Source: Candidatus Magasanikiibacteriota bacterium (lineage in GTDB: Bacteria; Patescibacteriota; Patescibacteriia; Magasanikbacterales; GWA2-37-8). From it: DNA of 64,000 bases. The stretch lies in assembly GCA_963802255.1 (NCBI GenBank), contig CAWDHY010000001.1, positions 555,842 through 619,841 of the forward strand, in the 5' to 3' direction. Under the pieces are notes generated by a model. The model was not told where the DNA came from and did not search any database. It saw only the letters and a program-made list of their open reading frames with translations. This document shows, one piece after another, positions 1 through 64,000 of the stretch (positions within the stretch are counted from its first letter, which is position 1; every line of letters begins with the position of its first letter). The position numbers were made by a program, and so were the translations under genes.

Positions 1-682
1 TAAAGTCGATACAGGAAATAACCGGCGTGTATACAACTTTCATTCCAATTTTTTTGCATTCACGGCAAATATCAACATCTTCAAACCAGATAAAATATCT
101 CGGATCAAACGCCCAACCAAGTTTATCGTACAGGGTACGTCGCATCAGCATAAATGAACCTCGCACGGTATCAACCTCTTGCTCAACATCATCGTTAAAA
201 TTTTTATACAAATATCCGCTTAGAACATTCGGAAATATGTGATGAATTTTTAGAAGTATTGCTATTTGATCAAAAAGGCCGGGGAAACGTCTTGGTTTTG
301 CTTTTTCATTAAATTTTCCATTTTCATCTACAAGCTTGCAACTGGCGATTCCGACATCATGATGCTCACGCATCCACATAACGATTTTATCCAAACTCCC
401 CTCTTGCAGTCGCATATCCGGATTTAAAAAAAGCAAAAATTCACCTGACGACATCTCCGCTGCCTGATTATTGGCGTGGCCAAAACCGGCATTGTCTGAA
501 TTTTTTATTATTTTTACACTCGGAAAATCTTTAATGACCAAATCTATCGCGCCGTCTTCTGATCCGTTATCAACAACCCACTGTTCAATATCAATATTTT
601 TCACGGCGGACTCCGTGGATTTTAGCTGGTCGGCAATTCTTTCTTTATCGTTATGCGTTACGGTAATAATTGATAGATCCAT
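1..682 (-). CDS. Family 2 (GT2) glycosyltransferase, C-terminus runs off the window edge
   Basis: The reverse-strand ORF starts at ATG (complement of 680-682) and has no stop inside the window. Translation begins MDLSIITVTHNDKERIA...VVDNGSEDG...FLNPDM, with the GT2 D-x-D / 'DNGS' motifs. It is absent from the ORF track because it is truncated. Confidence 0.7.
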   Translation of the reverse strand, partial: MDLSIITVTHNDKERIADQLKSTESAVKNIDIEQWVVDNGSEDGAIDLVIKDFPSVKIIKNSDNAGFGHANNQAAEMSSGEFLLFLNPDMRLQEGSLDKIVMWMREHHDVGIASCKLVDENGKFNEKAKPRRFPGLFDQIAILLKIHHIFPNVLSGYLYKNFNDDVEQEVDTVRGSFMLMRRTLYDKLGWAFDPRYFIWFEDVDICRECKKIGMKVVYTPVISCIDF

Positions 683-794
683 AATTTTCCGCACTTATAT
701 ATAACCAAAAAATAAAGCCATTACGTAGCTATTTTTTGCTTAATTAAAGCTAAACTATGATAACATAATGGCTTGAATTGTCAAAGTTGCCTAA

Positions 795-820
795 ATTAAA
801 AAATCCCCATTTTTTGGGGC
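795..820 (-). terminator. Intrinsic terminator downstream of ftsW
   Basis: Minus-strand hairpin GCCCC-AAAAAA-TGGGG followed by a T-tract (plus 805-819 is ccccattttttgggg). Confidence 0.5.
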
Positions 821-840
821 TTTTATTTAAAAAAAACTTT

Positions 841-1950
841 TTACCTCGACCCTCTGCTGATGCTGGCAACAATTCCAACTGCAGCGAGACATGCCATAAG
901 AGACGACCCTCCATGACTCACAAAAGGCAAAGTAACGCCGGTTAATGGCAACAAGCCGACCATCGCGCCGATATTTATGAATGATTGCCAAAAAAACCAA
1001 ATCATAATCCCGGAAACAAGCAAAAAACCGTATTCATCGGTCGCTTCTTTCGCGATTTTGAATCCCCTCCATGCAATAAGCAAAATTAACACTACAACGC
1101 CGGACGAAAAAATAAAACCAAGTTCTTCAGCAATAACAGCGTAAATAGAATCAGCCTGAACTTCCGGTAAATAAGCGTGCTTTTGACGCGAATGGCCAAA
1201 ACCTAGCCCCCAAAAACCTCCTGAACCGACCGCTAAATACGCTTGATTAACATGGTAACCAACACCTTGCGGGTCGAGCTCCGGATGTAAAAAGATCGTC
1301 AGACGATTCATGCGATAAGGCGCTACAAGCGCAATCATAGCAAAACCAACAATCCCGACTAAGCCGATAATAACAAGATAAACTTTTGGCGTCTTGGCTA
1401 AAAATAACATGCCATATGTAACACCGCATATAACTGCAAGTGTTCCGATATCCGGTTGCAGTAATATGAGAATCATTACCGGCGCAATAACACCAATAAC
1501 CGGCAACAAACCGTGTTTAAAATCCCTGAGGTCACGATGCGGATCACTCAACATCTGGGCGAGAAGCATAATTATACCCAATTTAACAAACTCAGCCGGT
1601 TGAAAATGAAAAATACCGACATCAATCCAGCTTTTGGCAAATTTGTTAAAATCCGCCCCGACACCCGGAATAAAGACAATTATTAATGCCACCAGACAAG
1701 CAAAATATGCTACCCAGCTTATTCGCTGCCAAAATTTTGCTTTGAAACGTATAAAAATAAAAAACAAAAACAGGCCCGGCAACAAACCGAACAAAACCTG
1801 TCTTTTTACAAAATAATAAATATCGTCAAATCGGCTATAGCCATATGGGGCGCTCGCCGAAACTAAAACAGCCAGGCCAAACAAAACTAACAAGGCCACA
1901 TAAATTAAAAAAAGTCGATCAGTCTTTTTTTCTGTCGGTCTTTCCATCAT
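841..1950 (-). CDS. ftsW: SEDS-family peptidoglycan glycosyltransferase (FtsW/RodA)
   Basis: 369 aa, polytopic. It has the conserved FtsW/RodA block ...GGFWGLGFGHSRQKHAYLPEVQADSIYAVIAEELGF... and sits at the end of the dcw cluster. Confidence 0.85.
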   Translation of the reverse strand: MMERPTEKKTDRLFLIYVALLVLFGLAVLVSASAPYGYSRFDDIYYFVKRQVLFGLLPGLFLFFIFIRFKAKFWQRISWVAYFACLVALIIVFIPGVGADFNKFAKSWIDVGIFHFQPAEFVKLGIIMLLAQMLSDPHRDLRDFKHGLLPVIGVIAPVMILILLQPDIGTLAVICGVTYGMLFLAKTPKVYLVIIGLVGIVGFAMIALVAPYRMNRLTIFLHPELDPQGVGYHVNQAYLAVGSGGFWGLGFGHSRQKHAYLPEVQADSIYAVIAEELGFIFSSGVVVLILLIAWRGFKIAKEATDEYGFLLVSGIMIWFFWQSFINIGAMVGLLPLTGVTLPFVSHGGSSLMACLAAVGIVASISRGSR

Positions 1951-1956
1951 AATGTT

Positions 1957-2310
1957 CTACAAATTAATTTCGACCAGCAGGTACACGGCTAAAACCAAAA
2001 AAATTTGAAATAATGCCGCGCAAATTGATAAAATTCGCGATATAATTTTGTCAGAATTATAGCTATAAAATGAGAGTAAAAAATTTACAAGTATTAAAAC
2101 TAGGCCACCAAGCGGTAAAAATAACGCTTTCCACCAAGCACCAACCAAATCAATCCCGAAAATATTGTTATAGTGTAAAAAGGCCTGTTCGCCTGTGACA
2201 CTAAGCTTGAACACTATATAAAACCACATAAATAATTGCCCGGCCGCGGAAAAAATTATCGGCACGATAATCCAGGGGTCCTTGAAAAATACTTTTAATA
2301 AATAAAACAT
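1957..2310 (-). CDS. Hypothetical small membrane protein
   Basis: 117 aa with 3-4 predicted TM helices. Tightly packed between the ClpC-like gene and ftsW. Confidence 0.4.
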   Translation of the reverse strand: MFYLLKVFFKDPWIIVPIIFSAAGQLFMWFYIVFKLSVTGEQAFLHYNNIFGIDLVGAWWKALFLPLGGLVLILVNFLLSFYSYNSDKIISRILSICAALFQIFLVLAVYLLVEINL

Positions 2311-2313
2311 AAA

Positions 2314-5088
2314 TTAGATTACAGTGAGCGATCCTCCTTCGCCGAGCAAAATTTTACCGCGCCTTGAAACTTTGCCGGATAATATAAGTTCCGCCAGTTT
2401 ATTTTCTACGCGCTCTTGAAGCGCCCTGCGCATTGGTCTGGCGCCAAATTCGGGATCAAACCCAACCGAAGCGAGAAAATCGAGAGCAGTATCTTCGACC
2501 ACAAGTTCAATTCCTTTGGCCTCAAGATCCTTCGCGACTCGTGTAAGCATTATGCCTGCAATCTTTTTAATATCTTCCATATCAAGCGGTTTAAACAAAA
2601 CTATGCCGTCAAAACGATTTAAAAATTCCGGACGAAAATACTGTTTTAATTCTCCATGTAATAAGTGCTCTTTAATTGAGTCTGAAGAAGCGCCTTCTCT
2701 CATCTGTTCCTGTACATATGAGGTTCCCGCGTTTGACGTGGCAATAATAATAACATTTGTAAAATCTATAACTCTGCCTGTGCTGTCCGTTAACCGGCCG
2801 TCGTCCATCACTTGTAGAAATAAATTCAAAATATCAGGGTCGGCTTTTTCAATTTCATCAAGTAAAAGAAGCGTAAAAGGATGTCGCCGGATAGCTTCAG
2901 TAAGTATTCCCGTCCCCTTTTCACCCGGCGCTCCGATTAACCGATATATTCCGGATTTATCCTGATATTCACTCATATCAATTCGCGTCATCCTTTCTTC
3001 ACCGCCAAAATACACTTGTGAGATAGTTTTAGCCAATTCTGTTTTACCCACACCAGTAGGACCAAGAAATAAAAAGTTGGCTATCGGTCTTTGTTTTGAC
3101 CTAATTTCAACTCTGGCTCGGCGCAACGCGTTCGCCACCAAATCAACAGCTTCATCTTGTCCAATAACACGCTTATGCATTTCTTCCTCCAATTTTAGAA
3201 GCTTGCCGGTCTCATCTGTGGTTACGGAAGTAACCGGAATGCCGGTCTTGTCCGCAATAATAAATGCAATTTCTTCAGATGTTACCAGGGTATCGGCCCC
3301 TTTTTTTGAACGCGCATATCCCGCGGCTTCGCTCGCAATTTCAAGCGCACTGCCCGGTAAATATGTTTCATGCAGATACCGCGCCGACAACTGAACGGTT
3401 TTTTCAACGGCGCTATAGGCGAAAAAGACTTGATTTTTATACTCTAACGCTCCAATTTTTGATTCGACAACCTGTATTGCCTGATTTTCGTCCATCTCCT
3501 TAATATCAATTTTTGTAAATACGTTAGATAGCGATGTATCGGATACATGACGCGCATATTCTTCATCAGTTGTTGTTGCTATCGTCAGAAAATTTCCACC
3601 TTTTAAATATTCGGCTAATGTATCCGCCACATCAAGACTACTTCCCTCACCCGCCGATACACCCACTAGTTCATGAATATTGTGAATAAATAATATTACG
3701 TTTCTTGCCTTCGCTATCTCATTCATTATACCCACTAATCTTTCTATCGCTCCGGCAGGTGTTGTTCCGGCTAATAAAGACGGTACACTAAGTTTAACAA
3801 GGCGCTTATCTTGTAAACGAACCGGTACGTCATCTTCAACCATTCTTTGCGCCAAACCTTCCACAATAGTTCTTTTACCTACGCCGTGAGGCCCAACCAA
3901 AATAACACTCATTGAACCGCCGTCAACGACCCGAAAAATCTCTTCATTTTCTTTCTCTCTTGCGGCGCAATAATCATAGTGACCGAGCTGGGCATACAGC
4001 GTCATGTCTTCGCTTAAAGAATTTAAAAAAGGAGTCGATAAAGCTGTCATCGCTTTATCCATTCCTGTCTTTGACCGATGGCTAGCCGCGCGGGATAATT
4101 TTAAATATTGCCGGTACAAACGCTCCCTTATGCGAGCCCATTCAACAACATTCAGCAGTTGATTTTTCTCAACATTCAAATCATACATCAACTCCTGCAA
4201 AAATGGCGACTGTTTGATTGTAGCAACTAACAATTCGGTAACACTGACGTATTCCTGATGTGCTTCGTAAGCCTCTTCATACGCCCGAAACAAAATTTGT
4301 TGAATATCAGGCGACAGAAGCGGCATTGACGCTGAACTTTGCGTTTTAGCCGGTAAACCATAGGAAGATGAGATGTCATCTTGCAACGCTTTTGCCGGAA
4401 TTCCAAGCCTGATAAATACATTGGAAATGCGATTAAATGAAAGCAATGCGTAAAAAAGATGCTCCGGGGTAACAGTAGGATAATTATTCTTATCGGCAAA
4501 TCTGTATGCTTCGGCTAGAACCGACATTGCTTCATCAGTGAAAGCGCCATTTACTTTATGCCACTTATTTTTTGGAATAGACATGGCCTGAGTCCAATCG
4601 GAAACTATCTGTTGCTCGTGATCTTCACCCAAATCTTTAGCTTTATAATCATATTTTTCGACTAAACCACTTTTTTTTCTTTCCACAATCACGCGGTACC
4701 ATAAAGCACACAAGAAAATCAGACCCAGCCAAAATAAAAATTTATACTGTCCGTCAAGCGCAAAAAAAACTTCCGGCCACATATCCGGTGATGAAACAAA
4801 ATTCTTCACCAATCCGCTTTTATAAATTAAAAATAAAAACCATACCCATGAATTAAGCCATAATACAATCAGTGTGATGCGGCGGATTTTATTCCAAATT
4901 CTTCTGCCGTTTAAAAGCGCAAGATTGTATCTTGTGAGCGGATAATCCCAGAACAACCACCGGTTTCTTTTCCATACGCCAAGAGACGACGTCTTGCAGA
5001 CAGAGCATTTCCGTAAACCAACCAGACCGGTTCCTTTGCACGACGGACAAGATAAGACATTAAGCTGTGGTAACTCTTCAAACATCAT
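2314..5088 (-). CDS. ClpC/ClpB-like double-AAA+ ATPase with N-terminal zinc ribbon and two TM helices
   Basis: 924 aa. N-terminus has CPSC...CSVC (C4 zinc ribbon) followed by two hydrophobic helices. Clp_N-like repeats follow (TPEHLFYALLS). AAA-1 Walker A is GPHGVGKR; AAA-2 Walker A is GPTGVGKT, with the sensor/arginine region ...GARPMRRALQ. Confidence 0.8.
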   Translation of the reverse strand: MMFEELPQLNVLSCPSCKGTGLVGLRKCSVCKTSSLGVWKRNRWLFWDYPLTRYNLALLNGRRIWNKIRRITLIVLWLNSWVWFLFLIYKSGLVKNFVSSPDMWPEVFFALDGQYKFLFWLGLIFLCALWYRVIVERKKSGLVEKYDYKAKDLGEDHEQQIVSDWTQAMSIPKNKWHKVNGAFTDEAMSVLAEAYRFADKNNYPTVTPEHLFYALLSFNRISNVFIRLGIPAKALQDDISSSYGLPAKTQSSASMPLLSPDIQQILFRAYEEAYEAHQEYVSVTELLVATIKQSPFLQELMYDLNVEKNQLLNVVEWARIRERLYRQYLKLSRAASHRSKTGMDKAMTALSTPFLNSLSEDMTLYAQLGHYDYCAAREKENEEIFRVVDGGSMSVILVGPHGVGKRTIVEGLAQRMVEDDVPVRLQDKRLVKLSVPSLLAGTTPAGAIERLVGIMNEIAKARNVILFIHNIHELVGVSAGEGSSLDVADTLAEYLKGGNFLTIATTTDEEYARHVSDTSLSNVFTKIDIKEMDENQAIQVVESKIGALEYKNQVFFAYSAVEKTVQLSARYLHETYLPGSALEIASEAAGYARSKKGADTLVTSEEIAFIIADKTGIPVTSVTTDETGKLLKLEEEMHKRVIGQDEAVDLVANALRRARVEIRSKQRPIANFLFLGPTGVGKTELAKTISQVYFGGEERMTRIDMSEYQDKSGIYRLIGAPGEKGTGILTEAIRRHPFTLLLLDEIEKADPDILNLFLQVMDDGRLTDSTGRVIDFTNVIIIATSNAGTSYVQEQMREGASSDSIKEHLLHGELKQYFRPEFLNRFDGIVLFKPLDMEDIKKIAGIMLTRVAKDLEAKGIELVVEDTALDFLASVGFDPEFGARPMRRALQERVENKLAELILSGKVSRRGKILLGEGGSLTVI

Positions 5089-5092
5089 AATT

Positions 5093-5503
5093 CTATGAAA
5101 AACGCGATAATGAATTGATCAGGCCCCAAACAATGACTACCGGTAAAACAAGCCAAAACAACAATAATATTATGCAAAAAATAAGCCACACAAATAAGGC
5201 GAATCCGCGGCCGATTACCTGAAAAAAACGCATTAAAAAACTTATGATTCTTCCCTGTATATCATACTGACCAAACATCGGTACAAATAAATTTTTTAAC
5301 CACAGACCGGGAGATAAATTTCTATTTCCAATCTGGAATAATTCAGCACACCAAATAAGAGCATGCTTTAAGCCACCCGTATACCACCATAGAGGAAAAT
5401 ACAGCGCGTCCAAAAATGTTTCAACAAACAAGCGCTGTATAATTAGATATAACATAAGATATTCTTCACTATGAATTATAGCACAAATAAAATAGCCGTC
5501 CAA
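5093..5503 (-). CDS. Hypothetical membrane protein
   Basis: 136 aa, hydrophobic. It lies in the dcw cluster between ftsL and the Clp-like ATPase. Confidence 0.4.
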   Translation of the reverse strand: MDGYFICAIIHSEEYLMLYLIIQRLFVETFLDALYFPLWWYTGGLKHALIWCAELFQIGNRNLSPGLWLKNLFVPMFGQYDIQGRIISFLMRFFQVIGRGFALFVWLIFCIILLLFWLVLPVVIVWGLINSLSRFS

Positions 5504-5541
5504 GGCGTATATGGCTGATTGAACGGCTGTTGAAAATGTAT

Positions 5542-5913
5542 TTATCTTTTGGCGACCGCTATATCAACCGGTTTAATGTATTTAATAAATGAAACAGAAG
5601 TCATCCCTGATGACTGCACTCTTTTTTCTAAATTCGGAAGAGCATTAAAACTCGCAACTTCCACATTTATTTTTTGGATTTCTGATTTTAAATCAGACAC
5701 TTTTTTCTGCAAGTCGCGCATTTCATAACCGCTTCCGGAGGCGACGCTCACCTGGCAAATAAAGGCGACCAGCAAAGAAGCAAAAATTCCAACATAGGCA
5801 AACCGTGCTTTTGGACCGCCAATCCATGCCGGCACAGACAAGCAACGATAATAACCGATCAGCCAGCGTTTATAATGTTCAACCTGATATTTAATTTTTC
5901 TTTTTAATATCAT
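5542..5913 (-). CDS. ftsL: Cell division protein FtsL-like (septum formation initiator)
   Basis: 123 aa with a single TM segment followed by a coiled coil (LQKKVSDLKSEIQKINVEV). It sits directly after rsmH with a 4-nt overlap, the canonical mraZ-rsmH-ftsL order. Confidence 0.5.
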   Translation of the reverse strand: MILKRKIKYQVEHYKRWLIGYYRCLSVPAWIGGPKARFAYVGIFASLLVAFICQVSVASGSGYEMRDLQKKVSDLKSEIQKINVEVASFNALPNLEKRVQSSGMTSVSFIKYIKPVDIAVAKR

Positions 5914-6818
5914 ATCTTAATTACTGCTCGCAATTTAGCGCTTCTGGAACGCCTGTTGCCCTTCAGCTCATTTGCTTGCGGGCAAATTGGTTTTTTATTA
6001 ATTAATTCAATTTGCTTGCCGGCAATACCGGCGAAAAATTGCTTAACAATTCTATCCTCGAGTGAATGAAATGTTATTACTGCCAATTTTCCGCCAGGCG
6101 AGAGCAGGTCAATCGCTTGAGGCAATGCTTGTTTTAATGACTCAAGTTCATGATTTACCGCTATGCGCAATGCTTGAAATACTTTTGTTGCCGGGTGTGA
6201 ACCGCCTATCCAAGGAATTTCCTTGTCACTTTGCAGTTTGCTCTTGTATACCGACAGGACTATATCAACGAGCTGTTTAGTTGATAAAATCAACTCAACC
6301 TTTCTCAATGTTACAATTTCTTTTGCAATTTCTTCTGCAAATTTTTCTTCCCCAAATTGCTTAAAAATCTTTTTCAATTCCGGCTCACTATAATTATTTA
6401 AAATATCTGACGCTTTTTCTCTCGTGGCTTCATAGGGGTCGAACCTCATATCTAATAACTCGTCTTTATCAAATGAAAATCCCCTCCCCCTTTCCTCAAA
6501 TTGCGGAGATGACCACCCAAGATCCATGATAATTACATCCGCATTTTTGAACCCGTTCGCTTCTGCAATATTTTTTAAATCCTTAAAATTTGCTTTAGCA
6601 AAGGTAACTTGTTCTCCAAATTTGTATAAGTACCTTTTTGCCCTAAGCAGAGATTCCGGGTCAGTATCAATGCCGAATAATTTACCTTTTTCTCCGACAG
6701 CTTCGAGAAAGGCTTCAGCATGACCACCATCGCCCAAGGTGCAATCTATTACCACATCTCCCTGTTCTGGTTTTATCAATTGAATTATTTCATTTAAAAG
6801 TACTGGTTCGTGTCTCAT
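5910..6818 (-). CDS. rsmH: 16S rRNA (cytosine1402-N4)-methyltransferase RsmH (MraW)
   Basis: Has HxPVLL...DCTLGDGGHAE...SFDK...and the C-terminal RsmH domain. The ORF-track start (6905) would add a 29-aa Lys-rich extension that overlaps mraZ. The internal start MRHEPVLL at 6818 abuts the mraZ stop and is more plausible. Confidence 0.85.
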   Translation of the reverse strand: MRHEPVLLNEIIQLIKPEQGDVVIDCTLGDGGHAEAFLEAVGEKGKLFGIDTDPESLLRAKRYLYKFGEQVTFAKANFKDLKNIAEANGFKNADVIIMDLGWSSPQFEERGRGFSFDKDELLDMRFDPYEATREKASDILNNYSEPELKKIFKQFGEEKFAEEIAKEIVTLRKVELILSTKQLVDIVLSVYKSKLQSDKEIPWIGGSHPATKVFQALRIAVNHELESLKQALPQAIDLLSPGGKLAVITFHSLEDRIVKQFFAGIAGKQIELINKKPICPQANELKGNRRSRSAKLRAVIKI

Positions 6819-6819
6819 A

Positions 6820-7281
6820 TTAAATTCCCAGTTCCGCCATCCTTTCGGCGATTTCCCCGCTTTCAGTTTCCGTTTGTGTTTTATATGTTTTCCACTCTGA
6901 TTCATCCCAAATTTCTAAACGGCTATACAACCCGGCAACGACTACTGCTTTTTTTAAACCGGCAAACGAACGGAGATACTCCGGAAGAACCAACCGGCCC
7001 TGTTTGTCTATGTCCATATCCATCGCTCCGGCAAGCATTAATCGGGCAAAAGCCCGGCTGTCTGCTTGGCTGATTGGCAAAGCAGCCAATTTTTCCGCCA
7101 ACTTTTCCCATTCATTTTTTGTATAAAGAAAAAGGCAGTTGTCCAAACCTCTGGTGACTACCGCTCCCCCTTTAAGTTCTGCGCGAAACTTTGCCGGAAT
7201 TGCCAGCCGCCCCTTATCATCTAGATTGTGGGAGTATTCGCCAATAAACATAAAAACTGGATATTTACCACTTTTCACCAC
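6820..7281 (-). CDS. mraZ: Transcriptional regulator MraZ
   Basis: Duplicated MraZ/SpoVT-AbrB-like halves: DDKGRLAIPAKFR and DKQGRLVLPEYLR. It is the first gene of the dcw cluster. The start may be GTG at 7281 or ATG at 7251 (MFIGEY). Confidence 0.85.
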   Translation of the reverse strand: MVKSGKYPVFMFIGEYSHNLDDKGRLAIPAKFRAELKGGAVVTRGLDNCLFLYTKNEWEKLAEKLAALPISQADSRAFARLMLAGAMDMDIDKQGRLVLPEYLRSFAGLKKAVVVAGLYSRLEIWDESEWKTYKTQTETESGEIAERMAELGI

Positions 7282-7349
7282 TACTAACCATTTTATACCA
7301 CTTTAATACATGCGTCAACACAAAACACCATAATATTTTTGGCTAATAT

Positions 7350-7379
7350 AAAACAAAAAATCCCGCTTTAAACGGGATT
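7350..7379 (-). terminator. Intrinsic terminator after the beta-CASP RNase gene
   Basis: Hairpin AATCCCG-cTTTAAAc-CGGGATT (7359-7379). A T-tract follows on the minus strand (plus 7351-7358 is the A-run). Confidence 0.6.
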
Positions 7380-7400
7380 GTGGATAACTTTTTTTATTTC

Positions 7401-8765
7401 TTAAAACTGAACCGGAGTATCAGGTGTGGCAACTTCAGTTGGAATTTTTAACTCATTCTCAATTCTTCCGGCAAGGACTTCACTTTGGGTAATGTCACCA
7501 TGATTCAATATTACTTTCTTCGGCATCGCCCCGTCATTTTTTATCCAGCTAAATAGTCTGGCCCGGTCCGCATGAGCAGATAAAACATCAGCAAACTCAA
7601 TTTTACATTTCACCCGGACATTTTCACCCAAAAAATTTACCTGCGGCGCGCCATCTAATATTTTTCTGCCTAAAGTATGGGGCGCCTGAAAGCCTGTAAA
7701 AAACAAAGTATTTTTCTCGTCAGACAAATAGCGTAAAGCGTGATGCTGAATTCTGCCTCCGTTCATCATTCCGGCGCCGGCAATTATCACTTTTCTTCCA
7801 CGGAGACTGTTAATTTTTCTGGAATCGTCCCTTGAATAACAAACCTTCAATCCGTGGAAGTGAAACAGATCATCTCCGGAAAATAAATGTTTTTTTGCTT
7901 CATCATCAAAATATTTTGTATAACGGCTAAAAACATCAGTTGCGTCTATAGCCATCGGAGAATCAAGAAAAATAGGAATATCTTGAGGGAATGATTTTTC
8001 AAGGTCAATCAATTCATTTAGGTCATAAAGGATTTCTTGCGTTCGCTCCACCGAAAAAGCCGGAACCATCAAAACCCCTCCCCTATCCATAGCTTTTTTA
8101 ACAACGCTCTTAATAACATTCTGTCTGTCCAATTTTGTATTGTGCAGCCGGTCTCCGTAGGTTGATTCACAAACCAACAGGTCAACTCCATCGGGGAGTT
8201 TGTCTGTATCACGCAAAATCGGCACTTTCACATTGCCCAAATCTCCGGAGAAAACGATTTTTTTCCCTGAACAATTTATTTCTACAAATGCTGAGCCAAA
8301 TATATGCCCGGCTTCATAAAATTTAATCGATACTTTTTCAGCGGACGATAAGGTAAACTCTTCATAATATTCAATGTTCTTACACTGCCCTACAGTTGCT
8401 GTAACATCGTCTAAGCTGTATAAAATTCGCGTGCCATATTTCTTATTGTTGTATGTCATTATATCAAACGCATCTTCTAGCACTATTTTAATTAGGTCGA
8501 TGGTCGGTGGTGTAGCAAAAATAAATCCTTTATAACCGGCTTTTATAAGCAAGGGCAAGCGGCCAATGTGATCAAGATGGGCATGCGTCACCACGACTGC
8601 ATTCAAGGAACCAGCTTCAAATACGAATGGATCTGCGTTTCTATCTTCGACAAAATCACCGCCCTGGAAGGCGCCACAATCAACCAATATCCTGATATTG
8701 TTATGTTCAAAAAGCGAACAGGACCCTGTTACCTCGCCAGCCGCCCCGAAAAATGAAATATTCAT
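7401..8765 (-). CDS. Metallo-beta-lactamase-fold beta-CASP ribonuclease (RNase J/CPSF-like)
   Basis: 454 aa. Has the HxHxDH motif (VVTHAHLDHIGRLP) and downstream beta-CASP-like conserved D/H residues. The size fits the CPSF73-like bacterial beta-CASP family. Confidence 0.7.
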   Translation of the reverse strand: MNISFFGAAGEVTGSCSLFEHNNIRILVDCGAFQGGDFVEDRNADPFVFEAGSLNAVVVTHAHLDHIGRLPLLIKAGYKGFIFATPPTIDLIKIVLEDAFDIMTYNNKKYGTRILYSLDDVTATVGQCKNIEYYEEFTLSSAEKVSIKFYEAGHIFGSAFVEINCSGKKIVFSGDLGNVKVPILRDTDKLPDGVDLLVCESTYGDRLHNTKLDRQNVIKSVVKKAMDRGGVLMVPAFSVERTQEILYDLNELIDLEKSFPQDIPIFLDSPMAIDATDVFSRYTKYFDDEAKKHLFSGDDLFHFHGLKVCYSRDDSRKINSLRGRKVIIAGAGMMNGGRIQHHALRYLSDEKNTLFFTGFQAPHTLGRKILDGAPQVNFLGENVRVKCKIEFADVLSAHADRARLFSWIKNDGAMPKKVILNHGDITQSEVLAGRIENELKIPTEVATPDTPVQF

Positions 8766-8850
8766 AAAAAAATAAGCAAATTATTTGATAATTATACCAC
8801 AATTTATACCCTACACAAATAGATAAAGTTCTGCTATACTTAGAGCGAAT

Positions 8851-9567
8851 ATGATAACAAATCCAGACGATAGAATAAAAGGCGTAGAAATAATTGAACC
8901 GCCAATCCAGGAGCTAAAAAAACGCGGATCATGGCTAACAACCGCTTGTATGAGCGGCTGCAGTTTTATCTTAATTTTTATCATTGGAGTTGTAATCGGG
9001 GTTAAAATGTTTATTGGCGCCGGGCCTAAGGAAATTAAAAATTTGCCGGAAAATTTTCCGGCAAACATTCCTGTCTATGACCAATATAATATTGATAAGA
9101 TAACCCTCATTTCAGGACGATATAAAAGCCGGAGCATGGAGGTGTCAGCTCTTTTTCCAAAATTAATTTTGTCACCTCTTATATTAAGAAACGAACAACA
9201 AGCGGGCGAGGAAAATATAGGAATCATCCGTCAACTTTGGCTCGCCTTCACCGAGCCGGTCGGCGATAACAGAGATACCGTTCAGATTGAATGGCGGAAC
9301 ATATCAAGTGATGCGACTACTATGATTGCTTATTATAAAAATAAACTTGACGATGCGCTCTGCACGGTAGAGTCAGAAACTGCCGGTATAAATTATAATC
9401 AAATCACATTTAACTGCGAAAATGAATTAAGCGGAACTATATACGTTCAAATGGGTGAAACAAAAAAAATGATATCTTATGCTTATTTAATAATTAATTT
9501 ATCTCCAAATAATTCTGAAACTCCGGCAGACACTTCATCGAGCACAATACAATCAGCTGAAGATTAA
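8851..9567 (+). CDS. Hypothetical membrane-anchored protein
   Basis: 238 aa with an N-terminal TM helix (ILIFIIGVVIGVKMFIG) and no recognisable motif. Preferred over the overlapping 85-aa minus-strand ORF at 8811-9068. Confidence 0.45.
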   Translation: MITNPDDRIKGVEIIEPPIQELKKRGSWLTTACMSGCSFILIFIIGVVIGVKMFIGAGPKEIKNLPENFPANIPVYDQYNIDKITLISGRYKSRSMEVSALFPKLILSPLILRNEQQAGEENIGIIRQLWLAFTEPVGDNRDTVQIEWRNISSDATTMIAYYKNKLDDALCTVESETAGINYNQITFNCENELSGTIYVQMGETKKMISYAYLIINLSPNNSETPADTSSSTIQSAED

Positions 9568-9578
9568 TTATTCGTAAC

Positions 9579-11198
9579 ATGATTTTAGGACAGCTTAACA
9601 ATCAATCAAAAACGATTACCGGTGCGGCGCTGATCATTGCCTCAGCCACGCTTCTTAGTAAACTTATAGGGCTCATCCGAGACAGGATACTTGCCCATTA
9701 TTTTGGCGCAGGTGAAATTATGGATGCCTATTACGCCGCCTTCAAGATTCCGGATCTAATTTATACTTTGCTTATTGTCGGTGCTCTTACCGCCGGATTT
9801 ATTCCAACATTTACAAAATTATTTTACGCCGGCGAAGAAAAAAGCCCCGCATGGCGGCTAGCAAATAATATCTTCAATATCGGGGGTCTGATAATCGCAG
9901 CTCTCAGCATTTTAGGACAAATATTAGCCCCATTACTCGTACCGGTTATTGCTCCCGGATTTTCCGAAGCCAATCGTGAACTTACCATTTCTTTAACCAG
10001 GATAATGTTTATTTCGCCATTATTTTTCGGTTTATCAATGACCCTGGGAGGAGTTCTTCAATCATTAAGGCGTTTTGTCCTATATTCAATCGCTCCAATT
10101 TTTTATAATTTAGGCATTATTATAGGAACCGTATTTTTCGTTAAATTTTGCGGACCAATCGGTCTTGCTTGGGGCGTTGTACTTGGCGCGGTATTGCACT
10201 TCTCTCTTCAAATGATAGGCGCCTACAATGGGGGCTGGCGCTGGAAATGGCACTTTGATTTAAAAGATCCTGAAACCCGTTTGGTGGCCAAGCTAATGAT
10301 TCCCCGCACTCTTGGTCTCGCAGTTACTGAAATTAACGTTTTTGTTGTGACAATTCTGGCATCTCTCTTGCCCATCGGCAGTGTGGCTGTTTATAACTAC
10401 GCCAACAATCTTCAGGGTGTTCCGACCGGAATTATAGGCATTCCGTTTGCGCTGGCTGTTTTTCCTCTTCTATCAGTGGCGGCGGCAAAAAACAATACCC
10501 AGGAATTTATAAAATATTTAAGCAGTACGGCACGGCAGATAATTTTTTTAGTGATTCCAATTTCTATTATTGTACTGCTTTTAAGAGCACAAATTGTCCG
10601 CGTTGTACTTGGTTCAGGAGCCTTTGACTGGAGCGCGACCACTGCCACGGCAAACGCATTGGCTTTCTTTTCCTTCGGGCTATTTGCTCAATCGCTCGTC
10701 CCTCTTTTAGCGCGCGCTTTTTATTCGCTTTGCGACACAAAAACACCATTCGTAACAGGCATTATTGCAGAACTTATTGCAATTATCTCTGCTCTAATAT
10801 TAATGAAGCCGCTGGGAGTGGCCGGCCTGGCGCTTGCCTCTTCTATTGGAGCTATCGTAAATCTGACACTACTATCAATTTATTTACGAAAAAATACCGG
10901 TGGAATTGAAGGAGAAAAAATAATTTCATCTCTGTATCGCGTTTCTATTGCGGCTATTGCCATGGCCGTTGTAATACAATTATTGAAATATCCTCTGGCT
11001 GATATTTTTAATCTTAATTATTTCCATGGCGTGCTGGGGCAAGGCCTAACAGCTGGAATAGCCGGTCTTATTGTTTACGGCTTCATTTGCTGGCTATTAA
11101 AAGTACCTGAATTTATTTCTATAAAAGAAGCCTTAAAAAAACGCTGGCTGAAAACCCGCAATATTGACACTCCTGAACTTATTGAAACAAAAGAATGA
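9579..11198 (+). CDS. murJ: Lipid II flippase MurJ (MviN)
   Basis: 539 aa with about 14 TM segments. The N-terminus matches MurJ: LLSKLIGLIRDRILAHYFGAGEIMDAYYAAFKIPDL. Confidence 0.85.
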   Translation: MILGQLNNQSKTITGAALIIASATLLSKLIGLIRDRILAHYFGAGEIMDAYYAAFKIPDLIYTLLIVGALTAGFIPTFTKLFYAGEEKSPAWRLANNIFNIGGLIIAALSILGQILAPLLVPVIAPGFSEANRELTISLTRIMFISPLFFGLSMTLGGVLQSLRRFVLYSIAPIFYNLGIIIGTVFFVKFCGPIGLAWGVVLGAVLHFSLQMIGAYNGGWRWKWHFDLKDPETRLVAKLMIPRTLGLAVTEINVFVVTILASLLPIGSVAVYNYANNLQGVPTGIIGIPFALAVFPLLSVAAAKNNTQEFIKYLSSTARQIIFLVIPISIIVLLLRAQIVRVVLGSGAFDWSATTATANALAFFSFGLFAQSLVPLLARAFYSLCDTKTPFVTGIIAELIAIISALILMKPLGVAGLALASSIGAIVNLTLLSIYLRKNTGGIEGEKIISSLYRVSIAAIAMAVVIQLLKYPLADIFNLNYFHGVLGQGLTAGIAGLIVYGFICWLLKVPEFISIKEALKKRWLKTRNIDTPELIETKE

Positions 11199-12988
11199 TT
11201 ATGAATGAAAACATAAAAAATTTCTGTATTATTGCTCATATCGACCACGGCAAAAGCACACTGGCGGACCGATTTTTGGAATTGACCGGCACGGTCGCAA
11301 GACGCGATATGAAGGACCAGCTTTTGGATTCAATGGATCTTGAACGGGAACGGGGCATAACAATTAAACTGACTCCTGTCCGGATGGAATATCAAAAACA
11401 TATTTTAAACCTGATTGATACACCCGGTCATGTTGATTTTAATTATGAGGTATCCCGTTCATTGGCGGCCGTAGAGGGCGCCGTGCTCTTAGTTGACGCG
11501 ACTCAAGGTGTACAAGCCCAAACTATCGGCAATCTTTATTTGGCGCTGGAGCAAAATCTGACGATTATTCCTGTAATCAACAAGATTGACATGGCTCTCG
11601 CTAATGTGGAAAAAACTAGGGAAGAAATTATTCATTTAACTGGCTGCAAGGATAGTGAGATAATTATGGCTTCGGGCAAAACAGGAATTGGCGTACCGGA
11701 AATTCTGGACGCCATAATCAAACGTATCCCCTGCCCTTCCGACAACGCGAACAAACCGGCGCGCGCCTTAATTTTTGATTCCGAATACAATGAGTACAAA
11801 GGCGTAGTCGCCTCAGTCAGAATGGTTGACGGAGAATTAAAAAAAGGTGAAAAAATTCGTCTAATGACAACTCATACTCCGGCCGAAATTCTGGAAATCG
11901 GATACTATAAACCGAAATTCAAACCGGCTGACAAATTGGCTAATGGTGAAATCGGATATATTGTTACGGGCTTAAAAGAAGTGCGAGATTGCCGAGTCGG
12001 CGACACGATTGCCATATCAGGCGAAAACTCCGCTAAAACTCCTCTGCCGGGGTACAAAGAAGTTAAACCGATGGTTTTTGCCGGCATATTTCCAAAAGAA
12101 GGCAATGAATTTCAGGAACTGCGTGATGCGATAGATAAACTTAAACTCAATGACTCAGCCTTATACTTTGAACCAGAACATTCGCAAGCGCTTGGCTTCG
12201 GCTTTCGTTGTGGCTTTTTAGGAATGCTTCATTTGGATATTTTTCAGGAACGGCTCAGGCGGGAACATAATCTGGAAATTGTAATTACTGTACCAAGCGT
12301 AGCCTACAAAATACTAAAAAACGGCGGCGTGGAAATAATAATTCACGGGCCTCAAGAAATGCCGGACCCGGGCCATATCCAAGAAATTTCTGAACCATGG
12401 ATGACGCTCGATATTATTACGCCAAAAGATTTTGTCGGAAATGTTATGGGTCTAATATCAGAACGCCGTGGCCGGTATATCAATACGGAATATCTTTCAT
12501 CCGGGTCTGACCAGCGTGCGGTAATCCATTATGAAATACCACTGTCCTCTCTCATTACCGACTTCTATGATAAGTTAAAAACAGTCACTTCGGGATACGC
12601 TTCAATGAATTATGAATACAAAGGATATGAACCGACTGAAGTGGTAAAACTTGATATACTAATCGCTGATGAGCCGGTTGAAGAACTTTCCACTCTTGTT
12701 TGGAATGACGAAGCATACAAAACAGGAAAGAGAATTGTTCAATCCTTAAAAGAATCATTACCGCGCCAACAATTTGAAATAAAAATTCAGGCGGCCATCG
12801 GAGGAAAAATTATTGCAGCCGAAAGATTGTCGGCCTATCGCAAAGATGTGTTAGCAAAACTATACGGCGGAGACGTTACGAGAAAAATGAAGCTTCTTGA
12901 AAAACAAAAGAAAGGAAAAAGAAAGATGGCGGCCCACGGAAAAGTGGATATACCGACAGAAACATATTTAAAAGTATTAAAAAGATAA
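11195..12988 (+). CDS. lepA: Elongation factor 4 (LepA)
   Basis: G1 motif AHIDHGKST, DTPGH, NKID, plus the LepA-specific C-terminal domain. Overlaps murJ by 4 nt. Confidence 0.9.
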   Translation: MIMNENIKNFCIIAHIDHGKSTLADRFLELTGTVARRDMKDQLLDSMDLERERGITIKLTPVRMEYQKHILNLIDTPGHVDFNYEVSRSLAAVEGAVLLVDATQGVQAQTIGNLYLALEQNLTIIPVINKIDMALANVEKTREEIIHLTGCKDSEIIMASGKTGIGVPEILDAIIKRIPCPSDNANKPARALIFDSEYNEYKGVVASVRMVDGELKKGEKIRLMTTHTPAEILEIGYYKPKFKPADKLANGEIGYIVTGLKEVRDCRVGDTIAISGENSAKTPLPGYKEVKPMVFAGIFPKEGNEFQELRDAIDKLKLNDSALYFEPEHSQALGFGFRCGFLGMLHLDIFQERLRREHNLEIVITVPSVAYKILKNGGVEIIIHGPQEMPDPGHIQEISEPWMTLDIITPKDFVGNVMGLISERRGRYINTEYLSSGSDQRAVIHYEIPLSSLITDFYDKLKTVTSGYASMNYEYKGYEPTEVVKLDILIADEPVEELSTLVWNDEAYKTGKRIVQSLKESLPRQQFEIKIQAAIGGKIIAAERLSAYRKDVLAKLYGGDVTRKMKLLEKQKKGKRKMAAHGKVDIPTETYLKVLKR

Positions 12989-13099
12989 TATGAAACACAA
13001 AACCATAAAAAATCTTTGGATTATTGTTGCGCTTATCGGCGTTGCCGCCATGATAATGTTCACAATAATGCCTGCATTCCAGTTTTAATCATTCTTTAC

Positions 13100-14875
13100 A
13101 TGAAAAAATGGGTTGTTATTGAACCGCCACCGGGTGAATTTTTTGAAAATCACCCTGAGTTGCCGCCGATTGCCGCGCGGCTTCTTTGGAACCGTAATTT
13201 ACGCACTCAGGAACAAATAGACGAATTTTTAAATCCCGATTATCTGGCCGATGTACACGATCCTTTTTTGTTTAAAGATATGAAAAAAGCGGTGCATATT
13301 ATTTTTGAAGCGATAAAATCGCAAAAAAATATTATGGTACACGGAGATTATGATGCTGACGGAGTTTGCGCTTCAAAAATTCTTCTTAGCACTTTAAAAA
13401 ATATAGGCGCTAAAAACATTAATGTTTTTTTACCACACCGTGAAATCGACGGATACGGATTAAACATGAATAGTATAAATTCATTTATTGAACAGAGGGT
13501 TGATTTAATAATTACGTGTGACTGTGGTGTGTCAAATTTTGAAGAAATTAGTGCGGCGAAAGATGCGGGAATGCAAATTGTTCTGACTGACCATCATACG
13601 GTTCCCTCTGAATTGCCGAGAGCAGATGCCATCATTCATGCTCTGGTTCCCGGTGAGCCATATCCGGATAAAGGGCTTGCCGGAGCGGCGGTAGCTTTTA
13701 AACTGGCGCAAGCACTTATTAAGACAAGTAAGGTGAAAGGTGAAAAATTATGCGATGGCCAATCGCACGAGGCTTATGAAAAATGGCTGCTTGATCTGGT
13801 GGCAATTGCCACGATCGGCGATATGGTTCCTCTTGTGGGCGAATCCCGCACACTTACACGCTATGGGCTGACTGTTTTAAACAAAACAAAAAATATCGGC
13901 TTGAAAGAAATGTTAATAGCTTCATCGCTTGCCGATGAAAATGGAAACCCAAAAAAAGGAGCTTATACTTCTGAAACGGTAAGTTTTCAAATTGTACCTC
14001 GTCTTAATGCTGCAGGAAGAATGGACCACGCCAATACTGCGCTTGCTCTTCTTATGGCGGAAAACAATGATGAGGCGCAAAGTTTGGCTTTGCAACTTAA
14101 TAAAAATAATTCCGACCGTCAAAAGCTGACCGAACAGATGGTTGAACAGGCAACAAGCCAAATTAAAAAAATGAAGCAGGAAAAGAATCCTGTCTTAATT
14201 GTTATGGGTGAAAAATGGTCAACCGGGATAATTGGCCTTATTGCCGGAAAAATTAAAGATTTATATTATAAGCCGGCATTGGTTCTGGGCAACGACGAAG
14301 GAGAGATAACCGGTTCGGGCCGAAGCGTTCCACAGTTTAATATGATTAACGCCCTACAATCAATGCCTCAATATTTTTCTAAATTCGGTGGTCACCCTCT
14401 TGCTTGCGGTTTTTCATTGAAATCGATGGATATGCTTTCTGGTTTCAAAAATGAAATTAATCTGCTTGCTAAGAAACAAATGGCGGGAATTGAACTTGTA
14501 CCGCAAATTTTAATTGACGCTGAAGTAAATCTGGAGGAAGTTGATTGGAAACTTTACGATATTCTTCAAAAATTTGAACCATTCGGCCAGGCAAATGAGG
14601 AACCTCTTTACTTAGCAAAAGGATTAACCGTAATAGAAATAAATCCAGTCGGTCAGGACGGCCGCCATTTAAAGCTGATGGTTAAGCATAATTCTCATCT
14701 TATAAAGAAAACCATTGCTTTTGGTTTTGGTAATGCCGACAAACACCCGACTGACTGGAAAAAAACTTTAAAACCCGGTGATAAAATAGATATGGTTTTT
14801 GCAGTAGGCGTAAATGAGTGGAACGGAAATCGCGAATTAGAACTTTCAGTGAAAGACATGAAAAAAACCGGATAG
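13100..14875 (+). CDS. recJ: Single-stranded-DNA-specific exonuclease RecJ
   Basis: DHH family motifs (HGDYDADG, ...TDHH) and a DHHA1 domain. The track start 13016 (TTG) would give an odd Cys-rich leader. The ATG at 13100 (MKKWVVIEPP) is preferred. Confidence 0.8.
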   Translation: MKKWVVIEPPPGEFFENHPELPPIAARLLWNRNLRTQEQIDEFLNPDYLADVHDPFLFKDMKKAVHIIFEAIKSQKNIMVHGDYDADGVCASKILLSTLKNIGAKNINVFLPHREIDGYGLNMNSINSFIEQRVDLIITCDCGVSNFEEISAAKDAGMQIVLTDHHTVPSELPRADAIIHALVPGEPYPDKGLAGAAVAFKLAQALIKTSKVKGEKLCDGQSHEAYEKWLLDLVAIATIGDMVPLVGESRTLTRYGLTVLNKTKNIGLKEMLIASSLADENGNPKKGAYTSETVSFQIVPRLNAAGRMDHANTALALLMAENNDEAQSLALQLNKNNSDRQKLTEQMVEQATSQIKKMKQEKNPVLIVMGEKWSTGIIGLIAGKIKDLYYKPALVLGNDEGEITGSGRSVPQFNMINALQSMPQYFSKFGGHPLACGFSLKSMDMLSGFKNEINLLAKKQMAGIELVPQILIDAEVNLEEVDWKLYDILQKFEPFGQANEEPLYLAKGLTVIEINPVGQDGRHLKLMVKHNSHLIKKTIAFGFGNADKHPTDWKKTLKPGDKIDMVFAVGVNEWNGNRELELSVKDMKKTG

Positions 14876-14913
14876 ACCGGCCAATTATTTAAATAAGTTT
14901 ACATAAAAAAATA

Positions 14914-14938
14914 CCCCGTTTAGTCGGGGCATTTTTTA
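14914..14938. terminator. Bidirectional intrinsic terminator between recJ (+) and the downstream minus-strand gene
   Basis: Hairpin CCCCG-tttagt-CGGGG flanked by an A-run and a T-run. Confidence 0.6.
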
Positions 14939-14946
14939 TTAATATT

Positions 14947-15258
14947 TTAACCGTTTCTTATCTCCTTTTCTAATCCCTCCCATTTTTTCTGTAATTCCTT
15001 AATTAAATTATTTTTTATATCAATAGCCAGCTCTTTCTTAGCGCTATATTCTTCCACCGCTCTTTCAACAAGCGCATTCCACATCTCGCGAGTTGGGCCC
15101 TCCAATTTTTTAATACTTTCTCTCAATTCACTGTATAACGGCTCGATGTGAGCGATTAATTTGGCCCGGTATTCCTTTCCCTTAACAGTGGCATTAAGCC
15201 ACATTAATCCGGCCCCCAGAACGCCGCCCAGCACTAATCCTTTTTTGAATCTACCCAT
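14947..15258 (-). CDS. YtxH-like small membrane-associated protein
   Basis: 103 aa. Gly-zipper N-terminus GLVLGGVLGAGLMWLNA followed by a long charged helix, typical of the YtxH family. Confidence 0.45.
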   Translation of the reverse strand: MGRFKKGLVLGGVLGAGLMWLNATVKGKEYRAKLIAHIEPLYSELRESIKKLEGPTREMWNALVERAVEEYSAKKELAIDIKNNLIKELQKKWEGLEKEIRNG

Positions 15259-15283
15259 ATTGATAAAATTAATTATTTAACGA

Positions 15284-16132
15284 TTAGCCGCAGCTGGCGT
15301 CAGTATTCGTACCCGTGCCAACACCAAAACTCGGCGAGGCGCTTTGCGTACTAAGAGCAGTATCGCATTCAGAGGGCGCATTATTAAAGCTTGAGCAAAT
15401 TACCTGTTTAACCGCTTCAGGGCTACGCGACACTTCCACCTGCACGCCGTTAATTACAAGAGTCGGCGAACCCTGCACACCATACTTTTCATTCTCTGTC
15501 GCATGCACATCGTAAAGAGGAAATTGTCCGCTAAGCCAGCTTGCTTTGTCATCTAAATTCGCTTTTATTCCGAATTGCGAATCGGCTTTTGCCATGCATG
15601 AATTTACCTGGCTTTCGCTAACTCCTGCTTCCTTCAAACAAGCCGCATAATCATCTTTACCCGTAAAACAGGTAAGGTATTTTGCAAACTTCGCACTCTG
15701 GTCTTTTTGTATGCAGTACTGCCTGGTATTCTCGTTAATTTCTTTTTCTCCATGCATTGCATATGAAACAAATTTAATATCCATTTCGGCCTTCTTCTTT
15801 AATAATTCATAAGCCGGCAGATACGCTTTTTCCATCTGAAGTCCATAAGGACAATATGACATCACAAACAATTCAACCTTTGGCTTGTCGGTTTTTGGCG
15901 GAGGTGTCGCCTCTTGTTGCTGCGCACTCGCAATATCTTGAGCTTGGGCTGCCGCAATTGCTTTATTATTTCCGGCGGCGGCCGCACAATTAACCCCCTT
16001 TGTTAATGACATCACGACGAGCACTATAAAGCCGATAGTGCAAAGAATTAACAAGCCGGCAATTCCGCCAACAATCATGGCGCTTCGCGAATCCAACAGC
16101 TCAAAAAAATTCTTTTTTTCTCCATTATCCAT
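15284..16132 (-). CDS. Membrane-anchored thioredoxin-fold (DsbA-like) protein
   Basis: N-terminal TM helix. Thioredoxin-fold signatures FVMSYCPYG (CxxG variant of the CxxC site) and a cis-Pro loop YGVQGSPTLVINGVQV. Cys-rich C-terminal tail. Confidence 0.5.
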   Translation of the reverse strand: MDNGEKKNFFELLDSRSAMIVGGIAGLLILCTIGFIVLVVMSLTKGVNCAAAAGNNKAIAAAQAQDIASAQQQEATPPPKTDKPKVELFVMSYCPYGLQMEKAYLPAYELLKKKAEMDIKFVSYAMHGEKEINENTRQYCIQKDQSAKFAKYLTCFTGKDDYAACLKEAGVSESQVNSCMAKADSQFGIKANLDDKASWLSGQFPLYDVHATENEKYGVQGSPTLVINGVQVEVSRSPEAVKQVICSSFNNAPSECDTALSTQSASPSFGVGTGTNTDASCG

Positions 16133-16136
16133 ATAG

Positions 16137-16772
16137 CTATTTACTTAATAAATGATTATAAACAGATATGTAGGCACCCGCCTCCACATCTTCTTTGCTT
16201 AATTTTATAGCATCTATATCTAAAGTCAAGTGGATACTCTGCTGATTACTTGAATCACATATTATATCTTCCAATAATAGCATTTTTTTATCATTTAAAA
16301 ATTTTGAACAGGCACTATTCTTTTTGCAGGTTTGAACCGAGACTGCAATTAAAATATCAGCCAAATCAATCAATTTGGGCAAATAATATCTGTTGTATAA
16401 AGATAAAAAAAATGAAAATAAATCCTTAACATCAATATTCCTGTAAAAAGTAATGACCAACGGTTTCTTCCGCTCTTTCTTCCATTTTATCAAATCACCG
16501 GCTAAACCCATAAATGGAGTATGGAGATGAACGATGTCAGCCGCATCCAATTCTGAAATTACATGTGAGCCGCTAAACAATCCGGCAAATTTCATAGTCG
16601 GAGTTTTCATAGTCGTTTCAATCTGTTCCCTCCGTGACACCGTTCCATATTGAAGGGTGAAGGCTTCAGAGTTAATTCCACAAGTTCTCTCCCTCTCGGC
16701 CAAATTCATCGCCTGATCGCGGATATCTATAAAATAATCATAGACTGAAGGTATAATGTGTATTACTTTCAT
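16137..16772 (-). CDS. GT4 glycosyltransferase N-terminal-domain-only paralog (possible gene remnant)
   Basis: 211 aa. MKVIHIIPS...DIVHLHTPFMGLAGDLIKWKK...PLVITFYRN is a clear paralog of the N-terminal half of the full GT4 at 17581-18696 (MKIAHLVSTFPP...DIVHLHYPFYGALGSLIKAKK...LVVTYHMD). It lacks the C-terminal catalytic half. Confidence 0.55.
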   Translation of the reverse strand: MKVIHIIPSVYDYFIDIRDQAMNLAERERTCGINSEAFTLQYGTVSRREQIETTMKTPTMKFAGLFSGSHVISELDAADIVHLHTPFMGLAGDLIKWKKERKKPLVITFYRNIDVKDLFSFFLSLYNRYYLPKLIDLADILIAVSVQTCKKNSACSKFLNDKKMLLLEDIICDSSNQQSIHLTLDIDAIKLSKEDVEAGAYISVYNHLLSK

Positions 16773-17584
16773 ATCAATATTTTTTTCGCCTTCAAATGAA
16801 CATTAGGCGAAGGAATAAAGAAAAAAATATTCGATTCCAGAGTGACGAGAGAATTAACAATATTTTTAAACAAGCCCGGCCGCCGCCTACTTGAATGCTT
16901 AAAAAACTGTTCATTATTCAGCTGTTCATTTCCCGTTTTCTTCGCATAGTTATCCATGGCTACAAAAACGGCGACGCCCAAAATCTGTCCGAGAAAATGT
17001 TCCGCATAGGTTACGCTCTCGACAAAAAAATTATTTTTTTTAAATATTTCCTCCAGCCTTTTACGGGAGAAAAAATTTATGTGCCCGGCATATTTTTTGG
17101 TTAATCCGCGTTTCAGCCCCAATTTATCCAGTAGGTGCCATATTGAAGTAAAATCGCCTTCACAGGGAACAAAGGCATAAAGCACCCCGCCCGGTTTAAG
17201 AATGCGATATATTTCTTTTAATAAAACATCGGGGTCATTTACATGCTCAAGAACATCAAAAATCGCGATACCGTCAAATTCATTATCAGAATACGGCAAA
17301 TTACGTTCTCCACAGAGTGAATATTCAACTCCGTCAGAGAATGATTCGGCAATATTTATTGCCGCTTCACTAACATCGGTTCCAAAACATTGCCATGATT
17401 GCCTAAACGATTTTAAAGCACGTATAAATGTGCCTGCTCCACAGCCGACTTCCAATATTTTTGATTCTTCCGGCAAACCGAAAAATGAATTCATACACCG
17501 ACGTAAGCGAACATTTGTGGGGTCACTCCATTTATATGACGCCTGCCCATTACCCCAAACCGATTTGTTATAATCAAACGTCAT
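16769..17584 (-). CDS. Class I SAM-dependent methyltransferase
   Basis: Motif I ILEVGCGAGTF, motif post-I FGTD and motif II GGVLYAFVP. Overlaps its neighbours by 4 nt. Confidence 0.8.
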   Translation of the reverse strand: MTFDYNKSVWGNGQASYKWSDPTNVRLRRCMNSFFGLPEESKILEVGCGAGTFIRALKSFRQSWQCFGTDVSEAAINIAESFSDGVEYSLCGERNLPYSDNEFDGIAIFDVLEHVNDPDVLLKEIYRILKPGGVLYAFVPCEGDFTSIWHLLDKLGLKRGLTKKYAGHINFFSRKRLEEIFKKNNFFVESVTYAEHFLGQILGVAVFVAMDNYAKKTGNEQLNNEQFFKHSSRRRPGLFKNIVNSLVTLESNIFFFIPSPNVHLKAKKILI

Positions 17585-18696
17585 ATCAAAGTTCGATAAA
17601 CTTCATTTAGAGTAAATATGTGATTATTCCAATCATACTGAAGCGCCCTTTCCCGCGCTCTTCCCCTGATAATATTTTTTTCTTCATTGTTAAATAATAG
17701 TACCCGTTCGATACAATCTTTCCATGCCTGGTCGCTGTTTAATGATGCAAGAAAACCATTAACGCCGTTCTTAATGCGGCCCTTTATACCCGCGATATCG
17801 CTTGCGACCACAATCGCACCACAAGACATAGCTTCTACCACAACCAGTGAAAATGATTCGGAAAGTGAAGGAACCGCCACCAGGTCTGCGTTTGAATAAT
17901 ATTTTGATAAATCATTTCTGGCGACACCTGACCCAAGAAAGATAACTCTATTTTCATATTGCGTCGCAACGATTAGTTTCTTAAGCCTCTCTTCATCATA
18001 TCCCCCGCCGACAGACGCTAGAACGGTATCTTTAGGTAATTTCGGCAGTAAATTTATTAAAAACTCCAAATTTTTTACCGGTAAAAAATTACCGACAAAT
18101 AGTATTACCTTTTTATTGTTTAATTCCGGTTTCCCAACAGCAGACCAATCACCTTCCCGCCGGCTAAACTCATAGGTATCCACTCCATTAGGTAAAAAAA
18201 TAATTTTTTCTTTTCCGATGAAACGTCCGAATTTTGACTCTTTAAAATAATCCGCATCAACGGCGATTATCTTATCCGCAAATGTAAAAATTTTCCCGGC
18301 AAACATTGAATCATATATTCTTTGAAGCAAACCTTTTGCGCCGGCGCTTTGAGGGTCCATGTGATATGTAACCACCAGCTTAAAACCCAGCAATTTTTTC
18401 GCTTTTATCAGCGAACCCAACGCACCATAAAAAGGATAATGAAGATGAACGATATCAAAACCGCGAAGCAATTTCGGCAATCCAGAGATAATCCCCGCAT
18501 CACCGATTTTTATCACCGGCCGAAGCCGTCGGACAACAAAGTTGTATTCATTGTCATTATATTTTACACCCGGATATTTTAGCGTAAAAACACAAACATC
18601 ATTTTCTGGTGATATTCGTTTTGCTTCTTCAAGACAAACCGACCCCATCCCGCCAATATGCGGTGGAAAAGTTGATACTAAGTGTGCGATTTTCAT
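17581..18696 (-). CDS. Glycosyltransferase family 4 (GT-B, group 1)
   Basis: 371 aa. N-terminal Glyco_trans_4-like domain and C-terminal Glycos_transf_1 with the E-x7-E-like region (EAMSCGAIVVASDIAG). Confidence 0.8.
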   Translation of the reverse strand: MKIAHLVSTFPPHIGGMGSVCLEEAKRISPENDVCVFTLKYPGVKYNDNEYNFVVRRLRPVIKIGDAGIISGLPKLLRGFDIVHLHYPFYGALGSLIKAKKLLGFKLVVTYHMDPQSAGAKGLLQRIYDSMFAGKIFTFADKIIAVDADYFKESKFGRFIGKEKIIFLPNGVDTYEFSRREGDWSAVGKPELNNKKVILFVGNFLPVKNLEFLINLLPKLPKDTVLASVGGGYDEERLKKLIVATQYENRVIFLGSGVARNDLSKYYSNADLVAVPSLSESFSLVVVEAMSCGAIVVASDIAGIKGRIKNGVNGFLASLNSDQAWKDCIERVLLFNNEEKNIIRGRARERALQYDWNNHIFTLNEVYRTLI

Positions 18697-18715
18697 TTTT
18701 AAATATTTATCAAAA

Positions 18716-19585
18716 TTACAAAATTATTCCATCACGATCCTCATCGCCTTCAGCATTCCGTAAAACATACACGTCGCCATTATACTGATCGGTTCCGACA
18801 AGCTCCGCCTCTCTGTTGTAAATCTGCTCGTACGGCTGACACGCCTGGCATCCTCCTTCACCAGCCGGACATTTATATCTTTCTATTTGTCTCGCTAATT
18901 TAATATTTCTCCCGACTTCAAGAACTTTTTCCCTGCTCTCATCAAGATCAGGCAGTATTTTCTCTGTTAAAACATCGCTATAATCCAAATACCAATAGCT
19001 GGCTTTGACAGCATTTCTTTTTTGACAATTATGTACAAGCAGGTGATAAATCGGCAATTGCAGAGAAGACGGATCCTCTTCGCTTTTTCCTGTTTTAAAA
19101 TCAATAATATGCACACTATCAGTTTCCGGCAAATATTCCAGCCAGTCAATTTTTCCGCATAAAATAAGATTTTCTTCTTCAGAAATCCAATAATATGGTA
19201 AATCCATATTAATTTTTACCGAGAGCTCCTCAATTGGGCCCGGATTGTCCATAACTCTTCTCATCATATTTTGACCCCTAGTTTTATATTTATATTCCAT
19301 CTCATCGTTAAAAAAGCCACCTTTTTTTCCGGATACTTTTTCCCAGGCAACATCAAATTTTTTGATCAAGGGAGTATCAAAACGACGATCTCGCGGCAAT
19401 GTTGAAAGTGATTCAAGCACGTCATGAACACACTGACCAAGTGCTAACGAGGGGCTCATCAGCTTTATCTTATGATTATTTTTCGGATCCCGATAAACAT
19501 TTTTAAGATAATACGCTCGTCCGCAACGCAAAAAATCACTAATAGAACTATGCGAGATCCAATATGCGCTATATTTATCCGGCAT
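18716..19585 (-). CDS. PD-(D/E)XK nuclease, Cas4/AddB-like, with a 4-Cys Fe-S cluster site
   Basis: N-terminal Cys (FLRCGRAYYL). Catalytic core GKIDWLEY...IIDFKTGK (D...E-x-K), then QLPIYHLL (Q-x-x-x-Y). C-terminal C-x5-C-x2-C (CPAGEGGCQACQ). Architecture matches Cas4/DUF83. Confidence 0.7.
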   Translation of the reverse strand: MPDKYSAYWISHSSISDFLRCGRAYYLKNVYRDPKNNHKIKLMSPSLALGQCVHDVLESLSTLPRDRRFDTPLIKKFDVAWEKVSGKKGGFFNDEMEYKYKTRGQNMMRRVMDNPGPIEELSVKINMDLPYYWISEEENLILCGKIDWLEYLPETDSVHIIDFKTGKSEEDPSSLQLPIYHLLVHNCQKRNAVKASYWYLDYSDVLTEKILPDLDESREKVLEVGRNIKLARQIERYKCPAGEGGCQACQPYEQIYNREAELVGTDQYNGDVYVLRNAEGDEDRDGIIL

Positions 19586-19590
19586 AAAAA

Positions 19591-19926
19591 TTATTTTTTG
19601 CTTTCAATATCTTTTAAGGAAAGCAGGCGCGTCAGTACAGTGATTTCACGACGCTGCTTTTCCACAGAAATTAGTAAACGAAATACTAAGAAAAACAGAA
19701 GCACCAAGGCAAGATAGACAATTAGATCGGCGCCACGTCCGATACCAAGTTTATTTGAAAAATAAAATGTCGCGTCGGGCCAGATAACAACCGCACAAGC
19801 AGATACCCAGAATAAAATCCAAATTATCACCCCATATAACCCAACCTCTCCGCGCTTATAACGTATCAACGCGCTTACCGCTCCCAAAATAAACACTGCT
19901 AAAAGAATAATTTGTATTATGGTCAT
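19591..19926 (-). CDS. DUF2304-family small membrane protein (glycosyltransferase-associated)
   Basis: 111 aa with 3 TM helices. It sits immediately downstream of a DPM-synthase-like GT2, the typical pairing for DUF2304. Confidence 0.55.
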   Translation of the reverse strand: MTIIQIILLAVFILGAVSALIRYKRGEVGLYGVIIWILFWVSACAVVIWPDATFYFSNKLGIGRGADLIVYLALVLLFFLVFRLLISVEKQRREITVLTRLLSLKDIESKK

Positions 19927-19930
19927 AAAT

Positions 19931-20593
19931 TTATTTAAATAATTTTGAAATAAATAAATCGAGTAAAACTTTTAAACCGCCGGCAACACCCTGGCCATAT
20001 TCATGATAGACGACTTCAACAGGATATTCCTTGTACTTCATACCGTATTTTTTGATTTTTGATACTAATTCAGAATTATGCGCCATGCCATCCTGACGGA
20101 TATTAATTTTGCCCGCCGCATTGCGGTTTAGCAATCTGAAACCATTGTGCGCATCGCTTAGCCATATTCCGGTTACCAGCCAATTGATTAATCTTGCAAC
20201 TGGTAAAACAATGTGTCTTTTCGCCCAAGGAATTTTTGAACGACTATCCAAAAATCTTGATCCTAAAACGGCATCCAAAGACCCTTCACGCATCAAACGT
20301 ACTGCACCGGCTATGTCAGACGGATTAAACTGATCATCTGCGTCAAAATGCACTATAATTTCAGCTCCGGATTGATAAGCGAGTTGATTTCCGGTCTGAA
20401 GCGCCGCCCCTTGTCCGCGATTCAGAGCATGTCTCACAACTGTCGCGCCCGCCTCACGAGAAACAGTGCTGGTATTATCATTAGATCCGTCGTCAACAAC
20501 CACTACATACTCATAGCCATGTTGAAAAAGGCCGCGTATAACGCGGCCAATTTGTTTCTCTTCGTTATGCGCCGGTACAACAACAATAATCAT
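19931..20593 (-). CDS. GT2 glycosyltransferase, dolichyl/polyprenyl-phosphate sugar synthase-like
   Basis: MIIVVVPAHNEE...VVVVDDGSNDNT...DADDQ is GT-A, DPM1-like. Confidence 0.8.
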   Translation of the reverse strand: MIIVVVPAHNEEKQIGRVIRGLFQHGYEYVVVVDDGSNDNTSTVSREAGATVVRHALNRGQGAALQTGNQLAYQSGAEIIVHFDADDQFNPSDIAGAVRLMREGSLDAVLGSRFLDSRSKIPWAKRHIVLPVARLINWLVTGIWLSDAHNGFRLLNRNAAGKINIRQDGMAHNSELVSKIKKYGMKYKEYPVEVVYHEYGQGVAGGLKVLLDLFISKLFK

Positions 20594-20596
20594 AAA

Positions 20597-21679
20597 TTAA
20601 TGATCATGGTTAAAAATCAGTGCTTCCTTATTAGCCACCACGTATTCAATTGTTTTATCCAGGCCATCTTCAAGGCGTACAAGTGGCATCCAGCCAAGCG
20701 CGTCTTTAACAAAAGTTAAATCAGCTGCTCCTTTTTTTGTTAAAAATTGCAGGCTTTTCTCAAAAGTCACTTTTGAAGAAGAATTCATCATCTTTATTAT
20801 CATATTTGCAACATCCACAATTCTGACAATTTTATCATCGCCAAAATTTGCCACTCTAACCTCAGGATCTGCTGACATTAATTTAGTCAACCCTGTAACC
20901 ATATCATCAACATAACAAAGTGAAGTCGAAAAAGATTCATCCCCGTAGACAACAAGGTCTTTTCCGTCAATTGCATCAATAATAAAATCGGGAATCATTA
21001 ATCCCTGGAATAGATGCATGCGCGGACCATAGGTGGTAAATACTCGCGCAATTTTTGCGTCAACTCCATGAACCTGACGATAAGTTTCCACCGCCGCCTC
21101 GGCAAATTTCTTGCCCTCGTCATAACAGGCGCGGGGTGAAAGATGATCAACCAGACCTTGGTCTGTTTCCTTAAAGCGATCCCTTTGTTCGGTCGCGTCG
21201 CCGTAAACAACTGAACTTGACGCAAAAACATATTTCGCGCGATATTTTACCGCCAAATCCAGAGTATTAAACATGGCCGTTGAATTAGCGGCTAATGTTT
21301 TCATTTTAAGACTTTCAAAATCCTTAGGGCTTGTCGGACAGGCCAAATGATATATCTCCTGAATGCCCTGAAACTTGACTTTAAATTTATCCAATTCATC
21401 ATATGCCTCCATATCAAGAGGCTGGGAAACGTCCAAATTAATAAATTCAAAATCCGGATACTGCAAAAGGTGGTTGATATTATTCGGGTCCGAATTAGAA
21501 AAGTCATCAATACAAATAACTTTGGCCTCTTTTAGCAGGCGTTCACATAAATGCGAACCTATAAATCCCGCTCCTCCGGTTACAATAACATTCTTTTTCT
21601 CAAAAATTGGGGTATCCATATATTCAAAAACTATTGTATAAATCGCTATTATTTTATCAAAATTATCAGGCTTAGGCAA
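20597..21679 (-). CDS. NAD-dependent epimerase/dehydratase (UDP-glucuronate decarboxylase/UXS-like)
   Basis: Rossmann motif VIVTGGAGFIGSHL and catalytic YxxxK (YDEGKKFAE). The true start is possibly the internal M at 21619. Confidence 0.75.
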   Translation of the reverse strand: MPKPDNFDKIIAIYTIVFEYMDTPIFEKKNVIVTGGAGFIGSHLCERLLKEAKVICIDDFSNSDPNNINHLLQYPDFEFINLDVSQPLDMEAYDELDKFKVKFQGIQEIYHLACPTSPKDFESLKMKTLAANSTAMFNTLDLAVKYRAKYVFASSSVVYGDATEQRDRFKETDQGLVDHLSPRACYDEGKKFAEAAVETYRQVHGVDAKIARVFTTYGPRMHLFQGLMIPDFIIDAIDGKDLVVYGDESFSTSLCYVDDMVTGLTKLMSADPEVRVANFGDDKIVRIVDVANMIIKMMNSSSKVTFEKSLQFLTKKGAADLTFVKDALGWMPLVRLEDGLDKTIEYVVANKEALIFNHDH

Positions 21680-21695
21680 GTGTAATAAAAACGCT

Positions 21696-23648
21696 CTATT
21701 TTAACCGTGGTAACTGTACATTTTTTAATGTTTTACCCTTTCCTGAAATTATCTTAAACACGCCGCCACCGCCGTTATACGGCATTAAATCGATTAATCC
21801 ATCGCTGTCATAATCCTGCGATATTAAACTCCATTTTTCGCCGGTGTCAGAAAGCCGTTCTCTTAATATACTTCCGCTTTCAAGATAAACCATTGAACGG
21901 TAAGCGGCTAAACCGCGCCTGTATATTATGGTGAGCTGATCATTCTCACTGTCTACATAACGTTCAACAGACATGTCATCGACTCTTGTAGCAACGCCCA
22001 TTTCGATTTTTCTTATAAAATTACCAAGTGCGTTAAATTCTTCCACGGTCAATTTCCCATTTTTTATCCCGGCTATGAAAATATTACCATTTTTATCAAC
22101 AGTAAAAGAGTCTACACGCCCGGTAACCCACCATGATGACACTTGTTTGCCGCCAATGGAAGACGCGATAATTCTTGTGCGATCATTCTTTGCATCATAA
22201 CCAGTGGCGTAAACTTGTTTCTCATTTTTTAAAGAAGCTACTTTGACCAAATCAAAAATAATGCCCTGCGGCAGCGTCCATGATGAAACAATCTCACCGT
22301 TTTTCTTAATAATTTTTATTACATAGTTATTTCCTTCTTTAATCATTGCCGCTATCAGTTCACTGTCAGAACTGTCCAAAATAATAATTTTATTTTTAAA
22401 CCCGGCTATTTGCCATGACTTATTACTGGATAAACTCTGGCAATAGATATAGTTATCTGATTTATAACAAACATTAGCAAAAGGACCGTTTAAATTTATT
22501 TCATCAATTGCCATTTTAACTGCTGCCCCAATATTTAGACGTCCGTAGCCGAATAGTCCGAGGAGTTTCGGATTCATTTTATCAATATTGTCGGCAGAAG
22601 CCAGTAGCGTCGCTATAAGTTTTTTTGCCGTCCAATCCGGCTGTAACGATTTTAGCAAAGCAGCTGCTCCTGCTACCAGTGGCGTAGCGAAAGACGTGCC
22701 CGACCAGGGACCAATAAAACCTGTGCCATTTTCACCATTTGTGCGCATGGCAGTGCTATAAAGATTTTCACCGGGCGCGGCTATGTCAACACAATTGCCA
22801 AAATTCGCGAAAGCGCTTAATCGGTCAGTTTTGTCGACTGCAGTTACCCCTAACAACCAATTTTCATCGGCATACTCTCTATAACATACTGGGTATAACT
22901 CATTTTTTTCAAGAAAACCGGTGCCGTCTGCACGGTTATTACCCGCGGCCACTACAATAAGAATATTCTTGGCGTACGCCCGTCTCAAAGCCTCATACAA
23001 ACCCGCGTCATCTGCATAGCCGACAAAACTTAAACTGATTATATCCGCTCCGTTAAATGCGGCATAGTCAATGGCCTTTGCGATATCATCATAAGAACCG
23101 GAGCCGTAATTATCAATCGTGCGTACCGGCATAATTCTTACGCGCCAATTTACTCCGGCTCCGAATAAATTATTGTCCCCGGCGGCTCCAATCAACCCGG
23201 TAATTACTGTTCCGTGAGAAATCACATCATCGCCAAAAAAAGTTCCTTCTTCCGATCCAATGACATCATTATTCTTTTCAACAAAATTCCATCCATTAAC
23301 ATCATCAATATATCCGTTGCGATCGTCGTCAAAGCCATTGTCGGGCACTTCGTATTTATTCACCCAAATATTATTTTTTAAATCCGGATGATTTATATCA
23401 ATACCTGTATCAAGAACAGCCACAACAACTTCGGGCGACCCGGTGGTAAAATTCCAGGCGTCTGGCAGATTAATTTGACTGTAAACCTGCGTTTGCTTTT
23501 TATATTCCGGATCGGCTGAGATGCTGCCATAAGCCGGTAAGGCAGAAATTAAAAACAGGCCGATAATAAGCCCGGCAATTGATTTATTTATAAAAATATT
23601 GTAGGATTCATGCATAAAATACCATATAAAGTATACATCATATATCAA
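21696..23648 (-). CDS. Secreted subtilisin-like serine protease (S8) with a C-terminal beta-rich domain
   Basis: Catalytic triad contexts AVLDTGID (Asp), HGTVITGLIGA (His), GTSFATPLVAGAAALL (Ser). The signal peptide starts at the internal MHESYNIFINKSIAGLIIGLFLISALPAYG. Confidence 0.85.
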   Translation of the reverse strand: MIYDVYFIWYFMHESYNIFINKSIAGLIIGLFLISALPAYGSISADPEYKKQTQVYSQINLPDAWNFTTGSPEVVVAVLDTGIDINHPDLKNNIWVNKYEVPDNGFDDDRNGYIDDVNGWNFVEKNNDVIGSEEGTFFGDDVISHGTVITGLIGAAGDNNLFGAGVNWRVRIMPVRTIDNYGSGSYDDIAKAIDYAAFNGADIISLSFVGYADDAGLYEALRRAYAKNILIVVAAGNNRADGTGFLEKNELYPVCYREYADENWLLGVTAVDKTDRLSAFANFGNCVDIAAPGENLYSTAMRTNGENGTGFIGPWSGTSFATPLVAGAAALLKSLQPDWTAKKLIATLLASADNIDKMNPKLLGLFGYGRLNIGAAVKMAIDEINLNGPFANVCYKSDNYIYCQSLSSNKSWQIAGFKNKIIILDSSDSELIAAMIKEGNNYVIKIIKKNGEIVSSWTLPQGIIFDLVKVASLKNEKQVYATGYDAKNDRTRIIASSIGGKQVSSWWVTGRVDSFTVDKNGNIFIAGIKNGKLTVEEFNALGNFIRKIEMGVATRVDDMSVERYVDSENDQLTIIYRRGLAAYRSMVYLESGSILRERLSDTGEKWSLISQDYDSDGLIDLMPYNGGGGVFKIISGKGKTLKNVQLPRLK

Positions 23649-23664
23649 GGATTGAAAATGGCAT

Positions 23665-25053
23665 ATGCTCTATCGAATTAAACAATTAACTTTGCTTATC
23701 GGTGACTGGATAGCGCTATATCTGGCCTTATTTTCTTCGTTATGCCTTCGTTATCTAAAATTACCCGCTATCGAGTGGAATGTTTTGTTTATACCAATGA
23801 CCAAACTTTTCATTATCGCGGCGATAATATTTTTTATTGTCGGCCTATATGACATTGGACAATCAAAAAATCGCTGGCCTTTTTTTCAAAAAATATTTCT
23901 GGCAATGGGAATATGGCTGATATTCGGTGTGCTTTATTTTTATTTAAGCCCCCGTAATAATGTTCAACCTAAAACAATCATGCTTTTTTGCGCGATTATA
24001 GGAACATTATTTATCGGTGCTTGGAGAGCGCTCCACAACCGGTTTCTATCAAAGTCAATTTTAAAAAATAATATAGTTCTGGTCGGATTATCAAGAGAAG
24101 CGTCTGAGCTCATGGCCAAACTTGAGGCTGAACCGGAAATCGGATACGAAGTAATAGGAATAATAAAGCGCGGCGAAGAAGCAATGCAGGAAAGTTTACC
24201 CGGTATCCAAAAATATCCCATAGCCGTCTCAATTGCCGATTTGATGGATAAAATATCCAAACCGATAAACTATATCGTTGTCGCACCGTCAATGGCGAAA
24301 AATACCGAAATTGCTAAAGAATTATACCAGCAGCTTTTTAGTCAGGTAAGCGTTATTAGTTTTGTCCGGTTTTATGAGGAAATAATGAAGAGAATCCCGC
24401 CATCCACTTTTTCAGAATCATGGTTTTTAGCAAACCTGCAGGAGCAAGATAAAAAAATTTATGACAGATTCAAAATTATCATCGATTATATCTTCGCGTC
24501 AATTATGTGCGCGGTATTTGCGGTGACTTTTCCGTTCATTGCGCTAGCGGTCAAACTTTCTTCAGCCGGACCGATATTCTTTATTCAGGAAAGAACCGGA
24601 CGAAATGGCTTAATATTTAAAATATTTAAGTACCGTACAATGCAGGCGTTGTCAAAAGATGGCAGTGCTGAAATAAATGGAGCTCAATTCGCAGCCGTGG
24701 ACGATCAAAGAATCACTTCTGTCGGTAAATTTTTGCGCAAAACCCGGCTTGATGAATTACCGCAATTTATTAATATTTTTAAAAACGAAATGAGTCTGAT
24801 CGGGCCCCGTCCGGAAAGACCAAAATTCGTATCCGAATTATCGGCAATAATGCCCTACTATTCATTACGCCACTTAATTAAACCGGGATTGACCGGTTGG
24901 GGGCAAATTCAGAAATCCTATTATGGCACACTTGAAGAAAATCTGCGCAAACTGGAATTTGATCTGTATTATTTAAAAAATCGCGGTCCGCTTTTGGATG
25001 CGGCGATTATTCTTCGAACGTTTAATATTCTGGGCAGGATGGCAGGTAGATAA
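23665..25053 (+). CDS. Polyprenyl-phosphate sugar phosphotransferase (bacterial sugar transferase, WbaP/CpsE-like)
   Basis: Four or five N-terminal TM helices plus the C-terminal Bac_transf domain: KIFKYRTM, DELPQFINIFKNEMSLIGPRPERP. Confidence 0.85.
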   Translation: MLYRIKQLTLLIGDWIALYLALFSSLCLRYLKLPAIEWNVLFIPMTKLFIIAAIIFFIVGLYDIGQSKNRWPFFQKIFLAMGIWLIFGVLYFYLSPRNNVQPKTIMLFCAIIGTLFIGAWRALHNRFLSKSILKNNIVLVGLSREASELMAKLEAEPEIGYEVIGIIKRGEEAMQESLPGIQKYPIAVSIADLMDKISKPINYIVVAPSMAKNTEIAKELYQQLFSQVSVISFVRFYEEIMKRIPPSTFSESWFLANLQEQDKKIYDRFKIIIDYIFASIMCAVFAVTFPFIALAVKLSSAGPIFFIQERTGRNGLIFKIFKYRTMQALSKDGSAEINGAQFAAVDDQRITSVGKFLRKTRLDELPQFINIFKNEMSLIGPRPERPKFVSELSAIMPYYSLRHLIKPGLTGWGQIQKSYYGTLEENLRKLEFDLYYLKNRGPLLDAAIILRTFNILGRMAGR

Positions 25054-25084
25054 AGGAAGCGCCAAACGGCGCTTCCTTTTTTAT
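25054..25084 (+). terminator. Intrinsic terminator
   Basis: Hairpin AGGAAGCGCC-aaac-GGCGCTTCCT followed by TTTTTTATT. Confidence 0.7.
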
Positions 25085-25093
25085 TCTTCCTTT

Positions 25094-26722
25094 TTATTTT
25101 TTATTTAAAGCCGCTTTTACGAGTCCCATAAACAACGGATGGGGATGTAATGGGCGGGATTTAAATTCCGGATGAAATTGAGAACCGACAAAAAATGGAT
25201 GATTTTTTAATTCAATAATCTCAACAAGGTCAGATTCTTTGTTAATACCAACAATTTGCAAACCGGCTTTGTCTAATTCATCCCTGTATTGGTTATTAAA
25301 CTCAAAACGATGCCGGTGACGCTCACTAATTTTATTGGCACCATAGAGCTTCTGCACTTTGCTTCCATTTTTCAAAACACAGTCATAGGCGCCTAGGCGC
25401 ATTGTACCGCCATATTTTGCCTCCTGAATATTTTTCGCCTGATTCGGATTAACGTGAATAATGATATTTGAACTTTTCGGGTTACACTCAACCGTATGCG
25501 CATCTTTATATCCAAGTACGTGCCTGACATATTCAATTGCCGCCAGCTGCATGCCATAACATAATCCCAAATATGGAATCTTTTTTTCTCGGACATATTT
25601 AATCGCTGAAATTACCCCTTCAACTCCGCGGGTGCCGAATCCGCCGGGTACCACAACCGCATTATATCCGGAAAGCTCTTTTAAACATTTTGAATCCCGC
25701 TCATATTTTTCCGAATCAATCCATGTTAATTCCGGCACCGCCCCGTTATACCAGGCGGCGGTTTTGATAGCTTCAATAACTGAAATATATGAATCTGATA
25801 ATGTATAATTTCCGGTTCCGAAATATTTCCCGATTACGGCGACCTTGATAATTTTATCTGCAGTCCGCATCTTTTTTATAAAATTTGCCCATAATGAACC
25901 GTCTTTTTCTTTTAACCGAAGCTTTAATTTCTTGGCAATTATTTTACTTAAATTGTATTTTTCAAAATTGTAAGGAATTTCATAAATATTCCTTACGTCC
26001 GGAGCGGGAATAATGTCGTCTTTTGAACGCAGTGAACAAAAAAATGCCAACTTTTCACGTCGCGGTTCGTCCAGTTCTTCACGGCCGCGCGCGATGATAA
26101 CGTCGGCTTGCAGACCCGAATTATTCAAAGTTCTGGACGCATGCTGCGTCGGCTTTGTTTTCATTTCCCCTAAATGGCCGGGAATCGGCAGATAACTAAC
26201 TAAGACAAAAAGTACACTATCGGGATCGTCCAGTTTCATCATTCTGGCTGCTTCCAAAAATAAAATATTTTCGTATTCTCCGACCGTTCCGCCAATTTCT
26301 ATAATCATCACCTCGGCATTGGTTTTTTTCGCTGCTGTTTTTATTCTGCCGATTACTTCCAGCGGAATATGCGGCACTACCTGCACGCACCGGCCCTTGT
26401 ATCCCATACTTCTTTCTTTCTGTATCACATTTTGATAGACCCTGCCCGTAGTCATGTAATTAATTGAATATATGTCAGTATCGAGAAAACGTTCATAATT
26501 TCCAATATCTTGGTCAGTTTCATCGCCGTCATTAGTCACGAATACCTCACCATGCTCAATCGGATTCATTGTGCCTGCATCAATATTAATATACGGATCG
26601 ATCTTGATCGCCGACACCCGCATACCGCAATTGGCCAATATACGGCCAATTGATGCCACGGTTATTCCCTTTCCCACTCCGCTCATTACACCGCCGATAA
26701 CGAAAATATATTTTGTTTTCAT
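25094..26722 (-). CDS. pyrG: CTP synthase
   Basis: N-terminal synthetase domain IFVIGGVMSGVGKGI and a C-terminal class-I glutamine amidotransferase (GLCYGMQ; HPEF). Confidence 0.9.
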   Translation of the reverse strand: MKTKYIFVIGGVMSGVGKGITVASIGRILANCGMRVSAIKIDPYINIDAGTMNPIEHGEVFVTNDGDETDQDIGNYERFLDTDIYSINYMTTGRVYQNVIQKERSMGYKGRCVQVVPHIPLEVIGRIKTAAKKTNAEVMIIEIGGTVGEYENILFLEAARMMKLDDPDSVLFVLVSYLPIPGHLGEMKTKPTQHASRTLNNSGLQADVIIARGREELDEPRREKLAFFCSLRSKDDIIPAPDVRNIYEIPYNFEKYNLSKIIAKKLKLRLKEKDGSLWANFIKKMRTADKIIKVAVIGKYFGTGNYTLSDSYISVIEAIKTAAWYNGAVPELTWIDSEKYERDSKCLKELSGYNAVVVPGGFGTRGVEGVISAIKYVREKKIPYLGLCYGMQLAAIEYVRHVLGYKDAHTVECNPKSSNIIIHVNPNQAKNIQEAKYGGTMRLGAYDCVLKNGSKVQKLYGANKISERHRHRFEFNNQYRDELDKAGLQIVGINKESDLVEIIELKNHPFFVGSQFHPEFKSRPLHPHPLFMGLVKAALNKK

Positions 26723-26807
26723 AGGCGCTCTATTAAAAAAATGACACTATGATAGTTTTGGAATAATCAATTCAAAAATAACCCCATTAATAATACAAAA
26801 AATTTAT

Positions 26808-27272
26808 TTAGTCGGGTGAAGTCGTATTTTTTGAATTTACAATAATGTGAATCTTAATTTCTAAGCCATGCTTCAGTTTTACTGTTGCATCAAATTCCCC
26901 CGGTTCTTTTATCAGATTCGCTGAAATTTTATTTTTATCAATATCGAATCCCATTTTTTTGAGAGATTCCGAAATTTTTTGCGGTCCGACAGCGGCATAT
27001 AAAAAACCGGCCTCATTGGTCTTTTCGGTGAAAATCAACGGCAGACCCTCAAGCCGGCTGGCTAAAGACTGCTGAGTTTTTAAATCCATTTCCGCCCCTT
27101 TTTCTTTGCGCCTTTTATCGGCATTCAAATTACTGATAGTCTTCGAAGACGCTAAAACGGCTAAATGACGCGGAAAAAGAAAATTTACCGCATAGCCTTC
27201 GGCCACTTCCTTAATATCGTCAATATCGCCGAGCCCGGCCACTTTAGCTAGTAGTATTACTTTCATAGCCAT
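26808..27272 (-). CDS. rplI: 50S ribosomal protein L9
   Basis: MKVILLAKVAGLGDIDDIKEVAEGYAVNFLFPRHLA is the L9 N-domain signature. Confidence 0.85.
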   Translation of the reverse strand: MAMKVILLAKVAGLGDIDDIKEVAEGYAVNFLFPRHLAVLASSKTISNLNADKRRKEKGAEMDLKTQQSLASRLEGLPLIFTEKTNEAGFLYAAVGPQKISESLKKMGFDIDKNKISANLIKEPGEFDATVKLKHGLEIKIHIIVNSKNTTSPD

Positions 27273-27353
27273 CTGCCTTGAAAAATATCTTAATTTCGGG
27301 TATATTATAGTACAAAATTAACCAATTGAAAAACAACCTGTCAAGGGATTAAT

Positions 27354-28244
27354 ATGGACAAAAAAATAGCAAATATCAACGAGCCTAAACCGCCCTTAAA
27401 GTCCGGCATTATTACGCTTGTCGGCCGCTCTAATGTCGGCAAATCAACTCTGCTAAACACATTGGTGGGCACTAAATTGGCTATTGTAACAGATAAACCG
27501 CAGACAACCAGAAATATTATTCACGGGGTTCTAAATTGGCCGCAGGGACAGGCTGTATTTGTGGACGCACCAGGCGTATTTAAAGAAAACAGAAGCTTGC
27601 TTTCCGGTAAACTGGAAAAAAGAGTACACGAATCATTGGAGGACACGGATATAATTATCTATGTTGTTGACCCGACTAAATCACTCGGTGCTGAGGAACG
27701 CTACATATTATCCTTGGTCAGAAAAATTGAAAAGCCAAAAATATTAGTAATAAATAAATCAGATTTACCCCGTCAAGAAAAGGAGTATCTCGACGACTAT
27801 TTGGCGCTTGCGGATAATTTTTCGCAAACTTTTGAATTGTCAGCATTGCGAAACCGGCACGTCGAGCCTCTACGCGAAAAAGTATTTGAACTGTTGCCCT
27901 ATGGCGAACCGTTATATCCACCGGATCAACTGACAAATACTGATCCAAAATTCTGGGTATCAGAGCTGATCAGAGAAAAAATTTTTAAAGCGCTCCGAAA
28001 AGAAGTACCCTATACAATACATGTTGAAATAGAAAGCATCGAAGAAAAAACTGATATCTATGTTATTAAGGCAACAGTATTCACGCTTGACTCGCGTTAT
28101 AAAAAAATGATAATCGGCGCGCGCGGCAGAGCGATAAAAGAAATAGGTATCGCTGCGAGAAAGGAACTGGAAACAGCGTTGAATAAAAAAGTATTTTTGG
28201 AACTTGAAGTTGAAACGGATAAGCACTGGGAAGAAAAAATTTAA
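27354..28244 (+). CDS. era: GTPase Era
   Basis: G1 GRSNVGKST, G2 T, G3 DAPG, G4 NKSD, plus a C-terminal KH domain. Confidence 0.9.
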   Translation: MDKKIANINEPKPPLKSGIITLVGRSNVGKSTLLNTLVGTKLAIVTDKPQTTRNIIHGVLNWPQGQAVFVDAPGVFKENRSLLSGKLEKRVHESLEDTDIIIYVVDPTKSLGAEERYILSLVRKIEKPKILVINKSDLPRQEKEYLDDYLALADNFSQTFELSALRNRHVEPLREKVFELLPYGEPLYPPDQLTNTDPKFWVSELIREKIFKALRKEVPYTIHVEIESIEEKTDIYVIKATVFTLDSRYKKMIIGARGRAIKEIGIAARKELETALNKKVFLELEVETDKHWEEKI

Positions 28245-28248
28245 AAAA

Positions 28249-28276
28249 ATCCCCGGTTTAAGCCGGGGATTTTTTA
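28249..28276. terminator. Bidirectional intrinsic terminator between era (+) and the S41 protease gene (-)
   Basis: Hairpin ATCCCCGG-tttaa-gCCGGGGAT flanked by an A-run and a T-run. Confidence 0.7.
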
Positions 28277-29575
28277 TCAGTTCGTAGTACTTGTTGAATT
28301 ATCTGCCGGTAGTACTTCTCTTCCCTCAATAATATCTATTGCCCGGTCAAGCATAACGTCTTCTCCTACCTTTTCGTTTTCCCAATCCTGCTTTATTTCA
28401 ACGTCGGGCAAAATACCTTCTTTATTGATATTTTTTCCCAATGGCGTATACCATTCCGCAACTGTTAATTTCAAAGCCGAACCATCCGGAAAAGTTTCAA
28501 AATCCTGCACCGATCCTTTACCAAATGTTTTTTCTCCGATAACGTCTGCCAGGCCGTGATCCTTAAGCGCTCCTGCAACAATCTCTGAGGCCGATGCAGA
28601 ACCGCCATTTACCAAAACAACTGTTTTTATACCGGACAATCTATGTTCACCTATTGTTTCGTGGTCACGCGAATAACCGGTATCGGACTTTTCACTGACA
28701 ATCATACCCTCGTCTACCCATTCGCTAGCCATATTTACGGCAGCATCAAGAAAACCGCCCGGGTTATTTCGCATATCCAATATTATTCCTTTCGCATTTT
28801 CATCAACTAATTTTTGCGCGAAACGGTCAAATATCACGTCTGTATCTTCATTAAATTGTAAAATTCGTATATACGCAATCTTATCCCCTTTCCATTCAAA
28901 AGTGACCGATGGCACATTAATTTTTGCGCGCATAATAACAATATCAAAAGCCTTGCCGGCTCCATTGCGAGTGACTAATAAAGTGACCTCTGTCCCCGCT
29001 TCTCCACGAATTTTACTTACTGCCATATTAACATCCATGCCAAAAGTATTCTCCTTGTCAATCGCCATTATTTTATCGCCCGCACGCAGACCGGCGTGTT
29101 CAGCCGGTGAATCGGCGAGTGGAGACACGACCGTCAGCTGGCCATTCTTAATACCAATTTCAGCGCCAATACCTTCAAACTCGCCGGATAAGTCTTTAGC
29201 AAATTCTTCGGCTGTCTTTGGCACCATATAAACAGAATATGGATCGCCAAGAGAATAGACGAGACCCTCAATCGCCCCATAAAATAAATCCGCGTCCTTA
29301 ACATCCTTATAAACATATTTTTCTTTTATTCTGTCCCATACATCCCAAAACTGGCTAAAATCAATACTGTCTGAACGGCTTACCGATCGGTTGAAATTAA
29401 TAACTTTACTTATTTCCACATCGCCGTTTGCATTTTCAATTTGTTTCTTTATAATAATTGATTGGCCAACCAATATACCCAAGCCAAATGAAGAAACAAA
29501 TAAAATAATTGCAAGATATATTCCGATATATTTGCTAAAACGCGCCTTTGACGGCGTCACATTGCGTTCAAACAT
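28277..29575 (-). CDS. ctpA: Carboxy-terminal processing protease (S41 family, CtpA/Prc-like)
   Basis: N-terminal TM, PDZ domain and S41 catalytic region: GIILDMRNNPGGFLD, SASASEIVAGAL. Confidence 0.85.
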   Translation of the reverse strand: MFERNVTPSKARFSKYIGIYLAIILFVSSFGLGILVGQSIIIKKQIENANGDVEISKVINFNRSVSRSDSIDFSQFWDVWDRIKEKYVYKDVKDADLFYGAIEGLVYSLGDPYSVYMVPKTAEEFAKDLSGEFEGIGAEIGIKNGQLTVVSPLADSPAEHAGLRAGDKIMAIDKENTFGMDVNMAVSKIRGEAGTEVTLLVTRNGAGKAFDIVIMRAKINVPSVTFEWKGDKIAYIRILQFNEDTDVIFDRFAQKLVDENAKGIILDMRNNPGGFLDAAVNMASEWVDEGMIVSEKSDTGYSRDHETIGEHRLSGIKTVVLVNGGSASASEIVAGALKDHGLADVIGEKTFGKGSVQDFETFPDGSALKLTVAEWYTPLGKNINKEGILPDVEIKQDWENEKVGEDVMLDRAIDIIEGREVLPADNSTSTTN

Positions 29576-29581
29576 AAAAAA

Positions 29582-30889
29582 TTACTCATTAATTATTTTT
29601 ATATCAGCTCCGGCGCGGTTTAAAGTTTCATAAAAATCTTCATAACCGCGATCAATCATATAAGTATTTCGTAAAATTGATTTGCCTTTAGCCGCCATCA
29701 TGCCGAGCAATAAAACAACGGCAACTCTCAATATCGGCGGACAAATAGCTTCGTTCGATTTATATTCAGTCGGCCCCTCAATCCATACGCGGTGCGGGTC
29801 AAGCAAGGTTATTTTTAAGCCTAACTTTTGCATTTCCAAGTAGCTCACCGCCCTATTTTCATATGGCCAATCATGAAGAAGCGTACGGCCCTTGGCTCCA
29901 GCGACCACAGGTACGAATAACGGCAGATTATCTATATTTAATCCCGGATAAGGCCGGCATTCAATTTTATCAGACAAAGATTTTAAATTTGAAGGAATTA
30001 TAGATAAATCCGCAACTTCGAATTTTCCATTCTTTGATTTGCGTAAATTTCTTATCTCATATTTTTGCCCCATCCTGCTTAATTTCTCAAGTTCAAGCTC
30101 TAAAAAATCAATCGGGCAATTTTCTACAACGATCGCCGAACCGGTCACAATCCCGGCGGCAATGTAAGTCATTGCGACAATTGGATCAGGCATAATCGGA
30201 TAATATCCGACTGAACTCAATTTTTTTACACCATCAATTTCTAGTGTTGTTGAACCGATACCGCGAATTTTAGCGCCGGCTTTATTTAAAAAATGACAAA
30301 GGTCCTGCACCATATAATTTGCAGAGGCCATTTTTATAGTTGTTTTTCCTTTAGCCAATACAGCCGCCATTATGGTATTTTCAGTTGCTGTATCACCGGA
30401 CTCATACATCACGACTTTTCCAGCCATTAAAGGATGTTGGTTTTCAACCTCAAAATAATTTACCCGCGAGGTGATTTTTATGCCGAATTTTTCGAGCGCA
30501 TATATATGTGGCCTCACGGTACGTTCTCCAAGTTTGCACCCGCCCGATTTAAATAGTTTAAATTTCCTTTCCCTCGCCGCTAACGCGCCAAAAAGCAAAA
30601 GTGAAGATCGCGTCTTCTCCGAAGCATTTGAGTCTATTTTATCCATTTTTAAATTACCGGATGAATTGAGAAAATATTTTCCCGGACCAAGCTTTTCCAC
30701 TTTCACTCCAATGCTGATCAGCAGTTCAATAATACGATAAACTTCTTCAATTTCAGGCACATCAAAAAGTTTTACTTTGCCTTTTATCATTGCACAAGCG
30801 CAAAGAATAGCCACTGCTGAATTCTTTGCCGTTTGATTTATAATAGTTCCTTTTAATTTTTTTCCGCCGTTTATCACCAAATACGACAT
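29582..30889 (-). CDS. murA: UDP-N-acetylglucosamine 1-carboxyvinyltransferase
   Basis: 435 aa. EPT-family fold with MurA N-terminal KLKGTIINQTAKNSAVAILCA. Confidence 0.85.
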   Translation of the reverse strand: MSYLVINGGKKLKGTIINQTAKNSAVAILCACAMIKGKVKLFDVPEIEEVYRIIELLISIGVKVEKLGPGKYFLNSSGNLKMDKIDSNASEKTRSSLLLFGALAARERKFKLFKSGGCKLGERTVRPHIYALEKFGIKITSRVNYFEVENQHPLMAGKVVMYESGDTATENTIMAAVLAKGKTTIKMASANYMVQDLCHFLNKAGAKIRGIGSTTLEIDGVKKLSSVGYYPIMPDPIVAMTYIAAGIVTGSAIVVENCPIDFLELELEKLSRMGQKYEIRNLRKSKNGKFEVADLSIIPSNLKSLSDKIECRPYPGLNIDNLPLFVPVVAGAKGRTLLHDWPYENRAVSYLEMQKLGLKITLLDPHRVWIEGPTEYKSNEAICPPILRVAVVLLLGMMAAKGKSILRNTYMIDRGYEDFYETLNRAGADIKIINE

Positions 30890-31046
30890 AAATGTAAAAA
30901 TTTTTGATATTTAATGTTTATTTTTTAGCCTGTAACGCTCGATTCGACTTATCTTGATCATAATTCATACGAGTGAGCATACTTTACTGAAGACGTTTTT
31001 TATTATAATATAGTCTACACCAACTATCACCATAAATCAATATCGC

Positions 31047-32396
31047 ATGGAGTACCCCGGGAGTAAAATAACCAAACCGGTCCGCAACACAATATTAGCT
31101 GTTTTTATAGCTCTTTTTTTTGTAATTTCACCGGCAATAATAATGTATACAAGCGGTTATAGATATGACCTGAAACGCGGCCTTTTACGCGAAACAGGTG
31201 CAATAAATATTGACATCGAACCAAGAAATTCCGACATTTATTTGAATGGCATAAAAATTAAACGCGCAATGCCTGCCCGACTAAACGATCTGGTTCCCGG
31301 AAAATACAATATTTTAATTACAGCGCCGGGATATTTTGATTGGCAAAAAGAAATTGAAGTAAAAAATAAACAAACCGTTTACATTAAAGAAGTGTCCATA
31401 TTGAAAAAAAATGAACCTGAATATATAACTGACGGTACAATCCGCAACTTGTCTCTTTCTTACGACGGAGCGTATCTTGCCTATATCAGGCAAGCTGTCG
31501 ACGGGGAAGAAATATGCGTAAGAAATATTGCCAACCAATCCGAAGAAATTTTGTATAAATTTCCCGCCAATAAAAGTGCCACTTATGTTTGGGCCCCGGG
31601 AAGCGACCATATGGCCATAAGCAACGCCGAAGCGCCGTACGACACACTGATAATAGTAAACACTAAAAATATTGATAAAAAAATGGATGTAATGGCTGTA
31701 ACAAAATATCCCATAGATAAATACATGTGGAAAGAATCGTCAAATGCTGAACTGTATTTTGGCACAAAACTTCGGTTAATGTCTGTTTTACCGGAAACCG
31801 AACAAAAATTTATACTTAGCAAAACCAACTGGATTGATTGGTATATGGAAAATGGTCAGCTCTGGACAATACAAAGATCTACTTCAACATCTCAAATCTC
31901 AATAATTCGTGATGCTCTCGGGTTTAGCTCAGTCTTTGCCGGAGAAACTATTTTTTCGGCCACCGAACAAAATTTAAATATATTAGCGGGTAAAGATAAC
32001 CAGGTGTTATTAAAGAATGACGGAAAGCCAGAAATGATTTTGGTGACAAAAGACACCAAATATAATTTTTCAGGTGAAAAATTTTTCATTTCAAAATTTA
32101 ACGACTGGTGGTTATTTTGGACACCCTGGGAAATATGGACCTACTTAAAAGGCGAAGAGCCGAATTTGCTGAATCGTTCCGGCGAAGGATTGCGCAATGT
32201 GCTGACATTGGATCAATATAATACTCTAGCTCTAATCTGGGACAATAAATCAACGGCTCTTTATCCTTATTACCTGGTGACTCATGATTTAACGAATGCC
32301 AGTGTAAATTCAGGGACTGCTGATATTAAAAACCGCGTATTTTATTTTTCAGCTAAGGTCGGCGAACGGGAAGGGCTTTGGAAGTTAAATTATTAA
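31047..32396 (+). CDS. PEGA-domain protein with C-terminal beta-propeller-like region, membrane-anchored
   Basis: N-terminal TM. PEGA motif region INIDIEPRNSDIYLNG...PGKYNILITAPGYFDWQKEIEV. The remainder is Trp/Tyr-rich and beta-rich. Confidence 0.5.
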   Translation: MEYPGSKITKPVRNTILAVFIALFFVISPAIIMYTSGYRYDLKRGLLRETGAINIDIEPRNSDIYLNGIKIKRAMPARLNDLVPGKYNILITAPGYFDWQKEIEVKNKQTVYIKEVSILKKNEPEYITDGTIRNLSLSYDGAYLAYIRQAVDGEEICVRNIANQSEEILYKFPANKSATYVWAPGSDHMAISNAEAPYDTLIIVNTKNIDKKMDVMAVTKYPIDKYMWKESSNAELYFGTKLRLMSVLPETEQKFILSKTNWIDWYMENGQLWTIQRSTSTSQISIIRDALGFSSVFAGETIFSATEQNLNILAGKDNQVLLKNDGKPEMILVTKDTKYNFSGEKFFISKFNDWWLFWTPWEIWTYLKGEEPNLLNRSGEGLRNVLTLDQYNTLALIWDNKSTALYPYYLVTHDLTNASVNSGTADIKNRVFYFSAKVGEREGLWKLNY

Positions 32397-32409
32397 TTGA
32401 ATCTGATAA

Positions 32410-32823
32410 ATGAATATGAAACTTATTATTTTTTCCGACGGCGGGGCCAGGGGCAATCCCGGACCGGCGGCTACCGGGATTGTAATTAAAAATGAGACAG
32501 GAAAAATTGTAACATCATTTGGCGAGTATTTAGGCGAGCAAACCAATAATTACGCCGAATACTCTGCTTTAATAGCCGGACTCAAAAAAGCCAAAGAGCT
32601 CGGAGCAAATGATGTTGAATGCGTTTTGGATTCCGAACTTGTCGTCAAGCAAATGCAACGGGAGTACAAAGTGAAGGAACCGACTTTGCAAAAAAAATTT
32701 ATTGAAGCGTATAATGCCGCCATGCAATTTAAAAAAGTTGTCTTCCGGCATACTTTGCGCGAAGGCAACAAAGAGGCTGATGCAATACTAAACAAAATTT
32801 TAGACGAAATGAAAATAAAATGA
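32410..32823 (+). CDS. rnhA: Ribonuclease HI
   Basis: 137 aa. DGGARGNPGPAATGIVI...YAEYSALIAGLKKA...D has the RNase H type-1 catalytic DEDD arrangement. Confidence 0.8.
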   Translation: MNMKLIIFSDGGARGNPGPAATGIVIKNETGKIVTSFGEYLGEQTNNYAEYSALIAGLKKAKELGANDVECVLDSELVVKQMQREYKVKEPTLQKKFIEAYNAAMQFKKVVFRHTLREGNKEADAILNKILDEMKIK

Positions 32824-32830
32824 TTTATTA

Positions 32831-32856
32831 AAAAACGAGCCTAGAGCTCGTTTTTT
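32831..32856. terminator. Bidirectional terminator shared by rnhA (+) and dnaJ (-)
   Basis: Hairpin ACGAGC-ctaga-GCTCGT with the dnaJ stop codon in the loop. A-run on one side, T-run on the other. Confidence 0.6.
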
Positions 32857-33938
32857 AATTCTTCCAACAACTGTTTTGTTTTTTTACTGATTTTTTTTGG
32901 TACTCGTATTTTCACGCGAACATAATGGTCTCCCCTGCCCGACCGGCCCAGATGAATAATTCCACGCCCTTTAAGACGAATTAACTGACCTGACTCGGTT
33001 CCCTCAGGTACAATCACAGTCAAGTCGCCATCCAAAGTTGGTACCTGAATTTTATCGCCGAGCGCGGCTTGAGTAAAATTTATTTCGGATTCCGTGTAAA
33101 CATCAAAATTTTCGCGATGAAAAAGTTTTTGTGGTTTAATATGAACGCGAACATACAAGTCTCCGGCCGGCGCGCCATGTGGAGCGGCTTCACCATGTCC
33201 TGACAAACGAATTGCCTCACCGTCGTCAATGCCGGCAGGTATTTTAACTTTAATTGCCGATGTCTTTGACAAAACGCCATCACCTCCGCAATGTTTGCAT
33301 TTTGCCGACGGTTTCTGCCCACGCCCGTGGCATTCCGGACATGTCGTAACCGTTTGCATTACGCCTAAAAATGTTCTCTGCTGTTGTACAACTTGTCCTT
33401 GACCACGGCAAGCCGAACAAGTATCCATCTTGCTACCCGGTTCCGAACCGCTACCATGACAAACATCACATTTTGACTGCTTACGCAAAGAAATTTCTTT
33501 TTCAATACCAAATGCCGCTTCTTTAAAATCTAATTCCGCATCAACCTGAATATCACGGCCGCGGCCTTGTCCTCTTCCGCCGCCGAATGATGACCCGCCC
33601 TGAGATGAAAAACCGAAAATATCGCCAAATATATCTCCAAGGTCAATTCCGCCGGAAAAACCACTCTGTCCACCGCGCGCCGCGCGCATAAAATCATCCC
33701 AGCTGGCACCGCCAAAACCGCCCTGCTGTTCAAAATCAGCACCAAATTGATCGTATTTGGCTCTTTTTTCAGCGTTACCGACCACCTGAAAGGCTTCATT
33801 AATCTCTTTGAATTTTTTTTCATCTCCTCCCGGCCGGTCCGGATGATACTGCATGGCCAATTTTTTAAAGGCCTTTTTTATTTCATCCTGAGTCGCTGAT
33901 TTATCCACCCCAAGTAATTTATAATAATCCTTTGACAT
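32841..33938 (-). CDS. dnaJ: Chaperone DnaJ
   Basis: J-domain with HPD (YHPDR), a G/F-rich linker, four CxxCxGxG zinc-finger repeats and a C-terminal domain. Confidence 0.9.
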   Translation of the reverse strand: MSKDYYKLLGVDKSATQDEIKKAFKKLAMQYHPDRPGGDEKKFKEINEAFQVVGNAEKRAKYDQFGADFEQQGGFGGASWDDFMRAARGGQSGFSGGIDLGDIFGDIFGFSSQGGSSFGGGRGQGRGRDIQVDAELDFKEAAFGIEKEISLRKQSKCDVCHGSGSEPGSKMDTCSACRGQGQVVQQQRTFLGVMQTVTTCPECHGRGQKPSAKCKHCGGDGVLSKTSAIKVKIPAGIDDGEAIRLSGHGEAAPHGAPAGDLYVRVHIKPQKLFHRENFDVYTESEINFTQAALGDKIQVPTLDGDLTVIVPEGTESGQLIRLKGRGIIHLGRSGRGDHYVRVKIRVPKKISKKTKQLLEELKNEL

Positions 33939-33940
33939 AA

Positions 33941-35854
33941 TTATTTAACCACTTCTCCCTCAATCGGCCCTTGATCACCGCTTTTATCATCATCTGTTTT
34001 TTGACCGCTATTTTCTGAAGTTTGACCGGTACCGTCGGTTTTTTGTCCGGCAGAATACATTTTTACTCCGACTGCTTGTGCCGACTTTGACAAAGCGTCA
34101 CAGGCTTTTTTAATAGCCTCAACATCATCTTTATCTTTCACATCCTTAACCCATTTTAGCCCTTCATCAACATTTTTCTTTTCGTCATCAGTAATGGCAA
34201 CTTTCTTTTCTTCAACTTCTTTCATCATTTTTTCAGTCGTATAAATCATTGTATCAGCAATATTTTTTACTTCAATCAACTCCTGTTTTTTCTTGTCGTC
34301 AGTCGCATGTGCTTCCGCTTCCTTCTTCATTCTTTCCACTTCTTCTTTAGAAAGGCCGGAAGAAGCCTCGATGCGAATTGACTGTTCTTTATTAGTCGCC
34401 TTATCTTTTGCTTTGACATTCAAAATTCCATTTGCGTCAATATCAAATGTTACCTCAACTTGAGGTACACCGCGTGGAGCCGGTGGAATTCCATCAAGCA
34501 TGAAACGACCGAGAGTTTTATTGTCACCAACCATTGGCCTTTCTCCCTGCAAAACGTGAATTTCCACACCAGGCTGATTATCAGCCGCTGTGGAAAATAT
34601 TTGCGTTTTCGAAGTCGGTATGGTCGTGTTCCGATCAATAAGTTTGGTCATCACACCACCCAAAGTCTCCAGTCCGAGCGACAATGGAGTGACATCCAAT
34701 AATAGTATGTCTTTCACTTCACCCTTGAGCACGCCGCCTTGCACGCCGGCGCCAATTGCTACAACCTCATCAGGATTCACTGTAATATTTGGCTTTTTTC
34801 CAAAAAACTTTTCAACAACAGATAAAACTAACGGCATACGGGTCATTCCGCCAACTAAAACTATTTCTTCTATATCAGAGGCCTTTAATTTAGAGTCTTC
34901 AAGCGCTTTACGAACCGGTTCCAATGTTTTATCAACCAAATCACCGACTAATTCTTCGAGTTTTGACCGTGTCAGTTTCATCACTAAATGTTTTGGCCCT
35001 GATGCGTCAGAAGTGATAAACGGCTGATTAATCTCACTTTCCTGAGCTGTGGATAACTCAATTTTCGCTTTTTCAGCCGCTTCCTTAATACGTTGTAAAG
35101 CTAAATTGTCCTGGCTCAAATCAATGCCTTGTTCCTTTTTGAATTCATCGATAATCCAGTTAATCAGGACCTGGTCAAAATCATCACCGCCTAAATGAGT
35201 ATCTCCGTTGGTTGAAAGAACTTGTACATTATCAGGAGCAACTTCAAGAATGGAAATATCAAAAGTGCCGCCGCCCAAATCATACACTGCAATCTGCTGA
35301 TTTGTCTTTTTGTCAAAACCATAAGCTAACGCCGCCGCAGTCGGCTCGTTAATTACACGAAGCACGTTCAAGCCGGCAATTTCACCGGCATCTTTTGTCG
35401 CTTTTCGCTGGGAATCGTCAAAGTATGCCGGAACAGTAATAACGGCATCCGTAATTTTTTCGCCGATTCGTTCTTCAGCGTCCGCTTTCATTTTTCCCAA
35501 TATCATGGCTGAGATTTCCTGAGGAGAATATTCTTTTCCCTGCATCAGCACCTTTACACCTTCGCCGGCCTGCACAATTTTAAAAGGCATTAATTTCAAG
35601 TCTCTCTGAACTTCTGCGTCATCCCATCTTCGGCCAATCAGACGCTTAATTGAATACAGCGTATTTTCAGGATTGGTTACAGCCTGACGCTTTGCTAATT
35701 GTCCAACCAGCCGTTCGCCTGATTTTGAAATTGCCACAATCGACGGAGTGGTCCGCGCCCCTTCCTTATTTTCCAATACTTTCGGCTGACCTCCCTCAAT
35801 AATCGCCATACATGAATTAGTTGTTCCGAGATCAATTCCAAGTACTTTAGACAT
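33941..35854 (-). CDS. dnaK: Chaperone DnaK (Hsp70)
   Basis: [13 protein letters not shown] and DLGGGTFD signatures. I prefer the start [10 protein letters not shown] at 35854; the track start 35893 would overlap the hsp20 3' end. Confidence 0.9.
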
Positions 35855-35867
35855 AAAAAATTTTGAT

Positions 35868-36293
35868 TTATTTTTTAACAACTTTAACATCAACTTTTTT
35901 TGTTTTGGTTGATAGAGCTTTCGGGCATGTAATTTTTAATACTCCGTTCTTAAATTCAGCCGAAACCTTATCTTCTAAAACCGGTGCCGGTAAGGCAAGA
36001 ACCCGATAAAATGAGCCGCTTCGTACTTCTTTCCGGTAATAATTTTTTTCCTCAACCTCATGCTCTTTTTTTGTTTCTCCCTTAAGCGTCAGCACGCCTT
36101 TTTCCACACTCACGGAGACATCCTCCGGCCGCATGCCGGCAAGTGGTGCTTCTACCACGACGGTCTTCTCATCTTCGTATATATCCACCGGCGGCACAAA
36201 AGCTTTTAACGACGGATTTACTGCCGGCAGGCGCATCGTATCGTCAAACTCGGCAAAAGGGTCCCAAATTGGAGACCAACGGATTAATGACAT
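35868..36293 (-). CDS. Hsp20/alpha-crystallin-family small heat shock protein
   Basis: 141 aa with an alpha-crystallin domain (...[13 protein letters not shown]...VLKITCPK). Confidence 0.8.
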
Positions 36294-36351
36294 AAAATTT
36301 CTCCGATTATTCCATAGCCGGATGGTTATGGAATAAATAAAATATTAAAAT

Positions 36352-37236
36352 TTATTTTCCCACCAAAACCCTCGCCGCTTTGATCACCCTATCACCCATT
36401 TTGAAACCGGCAGATATTTCTTTTGTTATTTTATCTCCTTTTTCACCGGACACCTCTTCGTAGCCAACCGCTTCATGTAACCTCGGGTCAAATTTTTCCC
36501 CTACGGTTTTTATTTCTTCCACATTATGGGCTTTAAATATATCGGCAAACTGTTTTAGCACGTGTCTAACTCCATCCAACCATGCATTATTCTCTCCTAC
36601 TGTCTGATCATTATTAATAGCCAATTTTAAATGCTCATATACCGGAATAAACTCTTCCAAAATTTGCTGTTCGCTCATTTGCGCCCATTCTGCACGCCGT
36701 AAAACAATTTCTTTCTGCAAATTCTGATAATCAGCCAATGCTCTTTGCCAATTGATTTTTAATTCATCAACCTCATTAGACGCATTTTTATCCTCAAAAT
36801 GTTTAATATAAAAATTAATTGTTGCAGCGGTAAAGGAGTCAATTTTATATTTCTTATTTGTTAAAGCTTCCCGCGGATCCTCCCAAACCCATTCACTCAT
36901 TTCTCTGCTTATTTTTAGCTCACCACCGCACATATGAACAGCATAATCCAAAAAAATAAAATGAGCTTTGCGGTGAAACATTTTTGGTGCATTCGCTTCC
37001 TGAAAACCGATATATTCAACCTGGTCGACTTCTAACCCGGTCTCCTCTAAGATTTCGCGCTTAACAGTGTCTTCACAAGATTCACCGAGCTCAACATGCC
37101 CGCCGGGAATATGCCAGCGTTCACCCCACTTGGACGAACGTATTAGAAGCACTTTTCCCTCATCATTATATATTAGCGCGCCGACAGTCGGCTCCGGATA
37201 TGTTTGTTTCCATTCTGGATTATATTCAGCAGGCAT
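36352..37236 (-). CDS. grpE: Nudix hydrolase domain fused to nucleotide exchange factor GrpE
   Basis: N-terminus has a perfect Nudix box G-x5-E-x7-REUxEExGU: GHVELGESCEDTVKREILEETGL. C-terminus is GrpE-like with a coiled coil and the beta-sheet domain: KFDPRLHEAVGYEE...GDRVIKAARVLV. It sits in the grpE slot of hrcA-grpE-dnaK-dnaJ. Confidence 0.75.
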   Translation of the reverse strand: MPAEYNPEWKQTYPEPTVGALIYNDEGKVLLIRSSKWGERWHIPGGHVELGESCEDTVKREILEETGLEVDQVEYIGFQEANAPKMFHRKAHFIFLDYAVHMCGGELKISREMSEWVWEDPREALTNKKYKIDSFTAATINFYIKHFEDKNASNEVDELKINWQRALADYQNLQKEIVLRRAEWAQMSEQQILEEFIPVYEHLKLAINNDQTVGENNAWLDGVRHVLKQFADIFKAHNVEEIKTVGEKFDPRLHEAVGYEEVSGEKGDKITKEISAGFKMGDRVIKAARVLVGK

Positions 37237-37240
37237 AGTT

Positions 37241-37930
37241 TTATTTTATAAAATTATAGACGGCATTTATCACAGCCAGGTTTTTTTTATAATTCATGCG
37301 CGTTGGCCCTAAAATAATAAATAACCCATCTTTCGTTTTTCCTAAACGGCTCGCGACGACGCTTAAATAATTACCAAATGGGTGCTCGCTGCCGATAAAA
37401 ATACTGGGATCAGCCTTAACTTTACCGACAAATTTATCCAAACAATCTTCACACCGGTCAAACATCTTTGATGTGCTGATAACCATGTCCGTATTAACAA
37501 ATTCCGGTTTCTCAAATAAATTTGAAAAACCCGTGTAATAGACTTTATCCAGAGTAAACGCAACAATAATCGCCTCACGTGAAATATTTGCCGATTCTTT
37601 TGCCACCGCTTTACATGAGGATTCATATTCTTTATATCCTCTAAAAGCGCTTTCTATCCCTAAGAATTCTTTGTTTGTAATTTTAACTTTATCTTTTTGA
37701 AAGGCCTCCACATAAAAACGGTAGCCAAGCTCAGTGGGTATGCGGCCGGCTGAAGTATGCGGATGAGTTAGATATCCGGCTTCTTCTAGGGCGCGCAAGT
37801 CATTTCTGACTGTCGCTTCACTCCAGCCAATTTTTTCCTCATATGCCAAAAATTTTGAACCGACCGGCACAGCCGTTTCGATAAAATTTTCTATTACTAA
37901 GTTAAGCAGTTCTTTTTGGCGATTTTCCAT
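37241..37930 (-). CDS. hrcA: Heat-inducible transcription repressor HrcA (short form)
   Basis: N-terminal winged-helix region LLNLVIENFIETAVPVGSKFL...TVRNDLRALEEAGYLTHPHTSAGRIPT. It is immediately preceded by a CIRCE-like operator. At 229 aa it is shorter than canonical HrcA. Confidence 0.75.
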   Translation of the reverse strand: MENRQKELLNLVIENFIETAVPVGSKFLAYEEKIGWSEATVRNDLRALEEAGYLTHPHTSAGRIPTELGYRFYVEAFQKDKVKITNKEFLGIESAFRGYKEYESSCKAVAKESANISREAIIVAFTLDKVYYTGFSNLFEKPEFVNTDMVISTSKMFDRCEDCLDKFVGKVKADPSIFIGSEHPFGNYLSVVASRLGKTKDGLFIILGPTRMNYKKNLAVINAVYNFIK

Positions 37931-37973
37931 ATATGATTACAAGGAAGTAGTATGATTATCCGACACGCACGTA

Positions 37974-38000
37974 TTATCACTCTTCTACTTCGAGTGATAA
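37974..38000 (-). promoter_or_regulatory. CIRCE-like inverted repeat (HrcA operator variant)
   Basis: TTATCACTC-N9-GAGTGATAA, against the consensus TTAGCACTC-N9-GAGTGCTAA. It lies directly upstream of hrcA and overlaps the -10/TSS of the promoter below. Confidence 0.75.
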
Positions 38001-38027
38001 TATACCAGAGCCTATCCACAGTGTCAA
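37999..38027 (-). promoter_or_regulatory. Sigma70-type promoter of the hrcA-grpE-hsp20-dnaK-dnaJ operon
   Basis: On the minus strand: TTGACA, a 17-nt spacer, then TATATT, followed immediately by CIRCE. Confidence 0.65.
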
Positions 38028-38070
38028 CCCCGTTAAATGCCGACATTCTATTATAATTTATAATATAAAA

Positions 38071-38095
38071 GCGGCCTGAAGACCGGCCGCTTTTT
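38071..38095. terminator. Palindromic intrinsic terminator
   Basis: GCGGCC-tgaaga-CCGGCCGC followed by TTTTT, with a preceding A-run. It insulates the heat-shock promoter from upstream minus-strand transcription. Confidence 0.6.
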
Positions 38096-38128
38096 AGTAA
38101 AAACCCTCTCACAGCTTCGCTCCTAACC

Positions 38129-38260
38129 TCAGTTATCTATATCTTCACCGGATATTTTCTCGATAATAATGACCGCGACCCCCATAGCTATGATCAGAGT
38201 CAGAAAGAGCAACGAAAGACACTCACTTTTAGCAGAGTCTTTTGTCCGGAACATGTACAT
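38129..38260 (-). CDS. Small hydrophobic peptide (43 aa) with its own promoter and strong RBS
   Basis: MYMFRTKDSAKSECLSLLFLTLIIAMGVAVIIIEKISGEDIDN. It is preceded by AAAGGAGGGGTG-C-ATG. Below the 60-aa ORF-track cutoff. Confidence 0.4.
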   Translation of the reverse strand: MYMFRTKDSAKSECLSLLFLTLIIAMGVAVIIIEKISGEDIDN

Positions 38261-38295
38261 GCACCCCTCCTTTTGTAAATGGTTGCTTCGCAAAT

Positions 38296-38324
38296 ACTAT
38301 ATCAACAGCCACTATTCAAGTCAA
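38296..38324 (-). promoter_or_regulatory. Sigma70-type promoter for the small peptide gene
   Basis: On the minus strand: TTGACT, a 17-nt spacer, then TATAGT. Confidence 0.5.
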
Positions 38325-38348
38325 TAAAAAATCCACCATTTCTGGTGG
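38324..38348 (-). terminator. Intrinsic terminator after the SPFH-domain gene
   Basis: On the minus strand: CCACC-agaaat-GGTGG followed by ATTTTTTAT. Confidence 0.55.
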
Positions 38349-38356
38349 AATATTTT

Positions 38357-38935
38357 TTAATCCTTGCCGCTTATAATCTGTATCTCGCTAAGCAGCACAT
38401 TTTCAACATATATTCCGCGGGGATAAAAAATACTTTCCAACTCCTGCTTAAGCTGTTCTTCAACTTCGTCTCTTCGCGCGCCAACAATATCCTGATAATT
38501 AAATCTGGAAAAAACCATACGAATACGGCTGCGTATGGTAGGTCTGACAATTTTTTCAACAAAATCTTCACCAATCGTTTGCCAAATAAGCGGCACCTGG
38601 TGTACGTCAAGGCGTAACAATATCGTTCCCTCTGTTCCGATGCGCTTCCCGTCCATTGTAATCGCGGCGATCGGTATATCGCCGAGGGCTCTCGGCTGTT
38701 CTGAATTAAACTGGCGTGAAATACTATACTCTAATGTTTGAGTATTAAATAATTTTGCTTTCTGCCAAAAAGGTATTTTCAAATGCAAACCCGGTGTCAT
38801 CACTTTTTTTAAAACACCACGGCCTAAATCGTAAACACAAGCCACGTATCCGGGTGGAACATGAATAAAAAAACCCTTGAGGACATCCTCAACAACGAAG
38901 CTATACATTAATTTATCCAATGAATCTCCGGCCAT
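38357..38935 (-). CDS. SPFH/band-7 domain protein (no N-terminal TM)
   Basis: VPPGYVACVYDLGRGVLKKVMTPGLHLKIPFWQKAKLFNTQTLEY matches the SPFH core (..G..gVv..fG...pGlhf.iPf...v..v). Confidence 0.6.
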   Translation of the reverse strand: MAGDSLDKLMYSFVVEDVLKGFFIHVPPGYVACVYDLGRGVLKKVMTPGLHLKIPFWQKAKLFNTQTLEYSISRQFNSEQPRALGDIPIAAITMDGKRIGTEGTILLRLDVHQVPLIWQTIGEDFVEKIVRPTIRSRIRMVFSRFNYQDIVGARRDEVEEQLKQELESIFYPRGIYVENVLLSEIQIISGKD

Positions 38936-38936
38936 A

Positions 38937-39653
38937 TTAAGTCTTTGTTACGGCAATTTCTGACCCTTTTGGCACGGGAAAAATGACCAATCGGGCAAGC
39001 GTCAATATATCAGAAAATACCATACTTGTCAAGATAAAGAGCGACTTAGCCATCGGCAAAAACCATAGCGCCGCAAACACAAAAAGTGGAAATAAAACGA
39101 GAAAAATCGCTTCTGATCTTTCCCATGATTTATCGGCAATTTTTTGAATGATAATTAAGATAAATAAATACATCGCTACTATCCCCGCCCACAATAAATC
39201 ATGCCTTTGCCCGATATTATGTCCAAAAAAATCATTATTAATAGCACCAGGAAAATTAACCGAATCGTAAAGCAGTTTTACCAAACGCTCTCCAAAAATA
39301 CCGCTTATAAACACCTGATAAAGTAATACTAATACCAATGCTTGGATACCGAGTACCAGCACTTTCGCCCATGGAGAAATCCTGTTCTTTTTCATTATTT
39401 TTCTATATTCTTCGTTTCTCGCAACAGCGTCATTTTTAAACATTTCAACCGCTTTTTTCGCTTCAAGCTCTACTCGCTGTTGGCGCATCGCGTCGCGCTG
39501 AGAAATTATAGACAGAGGCAAAAGCGCCGTTCGTAAAAAAACGGTAAGAATTATAACCGCCCAACCCATATTCTGGCCGGACAAATTGTTATAAATCCAA
39601 ACCAATGCATTTAAAAGCGGCTGGTATAAATAAGAAAACCAAAAATCAGGCAT
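38937..39653 (-). CDS. yidC: YidC/Oxa1-family membrane protein insertase (short form)
   Basis: LLNALVWIYNNLSGQNMGWAVIILTVFLRTALLPLSI is the YidC core TM2 signature (GxAIIxxTxxxRxxLxPL), followed by a coiled region and further TM helices. Confidence 0.7.
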   Translation of the reverse strand: MPDFWFSYLYQPLLNALVWIYNNLSGQNMGWAVIILTVFLRTALLPLSIISQRDAMRQQRVELEAKKAVEMFKNDAVARNEEYRKIMKKNRISPWAKVLVLGIQALVLVLLYQVFISGIFGERLVKLLYDSVNFPGAINNDFFGHNIGQRHDLLWAGIVAMYLFILIIIQKIADKSWERSEAIFLVLFPLFVFAALWFLPMAKSLFILTSMVFSDILTLARLVIFPVPKGSEIAVTKT

Positions 39654-39658
39654 AACCG

Positions 39659-40240
39659 TCAGATACTATAAGTGAATAAACTGGTAATGGCAAAGGCAAT
39701 AGCGACATAGAATGCTCCCCGGGAAACAGGCAAAAGAGCGTCCAGGTTAAATACTAATGCCAGAAGCAAGAATACGACACCCGCAACCTGCAACAGCATT
39801 TTTGTTTTACCCCAAAAATTTGATTGCACTTCGCCTCCGCTTTGTTTTTTAAAAAGCGCAGCAGTAATAATTATGCTTTCCAGAATAATGATGATCCAAG
39901 CGGCATAAAAATCAACATATTTCAAAACCAGTATAAAAACCGTAGTACAAATAAGCAGTTTGTCCGCTAGCGGATCATACATTTTGCCCCATTCCGTAAT
40001 CTGATCGCGCGTGCGGGCTAAAGCGCCGTCAATCGCGTCAGTTAGCGCGGCAATTAAAAACAATACCAAACCTATCCAGTAATTACCCTGCCATAAAAAA
40101 AACGCAATCCATGGCACCATTAAAAAACGCAAAACAGTAACATAATTCGGCCTGACTTTTTTGGGTATCAGGCGTAAAATCGTTTTTTTAAACACCTTAT
40201 CAAAGAAGAACAATTTCGGTATTTGATGCTCTTCTGTCAT
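39659..40240 (-). CDS. CDP-alcohol phosphatidyltransferase (PgsA-like)
   Basis: DAIDGALARTRDQITEWGKMYDPLADK matches D-G-x2-A-R-x8-G-x3-D-x3-D. Multi-TM. Confidence 0.75.
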   Translation of the reverse strand: MTEEHQIPKLFFFDKVFKKTILRLIPKKVRPNYVTVLRFLMVPWIAFFLWQGNYWIGLVLFLIAALTDAIDGALARTRDQITEWGKMYDPLADKLLICTTVFILVLKYVDFYAAWIIIILESIIITAALFKKQSGGEVQSNFWGKTKMLLQVAGVVFLLLALVFNLDALLPVSRGAFYVAIAFAITSLFTYSI

Positions 40241-40242
40241 AA

Positions 40243-41016
40243 TTATTTCTCAATAATATCTACGGATTTAATGGCTACAGGATTTACAGGAGATGAATTT
40301 TCACCTCCGGCACTTTGTTTAACCGGTGCTTCAGCAATTTTATCCACAACATCAAGTCCTTCTGTTACATGGCCAAAAATTACATAATTTTTTGGCAAAG
40401 CGTAATCCTTATGCATAATAAAAAACTGACTGCCATTTGTATCAGGGCCGGAGTTTGCCATGGCAACCGTGCCTCTTAAATAATCACCATCAAATTCTTC
40501 ATCAGCAAAACGATAGCCTGGCCCTCCGGTTCCATTACCGTCCGGATCCCCTCCCTGGATCATAAAATTGCTGATAGTGCGATGAAAAATTGTGTTATCA
40601 TAAAAATTCTTTTTTGCCAAAAAAACAAAATTATTTACGGTAGCAGGCGTCATATCCGCAGTGAAACCAATGGTGATATCACCTGCCGTTGTATGAAGAA
40701 CCGCCGAATATTGTTTTCCTTCTTTGATGACAATTTGTGGCATATTTGAACTATTTGAATTAGCAGGATTTGACGGCGCTGATGCCGCATTTTCCTCCTG
40801 AATATTATTATTTGTATCAGTTGCCGCTTCTCCTGGGGCTGTTTTACCGCTTGAAATATCGTCGAGCCGGCTATTTAGCATTTTTTCTCCATCTTTAAAA
40901 TCTACTACTTCATCTTCTGTAGCAGCGCGTGGAGTTTCATATTTACCCTCAAAAAAAGCGCATCCGCATAGAAAAACAATGCTAAAGATAAGCAATATTG
41001 ACCATTTTTGTCCCAT
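40243..41016 (-). CDS. Cyclophilin-type peptidyl-prolyl cis-trans isomerase, secreted or lipoprotein
   Basis: Signal/lipobox (LCGCAFF) plus the cyclophilin signature FHRTISNFMIQGGDP. A low-complexity linker precedes the domain. Confidence 0.8.
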   Translation of the reverse strand: MGQKWSILLIFSIVFLCGCAFFEGKYETPRAATEDEVVDFKDGEKMLNSRLDDISSGKTAPGEAATDTNNNIQEENAASAPSNPANSNSSNMPQIVIKEGKQYSAVLHTTAGDITIGFTADMTPATVNNFVFLAKKNFYDNTIFHRTISNFMIQGGDPDGNGTGGPGYRFADEEFDGDYLRGTVAMANSGPDTNGSQFFIMHKDYALPKNYVIFGHVTEGLDVVDKIAEAPVKQSAGGENSSPVNPVAIKSVDIIEK

Positions 41017-41148
41017 ATTTCTGTAAGATTAACTAATGTATCAACTATAATCTTATATCAAATATTAAAAAAAGAAAAGACCCGCCCACGCTTTATACAA
41101 GTATACTGGCGTTTGCGGGTCTTTGCCAAAAAACGACTTCGCGCTTTG

Positions 41149-41541
41149 CTACAACAGCCTCCTGATCCCATTGGCATCTCCCTTTTCGCCCGATACGGCG
41201 CAAACTCGAGGCCAGCTATTTCTGACACGGGCCGGTATGGGCAGGTACTTTTTCAGAATTCTGAGCTGGTGCAGGTTCTCGGACACCTCTTTTTCTGACA
41301 GCACTCCGTTCCGGACAAAGAAGAAAACATCCAGCCACAAATCTTTGGCCGGAGCGTCGTTCCCGCTCTCCCTTTCCGGACAATTTCGCCTGCCAGAAGC
41401 AATTTCAATCAGATCGCTAAGCGCCATCTTCACCTCCCTTTCCGAAATTTCCCTGCGGCCCATTGCGCCGCGAATTTCACGCCATTCACCATATGCTGTT
41501 TCTTTGCCAACCTTTACGAGCAACGACATCATCCTCGCCAT
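41149..41541 (-). CDS. Hypothetical protein encoded in a GC-rich insertion
   Basis: 131 aa from the ATG at 41541. It has a strong SD (GGAGGTG-cact-ATG). The protein is charged and helical: MARMMSLLVKVGKETAYGEWREIRG...LSDLIEIASGRRN.... It has only a weak, unconvincing resemblance to four-helix-bundle (23S-IVS) proteins. Local GC is far above the flanks. Confidence 0.4.
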   Translation of the reverse strand: MARMMSLLVKVGKETAYGEWREIRGAMGRREISEREVKMALSDLIEIASGRRNCPERESGNDAPAKDLWLDVFFFVRNGVLSEKEVSENLHQLRILKKYLPIPARVRNSWPRVCAVSGEKGDANGIRRLL

Positions 41542-41676
41542 AGTGCACCTCCATTCTTGGGCGAAGTCTAATAGTTTTTCACGCACCATTACGCGAAAAA
41601 CCAAAAAAAAGAGCTATTAATAATATAGCACTTTTTTAGATTCGAGACAAAAATTTGACAATAACAAATTAAAAAA

Positions 41677-42597
41677 TTATGGATTATTTGCCAACTCATG
41701 AATCAGCCAGGTGTCACCATTCTTTTCTACGGTAACCCACCGCATATTAATACCCTGATTCCATCCATATTGTTCGCCGGCGTCGGTGGATTTTATCTCC
41801 AAATCGGCCTTAAAAACTTGACGCACAGACGTCCACTCTTCCTCATAAACCGGTTCCATATTTTTAATCTTTAGCGCCTGAATAGTATTGAAATTAACAC
41901 CCCAGCCTTGCTTGGTATCAGCATTTGCATCCATCATTTTCAACGCTTCATCAACATTTTTTTCTGAAAGGTAATCAAAAAATTTCCTCACCACTTCTAT
42001 CTGATTAGCTGACTGCGAAACCTTGGGAATCCCCTTTTTAATAATACCCGCGATTTTTACAGCAAAATTAATAATTTCCTCTTCGCTTAAAACCTTATTC
42101 GAACTGCGATTTATGGAAAAAAAATGATTTTCATCTATCACCAGGTATACTTCATTTATTATTCCGTCTTCCTGAATAACCAAAAAATGCTCCATCGGAA
42201 TTTTTGGATCTGTTGTTATGGTCCTATCCAAAAACTCATGCGATTTTTTTTGATTTTCAATCGATAAATTTTCGTAATTTAAACTAAAATACAGTCCGCC
42301 GGGTGACACCTTATTATTCGGCAATTTATAATAATCGTCTGAATACTCAGTAAAATACTGACAATATGCCCCATTATTCTTTAATTCAGTTTTAACAATC
42401 TGTTTGCCTGAAGCTTCCTCAATAATTTCCGCTGAGAATTGTCCGCACATATCCCGAATCTCAATTTCACCTCGATTACCAATGCCATTATCATCTAAGA
42501 CTGCTCCTTTATCATTTCGTCCGCAACCGGCGCCCATAAAAATCAAAACACAAAAAATAAATGTGGTAAAAGCGCTTAACTGTAAAAATTTTTTCAT
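41677..42597 (-). CDS. Hypothetical lipoprotein
   Basis: Preferred start MKKFLQLSAFTTFIFCVLIFMGAGCG (signal peptide plus lipobox); the track start is 42663. No other motif. Confidence 0.45.
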   Translation of the reverse strand: MKKFLQLSAFTTFIFCVLIFMGAGCGRNDKGAVLDDNGIGNRGEIEIRDMCGQFSAEIIEEASGKQIVKTELKNNGAYCQYFTEYSDDYYKLPNNKVSPGGLYFSLNYENLSIENQKKSHEFLDRTITTDPKIPMEHFLVIQEDGIINEVYLVIDENHFFSINRSSNKVLSEEEIINFAVKIAGIIKKGIPKVSQSANQIEVVRKFFDYLSEKNVDEALKMMDANADTKQGWGVNFNTIQALKIKNMEPVYEEEWTSVRQVFKADLEIKSTDAGEQYGWNQGINMRWVTVEKNGDTWLIHELANNP

Positions 42598-42666
42598 AAA
42601 ATATGAAAATAATAAATATGCTGTAATAATTAAAAGTATCCCCAACTTTATCACTTGCCTCAATCG

Positions 42667-42751
42667 CGGAAGGAGAGGGATTCGAACCCTCGAAACCTTT
42701 CGGTTTACACGCTTTCCAAGCGTGCGCCATCGACCACTAGGCGACCCTTCC
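42667..42751 (-). tRNA. tRNA-Ser (anticodon GGA)
   Basis: Reverse complement GGAAGGGTCGCCTAGTGGTCGATGGCGCACGCTTGGAAAGCGTGTAAACCGAAAGGTTTCGAGGGTTCGAATCCCTCTCCTTCCG. It has a 7-bp acceptor stem, anticodon loop TTGGAAA, a long variable arm and a T-loop GGTTCGAATCC. Confidence 0.85.
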
Positions 42752-43531
42752 TGATATATTTTTATGCCGTCTGATTCTATCCCAAATTAAGCCGGAAGTC
42801 AATAAAATAAACAATGCTATCATGCCCCATTGGGCCGGAGTTAACATCGCAAAACGTACATCAGAAACGGTTAAATCATAAGCTCTAAAAAAATCCAGAT
42901 TGAATCGTACGACTGAATACATTAAAAAAGAATACGCTAATACATGACCGGGTTGATGAATACATTTTTTACGCAATAAAATAAATATCAAAAAAATAGT
43001 AAAAGATAACAGTGATTCAAGCAACCCCAAATCTAAACGCGCTCCGCCCGGAAACGCAACCGATAAAAAACTGCCGGATAAAATCCCAATATGATCATGT
43101 ATCATAAAACAACCAAGCCGGCCAATCCCCCATCCCAGCCATAATCCAAGGACCAAGACATCTCCATAGGCTAAAAAATTAGCCAAATTCCACTTACGAA
43201 ATCTTGAGTAAATAAAAGCGGCTATACCGGCACCAAAGAACCCGCCAAGAGAAGATGCGCCACCATGCCAAATCATAAATATTTCAGATGGGTTTTGCAA
43301 AAAAAATAACGGATTATAAAATAAAACATAAAATAAACGTCCGCCAATCAACCCCGAGAGGAGTATCCAAAAAAATAAATCTAAGATAGCATCATCGGAT
43401 AAATTTTGTGTTCGAGCAATTTTTCGTGCGATAACAAGGGCGGCAAGGGCGCCAGCCGACACAAAAAGGCCCCAGACCTGCAACGTCACGGGACCGATGT
43501 TAATTGTGTTTAAAAAGAAATATGGTATCAT
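42737..43531 (-). CDS. lgt: Prolipoprotein diacylglyceryl transferase
   Basis: N-terminus INIGPVTLQVWGLFVSAGAL, ...GGRLFYVLFYNP..., multi-TM Lgt topology. Its 3' end overlaps the tRNA by about 15 nt, so the real stop or tRNA edge may differ slightly. Confidence 0.75.
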   Translation of the reverse strand: MIPYFFLNTINIGPVTLQVWGLFVSAGALAALVIARKIARTQNLSDDAILDLFFWILLSGLIGGRLFYVLFYNPLFFLQNPSEIFMIWHGGASSLGGFFGAGIAAFIYSRFRKWNLANFLAYGDVLVLGLWLGWGIGRLGCFMIHDHIGILSGSFLSVAFPGGARLDLGLLESLLSFTIFLIFILLRKKCIHQPGHVLAYSFLMYSVVRFNLDFFRAYDLTVSDVRFAMLTPAQWGMIALFILLTSGLIWDRIRRHKNISGRVA

Positions 43532-44865
43532 CTTAATTTCGCGCAGTTAATAATATCAGACACACTGTCGGCAATATGGCATAATTCACGGTCGCTTTTG
43601 CCGATAGTTTTAAAATCTTTATACATCACATTTATAAAATCAACCAATGGCTGCCAAAATTCTCTGTCATACAGGCAAAGCGGCATGTGTTCAACTTTCC
43701 CCGTTTCAACAAGGGTCAGTAATTCAAACAGCTGGTGTAAGGTGCCAAAACCACCCGGGAAAAAGGTAAAACCGCTAGAGGGTGCAGTAATAATTAGTTT
43801 GCGGACGAAAGGAAATGTAAAACCAATAGTTCTTGTCATAAAATTATTCCGTCTTTCGACTCCTTTTACGCGCATATTAATCCCAATGCTCTCACCACCT
43901 GCTTCGAATGCTCCTTTGTTTGCGGCTTCCATAATACCCGGCCCCCCACCGGTAACAACCGCATATCCCAATTTTGACATTTCCTTGCCCAGTTCATGCG
44001 CCGCCTCATAATAGCGGGTGCCGGCCATAATACTTTTCGTTCCCAAAATTGTGGCGCTATTTTTTATCTGGGTTAAAAATTCAAAGCCATCTACAAGCTC
44101 CGCCATAATTCTAAATATCCGCCATTCCGCGTCACCCTTTGAATCAAATTGCGGACTATAATAATTCGGCCTGTCTTTTGCTTCTTTTATATATTCAAAA
44201 GCTTCTTTCGCGTCGTCAACCACGTACCATTTATCTATCTCCGCGTCAGTCAATGAGCCGACCAGTTTTCCTGACTTCTCTCGCAAAAAACTAATAATTG
44301 GCTTCCAAAAGTCACTTCCCACCAATACCACCGGAGATTCTTGCATATACCCTTGCTCCATCAGATCTACGACCTCAAAAAATTCATCCAGCGTGCCGAA
44401 ACCGCCGGGAAAAAATACAAAGGCATTGGCCGGTGATGTCAACATTACCTTTCTGGTAAAAAAATAATAGAATCCCGTTGATTTTTTTACATAAGGATTG
44501 GTGCGTTGCTCAAACGGTAATTGAATATTTAGACCGACCGATTCTCCCCCCGCTTCATAGGCTCCGCGATTCCCCGCCTCCATAATACCGGGGCCACCAC
44601 CTGTAATTGTGGTAAAACCATTTTTTCCCAATAAGTGACCAAGGTCCACGGCGATCTTGTAATATTTTGTATTCGGTTCCAAACGGGCAGATCCCAAAAT
44701 AGTTACTTCATTCTTTAATTCACCTAAAAATTGAAATCCTTCGACAAATTCCGACATTATTTTAAAAATCCGCCATGATTCACGGTATTCCACCACTGCT
44801 CCGGCGGTAATTAATTTTTGCGGATTCTCGCCTGAATCCTGTGCTGGTTCTTGAATTTTTTTCAT
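43528..44865 (-). CDS. Tandem-duplicated LOG-family (TIGR00730 Rossmann-fold) protein
   Basis: Two consecutive LOG domains, each with GGGPGIMEA(G/A)N(R/K)GA...GGES(V/I)G(L/I)N and PGG(F)GT(L)(D/H)E(F/L) motifs. Confidence 0.75.
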   Translation of the reverse strand: MKKIQEPAQDSGENPQKLITAGAVVEYRESWRIFKIMSEFVEGFQFLGELKNEVTILGSARLEPNTKYYKIAVDLGHLLGKNGFTTITGGGPGIMEAGNRGAYEAGGESVGLNIQLPFEQRTNPYVKKSTGFYYFFTRKVMLTSPANAFVFFPGGFGTLDEFFEVVDLMEQGYMQESPVVLVGSDFWKPIISFLREKSGKLVGSLTDAEIDKWYVVDDAKEAFEYIKEAKDRPNYYSPQFDSKGDAEWRIFRIMAELVDGFEFLTQIKNSATILGTKSIMAGTRYYEAAHELGKEMSKLGYAVVTGGGPGIMEAANKGAFEAGGESIGINMRVKGVERRNNFMTRTIGFTFPFVRKLIITAPSSGFTFFPGGFGTLHQLFELLTLVETGKVEHMPLCLYDREFWQPLVDFINVMYKDFKTIGKSDRELCHIADSVSDIINCAKLR

Positions 44866-44876
44866 AAAAAAATTGA

Positions 44877-46301
44877 TTATTTTTCAAGTGAATGACCAAC
44901 GCGCAATATTGCAGATTCATTCATGCGTGCACCTATAATCTGTACGCCGATGGGCAAGCCTGACTTAGTCTCACCTGCGGGTAAAGACAGCGCGGGTAAA
45001 CCGGCCACTGCAGCCGGAGAAACCATTACATCGGATAAATATAGTGAGAGCGGATCATTTACCAATTCTCCAATATCAAAAGCAGGGCTCGGTGTTGTTG
45101 GTGTAATCAGTGCGTCAACTTTATTAAACACTTGATCAAAATCTCGCCTGATTAATGTCCTCACTTTCTGGGCTTTTTTATAGTAGGCGTCATAATATCC
45201 GGCCGATAACGCATAAGTGCCGATGAGAATACGCCGTTTTACCTCCTCCGGGAATCCATTCGCTCGAGATTTTGCATATAAATCAAACAATTTTTTTGTT
45301 TTTATTCTATCCCCATAGCGCACTCCATCAAGACGAGCCAAATTTGAGCTATCTTCACTCGGTACAATAATATAATAGACTGCGATAGCATATTTTGTAT
45401 GAGGCAAGCTGACCGGCACAATCTTACAGCCTAATTCCTTGAGTTTTTCAATTTGATTTTCCGTTGCCCCGATTATTTCTTTATCAATACCCTCCACATT
45501 AAAATATTCGGCCGGTACACCGATCTTCATCCCCTTAATATCTTTTTCAATCTCTTTTGAATAAATAGGTACCGGTTCATCAACAGTAGTGGCATCTTTC
45601 GGATCTTTACCTGCCATAACCTCCATCAGTAAAGCGACGTCTTCAACTGACTTTGCAATTGGCCCGACCGTATCAAGTGAAGATGCCATCGGCATAATTC
45701 CAAAACGAGAATTACGGCCATAGCTCGGACGCAAACCAACCACTCCGCAAAAAGCCGCCGGCTGACGGATTGACCCCCCGGTATCTTCAGCGATGGAAAA
45801 AATACACTCATTATCCGCTACTGCCGCGGCTGAACCCCCCGATGAACCACCTGCCACTTTTGATGTATTATGCGGATTGCGGACAGGCCCGTACATACTA
45901 TTCTCATTACTGGCGCCATGTCCAAAAGCATCACAATTATTTTTTCCGATAACCACACCTCCTGCATCGCGCAATTTTTTTATTACTGACGCATCATAAG
46001 ATGGAATAAAATTATCCAAAATTTTTGCCGCTCCGGTTGAACGAAGACCAACTGTGCAGATAGCGTCCTTTACCGCAAACGGAACGCCGGCGATCGCGCC
46101 GGCCTTTTTCTTTGATATCAAAACATCGGCTGTTTTCGCGTCAATCATCGCTTCTTCGGCACTTATTGAAATAAACGCATTTATTTCATCATTACGTTTA
46201 TTTATTCTTTTTAGACAGGCCTCCGTCAATTCAACAGAACTAAATTTCTTTTTTTTCAACCCTTCAACAGATTCTCTAATTGTCAGCTCATTTAAATTCA
46301 T
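44877..46301 (-). CDS. gatA: Glutamyl-tRNA(Gln)/Asp-tRNA(Asn) amidotransferase subunit A
   Basis: Amidase signature GGSSGGSAAAVA...TGGSIRQPA. Directly downstream of gatC. Confidence 0.9.
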   Translation of the reverse strand: MNLNELTIRESVEGLKKKKFSSVELTEACLKRINKRNDEINAFISISAEEAMIDAKTADVLISKKKAGAIAGVPFAVKDAICTVGLRSTGAAKILDNFIPSYDASVIKKLRDAGGVVIGKNNCDAFGHGASNENSMYGPVRNPHNTSKVAGGSSGGSAAAVADNECIFSIAEDTGGSIRQPAAFCGVVGLRPSYGRNSRFGIMPMASSLDTVGPIAKSVEDVALLMEVMAGKDPKDATTVDEPVPIYSKEIEKDIKGMKIGVPAEYFNVEGIDKEIIGATENQIEKLKELGCKIVPVSLPHTKYAIAVYYIIVPSEDSSNLARLDGVRYGDRIKTKKLFDLYAKSRANGFPEEVKRRILIGTYALSAGYYDAYYKKAQKVRTLIRRDFDQVFNKVDALITPTTPSPAFDIGELVNDPLSLYLSDVMVSPAAVAGLPALSLPAGETKSGLPIGVQIIGARMNESAILRVGHSLEK

Positions 46302-46303
46302 AT

Positions 46304-46603
46304 TTATGATTCTTCTTCAACAAACACTCCCGGCACCCTTAATTCACCGGCATAAACATCAGGCATTGCTTCAATCAATTCTTTCCTGTTAGGCGATGTA
46401 ATTGATTCGTCGGCGCGTACTACATTTATGAGACCGGTTACCTGCTCAGTCGCCTCTACGCCAGAAGTATCAACCTCGTTCAAAACCTTCATATATTCCA
46501 AAACCGCCGAAATTGTTTCGGCGTAACGGCGCTCTTCCTCACCCGTCAATTCAAGGCGGGCCAGAGAAGCGATTTTCTTAATTTCATCTAGTGTTAAAAC
46601 CAT
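46304..46603 (-). CDS. gatC: Glu/Asp-tRNA amidotransferase subunit C
   Basis: 99 aa. LTLDEIKKIASLARLELTGEEE is the GatC family N-terminus. Confidence 0.8.
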   Translation of the reverse strand: MVLTLDEIKKIASLARLELTGEEERRYAETISAVLEYMKVLNEVDTSGVEATEQVTGLINVVRADESITSPNRKELIEAMPDVYAGELRVPGVFVEEES

Positions 46604-46653
46604 AAATAGCCCCTAAACTATACCAAAAATACCGGGGCGCCGCAACCCGTTTG

Positions 46654-47022
46654 CTACTCCCCAAGCTTATCTTTAACGAGCTTTATCACATCTTTAATAT
46701 TCCAATCAGCTTTAACCAGATAATCAAACGACTTGTGTTTAACCGCTTCAGCCACTTTTTCATTATCACTCAGATTCGTCAGTAAAATAACTTTAACGTC
46801 TTTACCCCAACTGTCCTGACGCAGTTTCTCAAGCATGGTCATGCCGTCCATTTTTGGCATAATGATATCCAGCAAAATAAGGTCAGGGTGAAATTTAAGT
46901 GACATTTCCAGGCCTTCTTCACCATCACGCGCTACTTTTACATCAATTTTTTCCTCTTTGAGCTGCGATGATAGTATATCTGACAACTCAATTTCATCTT
47001 CTACTATAAGCACTTTTTTCAT
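46654..47022 (-). CDS. Single-domain response regulator (CheY-like receiver)
   Basis: 122 aa. Has DE (VEDE), the phospho-acceptor context LILLDIIMPKMDG, and T and K contexts. Confidence 0.8.
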   Translation of the reverse strand: MKKVLIVEDEIELSDILSSQLKEEKIDVKVARDGEEGLEMSLKFHPDLILLDIIMPKMDGMTMLEKLRQDSWGKDVKVILLTNLSDNEKVAEAVKHKSFDYLVKADWNIKDVIKLVKDKLGE

Positions 47023-47083
47023 ATGAATAAATATTATTTCTTAATCCATAAAAAATAGATCAAGAAGACTCCTGATCAGGGAA

Positions 47084-50000
47084 TCATTTTTTAGGTAACT
47101 CAAAATAAAATGTTGTACCAATATTTTCACCGGATTCAAACCAAATTTTACCGCCATGACCTTCAACAATAGCTTTCACGATATACAAACCGAGTCCCGT
47201 CCCCGCCTTGCCTGAATTTGTTACATTGTCAGCACGAAAAAATTTCTCATAAATGCGGTTTTGCTGTTTCAGCGGTATTCCCATACCGATATCTTTAACA
47301 ATAAAGATATTACTGCCGGTTCCCGGCTTTGTTTCGACTTTTATCTTTCCTCCTGGATTGGAGTATCTGACGGCATTATTTATTAAATTCTGAAACACCT
47401 GATATAGCTTCTCTTCGTCAACCATCATCAAAAGATGCTCCGGCCAGTTAATAAGCTCAATTTTAACATCATTTTGTACAACTGTTGCTGATTGATCAGA
47501 AATTACGCGACGCACAATTGAAGTTATATCCGACTTCTTTTTTTCTATGGCGAATTTTTTCCCTGTCTCGATTCTGGACACATTTAACAAGTCATTCACC
47601 AATCGTACCATTTTCAAGCTACCACTGTATATTCTGTGTACATAATCTGTTTGTTTCTTCGTCAATTCCTTTTTATCAGAAAGCAAAAGTTCCGTATACC
47701 ATTTCATCGAGGTTAAAGGCGTGCGGAGTTGATGAGAGGCAATTGAGACAAACTCTGTTTTCATCCGGTCGATTTCTTTCGCCCGTGTTATATCCTTTTC
47801 AATGCTTAGGAAAAAAATAATCTCACCATTGTCATCAAAAACCGGAGAAATGTGAACTTCAGCATCATAAATTTCGCCATCTTTTCTCTTGTTTTTTAAC
47901 TCGCCCTGATAAACTTTCTTTTCGTCTTTTATTGTCTGCCACATTTTTTGATAAAAATCCTTACTCATCTGACCTCCCCACAATTCGCCCGGGTCAAACC
48001 CGATTATCTCGTCTACTTTAAAACCTGTAATTTTCTCAGTGGCTTTATTAGCAAATAATATTTTCGCTTCAGCATCGGTAATTACAATAAGGTCCGAAGC
48101 CCCTTCAACAGCCAGTTTAAACTTTTCCAGGTCTTTGGCTAAAGATTCAGAAACATTTTTTTCTTTTTCTATGTCCTCGAGCACATTCATCATTGCTTTT
48201 TTTGTCTTTTCAACTTCAACAACTCTTTTTTGCAAATCATCCTCAACTTGTTTCCGTTTCGTAACATCCTTTAAAAAATTAAGCGTCGCCGGCCTGCCTG
48301 CCCACATGATTAAAACCGCGTTTATTTCCACCCACTTCACATTGCCAGATTTGTCAATAATTCTAAAGGTATAAGGCGTCTCTAATTTTTCACCCAACAA
48401 TCTTTTCTGATGTCGTTCGGCAACCATTTTTCTGTCATCCGGATGAATAATTTCTATAAAAGATTTTTTTGCAAATTCTTTTTCAGAAAAACCTGTAACT
48501 TGAATGACCTGACGATTAAAAAATTTAAACACCCCATCTTGAACGACGACAATCGACTCGGTGGCATTGTCAACGACATTTCTATAACGCTCTTCACTCA
48601 AGCGCAAATTTTCCGACGCCTTTTTCTTTTCTGTTATATCATCAATACTAGAAAGCACAATCTTTTCATTTCCAACTGTAACCAAATCTGCAAAAAAATT
48701 GCCGATAATAATTTCTCCGGATTTTTTTCTGAACTGGACTTCTCTATTTTTCACAGAAATGCCATTTTTTAAATCATCAACAATTTTTTTCCTCTCATTA
48801 AAATTGACCCATAGAGTCAGCTCTTCGGTTGTCTTACCGATTACTTCGGCCCGCGAATAGCCAGACAGCTTAAATAAGGCCTCATTTGCATCAATAATCT
48901 TCCCATCGGTCGGGCGTGTCATAATTTTAGCATAAGGAGATGTTTCAAAAGCTTTTGAAAACTTTTCTTCGCTCATTCTTATCTTCTCTTCCGTCAGCAA
49001 ACGACTGGTCACATCTTGTCCGGTAGATAAAACTCCGATGATTTTTCCACTTTCATCCCTTAAGACTTGGTTAAACCATTCAATGCTAATTTCACTTCCT
49101 GATTTAGTAAGGATGGAATTTATTAATCCTCTCACCGGGGTGCCTTCTTTAACACTTAAGAAGACATTTTTAATTTTAGCCCGGTCTCTATCGGGTAAAA
49201 ATTTTGCAAACCAATTCACGCCTTTTACTTCATCAATCTTATAACCTGATATTTTCTCAAAATAAGGATTTATGGAAACCACGTTTCCTTCTGCATCCAA
49301 AACGAGTATAACAACCTGTGAAGTGTCAAGAATGTTTTGCGAAAAATCCCGTTCCTTTCTAAGTTCATTTTCAATTATTTTACGGCTGGTAATATCACGG
49401 GCAATGCCAAGCACCATTGATTTACCGTCTATTTTTACCGGATGAGTGCTGATTTCAACAAAAATAGAAGTCCTGTCCTTTTTTACGAGAGTAAATTCAT
49501 CCGGACCGGTGGATTCACCTTTAATATTTTTAGCCAACAAAGACAATATTTTTGCTTTTTGTCCGGGAGCAACAAGCTCTCTCAAGTTAATAAAGCGACT
49601 TCCTATCAATTCACGCCTATCATAACCGGTAATCTTTTCAGCCTCCTTATTACCGTTAATAATTGTTCCTTTTAAATCGCTGAGGTAATAAGCATCCGGT
49701 GCATCCTCAAACATTACCCTCAGCCGTTCATTAGTATTTTTTAACTCTTTTTCCGCCATTTTTCTTTCCGTTATATCACGTATTATCCCCGTAAAATTCA
49801 TCAAACGTCTCCTCTCATCAAATATCGGCTTTCCATACTCTTCAGCATAAAAAAACGTTCCATCACTTTTGATTAAGCGAAATGTTGTAGTAAATAATTC
49901 ACCTGAATCAATGGTTTTTTGCATCTCAAACAAAATTTTCTTTCGGTCGTCCTTATGTACAAATTTTAAAATATTAGAGCCGACAACATCTTCAACTCTG

Positions 50001-51049
50001 TAACCCCAAAGCGTTACGTTGGGGCTGACGAAAATAATTTTTCCTTTAGAGTCAAAAGAATAAATAATATCTAATGTATTTTCCAAAATTGTTCTATAAC
50101 GCTCCTCACTTCGAAAAAGACTTTCTTCAGCCTGGAACTTTTTTATTGCGCTGCCCAGTTCTCTGCTGATTGAAAAAAGTACCTCTTTGTCACTAGCCGA
50201 CACTGTGTGACTTTTTTTACTGGCCACATTCAGAGCGCCGATAATTTCATTACCCGCCACAAGAGGCACGCTGACCAATGATTTAATACCACTCATTTTT
50301 GCTCCACTGGGAGAAATTCTTTCATAATGTTCGGTAATAATCGGTTCGCCTTTTATAAATACCGTATAATACGGTTTATCGGATATTTTTACTTCTCGCA
50401 CCGATTTTAAAAAACTTTCATTTAATTTTATACTGGCAACAACTTCAGCAGTATTATTTTTCTTATTTACCAAATATATTCCTCCTCCGAAGTAACCCAG
50501 AGTCTTAATTGTGGATAACAGCACAATTTTGAGCAAATCGATCAATTTATAGGAAGTGTTACTGGCAGAAATAATCTGATTTAATAGTGACAGTTTTCTT
50601 CTTTCAACATCCAATATGTGTTCAGTTTCAACACGTTCATTAATATTTCTAAAGGACAATACAATTACCGGGTGACCCGCATAAACTATCTTTTTCCCGA
50701 TATTTTCCACCCAGAGTATATTGCCTTTTGCCGTTAACAGCTTATATCTTTGAAAATAGCCGCCTCTACCCAATCGAACGCGTATCATATCCGATAAAAC
50801 AGCTTTCTTCGATTCATCGAATACAAGCGGAAGCAGACTCCTATTTATCCATTTATCAGGGTCGTCAATTTCAAGCATGCGTTGAGCCGCATCGTTAAAC
50901 ATAAGAATTCGACCCTTAAAATCAACAACAGCCACGCCGTCCAGCATGTTCTCAACTAATACCCGGTATTTTTCTTCGTTTCCGTTCATAAATTTTTCAG
51001 ACCGTTTCCGAGTTTTTTTCTTATGGTTATTGCCCAAAGCGGCAGCCAT
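47084..51049 (-). CDS. Multi-PAS/GAF sensor histidine kinase
   Basis: 1321 aa. At least 6-7 PAS/PAC repeats (recurring ...DITERK/DITSRK/DVTKRK boundaries) and a GAF-like segment. HisKA H-box SIASHQLRTPLTSM and HATPase_c N/G boxes (NLINNAVRYS, GTGLGLYIV). Confidence 0.85.
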   Translation of the reverse strand: MAAALGNNHKKKTRKRSEKFMNGNEEKYRVLVENMLDGVAVVDFKGRILMFNDAAQRMLEIDDPDKWINRSLLPLVFDESKKAVLSDMIRVRLGRGGYFQRYKLLTAKGNILWVENIGKKIVYAGHPVIVLSFRNINERVETEHILDVERRKLSLLNQIISASNTSYKLIDLLKIVLLSTIKTLGYFGGGIYLVNKKNNTAEVVASIKLNESFLKSVREVKISDKPYYTVFIKGEPIITEHYERISPSGAKMSGIKSLVSVPLVAGNEIIGALNVASKKSHTVSASDKEVLFSISRELGSAIKKFQAEESLFRSEERYRTILENTLDIIYSFDSKGKIIFVSPNVTLWGYRVEDVVGSNILKFVHKDDRKKILFEMQKTIDSGELFTTTFRLIKSDGTFFYAEEYGKPIFDERRRLMNFTGIIRDITERKMAEKELKNTNERLRVMFEDAPDAYYLSDLKGTIINGNKEAEKITGYDRRELIGSRFINLRELVAPGQKAKILSLLAKNIKGESTGPDEFTLVKKDRTSIFVEISTHPVKIDGKSMVLGIARDITSRKIIENELRKERDFSQNILDTSQVVILVLDAEGNVVSINPYFEKISGYKIDEVKGVNWFAKFLPDRDRAKIKNVFLSVKEGTPVRGLINSILTKSGSEISIEWFNQVLRDESGKIIGVLSTGQDVTSRLLTEEKIRMSEEKFSKAFETSPYAKIMTRPTDGKIIDANEALFKLSGYSRAEVIGKTTEELTLWVNFNERKKIVDDLKNGISVKNREVQFRKKSGEIIIGNFFADLVTVGNEKIVLSSIDDITEKKKASENLRLSEERYRNVVDNATESIVVVQDGVFKFFNRQVIQVTGFSEKEFAKKSFIEIIHPDDRKMVAERHQKRLLGEKLETPYTFRIIDKSGNVKWVEINAVLIMWAGRPATLNFLKDVTKRKQVEDDLQKRVVEVEKTKKAMMNVLEDIEKEKNVSESLAKDLEKFKLAVEGASDLIVITDAEAKILFANKATEKITGFKVDEIIGFDPGELWGGQMSKDFYQKMWQTIKDEKKVYQGELKNKRKDGEIYDAEVHISPVFDDNGEIIFFLSIEKDITRAKEIDRMKTEFVSIASHQLRTPLTSMKWYTELLLSDKKELTKKQTDYVHRIYSGSLKMVRLVNDLLNVSRIETGKKFAIEKKKSDITSIVRRVISDQSATVVQNDVKIELINWPEHLLMMVDEEKLYQVFQNLINNAVRYSNPGGKIKVETKPGTGSNIFIVKDIGMGIPLKQQNRIYEKFFRADNVTNSGKAGTGLGLYIVKAIVEGHGGKIWFESGENIGTTFYFELPKK

Positions 51050-51062
51050 ATTATTTCTTCTC

Positions 51063-52613
51063 TTATATTAATTCTTTTAATTGATTCTGTAATTTGCTAA
51101 TTTCTTCTTTCAGTTCAATCATTTTTAATTCCCGCCCAATCATTATCTTATTTAATTTTTCCAATTCCTGCGCGCGTGCCTGCAATGCAAGTTCATTTTT
51201 TCTAATTTCTGATAAATCGGTTAAAACAAGTAATTGGGTTTCTACATTCTGATAATTAATCACTTGAGCACTCACTTCAATATCACGAGTCTCGCCATCC
51301 TTAAAAAGCAGTCGGGTACCGAATTTTATATTCCCCGGAGCAGACGATATTTTGTCGAGATTTTTTATAAAACCCATTTTTTCATCGCTTACCACAATCG
51401 AGCTGACAATTTTTCCAACAATTGATTTTCCGCCTCCGCCGAAATTTTTTACTGCTATCGGATTTGCGAAAATAATTTTATGGTCTTTGCACAATAAAAC
51501 CATTCCGGAAAACTGTGTAATAAGCTCTCTATATAGCTCTTCACTGGCTACGAGTTTCCTTTCTGCAATAGTTAACCGGTCTAACATTAAATTAATTTCA
51601 TTGCCCAAAAAAGCAATTTCATCATGACCGCTTAACTTTATATCAATATGCCGGTAATCTGACCCCTGGATCGATTTTACTAAGGTGTTTAATTGGATCA
51701 GGCGGCGCAAAATAATAACATCAGATAATATAAAAGTAATAATTGCAATAATTAATCCCATCGCAAATATTAAAATTGAAAGCAATGATATTACATATAA
51801 TCCCTGTTTATATATATCGCGGGGTAATTCAGCGCGTAATATAAAAAATAAATTTGTATCAACATCACGAAAAGCGGTATAGCCGTAAATTATGTCAGAA
51901 TTGAAAGAAATGACGCGCGTGTCATTTCCCTTTGTAAAAAAACTGATATCATTCTCAAAATCAGAGGCTTGTTCTGTATTTCTGGTATCATACAACTCTA
52001 TCGGATAAGCGCTAAGGTCCGAAAGCGTTTTTATAATTTGCCCATCAAAAAAACGACCAAATAGAAGAGTACCCAGTGACGGTCCTGTGCCGTCACTTTT
52101 TGTAATCGGCCTTGAAACAACAAACAAAGGCGGCTGAGAATCTATTCTGACAAAACCGCCTGCTGAACCGTCAATAGAATCAAATTCAAAAAAAACATCT
52201 TGCCTTTTAACTTCTTCGCAAATTGCCGTCGCTTCAAAGATGGGTTGCATACTTTGCAGGTCCTCACCCTTTGCAAATGCTATTGTTCCCGAATTACTAA
52301 CAGCGCAAATAAAATTGACTCCAAGAGTAATTAGTGCGTCTTCCGGTAAATTTTCTTTAACAAACCCCTCATTATTGCCGGCCATAAAATTCCAAACAGA
52401 ATCCCACCGCGCCCAATCACCTACCTGTGAAATCATGGCTGTTTCAATATTCGTTACAGCGTTTTTGACTCGGGTATTGTTCAAGGAAACCTGTGACTGT
52501 TCAAAGTGATCAAAACTGTCGGTAACAAGAAACCGAAGGAAAGAATATAAAAGAATATTCAAAATAACTGTCGTTCCAACGACGATTAAGAATATCTTGC
52601 TTCGCAATTTCAT
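51063..52613 (-). CDS. Membrane sensor protein (extracytoplasmic domain, TM, HAMP, PAS, coiled coil) with no output domain
   Basis: TM1, a roughly 230-aa extracellular domain, TM2, then a HAMP-like segment (LRRLIQLNTLVKSIQGSDY...), a PAS domain and a C-terminal coiled coil. It ends 14 nt upstream of the histidine kinase. Confidence 0.55.
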   Translation of the reverse strand: MKLRSKIFLIVVGTTVILNILLYSFLRFLVTDSFDHFEQSQVSLNNTRVKNAVTNIETAMISQVGDWARWDSVWNFMAGNNEGFVKENLPEDALITLGVNFICAVSNSGTIAFAKGEDLQSMQPIFEATAICEEVKRQDVFFEFDSIDGSAGGFVRIDSQPPLFVVSRPITKSDGTGPSLGTLLFGRFFDGQIIKTLSDLSAYPIELYDTRNTEQASDFENDISFFTKGNDTRVISFNSDIIYGYTAFRDVDTNLFFILRAELPRDIYKQGLYVISLLSILIFAMGLIIAIITFILSDVIILRRLIQLNTLVKSIQGSDYRHIDIKLSGHDEIAFLGNEINLMLDRLTIAERKLVASEELYRELITQFSGMVLLCKDHKIIFANPIAVKNFGGGGKSIVGKIVSSIVVSDEKMGFIKNLDKISSAPGNIKFGTRLLFKDGETRDIEVSAQVINYQNVETQLLVLTDLSEIRKNELALQARAQELEKLNKIMIGRELKMIELKEEISKLQNQLKELI

Positions 52614-52659
52614 AAAAAATCAAATAGATGACTATTCCTTTATATTATACCATAAAAAG

Positions 52660-54444
52660 CTACCAGCTGCCTCCACCGCCGCCGCCAAATCCACCGCCCG
52701 ATCCGCCTCCTGAAAAACCGCTTCCGCCGGAAGAAGCGGATGATGATACTGTGGCGCCAAGTGTTGATGCCGCGGCAGTATCAAAACTGGCCAAACTGCT
52801 GGTAAGAAAAAGCGCATTAAACATGCCAGCATGATTCGGGTCTTCATACCACTTCGGCTGAATATTATAAATCCCCTCAAACTGCTTCGCCCATTCTTTT
52901 TCAACTTTCATCACCATGGCATAGGGCAATAATTTCTCAAATCTTTCCGGATTCTTCTCCGGCGCGTTGTGAAATTCAATCCGGGCTTTTTCCGCCACTG
53001 TCATATACAATTTTAATCCGAGAATTTTTTCCTTTGTTTCCGCTCCTTTTTTAGTTAATACCGGCATAATAAAACCGAAAACAATAATAATTATCGCTGA
53101 AAGTGTCAGGGCGAATATACCTAAAAGCCCGAATATCACTCCGATAAAAAATGCCATGAAAAAAACAAAACACCCGCCCGCCAGATATTTCATTTTCATC
53201 ATCCTTGGATTTTTTGCGAAATAACCGTCTGTTGTCAGGTCCTTATACAAATTACCGACGACTTTTTGCATGGTTGATGCAAACTCATATTTAAGTGCGG
53301 ACAATTTAATAACATCTCCTTTTTCAAACAAATTATTCATTATTTCCTTGTCAAAACTTTTTGTCAGATCGTCGGCCGGTTTGAGTTTGGTAAAAATGTA
53401 ATCGCTGTTTTTTAATATCTTTCCGGTTTCTTCCCGTCGAATTTTTAAATAGCCGTTTACAGCCAGTTGAATAATTTGAGCCGAAACATCATGACGGTCG
53501 GCGCGGTTATCATAAAGAGTGCCAACCTCGGCCGGAGCTAAATTATCGGGCGCTTCGTATTCGGGAATAATTGTTCCTCTTCCTTTAGCGTTTTTACCGA
53601 GCTTTTTCCAGCGCCTGTAAAGCCAAATAAAAATAAGTACCGGTAAGAAAATAATGCCATTATCACGAACAATTTCCAGAATAGTCTGAGAAAGAGGCGG
53701 TTTCTGAATAGTCCCGGCCGGCACTCCTATAACCACCGTTAAACCCTCAGCCGGTTTCAAATCAACGGCTTTAAATACTACTACGGAAATCGGATCGTTC
53801 TCATTAAGATCACCTGAGTCATTCAATATTCCGGCAGACATTTCACAAACCTTCGTGCTTCCATACGCTCCGTAATAGCATGTTCGTGTGACATCGCTAT
53901 CCGGCAAATCATTCTCAAAACGGACAATGGTTTCCGCTTCATCAATCGGCACCTGCCAGCCGTTGCCTGTGGCATTCCAATACAATTCATCATGATCATC
54001 AAAATAATTTATCGCTCGTCTGACCGTGTATCGTATGCGGTATGTGTGTTGGCCGGTAATAAGTTTATCCGCATCCCCGATTTTAATTTGCAAATTACTG
54101 CCGGAATATAAAGTGGTAAAAGTGTATGGGTTATTATTTTCGTCAACAACCGATACATCAGACACGCGCAATTTGTAATTTCCGCCCCGTGCTTTGTATC
54201 CGATAATAATATCGCGATATATTCCGTGGCGTTCCGCTTCGCCAAAATTATAAATTATACTTTCCTCAACATTAATACTGGCGTCGCTATGAAGAGAAAT
54301 ATCAGAAATAAATTTATCAATTTTCTCCTGAGCCATAACCGGCCCGGCGAAGGATAAAAAAACTACCACCAACAAACTTACACAAATTTTCTTAAACATA
54401 AATACATTGTTAAAATATGCATATATTGTATCACTTATGCTCAA
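52660..54444 (-). CDS. DUF2207-family membrane protein with a C-terminal Gly/Ser-rich tail
   Basis: Signal/TM, a large extracellular domain, TM segments, and a C-terminal ...[24 protein letters not shown]. The [30 protein letters not shown] region is typical of DUF2207. Confidence 0.55.
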
Positions 54445-54475
54445 AAAATAAAAAAATCCCGCAGAAATTGCGGGA
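54441..54475 (-). terminator. Intrinsic terminator of the zinc-ribbon gene (GC-rich cassette, unit 2)
   Basis: On the minus strand: CCCGCA-ATTTC-TGCGGG followed by TTTTTTTATTTTTT. Confidence 0.65.
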
Positions 54476-54497
54476 TGGCGGGAAAGAACAGGGTTTT

Positions 54498-54773
54498 CTA
54501 GGAGCAGTTGGGGCAGGGCAGGTCGCGGACGCTTCTGCGGTCATCGGCCAGACCGCACTCCGGGCACATCTCCTCGACGATGAGCTCGCCGAAAATGGTG
54601 CACTCCTCCGCTTCCAGGAATACGGCCAGAGATTCGTCCCTGAAGACGAACCGGGCGTAGCCGCGCTTGGCATCTTCGGCATTTTTCCCCAGCTGAAGCC
54701 CGCGAAGGACCTTGCCGGAACGGATATCCGTCATACGGAAGTGCCTCCGATGCTTGTGGGTCTTGCTAGCCAT
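54498..54773 (-). CDS. Hypothetical basic zinc-ribbon protein (GC-rich cassette)
   Basis: 91 aa from the ATG at 54773, with SD AAGGAG-aaatg-ATG. [26 protein letters not shown]...CPECG...CPNCS has a C-terminal C4 zinc ribbon. Local GC is far above the genome average. Confidence 0.5.
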
Positions 54774-54826
54774 CATTTCTCCTTTTTGAGAGCAATAACT
54801 GCCCAAAATTGCACGATTCTGGCCGT

Positions 54827-54855
54827 ATTATAGCACAAAATACGACTTTTGTCAA
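54827..54855 (-). promoter_or_regulatory. Perfect-consensus sigma70 promoter driving the zinc-ribbon gene
   Basis: On the minus strand: TTGACA, a 17-nt spacer, then TATAAT, about 50 nt upstream of the SD/ATG. Confidence 0.6.
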
Positions 54856-54902
54856 CCCCTCACGGACTTTCAATAAATTGCCTCTAACCCAGACAGATAT
54901 TC

Positions 54903-54934
54903 ATAAAAAAACCGGCAGAAAGGGATTCTGCCGG
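54903..54934 (-). terminator. Intrinsic terminator between the two cassette genes
   Basis: On the minus strand: CCGGCAGAA-tccct-TTCTGCCGG followed by TTTTTTTAT. Confidence 0.65.
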
Positions 54935-54964
54935 CCGGAATACTCCGTCAAAAAGGAACGACTG

Positions 54965-55570
54965 TCAGGTGGAGGCCAATCCTTCGGCCTTATTGCAGAC
55001 CGAACAAATGAATTGGCGGGCGGCCGTACTTTTCGGACGGCCGAAGAGCCATTCGGCGAAAATCGCCGAGAGGATGGTACTGCTGTCAGCCGGATCGAAA
55101 AGCCGGTCGGCGTTCAGCGTTTCATCGGTTTCTTCTGCCAGAAAGTCGGAAGAGGTGTCCGGCGGGTAAACGAGGAATGTCTTGTCCTGACGAAAGACCT
55201 CGACGGACAGAATCTGTTTTGAACCGATGAGACAAAACAGTGAAACCACATTGTCACTGAACATACCGGAAAGAGCCCGCAGGACTTCGGAATGAGGCTG
55301 AAGCTGGTCCAACCAGAACGACAGTTCGTTGCGGTCGATAGGCGTTGCGCACCGGCTGAGCAAATCCGTCCAATCGGCGTTCTGAACTTCATCGGTGAGA
55401 TCGGACCCGTAGATATTCATGAACTCGCGCATGTCCGGCTCGTCGGTGGTGGCGTTTGCCCGGCATTGGCGGTTTAGCCAGGAGAGCCTCCACTCCTTTG
55501 CTTCCGGGTGATTCCGCCTGTATGCGGATGTGCCGGCAAGCAGTTCCTTTCCCGAAATGTCGGTTATCAT
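54965..55570 (-). CDS. Hypothetical acidic protein (GC-rich cassette)
   Basis: 201 aa with SD AAGGAGGGG-ctttaa-ATG. Asp/Glu-rich with several Trp residues and no recognised catalytic motif. A weak resemblance to SUKH/Smi1-type immunity proteins is speculative. Confidence 0.5.
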   Translation of the reverse strand: MITDISGKELLAGTSAYRRNHPEAKEWRLSWLNRQCRANATTDEPDMREFMNIYGSDLTDEVQNADWTDLLSRCATPIDRNELSFWLDQLQPHSEVLRALSGMFSDNVVSLFCLIGSKQILSVEVFRQDKTFLVYPPDTSSDFLAEETDETLNADRLFDPADSSTILSAIFAEWLFGRPKSTAARQFICSVCNKAEGLAST

Positions 55571-55592
55571 TTAAAGCCCCTCCTTTTTTGTT

Positions 55593-55623
55593 TTCAACCA
55601 ATATGAAATTATCACCGGTTGAA
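55593..55623 (-). promoter_or_regulatory. Promoter with palindromic operator upstream of the acidic-protein gene
   Basis: On the minus strand: TTGACT, 15-17 nt, then GATAAT. A 7-bp inverted repeat TTCAACC-N17-GGTTGAA overlaps the spacer and -10. Confidence 0.5.
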
Positions 55624-55650
55624 GAAAAAGTCAAATATATTATAAACTAA

Positions 55651-55680
55651 AAAACTCCGGACCAAAATCCGAAGTTTTCC
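55651..55680 (-). terminator. Intrinsic terminator after the upstream membrane-protein gene (right cassette boundary)
   Basis: On the minus strand: AAAACTTCGGA-tttTgg-TCCGGAGTTTT followed by TTAGTTT. Confidence 0.55.
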
Positions 55681-55690
55681 CAAAATAATA

Positions 55691-56296
55691 TTATTTAATC
55701 GTTACTGTCACTTCTTTATCCGGCGCCATATAGCTGACCAATCGCTTTATCTCCTCTTTCGCCTTATTATTTGCCGCTTCCATCATCTCGGTGGAGGTCG
55801 CGGCACTCTCCGCTTGCCTTATTATCTCAGCCATGGCTTGGTTATAACCGTCATCATTTTCCAAAATACGTTTTAATATCCCCTGCTTATTTTCTACACT
55901 TATGTCGCCTACCAATCGGGAATTAAATATTTCCGCCCCCGGAACAGCTACCGTAATATCATTGCCGGTCATTTGAATATCATCGGCTTTCATTTCTTCC
56001 AAATCAACGCCGAGATTCACTTCCACCACAGCAGAAGCTTTTATTTCCTGGCCCCAAAATAATTTTTTCCAGATGCTGGCGTCATTGTCTTTTATCGTCA
56101 CAGCAACAGTGGACACGCTGGTTTCGGTTACCAAGAAACCGCGCTCGCGCAAGGCCGATAATATCGTCTGCCCGGAAACAACGCGCTCAGGCTTTGATTC
56201 TTTTGTTAGAAGCCAGCCGATAAAAACGCCAAACGCTAAAATTACAGCAACCAAAAATATCGCTCTAATCAATGCTTTCATATTCATTATTCGCAA
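55691..56296 (-). CDS. Hypothetical membrane-anchored protein (possibly DUF4230-like)
   Basis: 201 aa with an N-terminal TM helix and a soluble domain. No catalytic motif. Confidence 0.4.
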   Translation of the reverse strand: MRIMNMKALIRAIFLVAVILAFGVFIGWLLTKESKPERVVSGQTILSALRERGFLVTETSVSTVAVTIKDNDASIWKKLFWGQEIKASAVVEVNLGVDLEEMKADDIQMTGNDITVAVPGAEIFNSRLVGDISVENKQGILKRILENDDGYNQAMAEIIRQAESAATSTEMMEAANNKAKEEIKRLVSYMAPDKEVTVTIK

Positions 56297-56976
56297 TTAG
56301 CCTGCATGCACGAATCACGCGCCGCCCCGGTCGGCATTTTTTCACAAATTAAACACATATCAATATCATCCGCATTTAACGAAGATCCGTAACCACCCGC
56401 TGAAGCACCCGGCATACTGCCCGCGCCGGTCGCCGCGTTCATCATGTCATCCAAACTCTGGAACTGAACATTGCTTGGCGGAGTCATCACAGATTTTTCC
56501 GGAGACCATTTCTTGCATTTCAAATCTATCTTCATATCCATATCAATACTATCCTGGCTGGCCTCGCCGGCTTCTTCCTTCAATTTTTCTTCTTCCTCTT
56601 TTGTCATGGTCACTTTTATTCCGGTCGGCTGATCATCGGTCCAAACATATTGTGTCTCTCCGTCTTTCACAAAATGAGTCATTTTCTCACCCACTTCCGG
56701 CATATTAACTTTTATATCGCCGCGGATACTATCTTCACCGGCAAAGTATAATGTTCCTTCCTGATAAATATCCTGATAAGTCATGGCATAGGTACAGCGG
56801 TATGGCTTGCCGGACTTGGCCATTTCTTCAATTGTTGACTGAAACTCTTCCACTGTGGCACTCTCATTGCTCTCGTTTTGCAATTGACCCGTCTCTTCGG
56901 CTGTTTTCTTACCACAGCCGGTAAATACAAACGCTAACGCTACGAATATGGCCGCAAAATATATGGTTTTACGCAT
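56287..56976 (-). CDS. Hypothetical lipoprotein
   Basis: Signal peptide with lipobox (FTGCG). Acidic, and Cys-rich at the C-terminus. Confidence 0.45.
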   Translation of the reverse strand: MRKTIYFAAIFVALAFVFTGCGKKTAEETGQLQNESNESATVEEFQSTIEEMAKSGKPYRCTYAMTYQDIYQEGTLYFAGEDSIRGDIKVNMPEVGEKMTHFVKDGETQYVWTDDQPTGIKVTMTKEEEEKLKEEAGEASQDSIDMDMKIDLKCKKWSPEKSVMTPPSNVQFQSLDDMMNAATGAGSMPGASAGGYGSSLNADDIDMCLICEKMPTGAARDSCMQANCE

Positions 56977-57061
56977 ATTTAAAATATTAAATTATTACTA
57001 AAATATAGTATCACAAAATGAATAATTGGCAATAGCCGGCTGTGTTTTATCCCAACTATTA

Positions 57062-57979
57062 CTACTGTCTCTTCTTTCGAAAAATTAAAGCCACTAAAAA
57101 TATTGTTAGAAGAGTCACAGCTCCAAAAAGAGCAAATACGAGCGGCGGTTCGCTGGCAAGTGGCAACCTGTTCAGGTTCATGCCATAAAAACCGGCCAAC
57201 AGCGTGAGTGGCATGAGCGAAGCTGAAATAACCGTCAGGATGGTAATAATCCGGTTAGTATGCTGAGAAATCATTGATTCATTTGTCCAATGCAGTCCAT
57301 CAATAGTGTCCCGGTGATTTTCTATTTCCACCCATGCTTTTTCAATATGGTCGTGAACATTATCAAAATAGTGAGTCATGTCGGCCGGAATAAAATCAGA
57401 GTTTAAATTGACCAGAACATTCATGGTAAATCTTTGCGGGTCAAGCATCCGGCGCAAAGTTAATACTGAACGGCGGATAAACGCCAAATCGCGCGCCACG
57501 CTTTTTAGTTCATTTTCATAAACATCATCTTCCACTTCGGCCACTTGCCGTCCCACCGCGTCTATGGCGGCGTGGGCATCGCGGAAAAGACGCTCTAAAA
57601 TTTTATACATCAAATAACTTGCTCCTTTAGTCATCCACATGCTGCGCAGTTTGGCGTTGCCAGATAAGCGTTTAAAAATATGATTCAGAAACGGATAAGA
57701 GTTTTTTGAAACTGTTATCAAAGTGTCTTTTGTTAAAAAAATATCCACTTCACGCGCCCGTATCTTAAAACGTTCTTTGTCAAAAAACGGAAATACAGCA
57801 ATCAAAAATAAATAGTACTTGTAGACGTCTATCTTTGGCTGTTGTTTTTCGGACATCACATCCTCAATATCAAGGGCGTGAAATTTATAATTCTCTTTTA
57901 AATACGCGGCGGTCTCTTCGTCCGCACCGGTAAGGTGAATCCAGCGGCATTTTTTGCCTTTTATCTCTTCTGTTGACAT
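57062..57979 (-). CDS. corA: CorA-family Mg2+/Co2+ transporter
   Basis: Cytoplasmic N-domain, two C-terminal TM helices and the GMN motif (FYGMNLN). Confidence 0.8.
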   Translation of the reverse strand: MSTEEIKGKKCRWIHLTGADEETAAYLKENYKFHALDIEDVMSEKQQPKIDVYKYYLFLIAVFPFFDKERFKIRAREVDIFLTKDTLITVSKNSYPFLNHIFKRLSGNAKLRSMWMTKGASYLMYKILERLFRDAHAAIDAVGRQVAEVEDDVYENELKSVARDLAFIRRSVLTLRRMLDPQRFTMNVLVNLNSDFIPADMTHYFDNVHDHIEKAWVEIENHRDTIDGLHWTNESMISQHTNRIITILTVISASLMPLTLLAGFYGMNLNRLPLASEPPLVFALFGAVTLLTIFLVALIFRKKRQ

Positions 57980-58056
57980 ATTCTTTGTCCTGATTTAAAT
58001 GATATAGTACAATTATACCACAAGATGTTGTTGTAAGCGAGATAACCCGCCTAAAT

Positions 58057-59445
58057 ATGACGCATGAAGAAAAAATCAAAACTATCAGTGAACAAATAAT
58101 ACTCAAAAACACTTTGGGCAGGAAAATTGCGTTTGTGAAAAAATCCGTTACGCATGTTGTACCCAATGCCGGCGTGAAAAAAACCGGTGAAAAAATTTAT
58201 ATCGGAGATTTGGATCAGATAATTCAAATCAACACGGATGATAAAACCTGTACCGCCGAATCCGGCGTCACTTTTTATGATTTGGTGCAAAAAACTCTGC
58301 CGCTCGGTCTTGTCCCCTATGTTGTACCTGAGCTGAAAGGCATTACCATCGGCGGGGCAGTTTCCGGCTGTTCCATTGAGTCTATGTCCTACAAATACGG
58401 CGGTTTTCATGATTCCTGTCTTGAATATGAAATTATTGCCGCCACCGGCGAAATTCTTACCTGCTCGCGGGAAAATAATCCGGAATTGTTTGAAATGATT
58501 CACGGTTCATACGGAACGCTGGCGCTGGTGTCCAAATTAAAATTTAAACTCTACCCGGCCGAACCATTCGTCAAAATGACTTATGAAAAACACGATAATT
58601 TCGAAGAATTTTACCGTTCACTCCTGCACCACTGCGAACAAGCCGACTATACCTTTGTTGATGCGATAATACACGGCACTGACAACCTGGTAATCTGCCT
58701 GGGCGAATATGCCGCCAACGCGCCATATATTTCTAACTACGAAAAAGAAAATATTTATTATAAAAGCACGGATAAAAAAAATGAGGATTATTTACCGACA
58801 TCTCAATATTTTTTCCGTTACGATACAGAATGCCATTGGCTGTCGCGGACCATCCCCCCTCTTGAGTGGACCGCTGTGCGCAAATTTTTCGGTAAGTTTT
58901 TTCTCGGTTCGGATAATATGATCCGTTGGACCGAACGGCTGAAAAAAATATCCTTGCCGGCCGAAGCACAAAATCTTCCACCTCTGCGCGCTGCTGAAAA
59001 ATTCTTAAATTACAAAAAGCGCCCGGACGTGATTGTTGACGTATTTATTCCCAGCAAAAAATTCACTGATTTCTGGGCTTGGTACAAAAAAGAATTTAAT
59101 TTTTTCCCGCTCTGGATAGTGCCTTACAAAATGCCTCGGCCCAAGGCCGACAAGGTCGGGCTGTATCCATGGATTAATCCAGTGCACGCGATGAAATCAG
59201 GCGAAAGCTTTTTTATTGACACTGCCATTTACGGCAAAAAAAATTGCGAGGCCGACCGCGACCTGGCAAAAATGCTGGAAGATAAAGTGTTTGAGTTGGG
59301 CGGAATTAAAACCTTGATTTCAAAAAATTATTACAGCCGCGAACGTTTCGCGGAGATTTACAACCTCGCGCTGTATGACCGCATTAAACAAAAAACCGAC
59401 CCGAAAAATCTTTTCGGAACGGTTTATGAGAGAATGGTAAAATAA
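58057..59445 (+). CDS. FAD-linked oxidoreductase, PCMH-type FAD-binding (DHCR24/Diminuto-like)
   Basis: ITIGGAVSGCSIESMSYKYGGFHDSCLEYEIIAATGEILTCS aligns with the DHCR24 FAD-binding segment ([22 protein letters not shown]...YELVLADGS). Confidence 0.65.
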   Translation: MTHEEKIKTISEQIILKNTLGRKIAFVKKSVTHVVPNAGVKKTGEKIYIGDLDQIIQINTDDKTCTAESGVTFYDLVQKTLPLGLVPYVVPELKGITIGGAVSGCSIESMSYKYGGFHDSCLEYEIIAATGEILTCSRENNPELFEMIHGSYGTLALVSKLKFKLYPAEPFVKMTYEKHDNFEEFYRSLLHHCEQADYTFVDAIIHGTDNLVICLGEYAANAPYISNYEKENIYYKSTDKKNEDYLPTSQYFFRYDTECHWLSRTIPPLEWTAVRKFFGKFFLGSDNMIRWTERLKKISLPAEAQNLPPLRAAEKFLNYKKRPDVIVDVFIPSKKFTDFWAWYKKEFNFFPLWIVPYKMPRPKADKVGLYPWINPVHAMKSGESFFIDTAIYGKKNCEADRDLAKMLEDKVFELGGIKTLISKNYYSRERFAEIYNLALYDRIKQKTDPKNLFGTVYERMVK

Positions 59446-59480
59446 AAAAATCCCTCAGCCCGAGGCTGAGGGATTTTTTT
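59444..59480. terminator. Strong bidirectional intrinsic terminator
   Basis: A-run, then TCCCTCAGCC-cga-GGCTGAGGGA, then TTTTTTT. Confidence 0.75.
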
Positions 59481-59487
59481 GCATATT

Positions 59488-60060
59488 TTATTTTCCATTT
59501 GCAATTCTCTCTGCGAATCGCTTCCCTATTTTCACAATTTCTTCGTCGGTCACGGCGGAATGCACCGTATTTATCCGGAAAAATTTATTTTCACTGATAA
59601 TCAAATCCACACGATACGGCGTTTTAGCACCCCTGGAATAAAACAACAAATTATCCACCGGCAAACTATCGTCTTTTTTGTAGGTATATCCGTATTTATC
59701 AAGGTCAGCTTTGTTTGCAGTCACACTGGTGTCCTCTTCGAGCACCACCACAACCGGCGCGCCACCCGGTTTATCGCCATACGGTGTGTGATCATATGTC
59801 TCGCTCCAAACAGTGTAATAATTACAAATATAATCTTCGGCAATACTCGTATCCTCTGTCTTCACAATCGGCCGACCAATCGCTTCTTCAACCAGCTCCT
59901 TGGGGAAATATTTACAAACTTCTTCCATGTCTGACTTTCCGCTTTTTCCGGATGATTTCTCTCCGTTCGGCGCTACACTACCCGGACCGCCACATCCGGC
60001 TCCGGCGAATGTTATAGCCATCATGATGGCTATTGCTCCAAAAAGTATTCTCTTGGGCAT
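59488..60060 (-). CDS. Hypothetical lipoprotein
   Basis: Signal peptide plus lipobox (FAGAGCGG). 190 aa. Confidence 0.45.
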   Translation of the reverse strand: MPKRILFGAIAIMMAITFAGAGCGGPGSVAPNGEKSSGKSGKSDMEEVCKYFPKELVEEAIGRPIVKTEDTSIAEDYICNYYTVWSETYDHTPYGDKPGGAPVVVVLEEDTSVTANKADLDKYGYTYKKDDSLPVDNLLFYSRGAKTPYRVDLIISENKFFRINTVHSAVTDEEIVKIGKRFAERIANGK

Positions 60061-60071
60061 ATATACTTAAA

Positions 60072-61022
60072 TTAAACGTTATAACGTGTTGGTTGAATCA
60101 TAGTTAATAAATATGAACGCGTCGATGTGGTGGTTAAAATTTCATTTCTTAAACCGGCCTCGGAAATGACCTCAGCGATCACCTGTTCGGTAAATTTTCT
60201 CGAACGGACAATAAGAATCTTTTCTCCTTTCTCAATAATAAATTTTTCACTGCCGATTTTAACATTTGTATCTTTTTTAATCAGCAAGTGAGCCTGAATC
60301 TGATGGGATTTTTCATGCCATGAAAATTCTATGTCATTTCGCTTTGGGTCAAAGCCGATGTATCTCGGAATAAAAGATAGAAAATTATCACCCTCTCTTT
60401 CCTGCCTGTAACGCTCGAGTATTTTATCAATAAGAGCGAAGTTGGTCATTTCAATTCCGATAAGCAAATAATCTGATGTGGTCATGGAATCACGAAAATT
60501 TGTCAAAATGCGGTTGGCATTGTCAAAATTTCCGAGCGTCGTTCCTAAAAAAAGCATCAAATTGGCATATCCGCCACGGCTTAATGAAAAAGATATTTCG
60601 GAAAAATTTCCTAATTCAAAATCAACGACATAAGGAAATATTTTAATCTTAGGGAATGCTTTTTTTACTTTTTTGCACGCAATATCAATCAAAGATTGAC
60701 TAATATCCACCGGTACATAGCGCACGTCAAAGCCATATTCAATCGCGCGGTTAATTATTTTAACCGCTTTATAACCGTCGCCGCATCCAAGATCAATAAC
60801 GTTAATTTTTTTAGTATTAAAGGACGACAAAAATGTGTCTAATCTTTTGAAAAGCAACTCCATTTCCACACTATGAATATCGCTGCCAGATTGCCGTTTT
60901 TCGGATATTTTTGTCCAATTTAAAGCGCCTTTGCCCAAATAAGCAAACTTCAACGGTATCTCCCCGCGACCCTGTATTGCGGTAATTAACTCAAATTCCT
61001 GTCTTTTTGTAAACATAAACAA
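60072..61022 (-). CDS. EgtD-like (Methyltransf_33) SAM-dependent methyltransferase
   Basis: VIDLGCGDGYKAV...YVPVDISQSL...FLGTTLGNFDNANRIL...LLIGIEMT... follows the L-histidine N-alpha-methyltransferase family pattern (DLGsG...Y.PiDiS...FlGStIGNf...lLiG.D). No egtB/egtC is nearby. Confidence 0.6.
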   Translation of the reverse strand: MFMFTKRQEFELITAIQGRGEIPLKFAYLGKGALNWTKISEKRQSGSDIHSVEMELLFKRLDTFLSSFNTKKINVIDLGCGDGYKAVKIINRAIEYGFDVRYVPVDISQSLIDIACKKVKKAFPKIKIFPYVVDFELGNFSEISFSLSRGGYANLMLFLGTTLGNFDNANRILTNFRDSMTTSDYLLIGIEMTNFALIDKILERYRQEREGDNFLSFIPRYIGFDPKRNDIEFSWHEKSHQIQAHLLIKKDTNVKIGSEKFIIEKGEKILIVRSRKFTEQVIAEVISEAGLRNEILTTTSTRSYLLTMIQPTRYNV

Positions 61023-61110
61023 AAATTATGTGTATTTCGCCGTTGATAAATATAGTATCCGCGTATTTTTTCACAGAACTGCTTTCCATCTCACGGGGTA
61101 TAAATATATT

Positions 61111-61377
61111 TTATCTGAATAACCTTGCCCTTGGCAAATTCTTAATCAACTTCAACTTCTCCCCTCTGGTCAAATTCTTTATTTTGTTCTCCGCTTTGGA
61201 AGCCAGTGACCGGTTGCGGAATTTTTTTGAATATACAAGCTTGACCGGCCGGCGCGTCCGTGTGTACTTTGCGCCGAGTTTGGACGAGTTATGTTCTCTC
61301 AGCCGGCGCTCCAAATCAACCGTAATGCCGGTGTACAAGGTCTTGTCGGAACATTTTAAAATATATACGTAATACAT
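61111..61377 (-). CDS. GIY-YIG nuclease family protein (UPF0213-like)
   Basis: 88 aa. YYVYILKCSDKTLYTGITVDLERRLREHN has the GIY-YIG motifs. Confidence 0.8.
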   Translation of the reverse strand: MYYVYILKCSDKTLYTGITVDLERRLREHNSSKLGAKYTRTRRPVKLVYSKKFRNRSLASKAENKIKNLTRGEKLKLIKNLPRARLFR

Positions 61378-61467
61378 TGATTAATTATACCGCTCCACAC
61401 CAGTCAAAGTCAAAATTTAATCTGCTCACATTGAAAATTTTAAAAGAAAGAGGTAAACAATCTCATA

Positions 61468-61494
61468 TCAAAAAACCCCGGCGCTTAGCCAGGG
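61468..61494 (-). terminator. Intrinsic terminator
   Basis: On the minus strand: CCCUGGC-uaagc-GCCGGGG (one G-U pair) followed by UUUUUU. Confidence 0.45.
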
Positions 61495-61511
61495 TTTTAA
61501 AAAATTATTTT

Positions 61512-62057
61512 TTACTGTATCTGTATCAACTTCGCTTCCAATAATTTTTCATTATTTGGTGAGCCAAAAACTATAATATTTTGGCCAACTTGCAAAACGG
61601 ATAGACCAACTTCAGTTGATGAAGATATTATCACCGTATTAGCCTGAGATAAAATAATCTGTTCCTGCGCGGCGTTATTCATGATGGTAATCTGGTTTGC
61701 TTCAATCTTGGAAATATTGCCAAAAATTCTTTCCGGAGCCGGCGGTATCTCTTTACCGGCGTTGATTATCGTGGCAGTACCACCCTTCATTATTACGCCT
61801 CCGCCCTTTTCTTCACCAAAGCGATCTTGGTTGCCAATCTGACCGCACACCATTCCGCCGAACCTTGTATTTGACCCCCTAGCATCACGGCCGAGCTTAT
61901 AGCAAACAGTTATTGAAATAGCCAAAGCAAGCGCAATCATCACTAAAGCCAAAAATATCTTCAGTAGCAGATGTCCCCACGACAATTTGGTCCAGGAGCA
62001 TGAGCAATTGGTTCCGCACTTATGATTGGCGATCTTTTTTTCCCCCTTGTTTTCCAT
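61512..62057 (-). CDS. Hypothetical membrane-anchored protein
   Basis: 181 aa. N-terminal Cys cluster (HKCGTNCSCS), one TM helix and a beta-rich C-terminus. Confidence 0.4.
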   Translation of the reverse strand: MENKGEKKIANHKCGTNCSCSWTKLSWGHLLLKIFLALVMIALALAISITVCYKLGRDARGSNTRFGGMVCGQIGNQDRFGEEKGGGVIMKGGTATIINAGKEIPPAPERIFGNISKIEANQITIMNNAAQEQIILSQANTVIISSSTEVGLSVLQVGQNIIVFGSPNNEKLLEAKLIQIQ

Positions 62058-62165
62058 AAAAATATGGTTAAAAAATAATACGATTAATTAATGCTGAAAA
62101 CTTATTAGCTTAAACGGCAAATACATTATAATACTTTTTTAATAATTTGACGAGTACGCTATTTT

Positions 62166-62387
62166 TTACAGATTCTCAATCTTCCTCAAATCTCTATCCG
62201 GCCAATATATCAATAAAAGGCCGATAACAATTCCACCCAGCGTGGACCAAATATGAGTTCCATCAAGAAAACGCATGTCAAACCAATCCAGCGCGTACCA
62301 GATGCCGCGCCAGACCAGCACAAAACCGATGACCGTAGAAATATTTTTTACAAAATACAAGGGCGATAATTTTTTTCTAAAACACAT
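62166..62387 (-). CDS. Hypothetical small membrane protein
   Basis: 73 aa with two TM helices. Confidence 0.35.
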   Translation of the reverse strand: MCFRKKLSPLYFVKNISTVIGFVLVWRGIWYALDWFDMRFLDGTHIWSTLGGIVIGLLLIYWPDRDLRKIENL

Positions 62388-62411
62388 ATATTAATTATTT
62401 AATATATTATA

Positions 62412-63095
62412 TTAAATATTATAAACCACATCTTTTCTTTCCACAACCACCTTCCAACCGGCTTTTTTTGCCGCCGCAAACAATTTTTTATTCGGATTAA
62501 AACAAATAGGGTTTTCCACCATTTTCAAAAAGGCGATATCAACTTCCGAATCGCCCACTCCAATTGAGCCGGCAAGGGTCAAATTTTCTTTTTTAATTGC
62601 CCGCTTCAAAATTTGTTCTTTGTCGCTAATAAGCTCTTCGCGCAAAATACGACCCGTATATTTTTTGTTTTTATCAACTTCAAAAACACGGCCATAAACT
62701 TTATCAAAACCCCACCCCAAACAAAACCGGCTGACCAATTCAAACGGCGAACCGGAAATTGCAAGTAAAAAATACTTTTGTTTTTTTAATTTTTTAATGA
62801 GTGCCCTGGTATGGCGATAAACCCGGTTTTTGTGGAATTTAGCAACGCTCTCCACAATTTTAATAAAATCATCCTGCTTGATGCGCTTGATGTGCTTTTC
62901 AAACGAGCTAACCACCGCTTTAAGATAATTTTCATAACTCCCCTTGCGGTCAGACCATTTTTTATACGCTCTTGCATATTCACCACGTGTTGACGGCGGA
63001 AACAAACCCTCCTGCACCAAAGCTTCGGTTACTTCAATCAACAAACTGGAACGAAATATCGTTCCGTCCACGTCAAAGATAGCAACTTTTTTCAT
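62412..63095 (-). CDS. HAD-superfamily hydrolase (subfamily IB-like)
   Basis: Motif I AIFDVDGTI, motif II S, and motif IV GDSEVD contexts. Confidence 0.75.
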   Translation of the reverse strand: MKKVAIFDVDGTIFRSSLLIEVTEALVQEGLFPPSTRGEYARAYKKWSDRKGSYENYLKAVVSSFEKHIKRIKQDDFIKIVESVAKFHKNRVYRHTRALIKKLKKQKYFLLAISGSPFELVSRFCLGWGFDKVYGRVFEVDKNKKYTGRILREELISDKEQILKRAIKKENLTLAGSIGVGDSEVDIAFLKMVENPICFNPNKKLFAAAKKAGWKVVVERKDVVYNI

Positions 63096-63215
63096 AAAGT
63101 TATCAATCTGCTTAATAAAAACTATTTTTTGTCATGTTCGTGAATCACAGCCAGTATAATCACTACTGCGATAAGAACCAAGCTAATGAGGACAATAATT
63201 CCCATATTCCAAAAA

Positions 63216-63611
63216 TTATTCAATGTTACGTCTTAACGATTTCACCCGCGAACGCCGTATTTTAGATTCCAATCGGCGCAATTTGGACGCGCGGGTCGGC
63301 CTGGTCGGACGGCGTTTTTTTGGCACATGAAGAGCCCGGGCAACAAGCGCTTCCAGCCGGTCAACGGCCAGCGCCCGGTTTTGTGATTGTGTTCGCTCTT
63401 CTTCAGACACAACCACCACTTCATCTTTAGAATTTATCCGACTGGCCAGCTTCGCCCGCACTCTCGCTTTTTCTTCAAAAGATAAAACACGCGAACGCCC
63501 CAACGGCCAATGCACAGTCGCTTTGGTCGATGTCTTATTCACATTCTGCCCGCCTGCGCCGGATGAGCGGGAAAAAGTGATGCGGAGTTCATTGCCAGGT
63601 ATGTATATCAC
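63216..63611 (-). CDS. arfB: Alternative ribosome-rescue factor ArfB (peptidyl-tRNA hydrolase domain, GGQ)
   Basis: 131 aa. SRSSGAGGQNVNKTSTKA (GGQ motif) and a basic C-terminal tail. Confidence 0.8.
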   Translation of the reverse strand: MIYIPGNELRITFSRSSGAGGQNVNKTSTKATVHWPLGRSRVLSFEEKARVRAKLASRINSKDEVVVVSEEERTQSQNRALAVDRLEALVARALHVPKKRRPTRPTRASKLRRLESKIRRSRVKSLRRNIE

Positions 63612-63617
63612 AATATT

Positions 63618-64000
63618 TTATCTGAATAACATCGTACCACCATCGTCTTTGATTGTCAGTACCAATTCGTTTTTATCATTAAATGAATAACCGTCCACAT
63701 CTTGAAGAAGCTGGGAAAATTGGGACTCCTGCGAACCCTCACAAAACATCAACGTGGAAATCATTTGGGTAAAAGTCAAAGCGCCGTCATCTGCTTCATA
63801 TTTAGCGCCCATGCCGTTGCAATCAGTGCCAATACCCACTTTACCGCCCTCTGTAAAAGATAAAGTAAAAACATCGCTTTTAGCCGTGACCACTGTTTCA
63901 TCGCCTAACTCCGCTTTTACCCAGGTCCACTTTTTCATTTCCAGAGTCATTTTGGCCAGAGGCGGCGTGGTCGTGTCTTCAGCCGGCGTGTCACGTCTTC
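63618..64000 (-). CDS. META-domain (HslJ-like) protein, 5' end beyond the window
   Basis: META/DUF306 pattern W..V.L.........l.F...GkvsG..gCN...g.Y.....L.F......T.M.C, seen as KKWTWVKAELGDETVVTAKSDVFTLSFTEGGKVGIGTDCNGMGAKYEADDGALTF...TLMFCEG. The reading frame stays open upstream to position 64000, so the true start, likely a lipoprotein signal, is outside the window. Confidence 0.6.
   Translation of the reverse strand, partial: RRDTPAEDTTTPPLAKMTLEMKKWTWVKAELGDETVVTAKSDVFTLSFTEGGKVGIGTDCNGMGAKYEADDGALTFTQMISTLMFCEGSQESQFSQLLQDVDGYSFNDKNELVLTIKDDGGTMLFR

Follow-up and report, generated by a model that had tools for sequence, protein, structure and literature searches.

Among chromosomal loci, hypervariability maintained by homologous recombination is known from allelic immunity, specificity and antigen genes. 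Type II toxin-antitoxin systems are recognized by a co-transcribed, autoregulated operon, by membership in a known toxin or antitoxin family, by a toxin that never occurs without its antitoxin and by growth arrest that the antitoxin relieves on binding. Known anti-phage defence systems are recognized by homology to catalogued proteins and by a variable defence-island or mobile context, and genomic islands by atypical base composition, absence from the same site in relatives and mobility signatures (an integrase, repeats or a tRNA target). When part of an AT-rich genome is unusually GC-rich, recent horizontal transfer is the ordinary interpretation. CPR genomes, for their part, are tiny, and few dispensable genes are expected to persist in them. 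Here, we analysed two GC-rich genes, A and B, in a 64-kb stretch of DNA (hereafter, the window). To all appearances, their locus is resident in the chromosome of a small Magasanikbacteria-like (CPR/Patescibacteria) clade and is not a recent import. We give about an even chance to the reading that it is a strongly expressed, hypervariable locus in which A acts as a recognition or neutralisation protein, with B as an optional partner, in genetic conflict.

The segment from 54480 to 55590 shows the largest GC deviation anywhere in the window (0.542 vs a 64-kb mean of 0.403), with a peak of 0.59 in 300-nt sliding windows and of 0.55, ~3.9 SD over the mean, in 400-nt windows. GC3 reaches 0.668 in gene A and 0.796 in gene B, compared to 0.376 +/- 0.041 in 35 other genes (z-scores of 7.1 and 10.2, respectively), and both C3 and G3 are elevated. 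Hence, the abrupt GC rise described in the original prediction is borne out, and third codon positions, part of the codon usage that it proposed to check, are atypical as well.

Both genes lie on the minus strand, as had been predicted along with the acidic nature of the 201-aa product of A (Table 1). Each has its own strong Shine-Dalgarno site, promoter and terminator, and this layout, too, agrees with the original prediction, down to a perfect TTGACA-17-TATAAT promoter. The latter, which belongs to B, is the sole 12/12 consensus match in the 64-kb window and recurs, spacer sequence included, in the related lineages L002, L013, L016 and L017. The promoter of A was read directly from the sequence, the consensus scan having left it unscored because its -10 hexamer is weak; its -35 element (TTGACA/T) and TGn motif are conserved in L001, L002, L003 and L021. 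Of the terminators, the one after A keeps its stem through compensatory changes in L001, L003 and L021, and a hairpin with a T-run occupies the equivalent place after B in L002, L013 and L016. As predicted in the signal search, the terminators after A and B run from 54936 to 54910 and from 54476 to 54456, slightly shorter than the features in Table 1. Given the conserved terminator and the separate consensus promoter between them, A and B do not form an operon. Rather, these sequence signals show two independent single-gene units, each seemingly equipped for strong constitutive expression. The flanking genes (DUF4230, DUF2207, CorA and PAS kinase) are conserved.

Table 1. Coordinates of genes and predicted expression signals at the locus, in window positions.
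Feature	Position	Strand	Description
DUF4230 membrane protein gene	55691..56296	-	Host gene; conserved upstream anchor
Terminator of upstream DUF4230 gene	55649..55680	-	Intrinsic; upstream edge of the unit; nearly identical in L002
Promoter of A	55606..55634	-	TTGACT, 17-nt spacer ending TGa, TAATTT; extended -10 type
Gene A	54965..55570	-	201 aa, acidic, pI 4.57, cytoplasmic, without known family
Terminator after A	54903..54936	-	Intrinsic; 11-bp stem and T-run
Promoter of B	54827..54855	-	Perfect TTGACA-17-TATAAT with TG extension
Gene B	54498..54773	-	91 aa (MASK...), C-terminal C4 zinc ribbon CPECG-x13-CPNC
Terminator after B	54449..54476	-	Intrinsic; downstream edge of GC-rich segment
DUF2207 membrane protein gene	52660..54444	-	Host gene downstream; there only in lineages also with B

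The A protein carries a conserved C-terminal motif (ILSAIFAEWxxGRPKSxxARxFICSVC), and its AF2 model has a pLDDT of 88.5 with no fold match among solved structures. A is thereby predicted to be acidic, cytoplasmic and well folded, its family has no known relatives, and its fold, confidently predicted and like nothing solved, is apparently new. Reading of both protein sequences and of the A model by eye revealed neither a signal peptide nor a membrane segment. A search of 1.84 billion representative proteins yielded only 11 matches to the A family at E<=1e-3, including one spurious hit to low-complexity sequence; within the 64-kb window, we found no paralogs of A or B elsewhere and nothing to link A with the 146-aa ORF at 41 kb. 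The earlier failure to place either protein in a known family persists after family and, for A, fold searches.

Judging from its Shine-Dalgarno spacing and the starts of its orthologs, B most likely begins at the second ATG, at 54773. Its product combines a basic N-terminal tail with a conserved core (R-x-T/D-x-R-S/T-G and RDESL) and a terminal ribbon whose cysteines, C71, C74, C88 and C91, are invariant in 5/5 sequences. With two invariant CxxC knuckles and a short spacer (13 residues in the B of the window and 12-14 in the full set of five), B has the sequence of a C4 zinc ribbon and is predicted to bind metal. This agrees with the 91-aa zinc-ribbon protein originally foreseen, but not with its description as basic: the overall pI is 7.7 (5.0 to 8.3 in orthologs), and the protein is basic only within its first ~20 residues. 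Similarity searches returned generic zinc-ribbon matches only. A weak match to PacI (E 0.44) had raised the possibility of an HNH nuclease, which we rejected as no histidine is conserved past the first knuckle. Likewise, a 12-nt perfect pairing of the B leader (54818-54829) with the B coding sequence (54619-54630) was treated as chance because it is absent from orthologs.

Related loci were recovered by searching for A, a procedure in which empty sites could not appear, and the resulting sample is small, with eight lineages for A and five for B. In all seven related lineages recovered with the locus in place (the window itself, L001, L002, L003, L013, L016 and L021), A sits directly downstream of the DUF4230 gene, followed by B where the latter is present. 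B is present in five lineages including the window, four of them among the seven syntenic ones, and always directly after A, so that the gene pair does co-occur in other genomes, which the original prediction had suggested examining. A stands without B in L001, L003 and L021.

By sequence comparison, A and B are the fastest-evolving genes of the locus. Between the window and L002, A and B are 53% and 48% identical (dN 0.40 and 0.47), whereas the genes on either side reach 84% and 78% identity, with dN of 0.10 and 0.13. Similarly, A is 61% identical between L001 and L003, where most neighbours reach 83-96% and GatC 71%. Overall, A alleles of different lineages are 35-60% identical, with an identity matrix that is discordant with that of the flanks. 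Informative sites in the upstream 150 nt group L003 with L001 over the alternative by 41 to 7; codons 1-45 of A, however, favour L003 with L021 by 33 to 1, and the same grouping is preferred 53 to 3 at the C-terminus of A. The variable central half of the protein comprises residues 46-135. In the segments of A that group L003 with L021, dS is 0.16-0.24 vs 0.58-1.63 in the flanks. This pattern shows that A is a recombination mosaic, with one breakpoint at the start codon and others inside the gene, and that the alleles of different lineages are products of homologous recombination. Variation by a diversity-generating retroelement was considered and set aside, since the differences span half of the gene, affect all residue types and include indels. 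Within one allele, A is under purifying selection, L016 and L017 differing by 7 synonymous and 0 non-synonymous changes. As dN/dS is 0.14-0.40 and always <1, positive selection is not demonstrated.

Since such a pattern is typical of genetic-conflict genes, we read A as a putative specificity-bearing protein that binds or neutralises its target. B, where present, might be an intracellular zinc-ribbon partner of A, with a basic tail that probably serves to bind nucleic acid. That highly expressed proteins usually evolve slowly counts against this reading. More tentatively, and with considerable doubt on our side, the locus may represent a module for conflict or self-recognition that is specific to CPR and has not been described before, non-operonic, in which a new-fold A confers allele-class specificity, B is an optional zinc-ribbon effector or regulator and a locus-specific mechanism keeps GC 11-15 points over that of any host as alleles are shuffled among lineages.

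We think it unlikely that A and B are instead a clade-specific, abundant housekeeping pair, with B as a nucleoid, ribosome or RNA zinc-ribbon protein, A as an acidic chaperone or regulator and GC-richness favoured by selection because it stabilises the mRNA and maximises expression in a cell that is otherwise AT-rich. Abundant housekeeping proteins evolve slowly, whereas A and B are the fastest at the locus. B is dispensable, being missing in L001, L003 and L021, and a family this rare in the protein databases would be unexpected for such a role. DnaK and L9, for which high expression is expected, are not GC3-rich. The same reading does draw on the best promoter of the window, the strong Shine-Dalgarno sites and individual terminators, as well as the fixed chromosomal position, purifying selection within an allele and a ribbon in B that weakly resembles (E 0.5-4) those of zinc-ribbon proteins associated with archaeal ribosomes.

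A classical type II toxin-antitoxin system, in which acidic A would be the antitoxin and the smaller B the toxin, strikes us as improbable. Its gene order (acidic first, small second) and protein sizes would fit, A and B co-diverge fast, and B never occurs without A, albeit in a small sample of five lineages, with A sometimes alone like an orphan antitoxin. Yet the terminator and promoter between the genes argue against a co-transcribed, autoregulated operon; B has the strongest promoter of the window, which is odd for a toxin; and the syntenic position is fixed, among conserved genes and without a defence island or mobile context. Moreover, A and B matched no toxin or antitoxin family in Pfam, NCBIfam or PADLOC, nor did they or six A homologs match a catalogued defence protein in PADLOC-DB. 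The toxin/immunity, addiction or anti-phage module put forward in the original prediction is thus supported in part, by conflict-like evolution (fast divergence, mosaics, B never without A), but not by any homology to toxin-antitoxin or defence systems.

Far less probable still is a recent cassette from a GC-rich donor. The same site is occupied in 7/7 lineages in which A was recovered there, next to a DUF4230 flank that is 62-94% identical, and a search of the locus for mobility genes such as an integrase, flanking repeats or an adjacent tRNA found none at its edges. Scans of phage records, plasmid records, viral contigs and metagenome contigs found no relatives, and a scan of GTDB representative genomes produced matches in two Magasanikbacteria only. 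Against this stand the abrupt GC and GC3 shift, that is, the atypical base composition of a genomic island, and the distant homologs, which occur in a 66% GC Uhrbacteria genome (L009) and, in L018, inside a GC-rich three-gene block beside a tRNA-Glu gene. However, synonymous sites are saturated between orthologs, by which time amelioration of a neutral import would be expected, and the GC of A follows that of the host (r = 0.91 in eight lineages, i.e., the seven syntenic ones and L015), with a constant offset of +0.11 to +0.15. Synteny, regulatory DNA conserved between lineages and GC that tracks the host therefore contradict the recently acquired horizontal cassette originally proposed.

Finally, it is scarcely credible that an assembly chimera or a structured non-coding RNA stands in place of two protein genes: although structured RNAs typically stand out by high GC where the genome is AT-rich, and folding of the entire A transcript gives z = -6.4 (terminator and leader hairpins included), the coding sequence alone scores +0.6 to -3.2 over orthologs, within the controls (+1.8 to -3.5), Rfam gave only sub-threshold, terminator-like matches, and the same gene arrangement is found in independent assemblies. 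Differences between orthologs amount to 0.55-0.65 at third codon positions vs 0.26-0.39 at positions 1 and 2, and ORF lengths are kept, a pattern by which both A and B are judged truly protein-coding.

The gene family has long been GC-rich, chiefly at third codon positions. The excess may be upheld by a locus-specific force, candidates being recombination-associated GC increase, selection for mRNA that is stable and highly expressed, or both. Recombination-associated GC increase is a known phenomenon in bacteria, but the GC3 shifts linked to it in the literature are a few points and not 15-40, so that this force alone would probably be insufficient. Translational selection was rejected as the source of the high GC3, as DnaK (0.36) and L9 (0.39) have ordinary values and C3 and G3 are both raised. 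The usual equation of a GC-rich patch with horizontal transfer fails here, for a GC excess that is old and heritable and rises and falls with the GC of the host. The locus is thereby a clear-cut natural example in which to study how local GC is maintained, whether through recombination-linked bias, through selection that acts more effectively or through selection on expression. Two protein families without recognisable relatives are a further addition, one with a confident predicted fold unlike solved structures. Should the products act in conflicts with phages, hosts or kin, they would open a way to studying how these episymbionts interact, a poorly known part of their biology.

How, then, does the locus compare with described systems? 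At the level of single proteins, the middle of the A model can be compared with UEV/RWD/UBC-like alpha-beta domains (Tsg101 UEV, PDB 2f0r_A). B, like small C4 zinc-ribbon proteins, has CPxCG ... CPxC knuckles at its C-terminal end, separated by 11-13 residues, but unlike them has an extra N-terminal part of ~65 residues with conserved motifs of its own; its similarity to such proteins, among them HVO_2753-like proteins and the 'Zn-ribbon RNA-binding protein involved in translation' (PDB 9fhl_C, 6skf_Az), is not significant (E 0.5-4). With type II toxin-antitoxin systems, the locus shares two adjacent small genes, the acidic one first, a small partner that is never alone and fast divergence. 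It departs from them in having a promoter and terminator for each gene, in its fixed syntenic site, in its lack of toxin-antitoxin homology and in A, whose 201 residues belong to a family without recognisable relatives. The resemblance to hypervariable recombining chromosomal loci extends to conserved flanks around divergent allele classes, intragenic mosaics, breakpoints at gene borders and purifying selection within an allele. Unlike the immunity, specificity or antigen genes of such loci, however, A and B encode products that are cytoplasmic by our reading of sequence and model, and they carry, across lineages, an 11-15 point GC excess that is not usual there.

The segment from 54480 to 55590 has a GC content of 0.542, compared with a window mean of 0.403, which bears out the abrupt rise described in the original prediction. 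In 300-nt windows, GC climbs from 0.35 (54200-54499) to 0.59 (54500-54799) and is back down to ~0.38-0.41 by 55500-55899; in 400-nt windows, the peak of 0.55 lies ~3.9 SD over the mean, the largest deviation within the 64 kb. Codon usage departs likewise, with a GC3 of 0.668 in A (z = 7.1) and 0.796 in B (z = 10.2) vs 0.376 +/- 0.041 in 35 other genes. Both C3 and G3 are raised, and the share of AT-codon amino acids (FYMINK) is lowered (0.21 vs 0.32). The genome's high-expression codon bias is ruled out as the source, since GC3 is ordinary in DnaK (0.36) and ribosomal protein L9 (0.39).

Other GC-rich stretches are present in the window. A self-contained minus-strand unit at 41065-41665 (GC 0.52-0.53 vs 0.40) carries a promoter-like TTGTCA-17-(TGc)TATATT, a 146-aa ORF (41149-41589) lacking a clear Shine-Dalgarno site, and a strong hairpin with a T-run after the ORF. 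With no Pfam match, no Rfam match at E<1, no tmRNA and no kinship to A, it could be a further orphan gene of high GC, or else an RNA not yet described. A third GC-rich gene (63216-63611, minus strand; GC 0.52) encodes a product with an RF-1 domain (GGQ, ArfB-like), and a GC bump at 52.6-53.0 kb is probably due to the long Gly/Ser-rich tail that ends the DUF2207 protein (52660-52760, minus strand).

Features of the A/B locus and of the predicted structure of protein A
Feature	Position	Strand	Remarks
Gene A	54965-55570	-	ORF, 201 aa, pI 4.57
Gene B	54498-54773	-	ORF, 91 aa, MASK...; most likely start at second ATG
Promoter of A	55634-55606	-	TTGACT-17-(TGa)TAATTT; read from sequence; conserved among orthologs
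Promoter of B	54855-54827	-	perfect TTGACA-17-TATAAT, TG extension; sole 12/12 site in window
Three intrinsic terminators			after upstream DUF4230 gene, after A, after B
A model, helices	residues 7-105		AlphaFold2
A model, three-strand meander	residues 109-135		AlphaFold2
A model, VYPPDT turn			AlphaFold2; after meander, before acidic stretch
A model, acidic stretch	residues ~141-160		AlphaFold2; lower confidence
A model, helical hairpin	residues 163-195		AlphaFold2

Both genes carry strong expression signals; the individual promoters, including the perfect one, and the terminators are present as anticipated, and A is acidic as described. The basic character ascribed to B holds for its first ~20 residues only, the whole protein having a pI of 7.7 and its orthologs ranging from 5.0 to 8.3. 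The second ATG is most likely the start of B, judging from normal Shine-Dalgarno spacing and agreement with the MAS/MAR starts of orthologs; given this Shine-Dalgarno site and the conserved N-terminus, the public gene call (P0005, 78 aa, first residues MTDIRSG) looks too short. The 5' bases of the B transcript (54818-54829) show 12-nt perfect complementarity to the B coding region (54619-54630), probably by chance, as orthologs do not keep it.

A and B are true protein genes. Four A orthologs differ at 0.26-0.39 per site at codon positions 1 and 2 vs 0.55-0.65 at position 3, with 53-68 synonymous codon changes per pair, and the ORF length is kept at 198-204 codons. An Rfam search of the segment returned sub-threshold terminator-like matches and nothing else, and the A and B coding sequences of nine orthologs gave fold z-scores of +0.6 to -3.2, inside the interval of +1.8 to -3.5 spanned by 25 control genes. 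The whole A transcript reaches z = -6.4 vs -2.8 for the coding region alone, consistent with a contribution of leader and terminator hairpins.

As the original prediction had it, neither protein belongs to a known family: Pfam, PHROGs, PADLOC and NCBIfam gave no match. A collection of 5.8 billion protein clusters held, beyond the proteins themselves, three relatives of A and one of B, and a full profile search with HMMER over 1.84 billion representatives yielded only 11 matches, 1 of them spurious. Among named relatives, Candidatus Magasanikbacteria MAGs are the best. A subfamily of 331-358 aa came to light in a second profile search, its named members being from Candidatus Uhrbacteria and an unclassified bacterium. 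Common to all 21 sequences over which the A core was defined are an N-terminal helix (WLxRxRxAN...PD), an ATP(I/L) segment and a C-terminal motif, FAEWxxGRPKxxxARxFIC. From the same alignment, AlphaFold2 modelled A with confidence (pLDDT 88.5, pTM 0.83); Foldseek found no match among viral models, and fold searches gave nothing convincing. The B profile matched generic zinc ribbons only (E 0.4-4). A and B are two orphan protein families, one without a recognisable fold match.

Some distant relatives of A lie in other contexts. In locus L018, a 125-aa homolog is the last of three same-strand genes (5085-6378), all GC-rich (0.54-0.61 vs 0.47 for the locus) and without family match, in a block whose end adjoins a tRNA-Glu (6488-6560); this setting is more island-like than that of the window. 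In L011 (771-2346), a 358-aa homolog precedes a GC-rich 151-aa orphan gene, followed by a UvrD/PD-(D/E)XK helicase-nuclease gene; L012 has this pair as well.

The pair had been proposed to be a horizontally acquired cassette, a claim not supported by its conserved synteny and regulatory DNA, the lack of mobility signs and a GC content tied to the host. The A/B locus is resident and syntenic. The same DUF4230 gene lies directly upstream of every ~200-aa A relative with enough flank, L015 excepted (L001, L002, L003 with L004-L008, L013, L016 and L021), and the wider neighbourhood shared with the window comprises CorA, a 229-aa lipoprotein, a PAS/GAF kinase, a response regulator and GatCA. The pair does co-occur in other genomes: B homologs directly follow A in L002, L013, L016 and L017, under promoters near-identical even in the spacer, and L001, L003 and L021 have A and lack both B and the DUF2207 gene. 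The window aligns well with L002 at the upstream terminator and at the promoter, Shine-Dalgarno site and terminator of each of the two genes. The locus has no integrase, no tRNA next to it and no repeats at its flanks, and searches of 50,697 phage records, 72,556 plasmid records and IMG/VR contigs brought up no relatives.

The GC excess is long-standing. Across eight lineages, host GC ranges from 0.37 to 0.46 and A GC from 0.49 to 0.59, always 0.11-0.15 higher (r = 0.91). The excess extends to distant relatives (L018, 0.61 vs 0.47; L011, 0.51 vs 0.42), with the exception of L009, whose genome is already 66% GC. Because synonymous sites are saturated between orthologs, an import evolving neutrally would already have ameliorated, so some force holds these genes GC-rich. 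In bacteria, recombination is associated with higher GC, the debated causes being biased gene conversion (PMC4450053) or more effective selection (PMC11879095). GC3 would rise at a recombination hot spot. As this effect usually amounts to only a few points, selection for stable, highly translated GC-rich mRNA may contribute too. The locus is an unusually clean case of maintained local GC excess.

The locus is also hypervariable and recombining, and each comparison made shows A and B to have diverged more than any other gene. Between the window and L002, identity is 53% for A and 48% for B vs 84% for DUF4230 and 78% for DUF2207 (dN 0.40 and 0.47 vs 0.10 and 0.13); between L001 and L003, A is 61% identical (dN 0.32), most neighbours 83-96% and GatC 71%. 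The identity matrix of A is discordant with the flanks: window A is 56% identical to that of L001, vs 53% and 47% for the near relatives L002 and L013. A three-way alignment of L003, L021 and L001 is a mosaic. L003 agrees with L001 at 41 sites and with L021 at 7 in the 150 nt upstream of A, at 1 and 33 in codons 1-45, and at 3 and 53 in the C-terminal third; in the middle, all three differ. The A segments shared by L003 and L021 have a dS of 0.16-0.24 vs 0.58-1.63 in flanking genes of the same pair. This switch and dS contrast place one breakpoint at the Shine-Dalgarno site of A or its start codon and others within the gene. Over the whole 12.6-kb loci, L001 and L003 form a patchwork in nucleotide identity, 93-99% blocks alternating with ~80% blocks, and around L001 3600-4570 one stretch has been exchanged completely (CorA in L001, other genes in L003); recombination is thus frequent over the whole region, A not being its sole site. 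In the near-identical strains L016 and L017, all seven substitutions in A are synonymous, so within an allele A is functional and under constraint; B differs at 16/267 nt, clustered. dN/dS is raised (0.14-0.40 vs 0.04-0.18 in flanks) yet below 1. The long-term divergence of A proceeds largely via exchange of old, divergent allele segments.

Conflict genes typically combine flanks that are conserved, allele classes within which purifying selection acts, and a partner gene never found by itself. As A/B shares this combination, we favour a reading in which A is a putative specificity-bearing binding or neutralising protein and B its optional zinc-ribbon partner. A toxin/immunity or defence module, as originally proposed, is a possibility; A/B departs from both type II TA systems and catalogued defence systems in operon organisation and homology, and we file the pair under neither.
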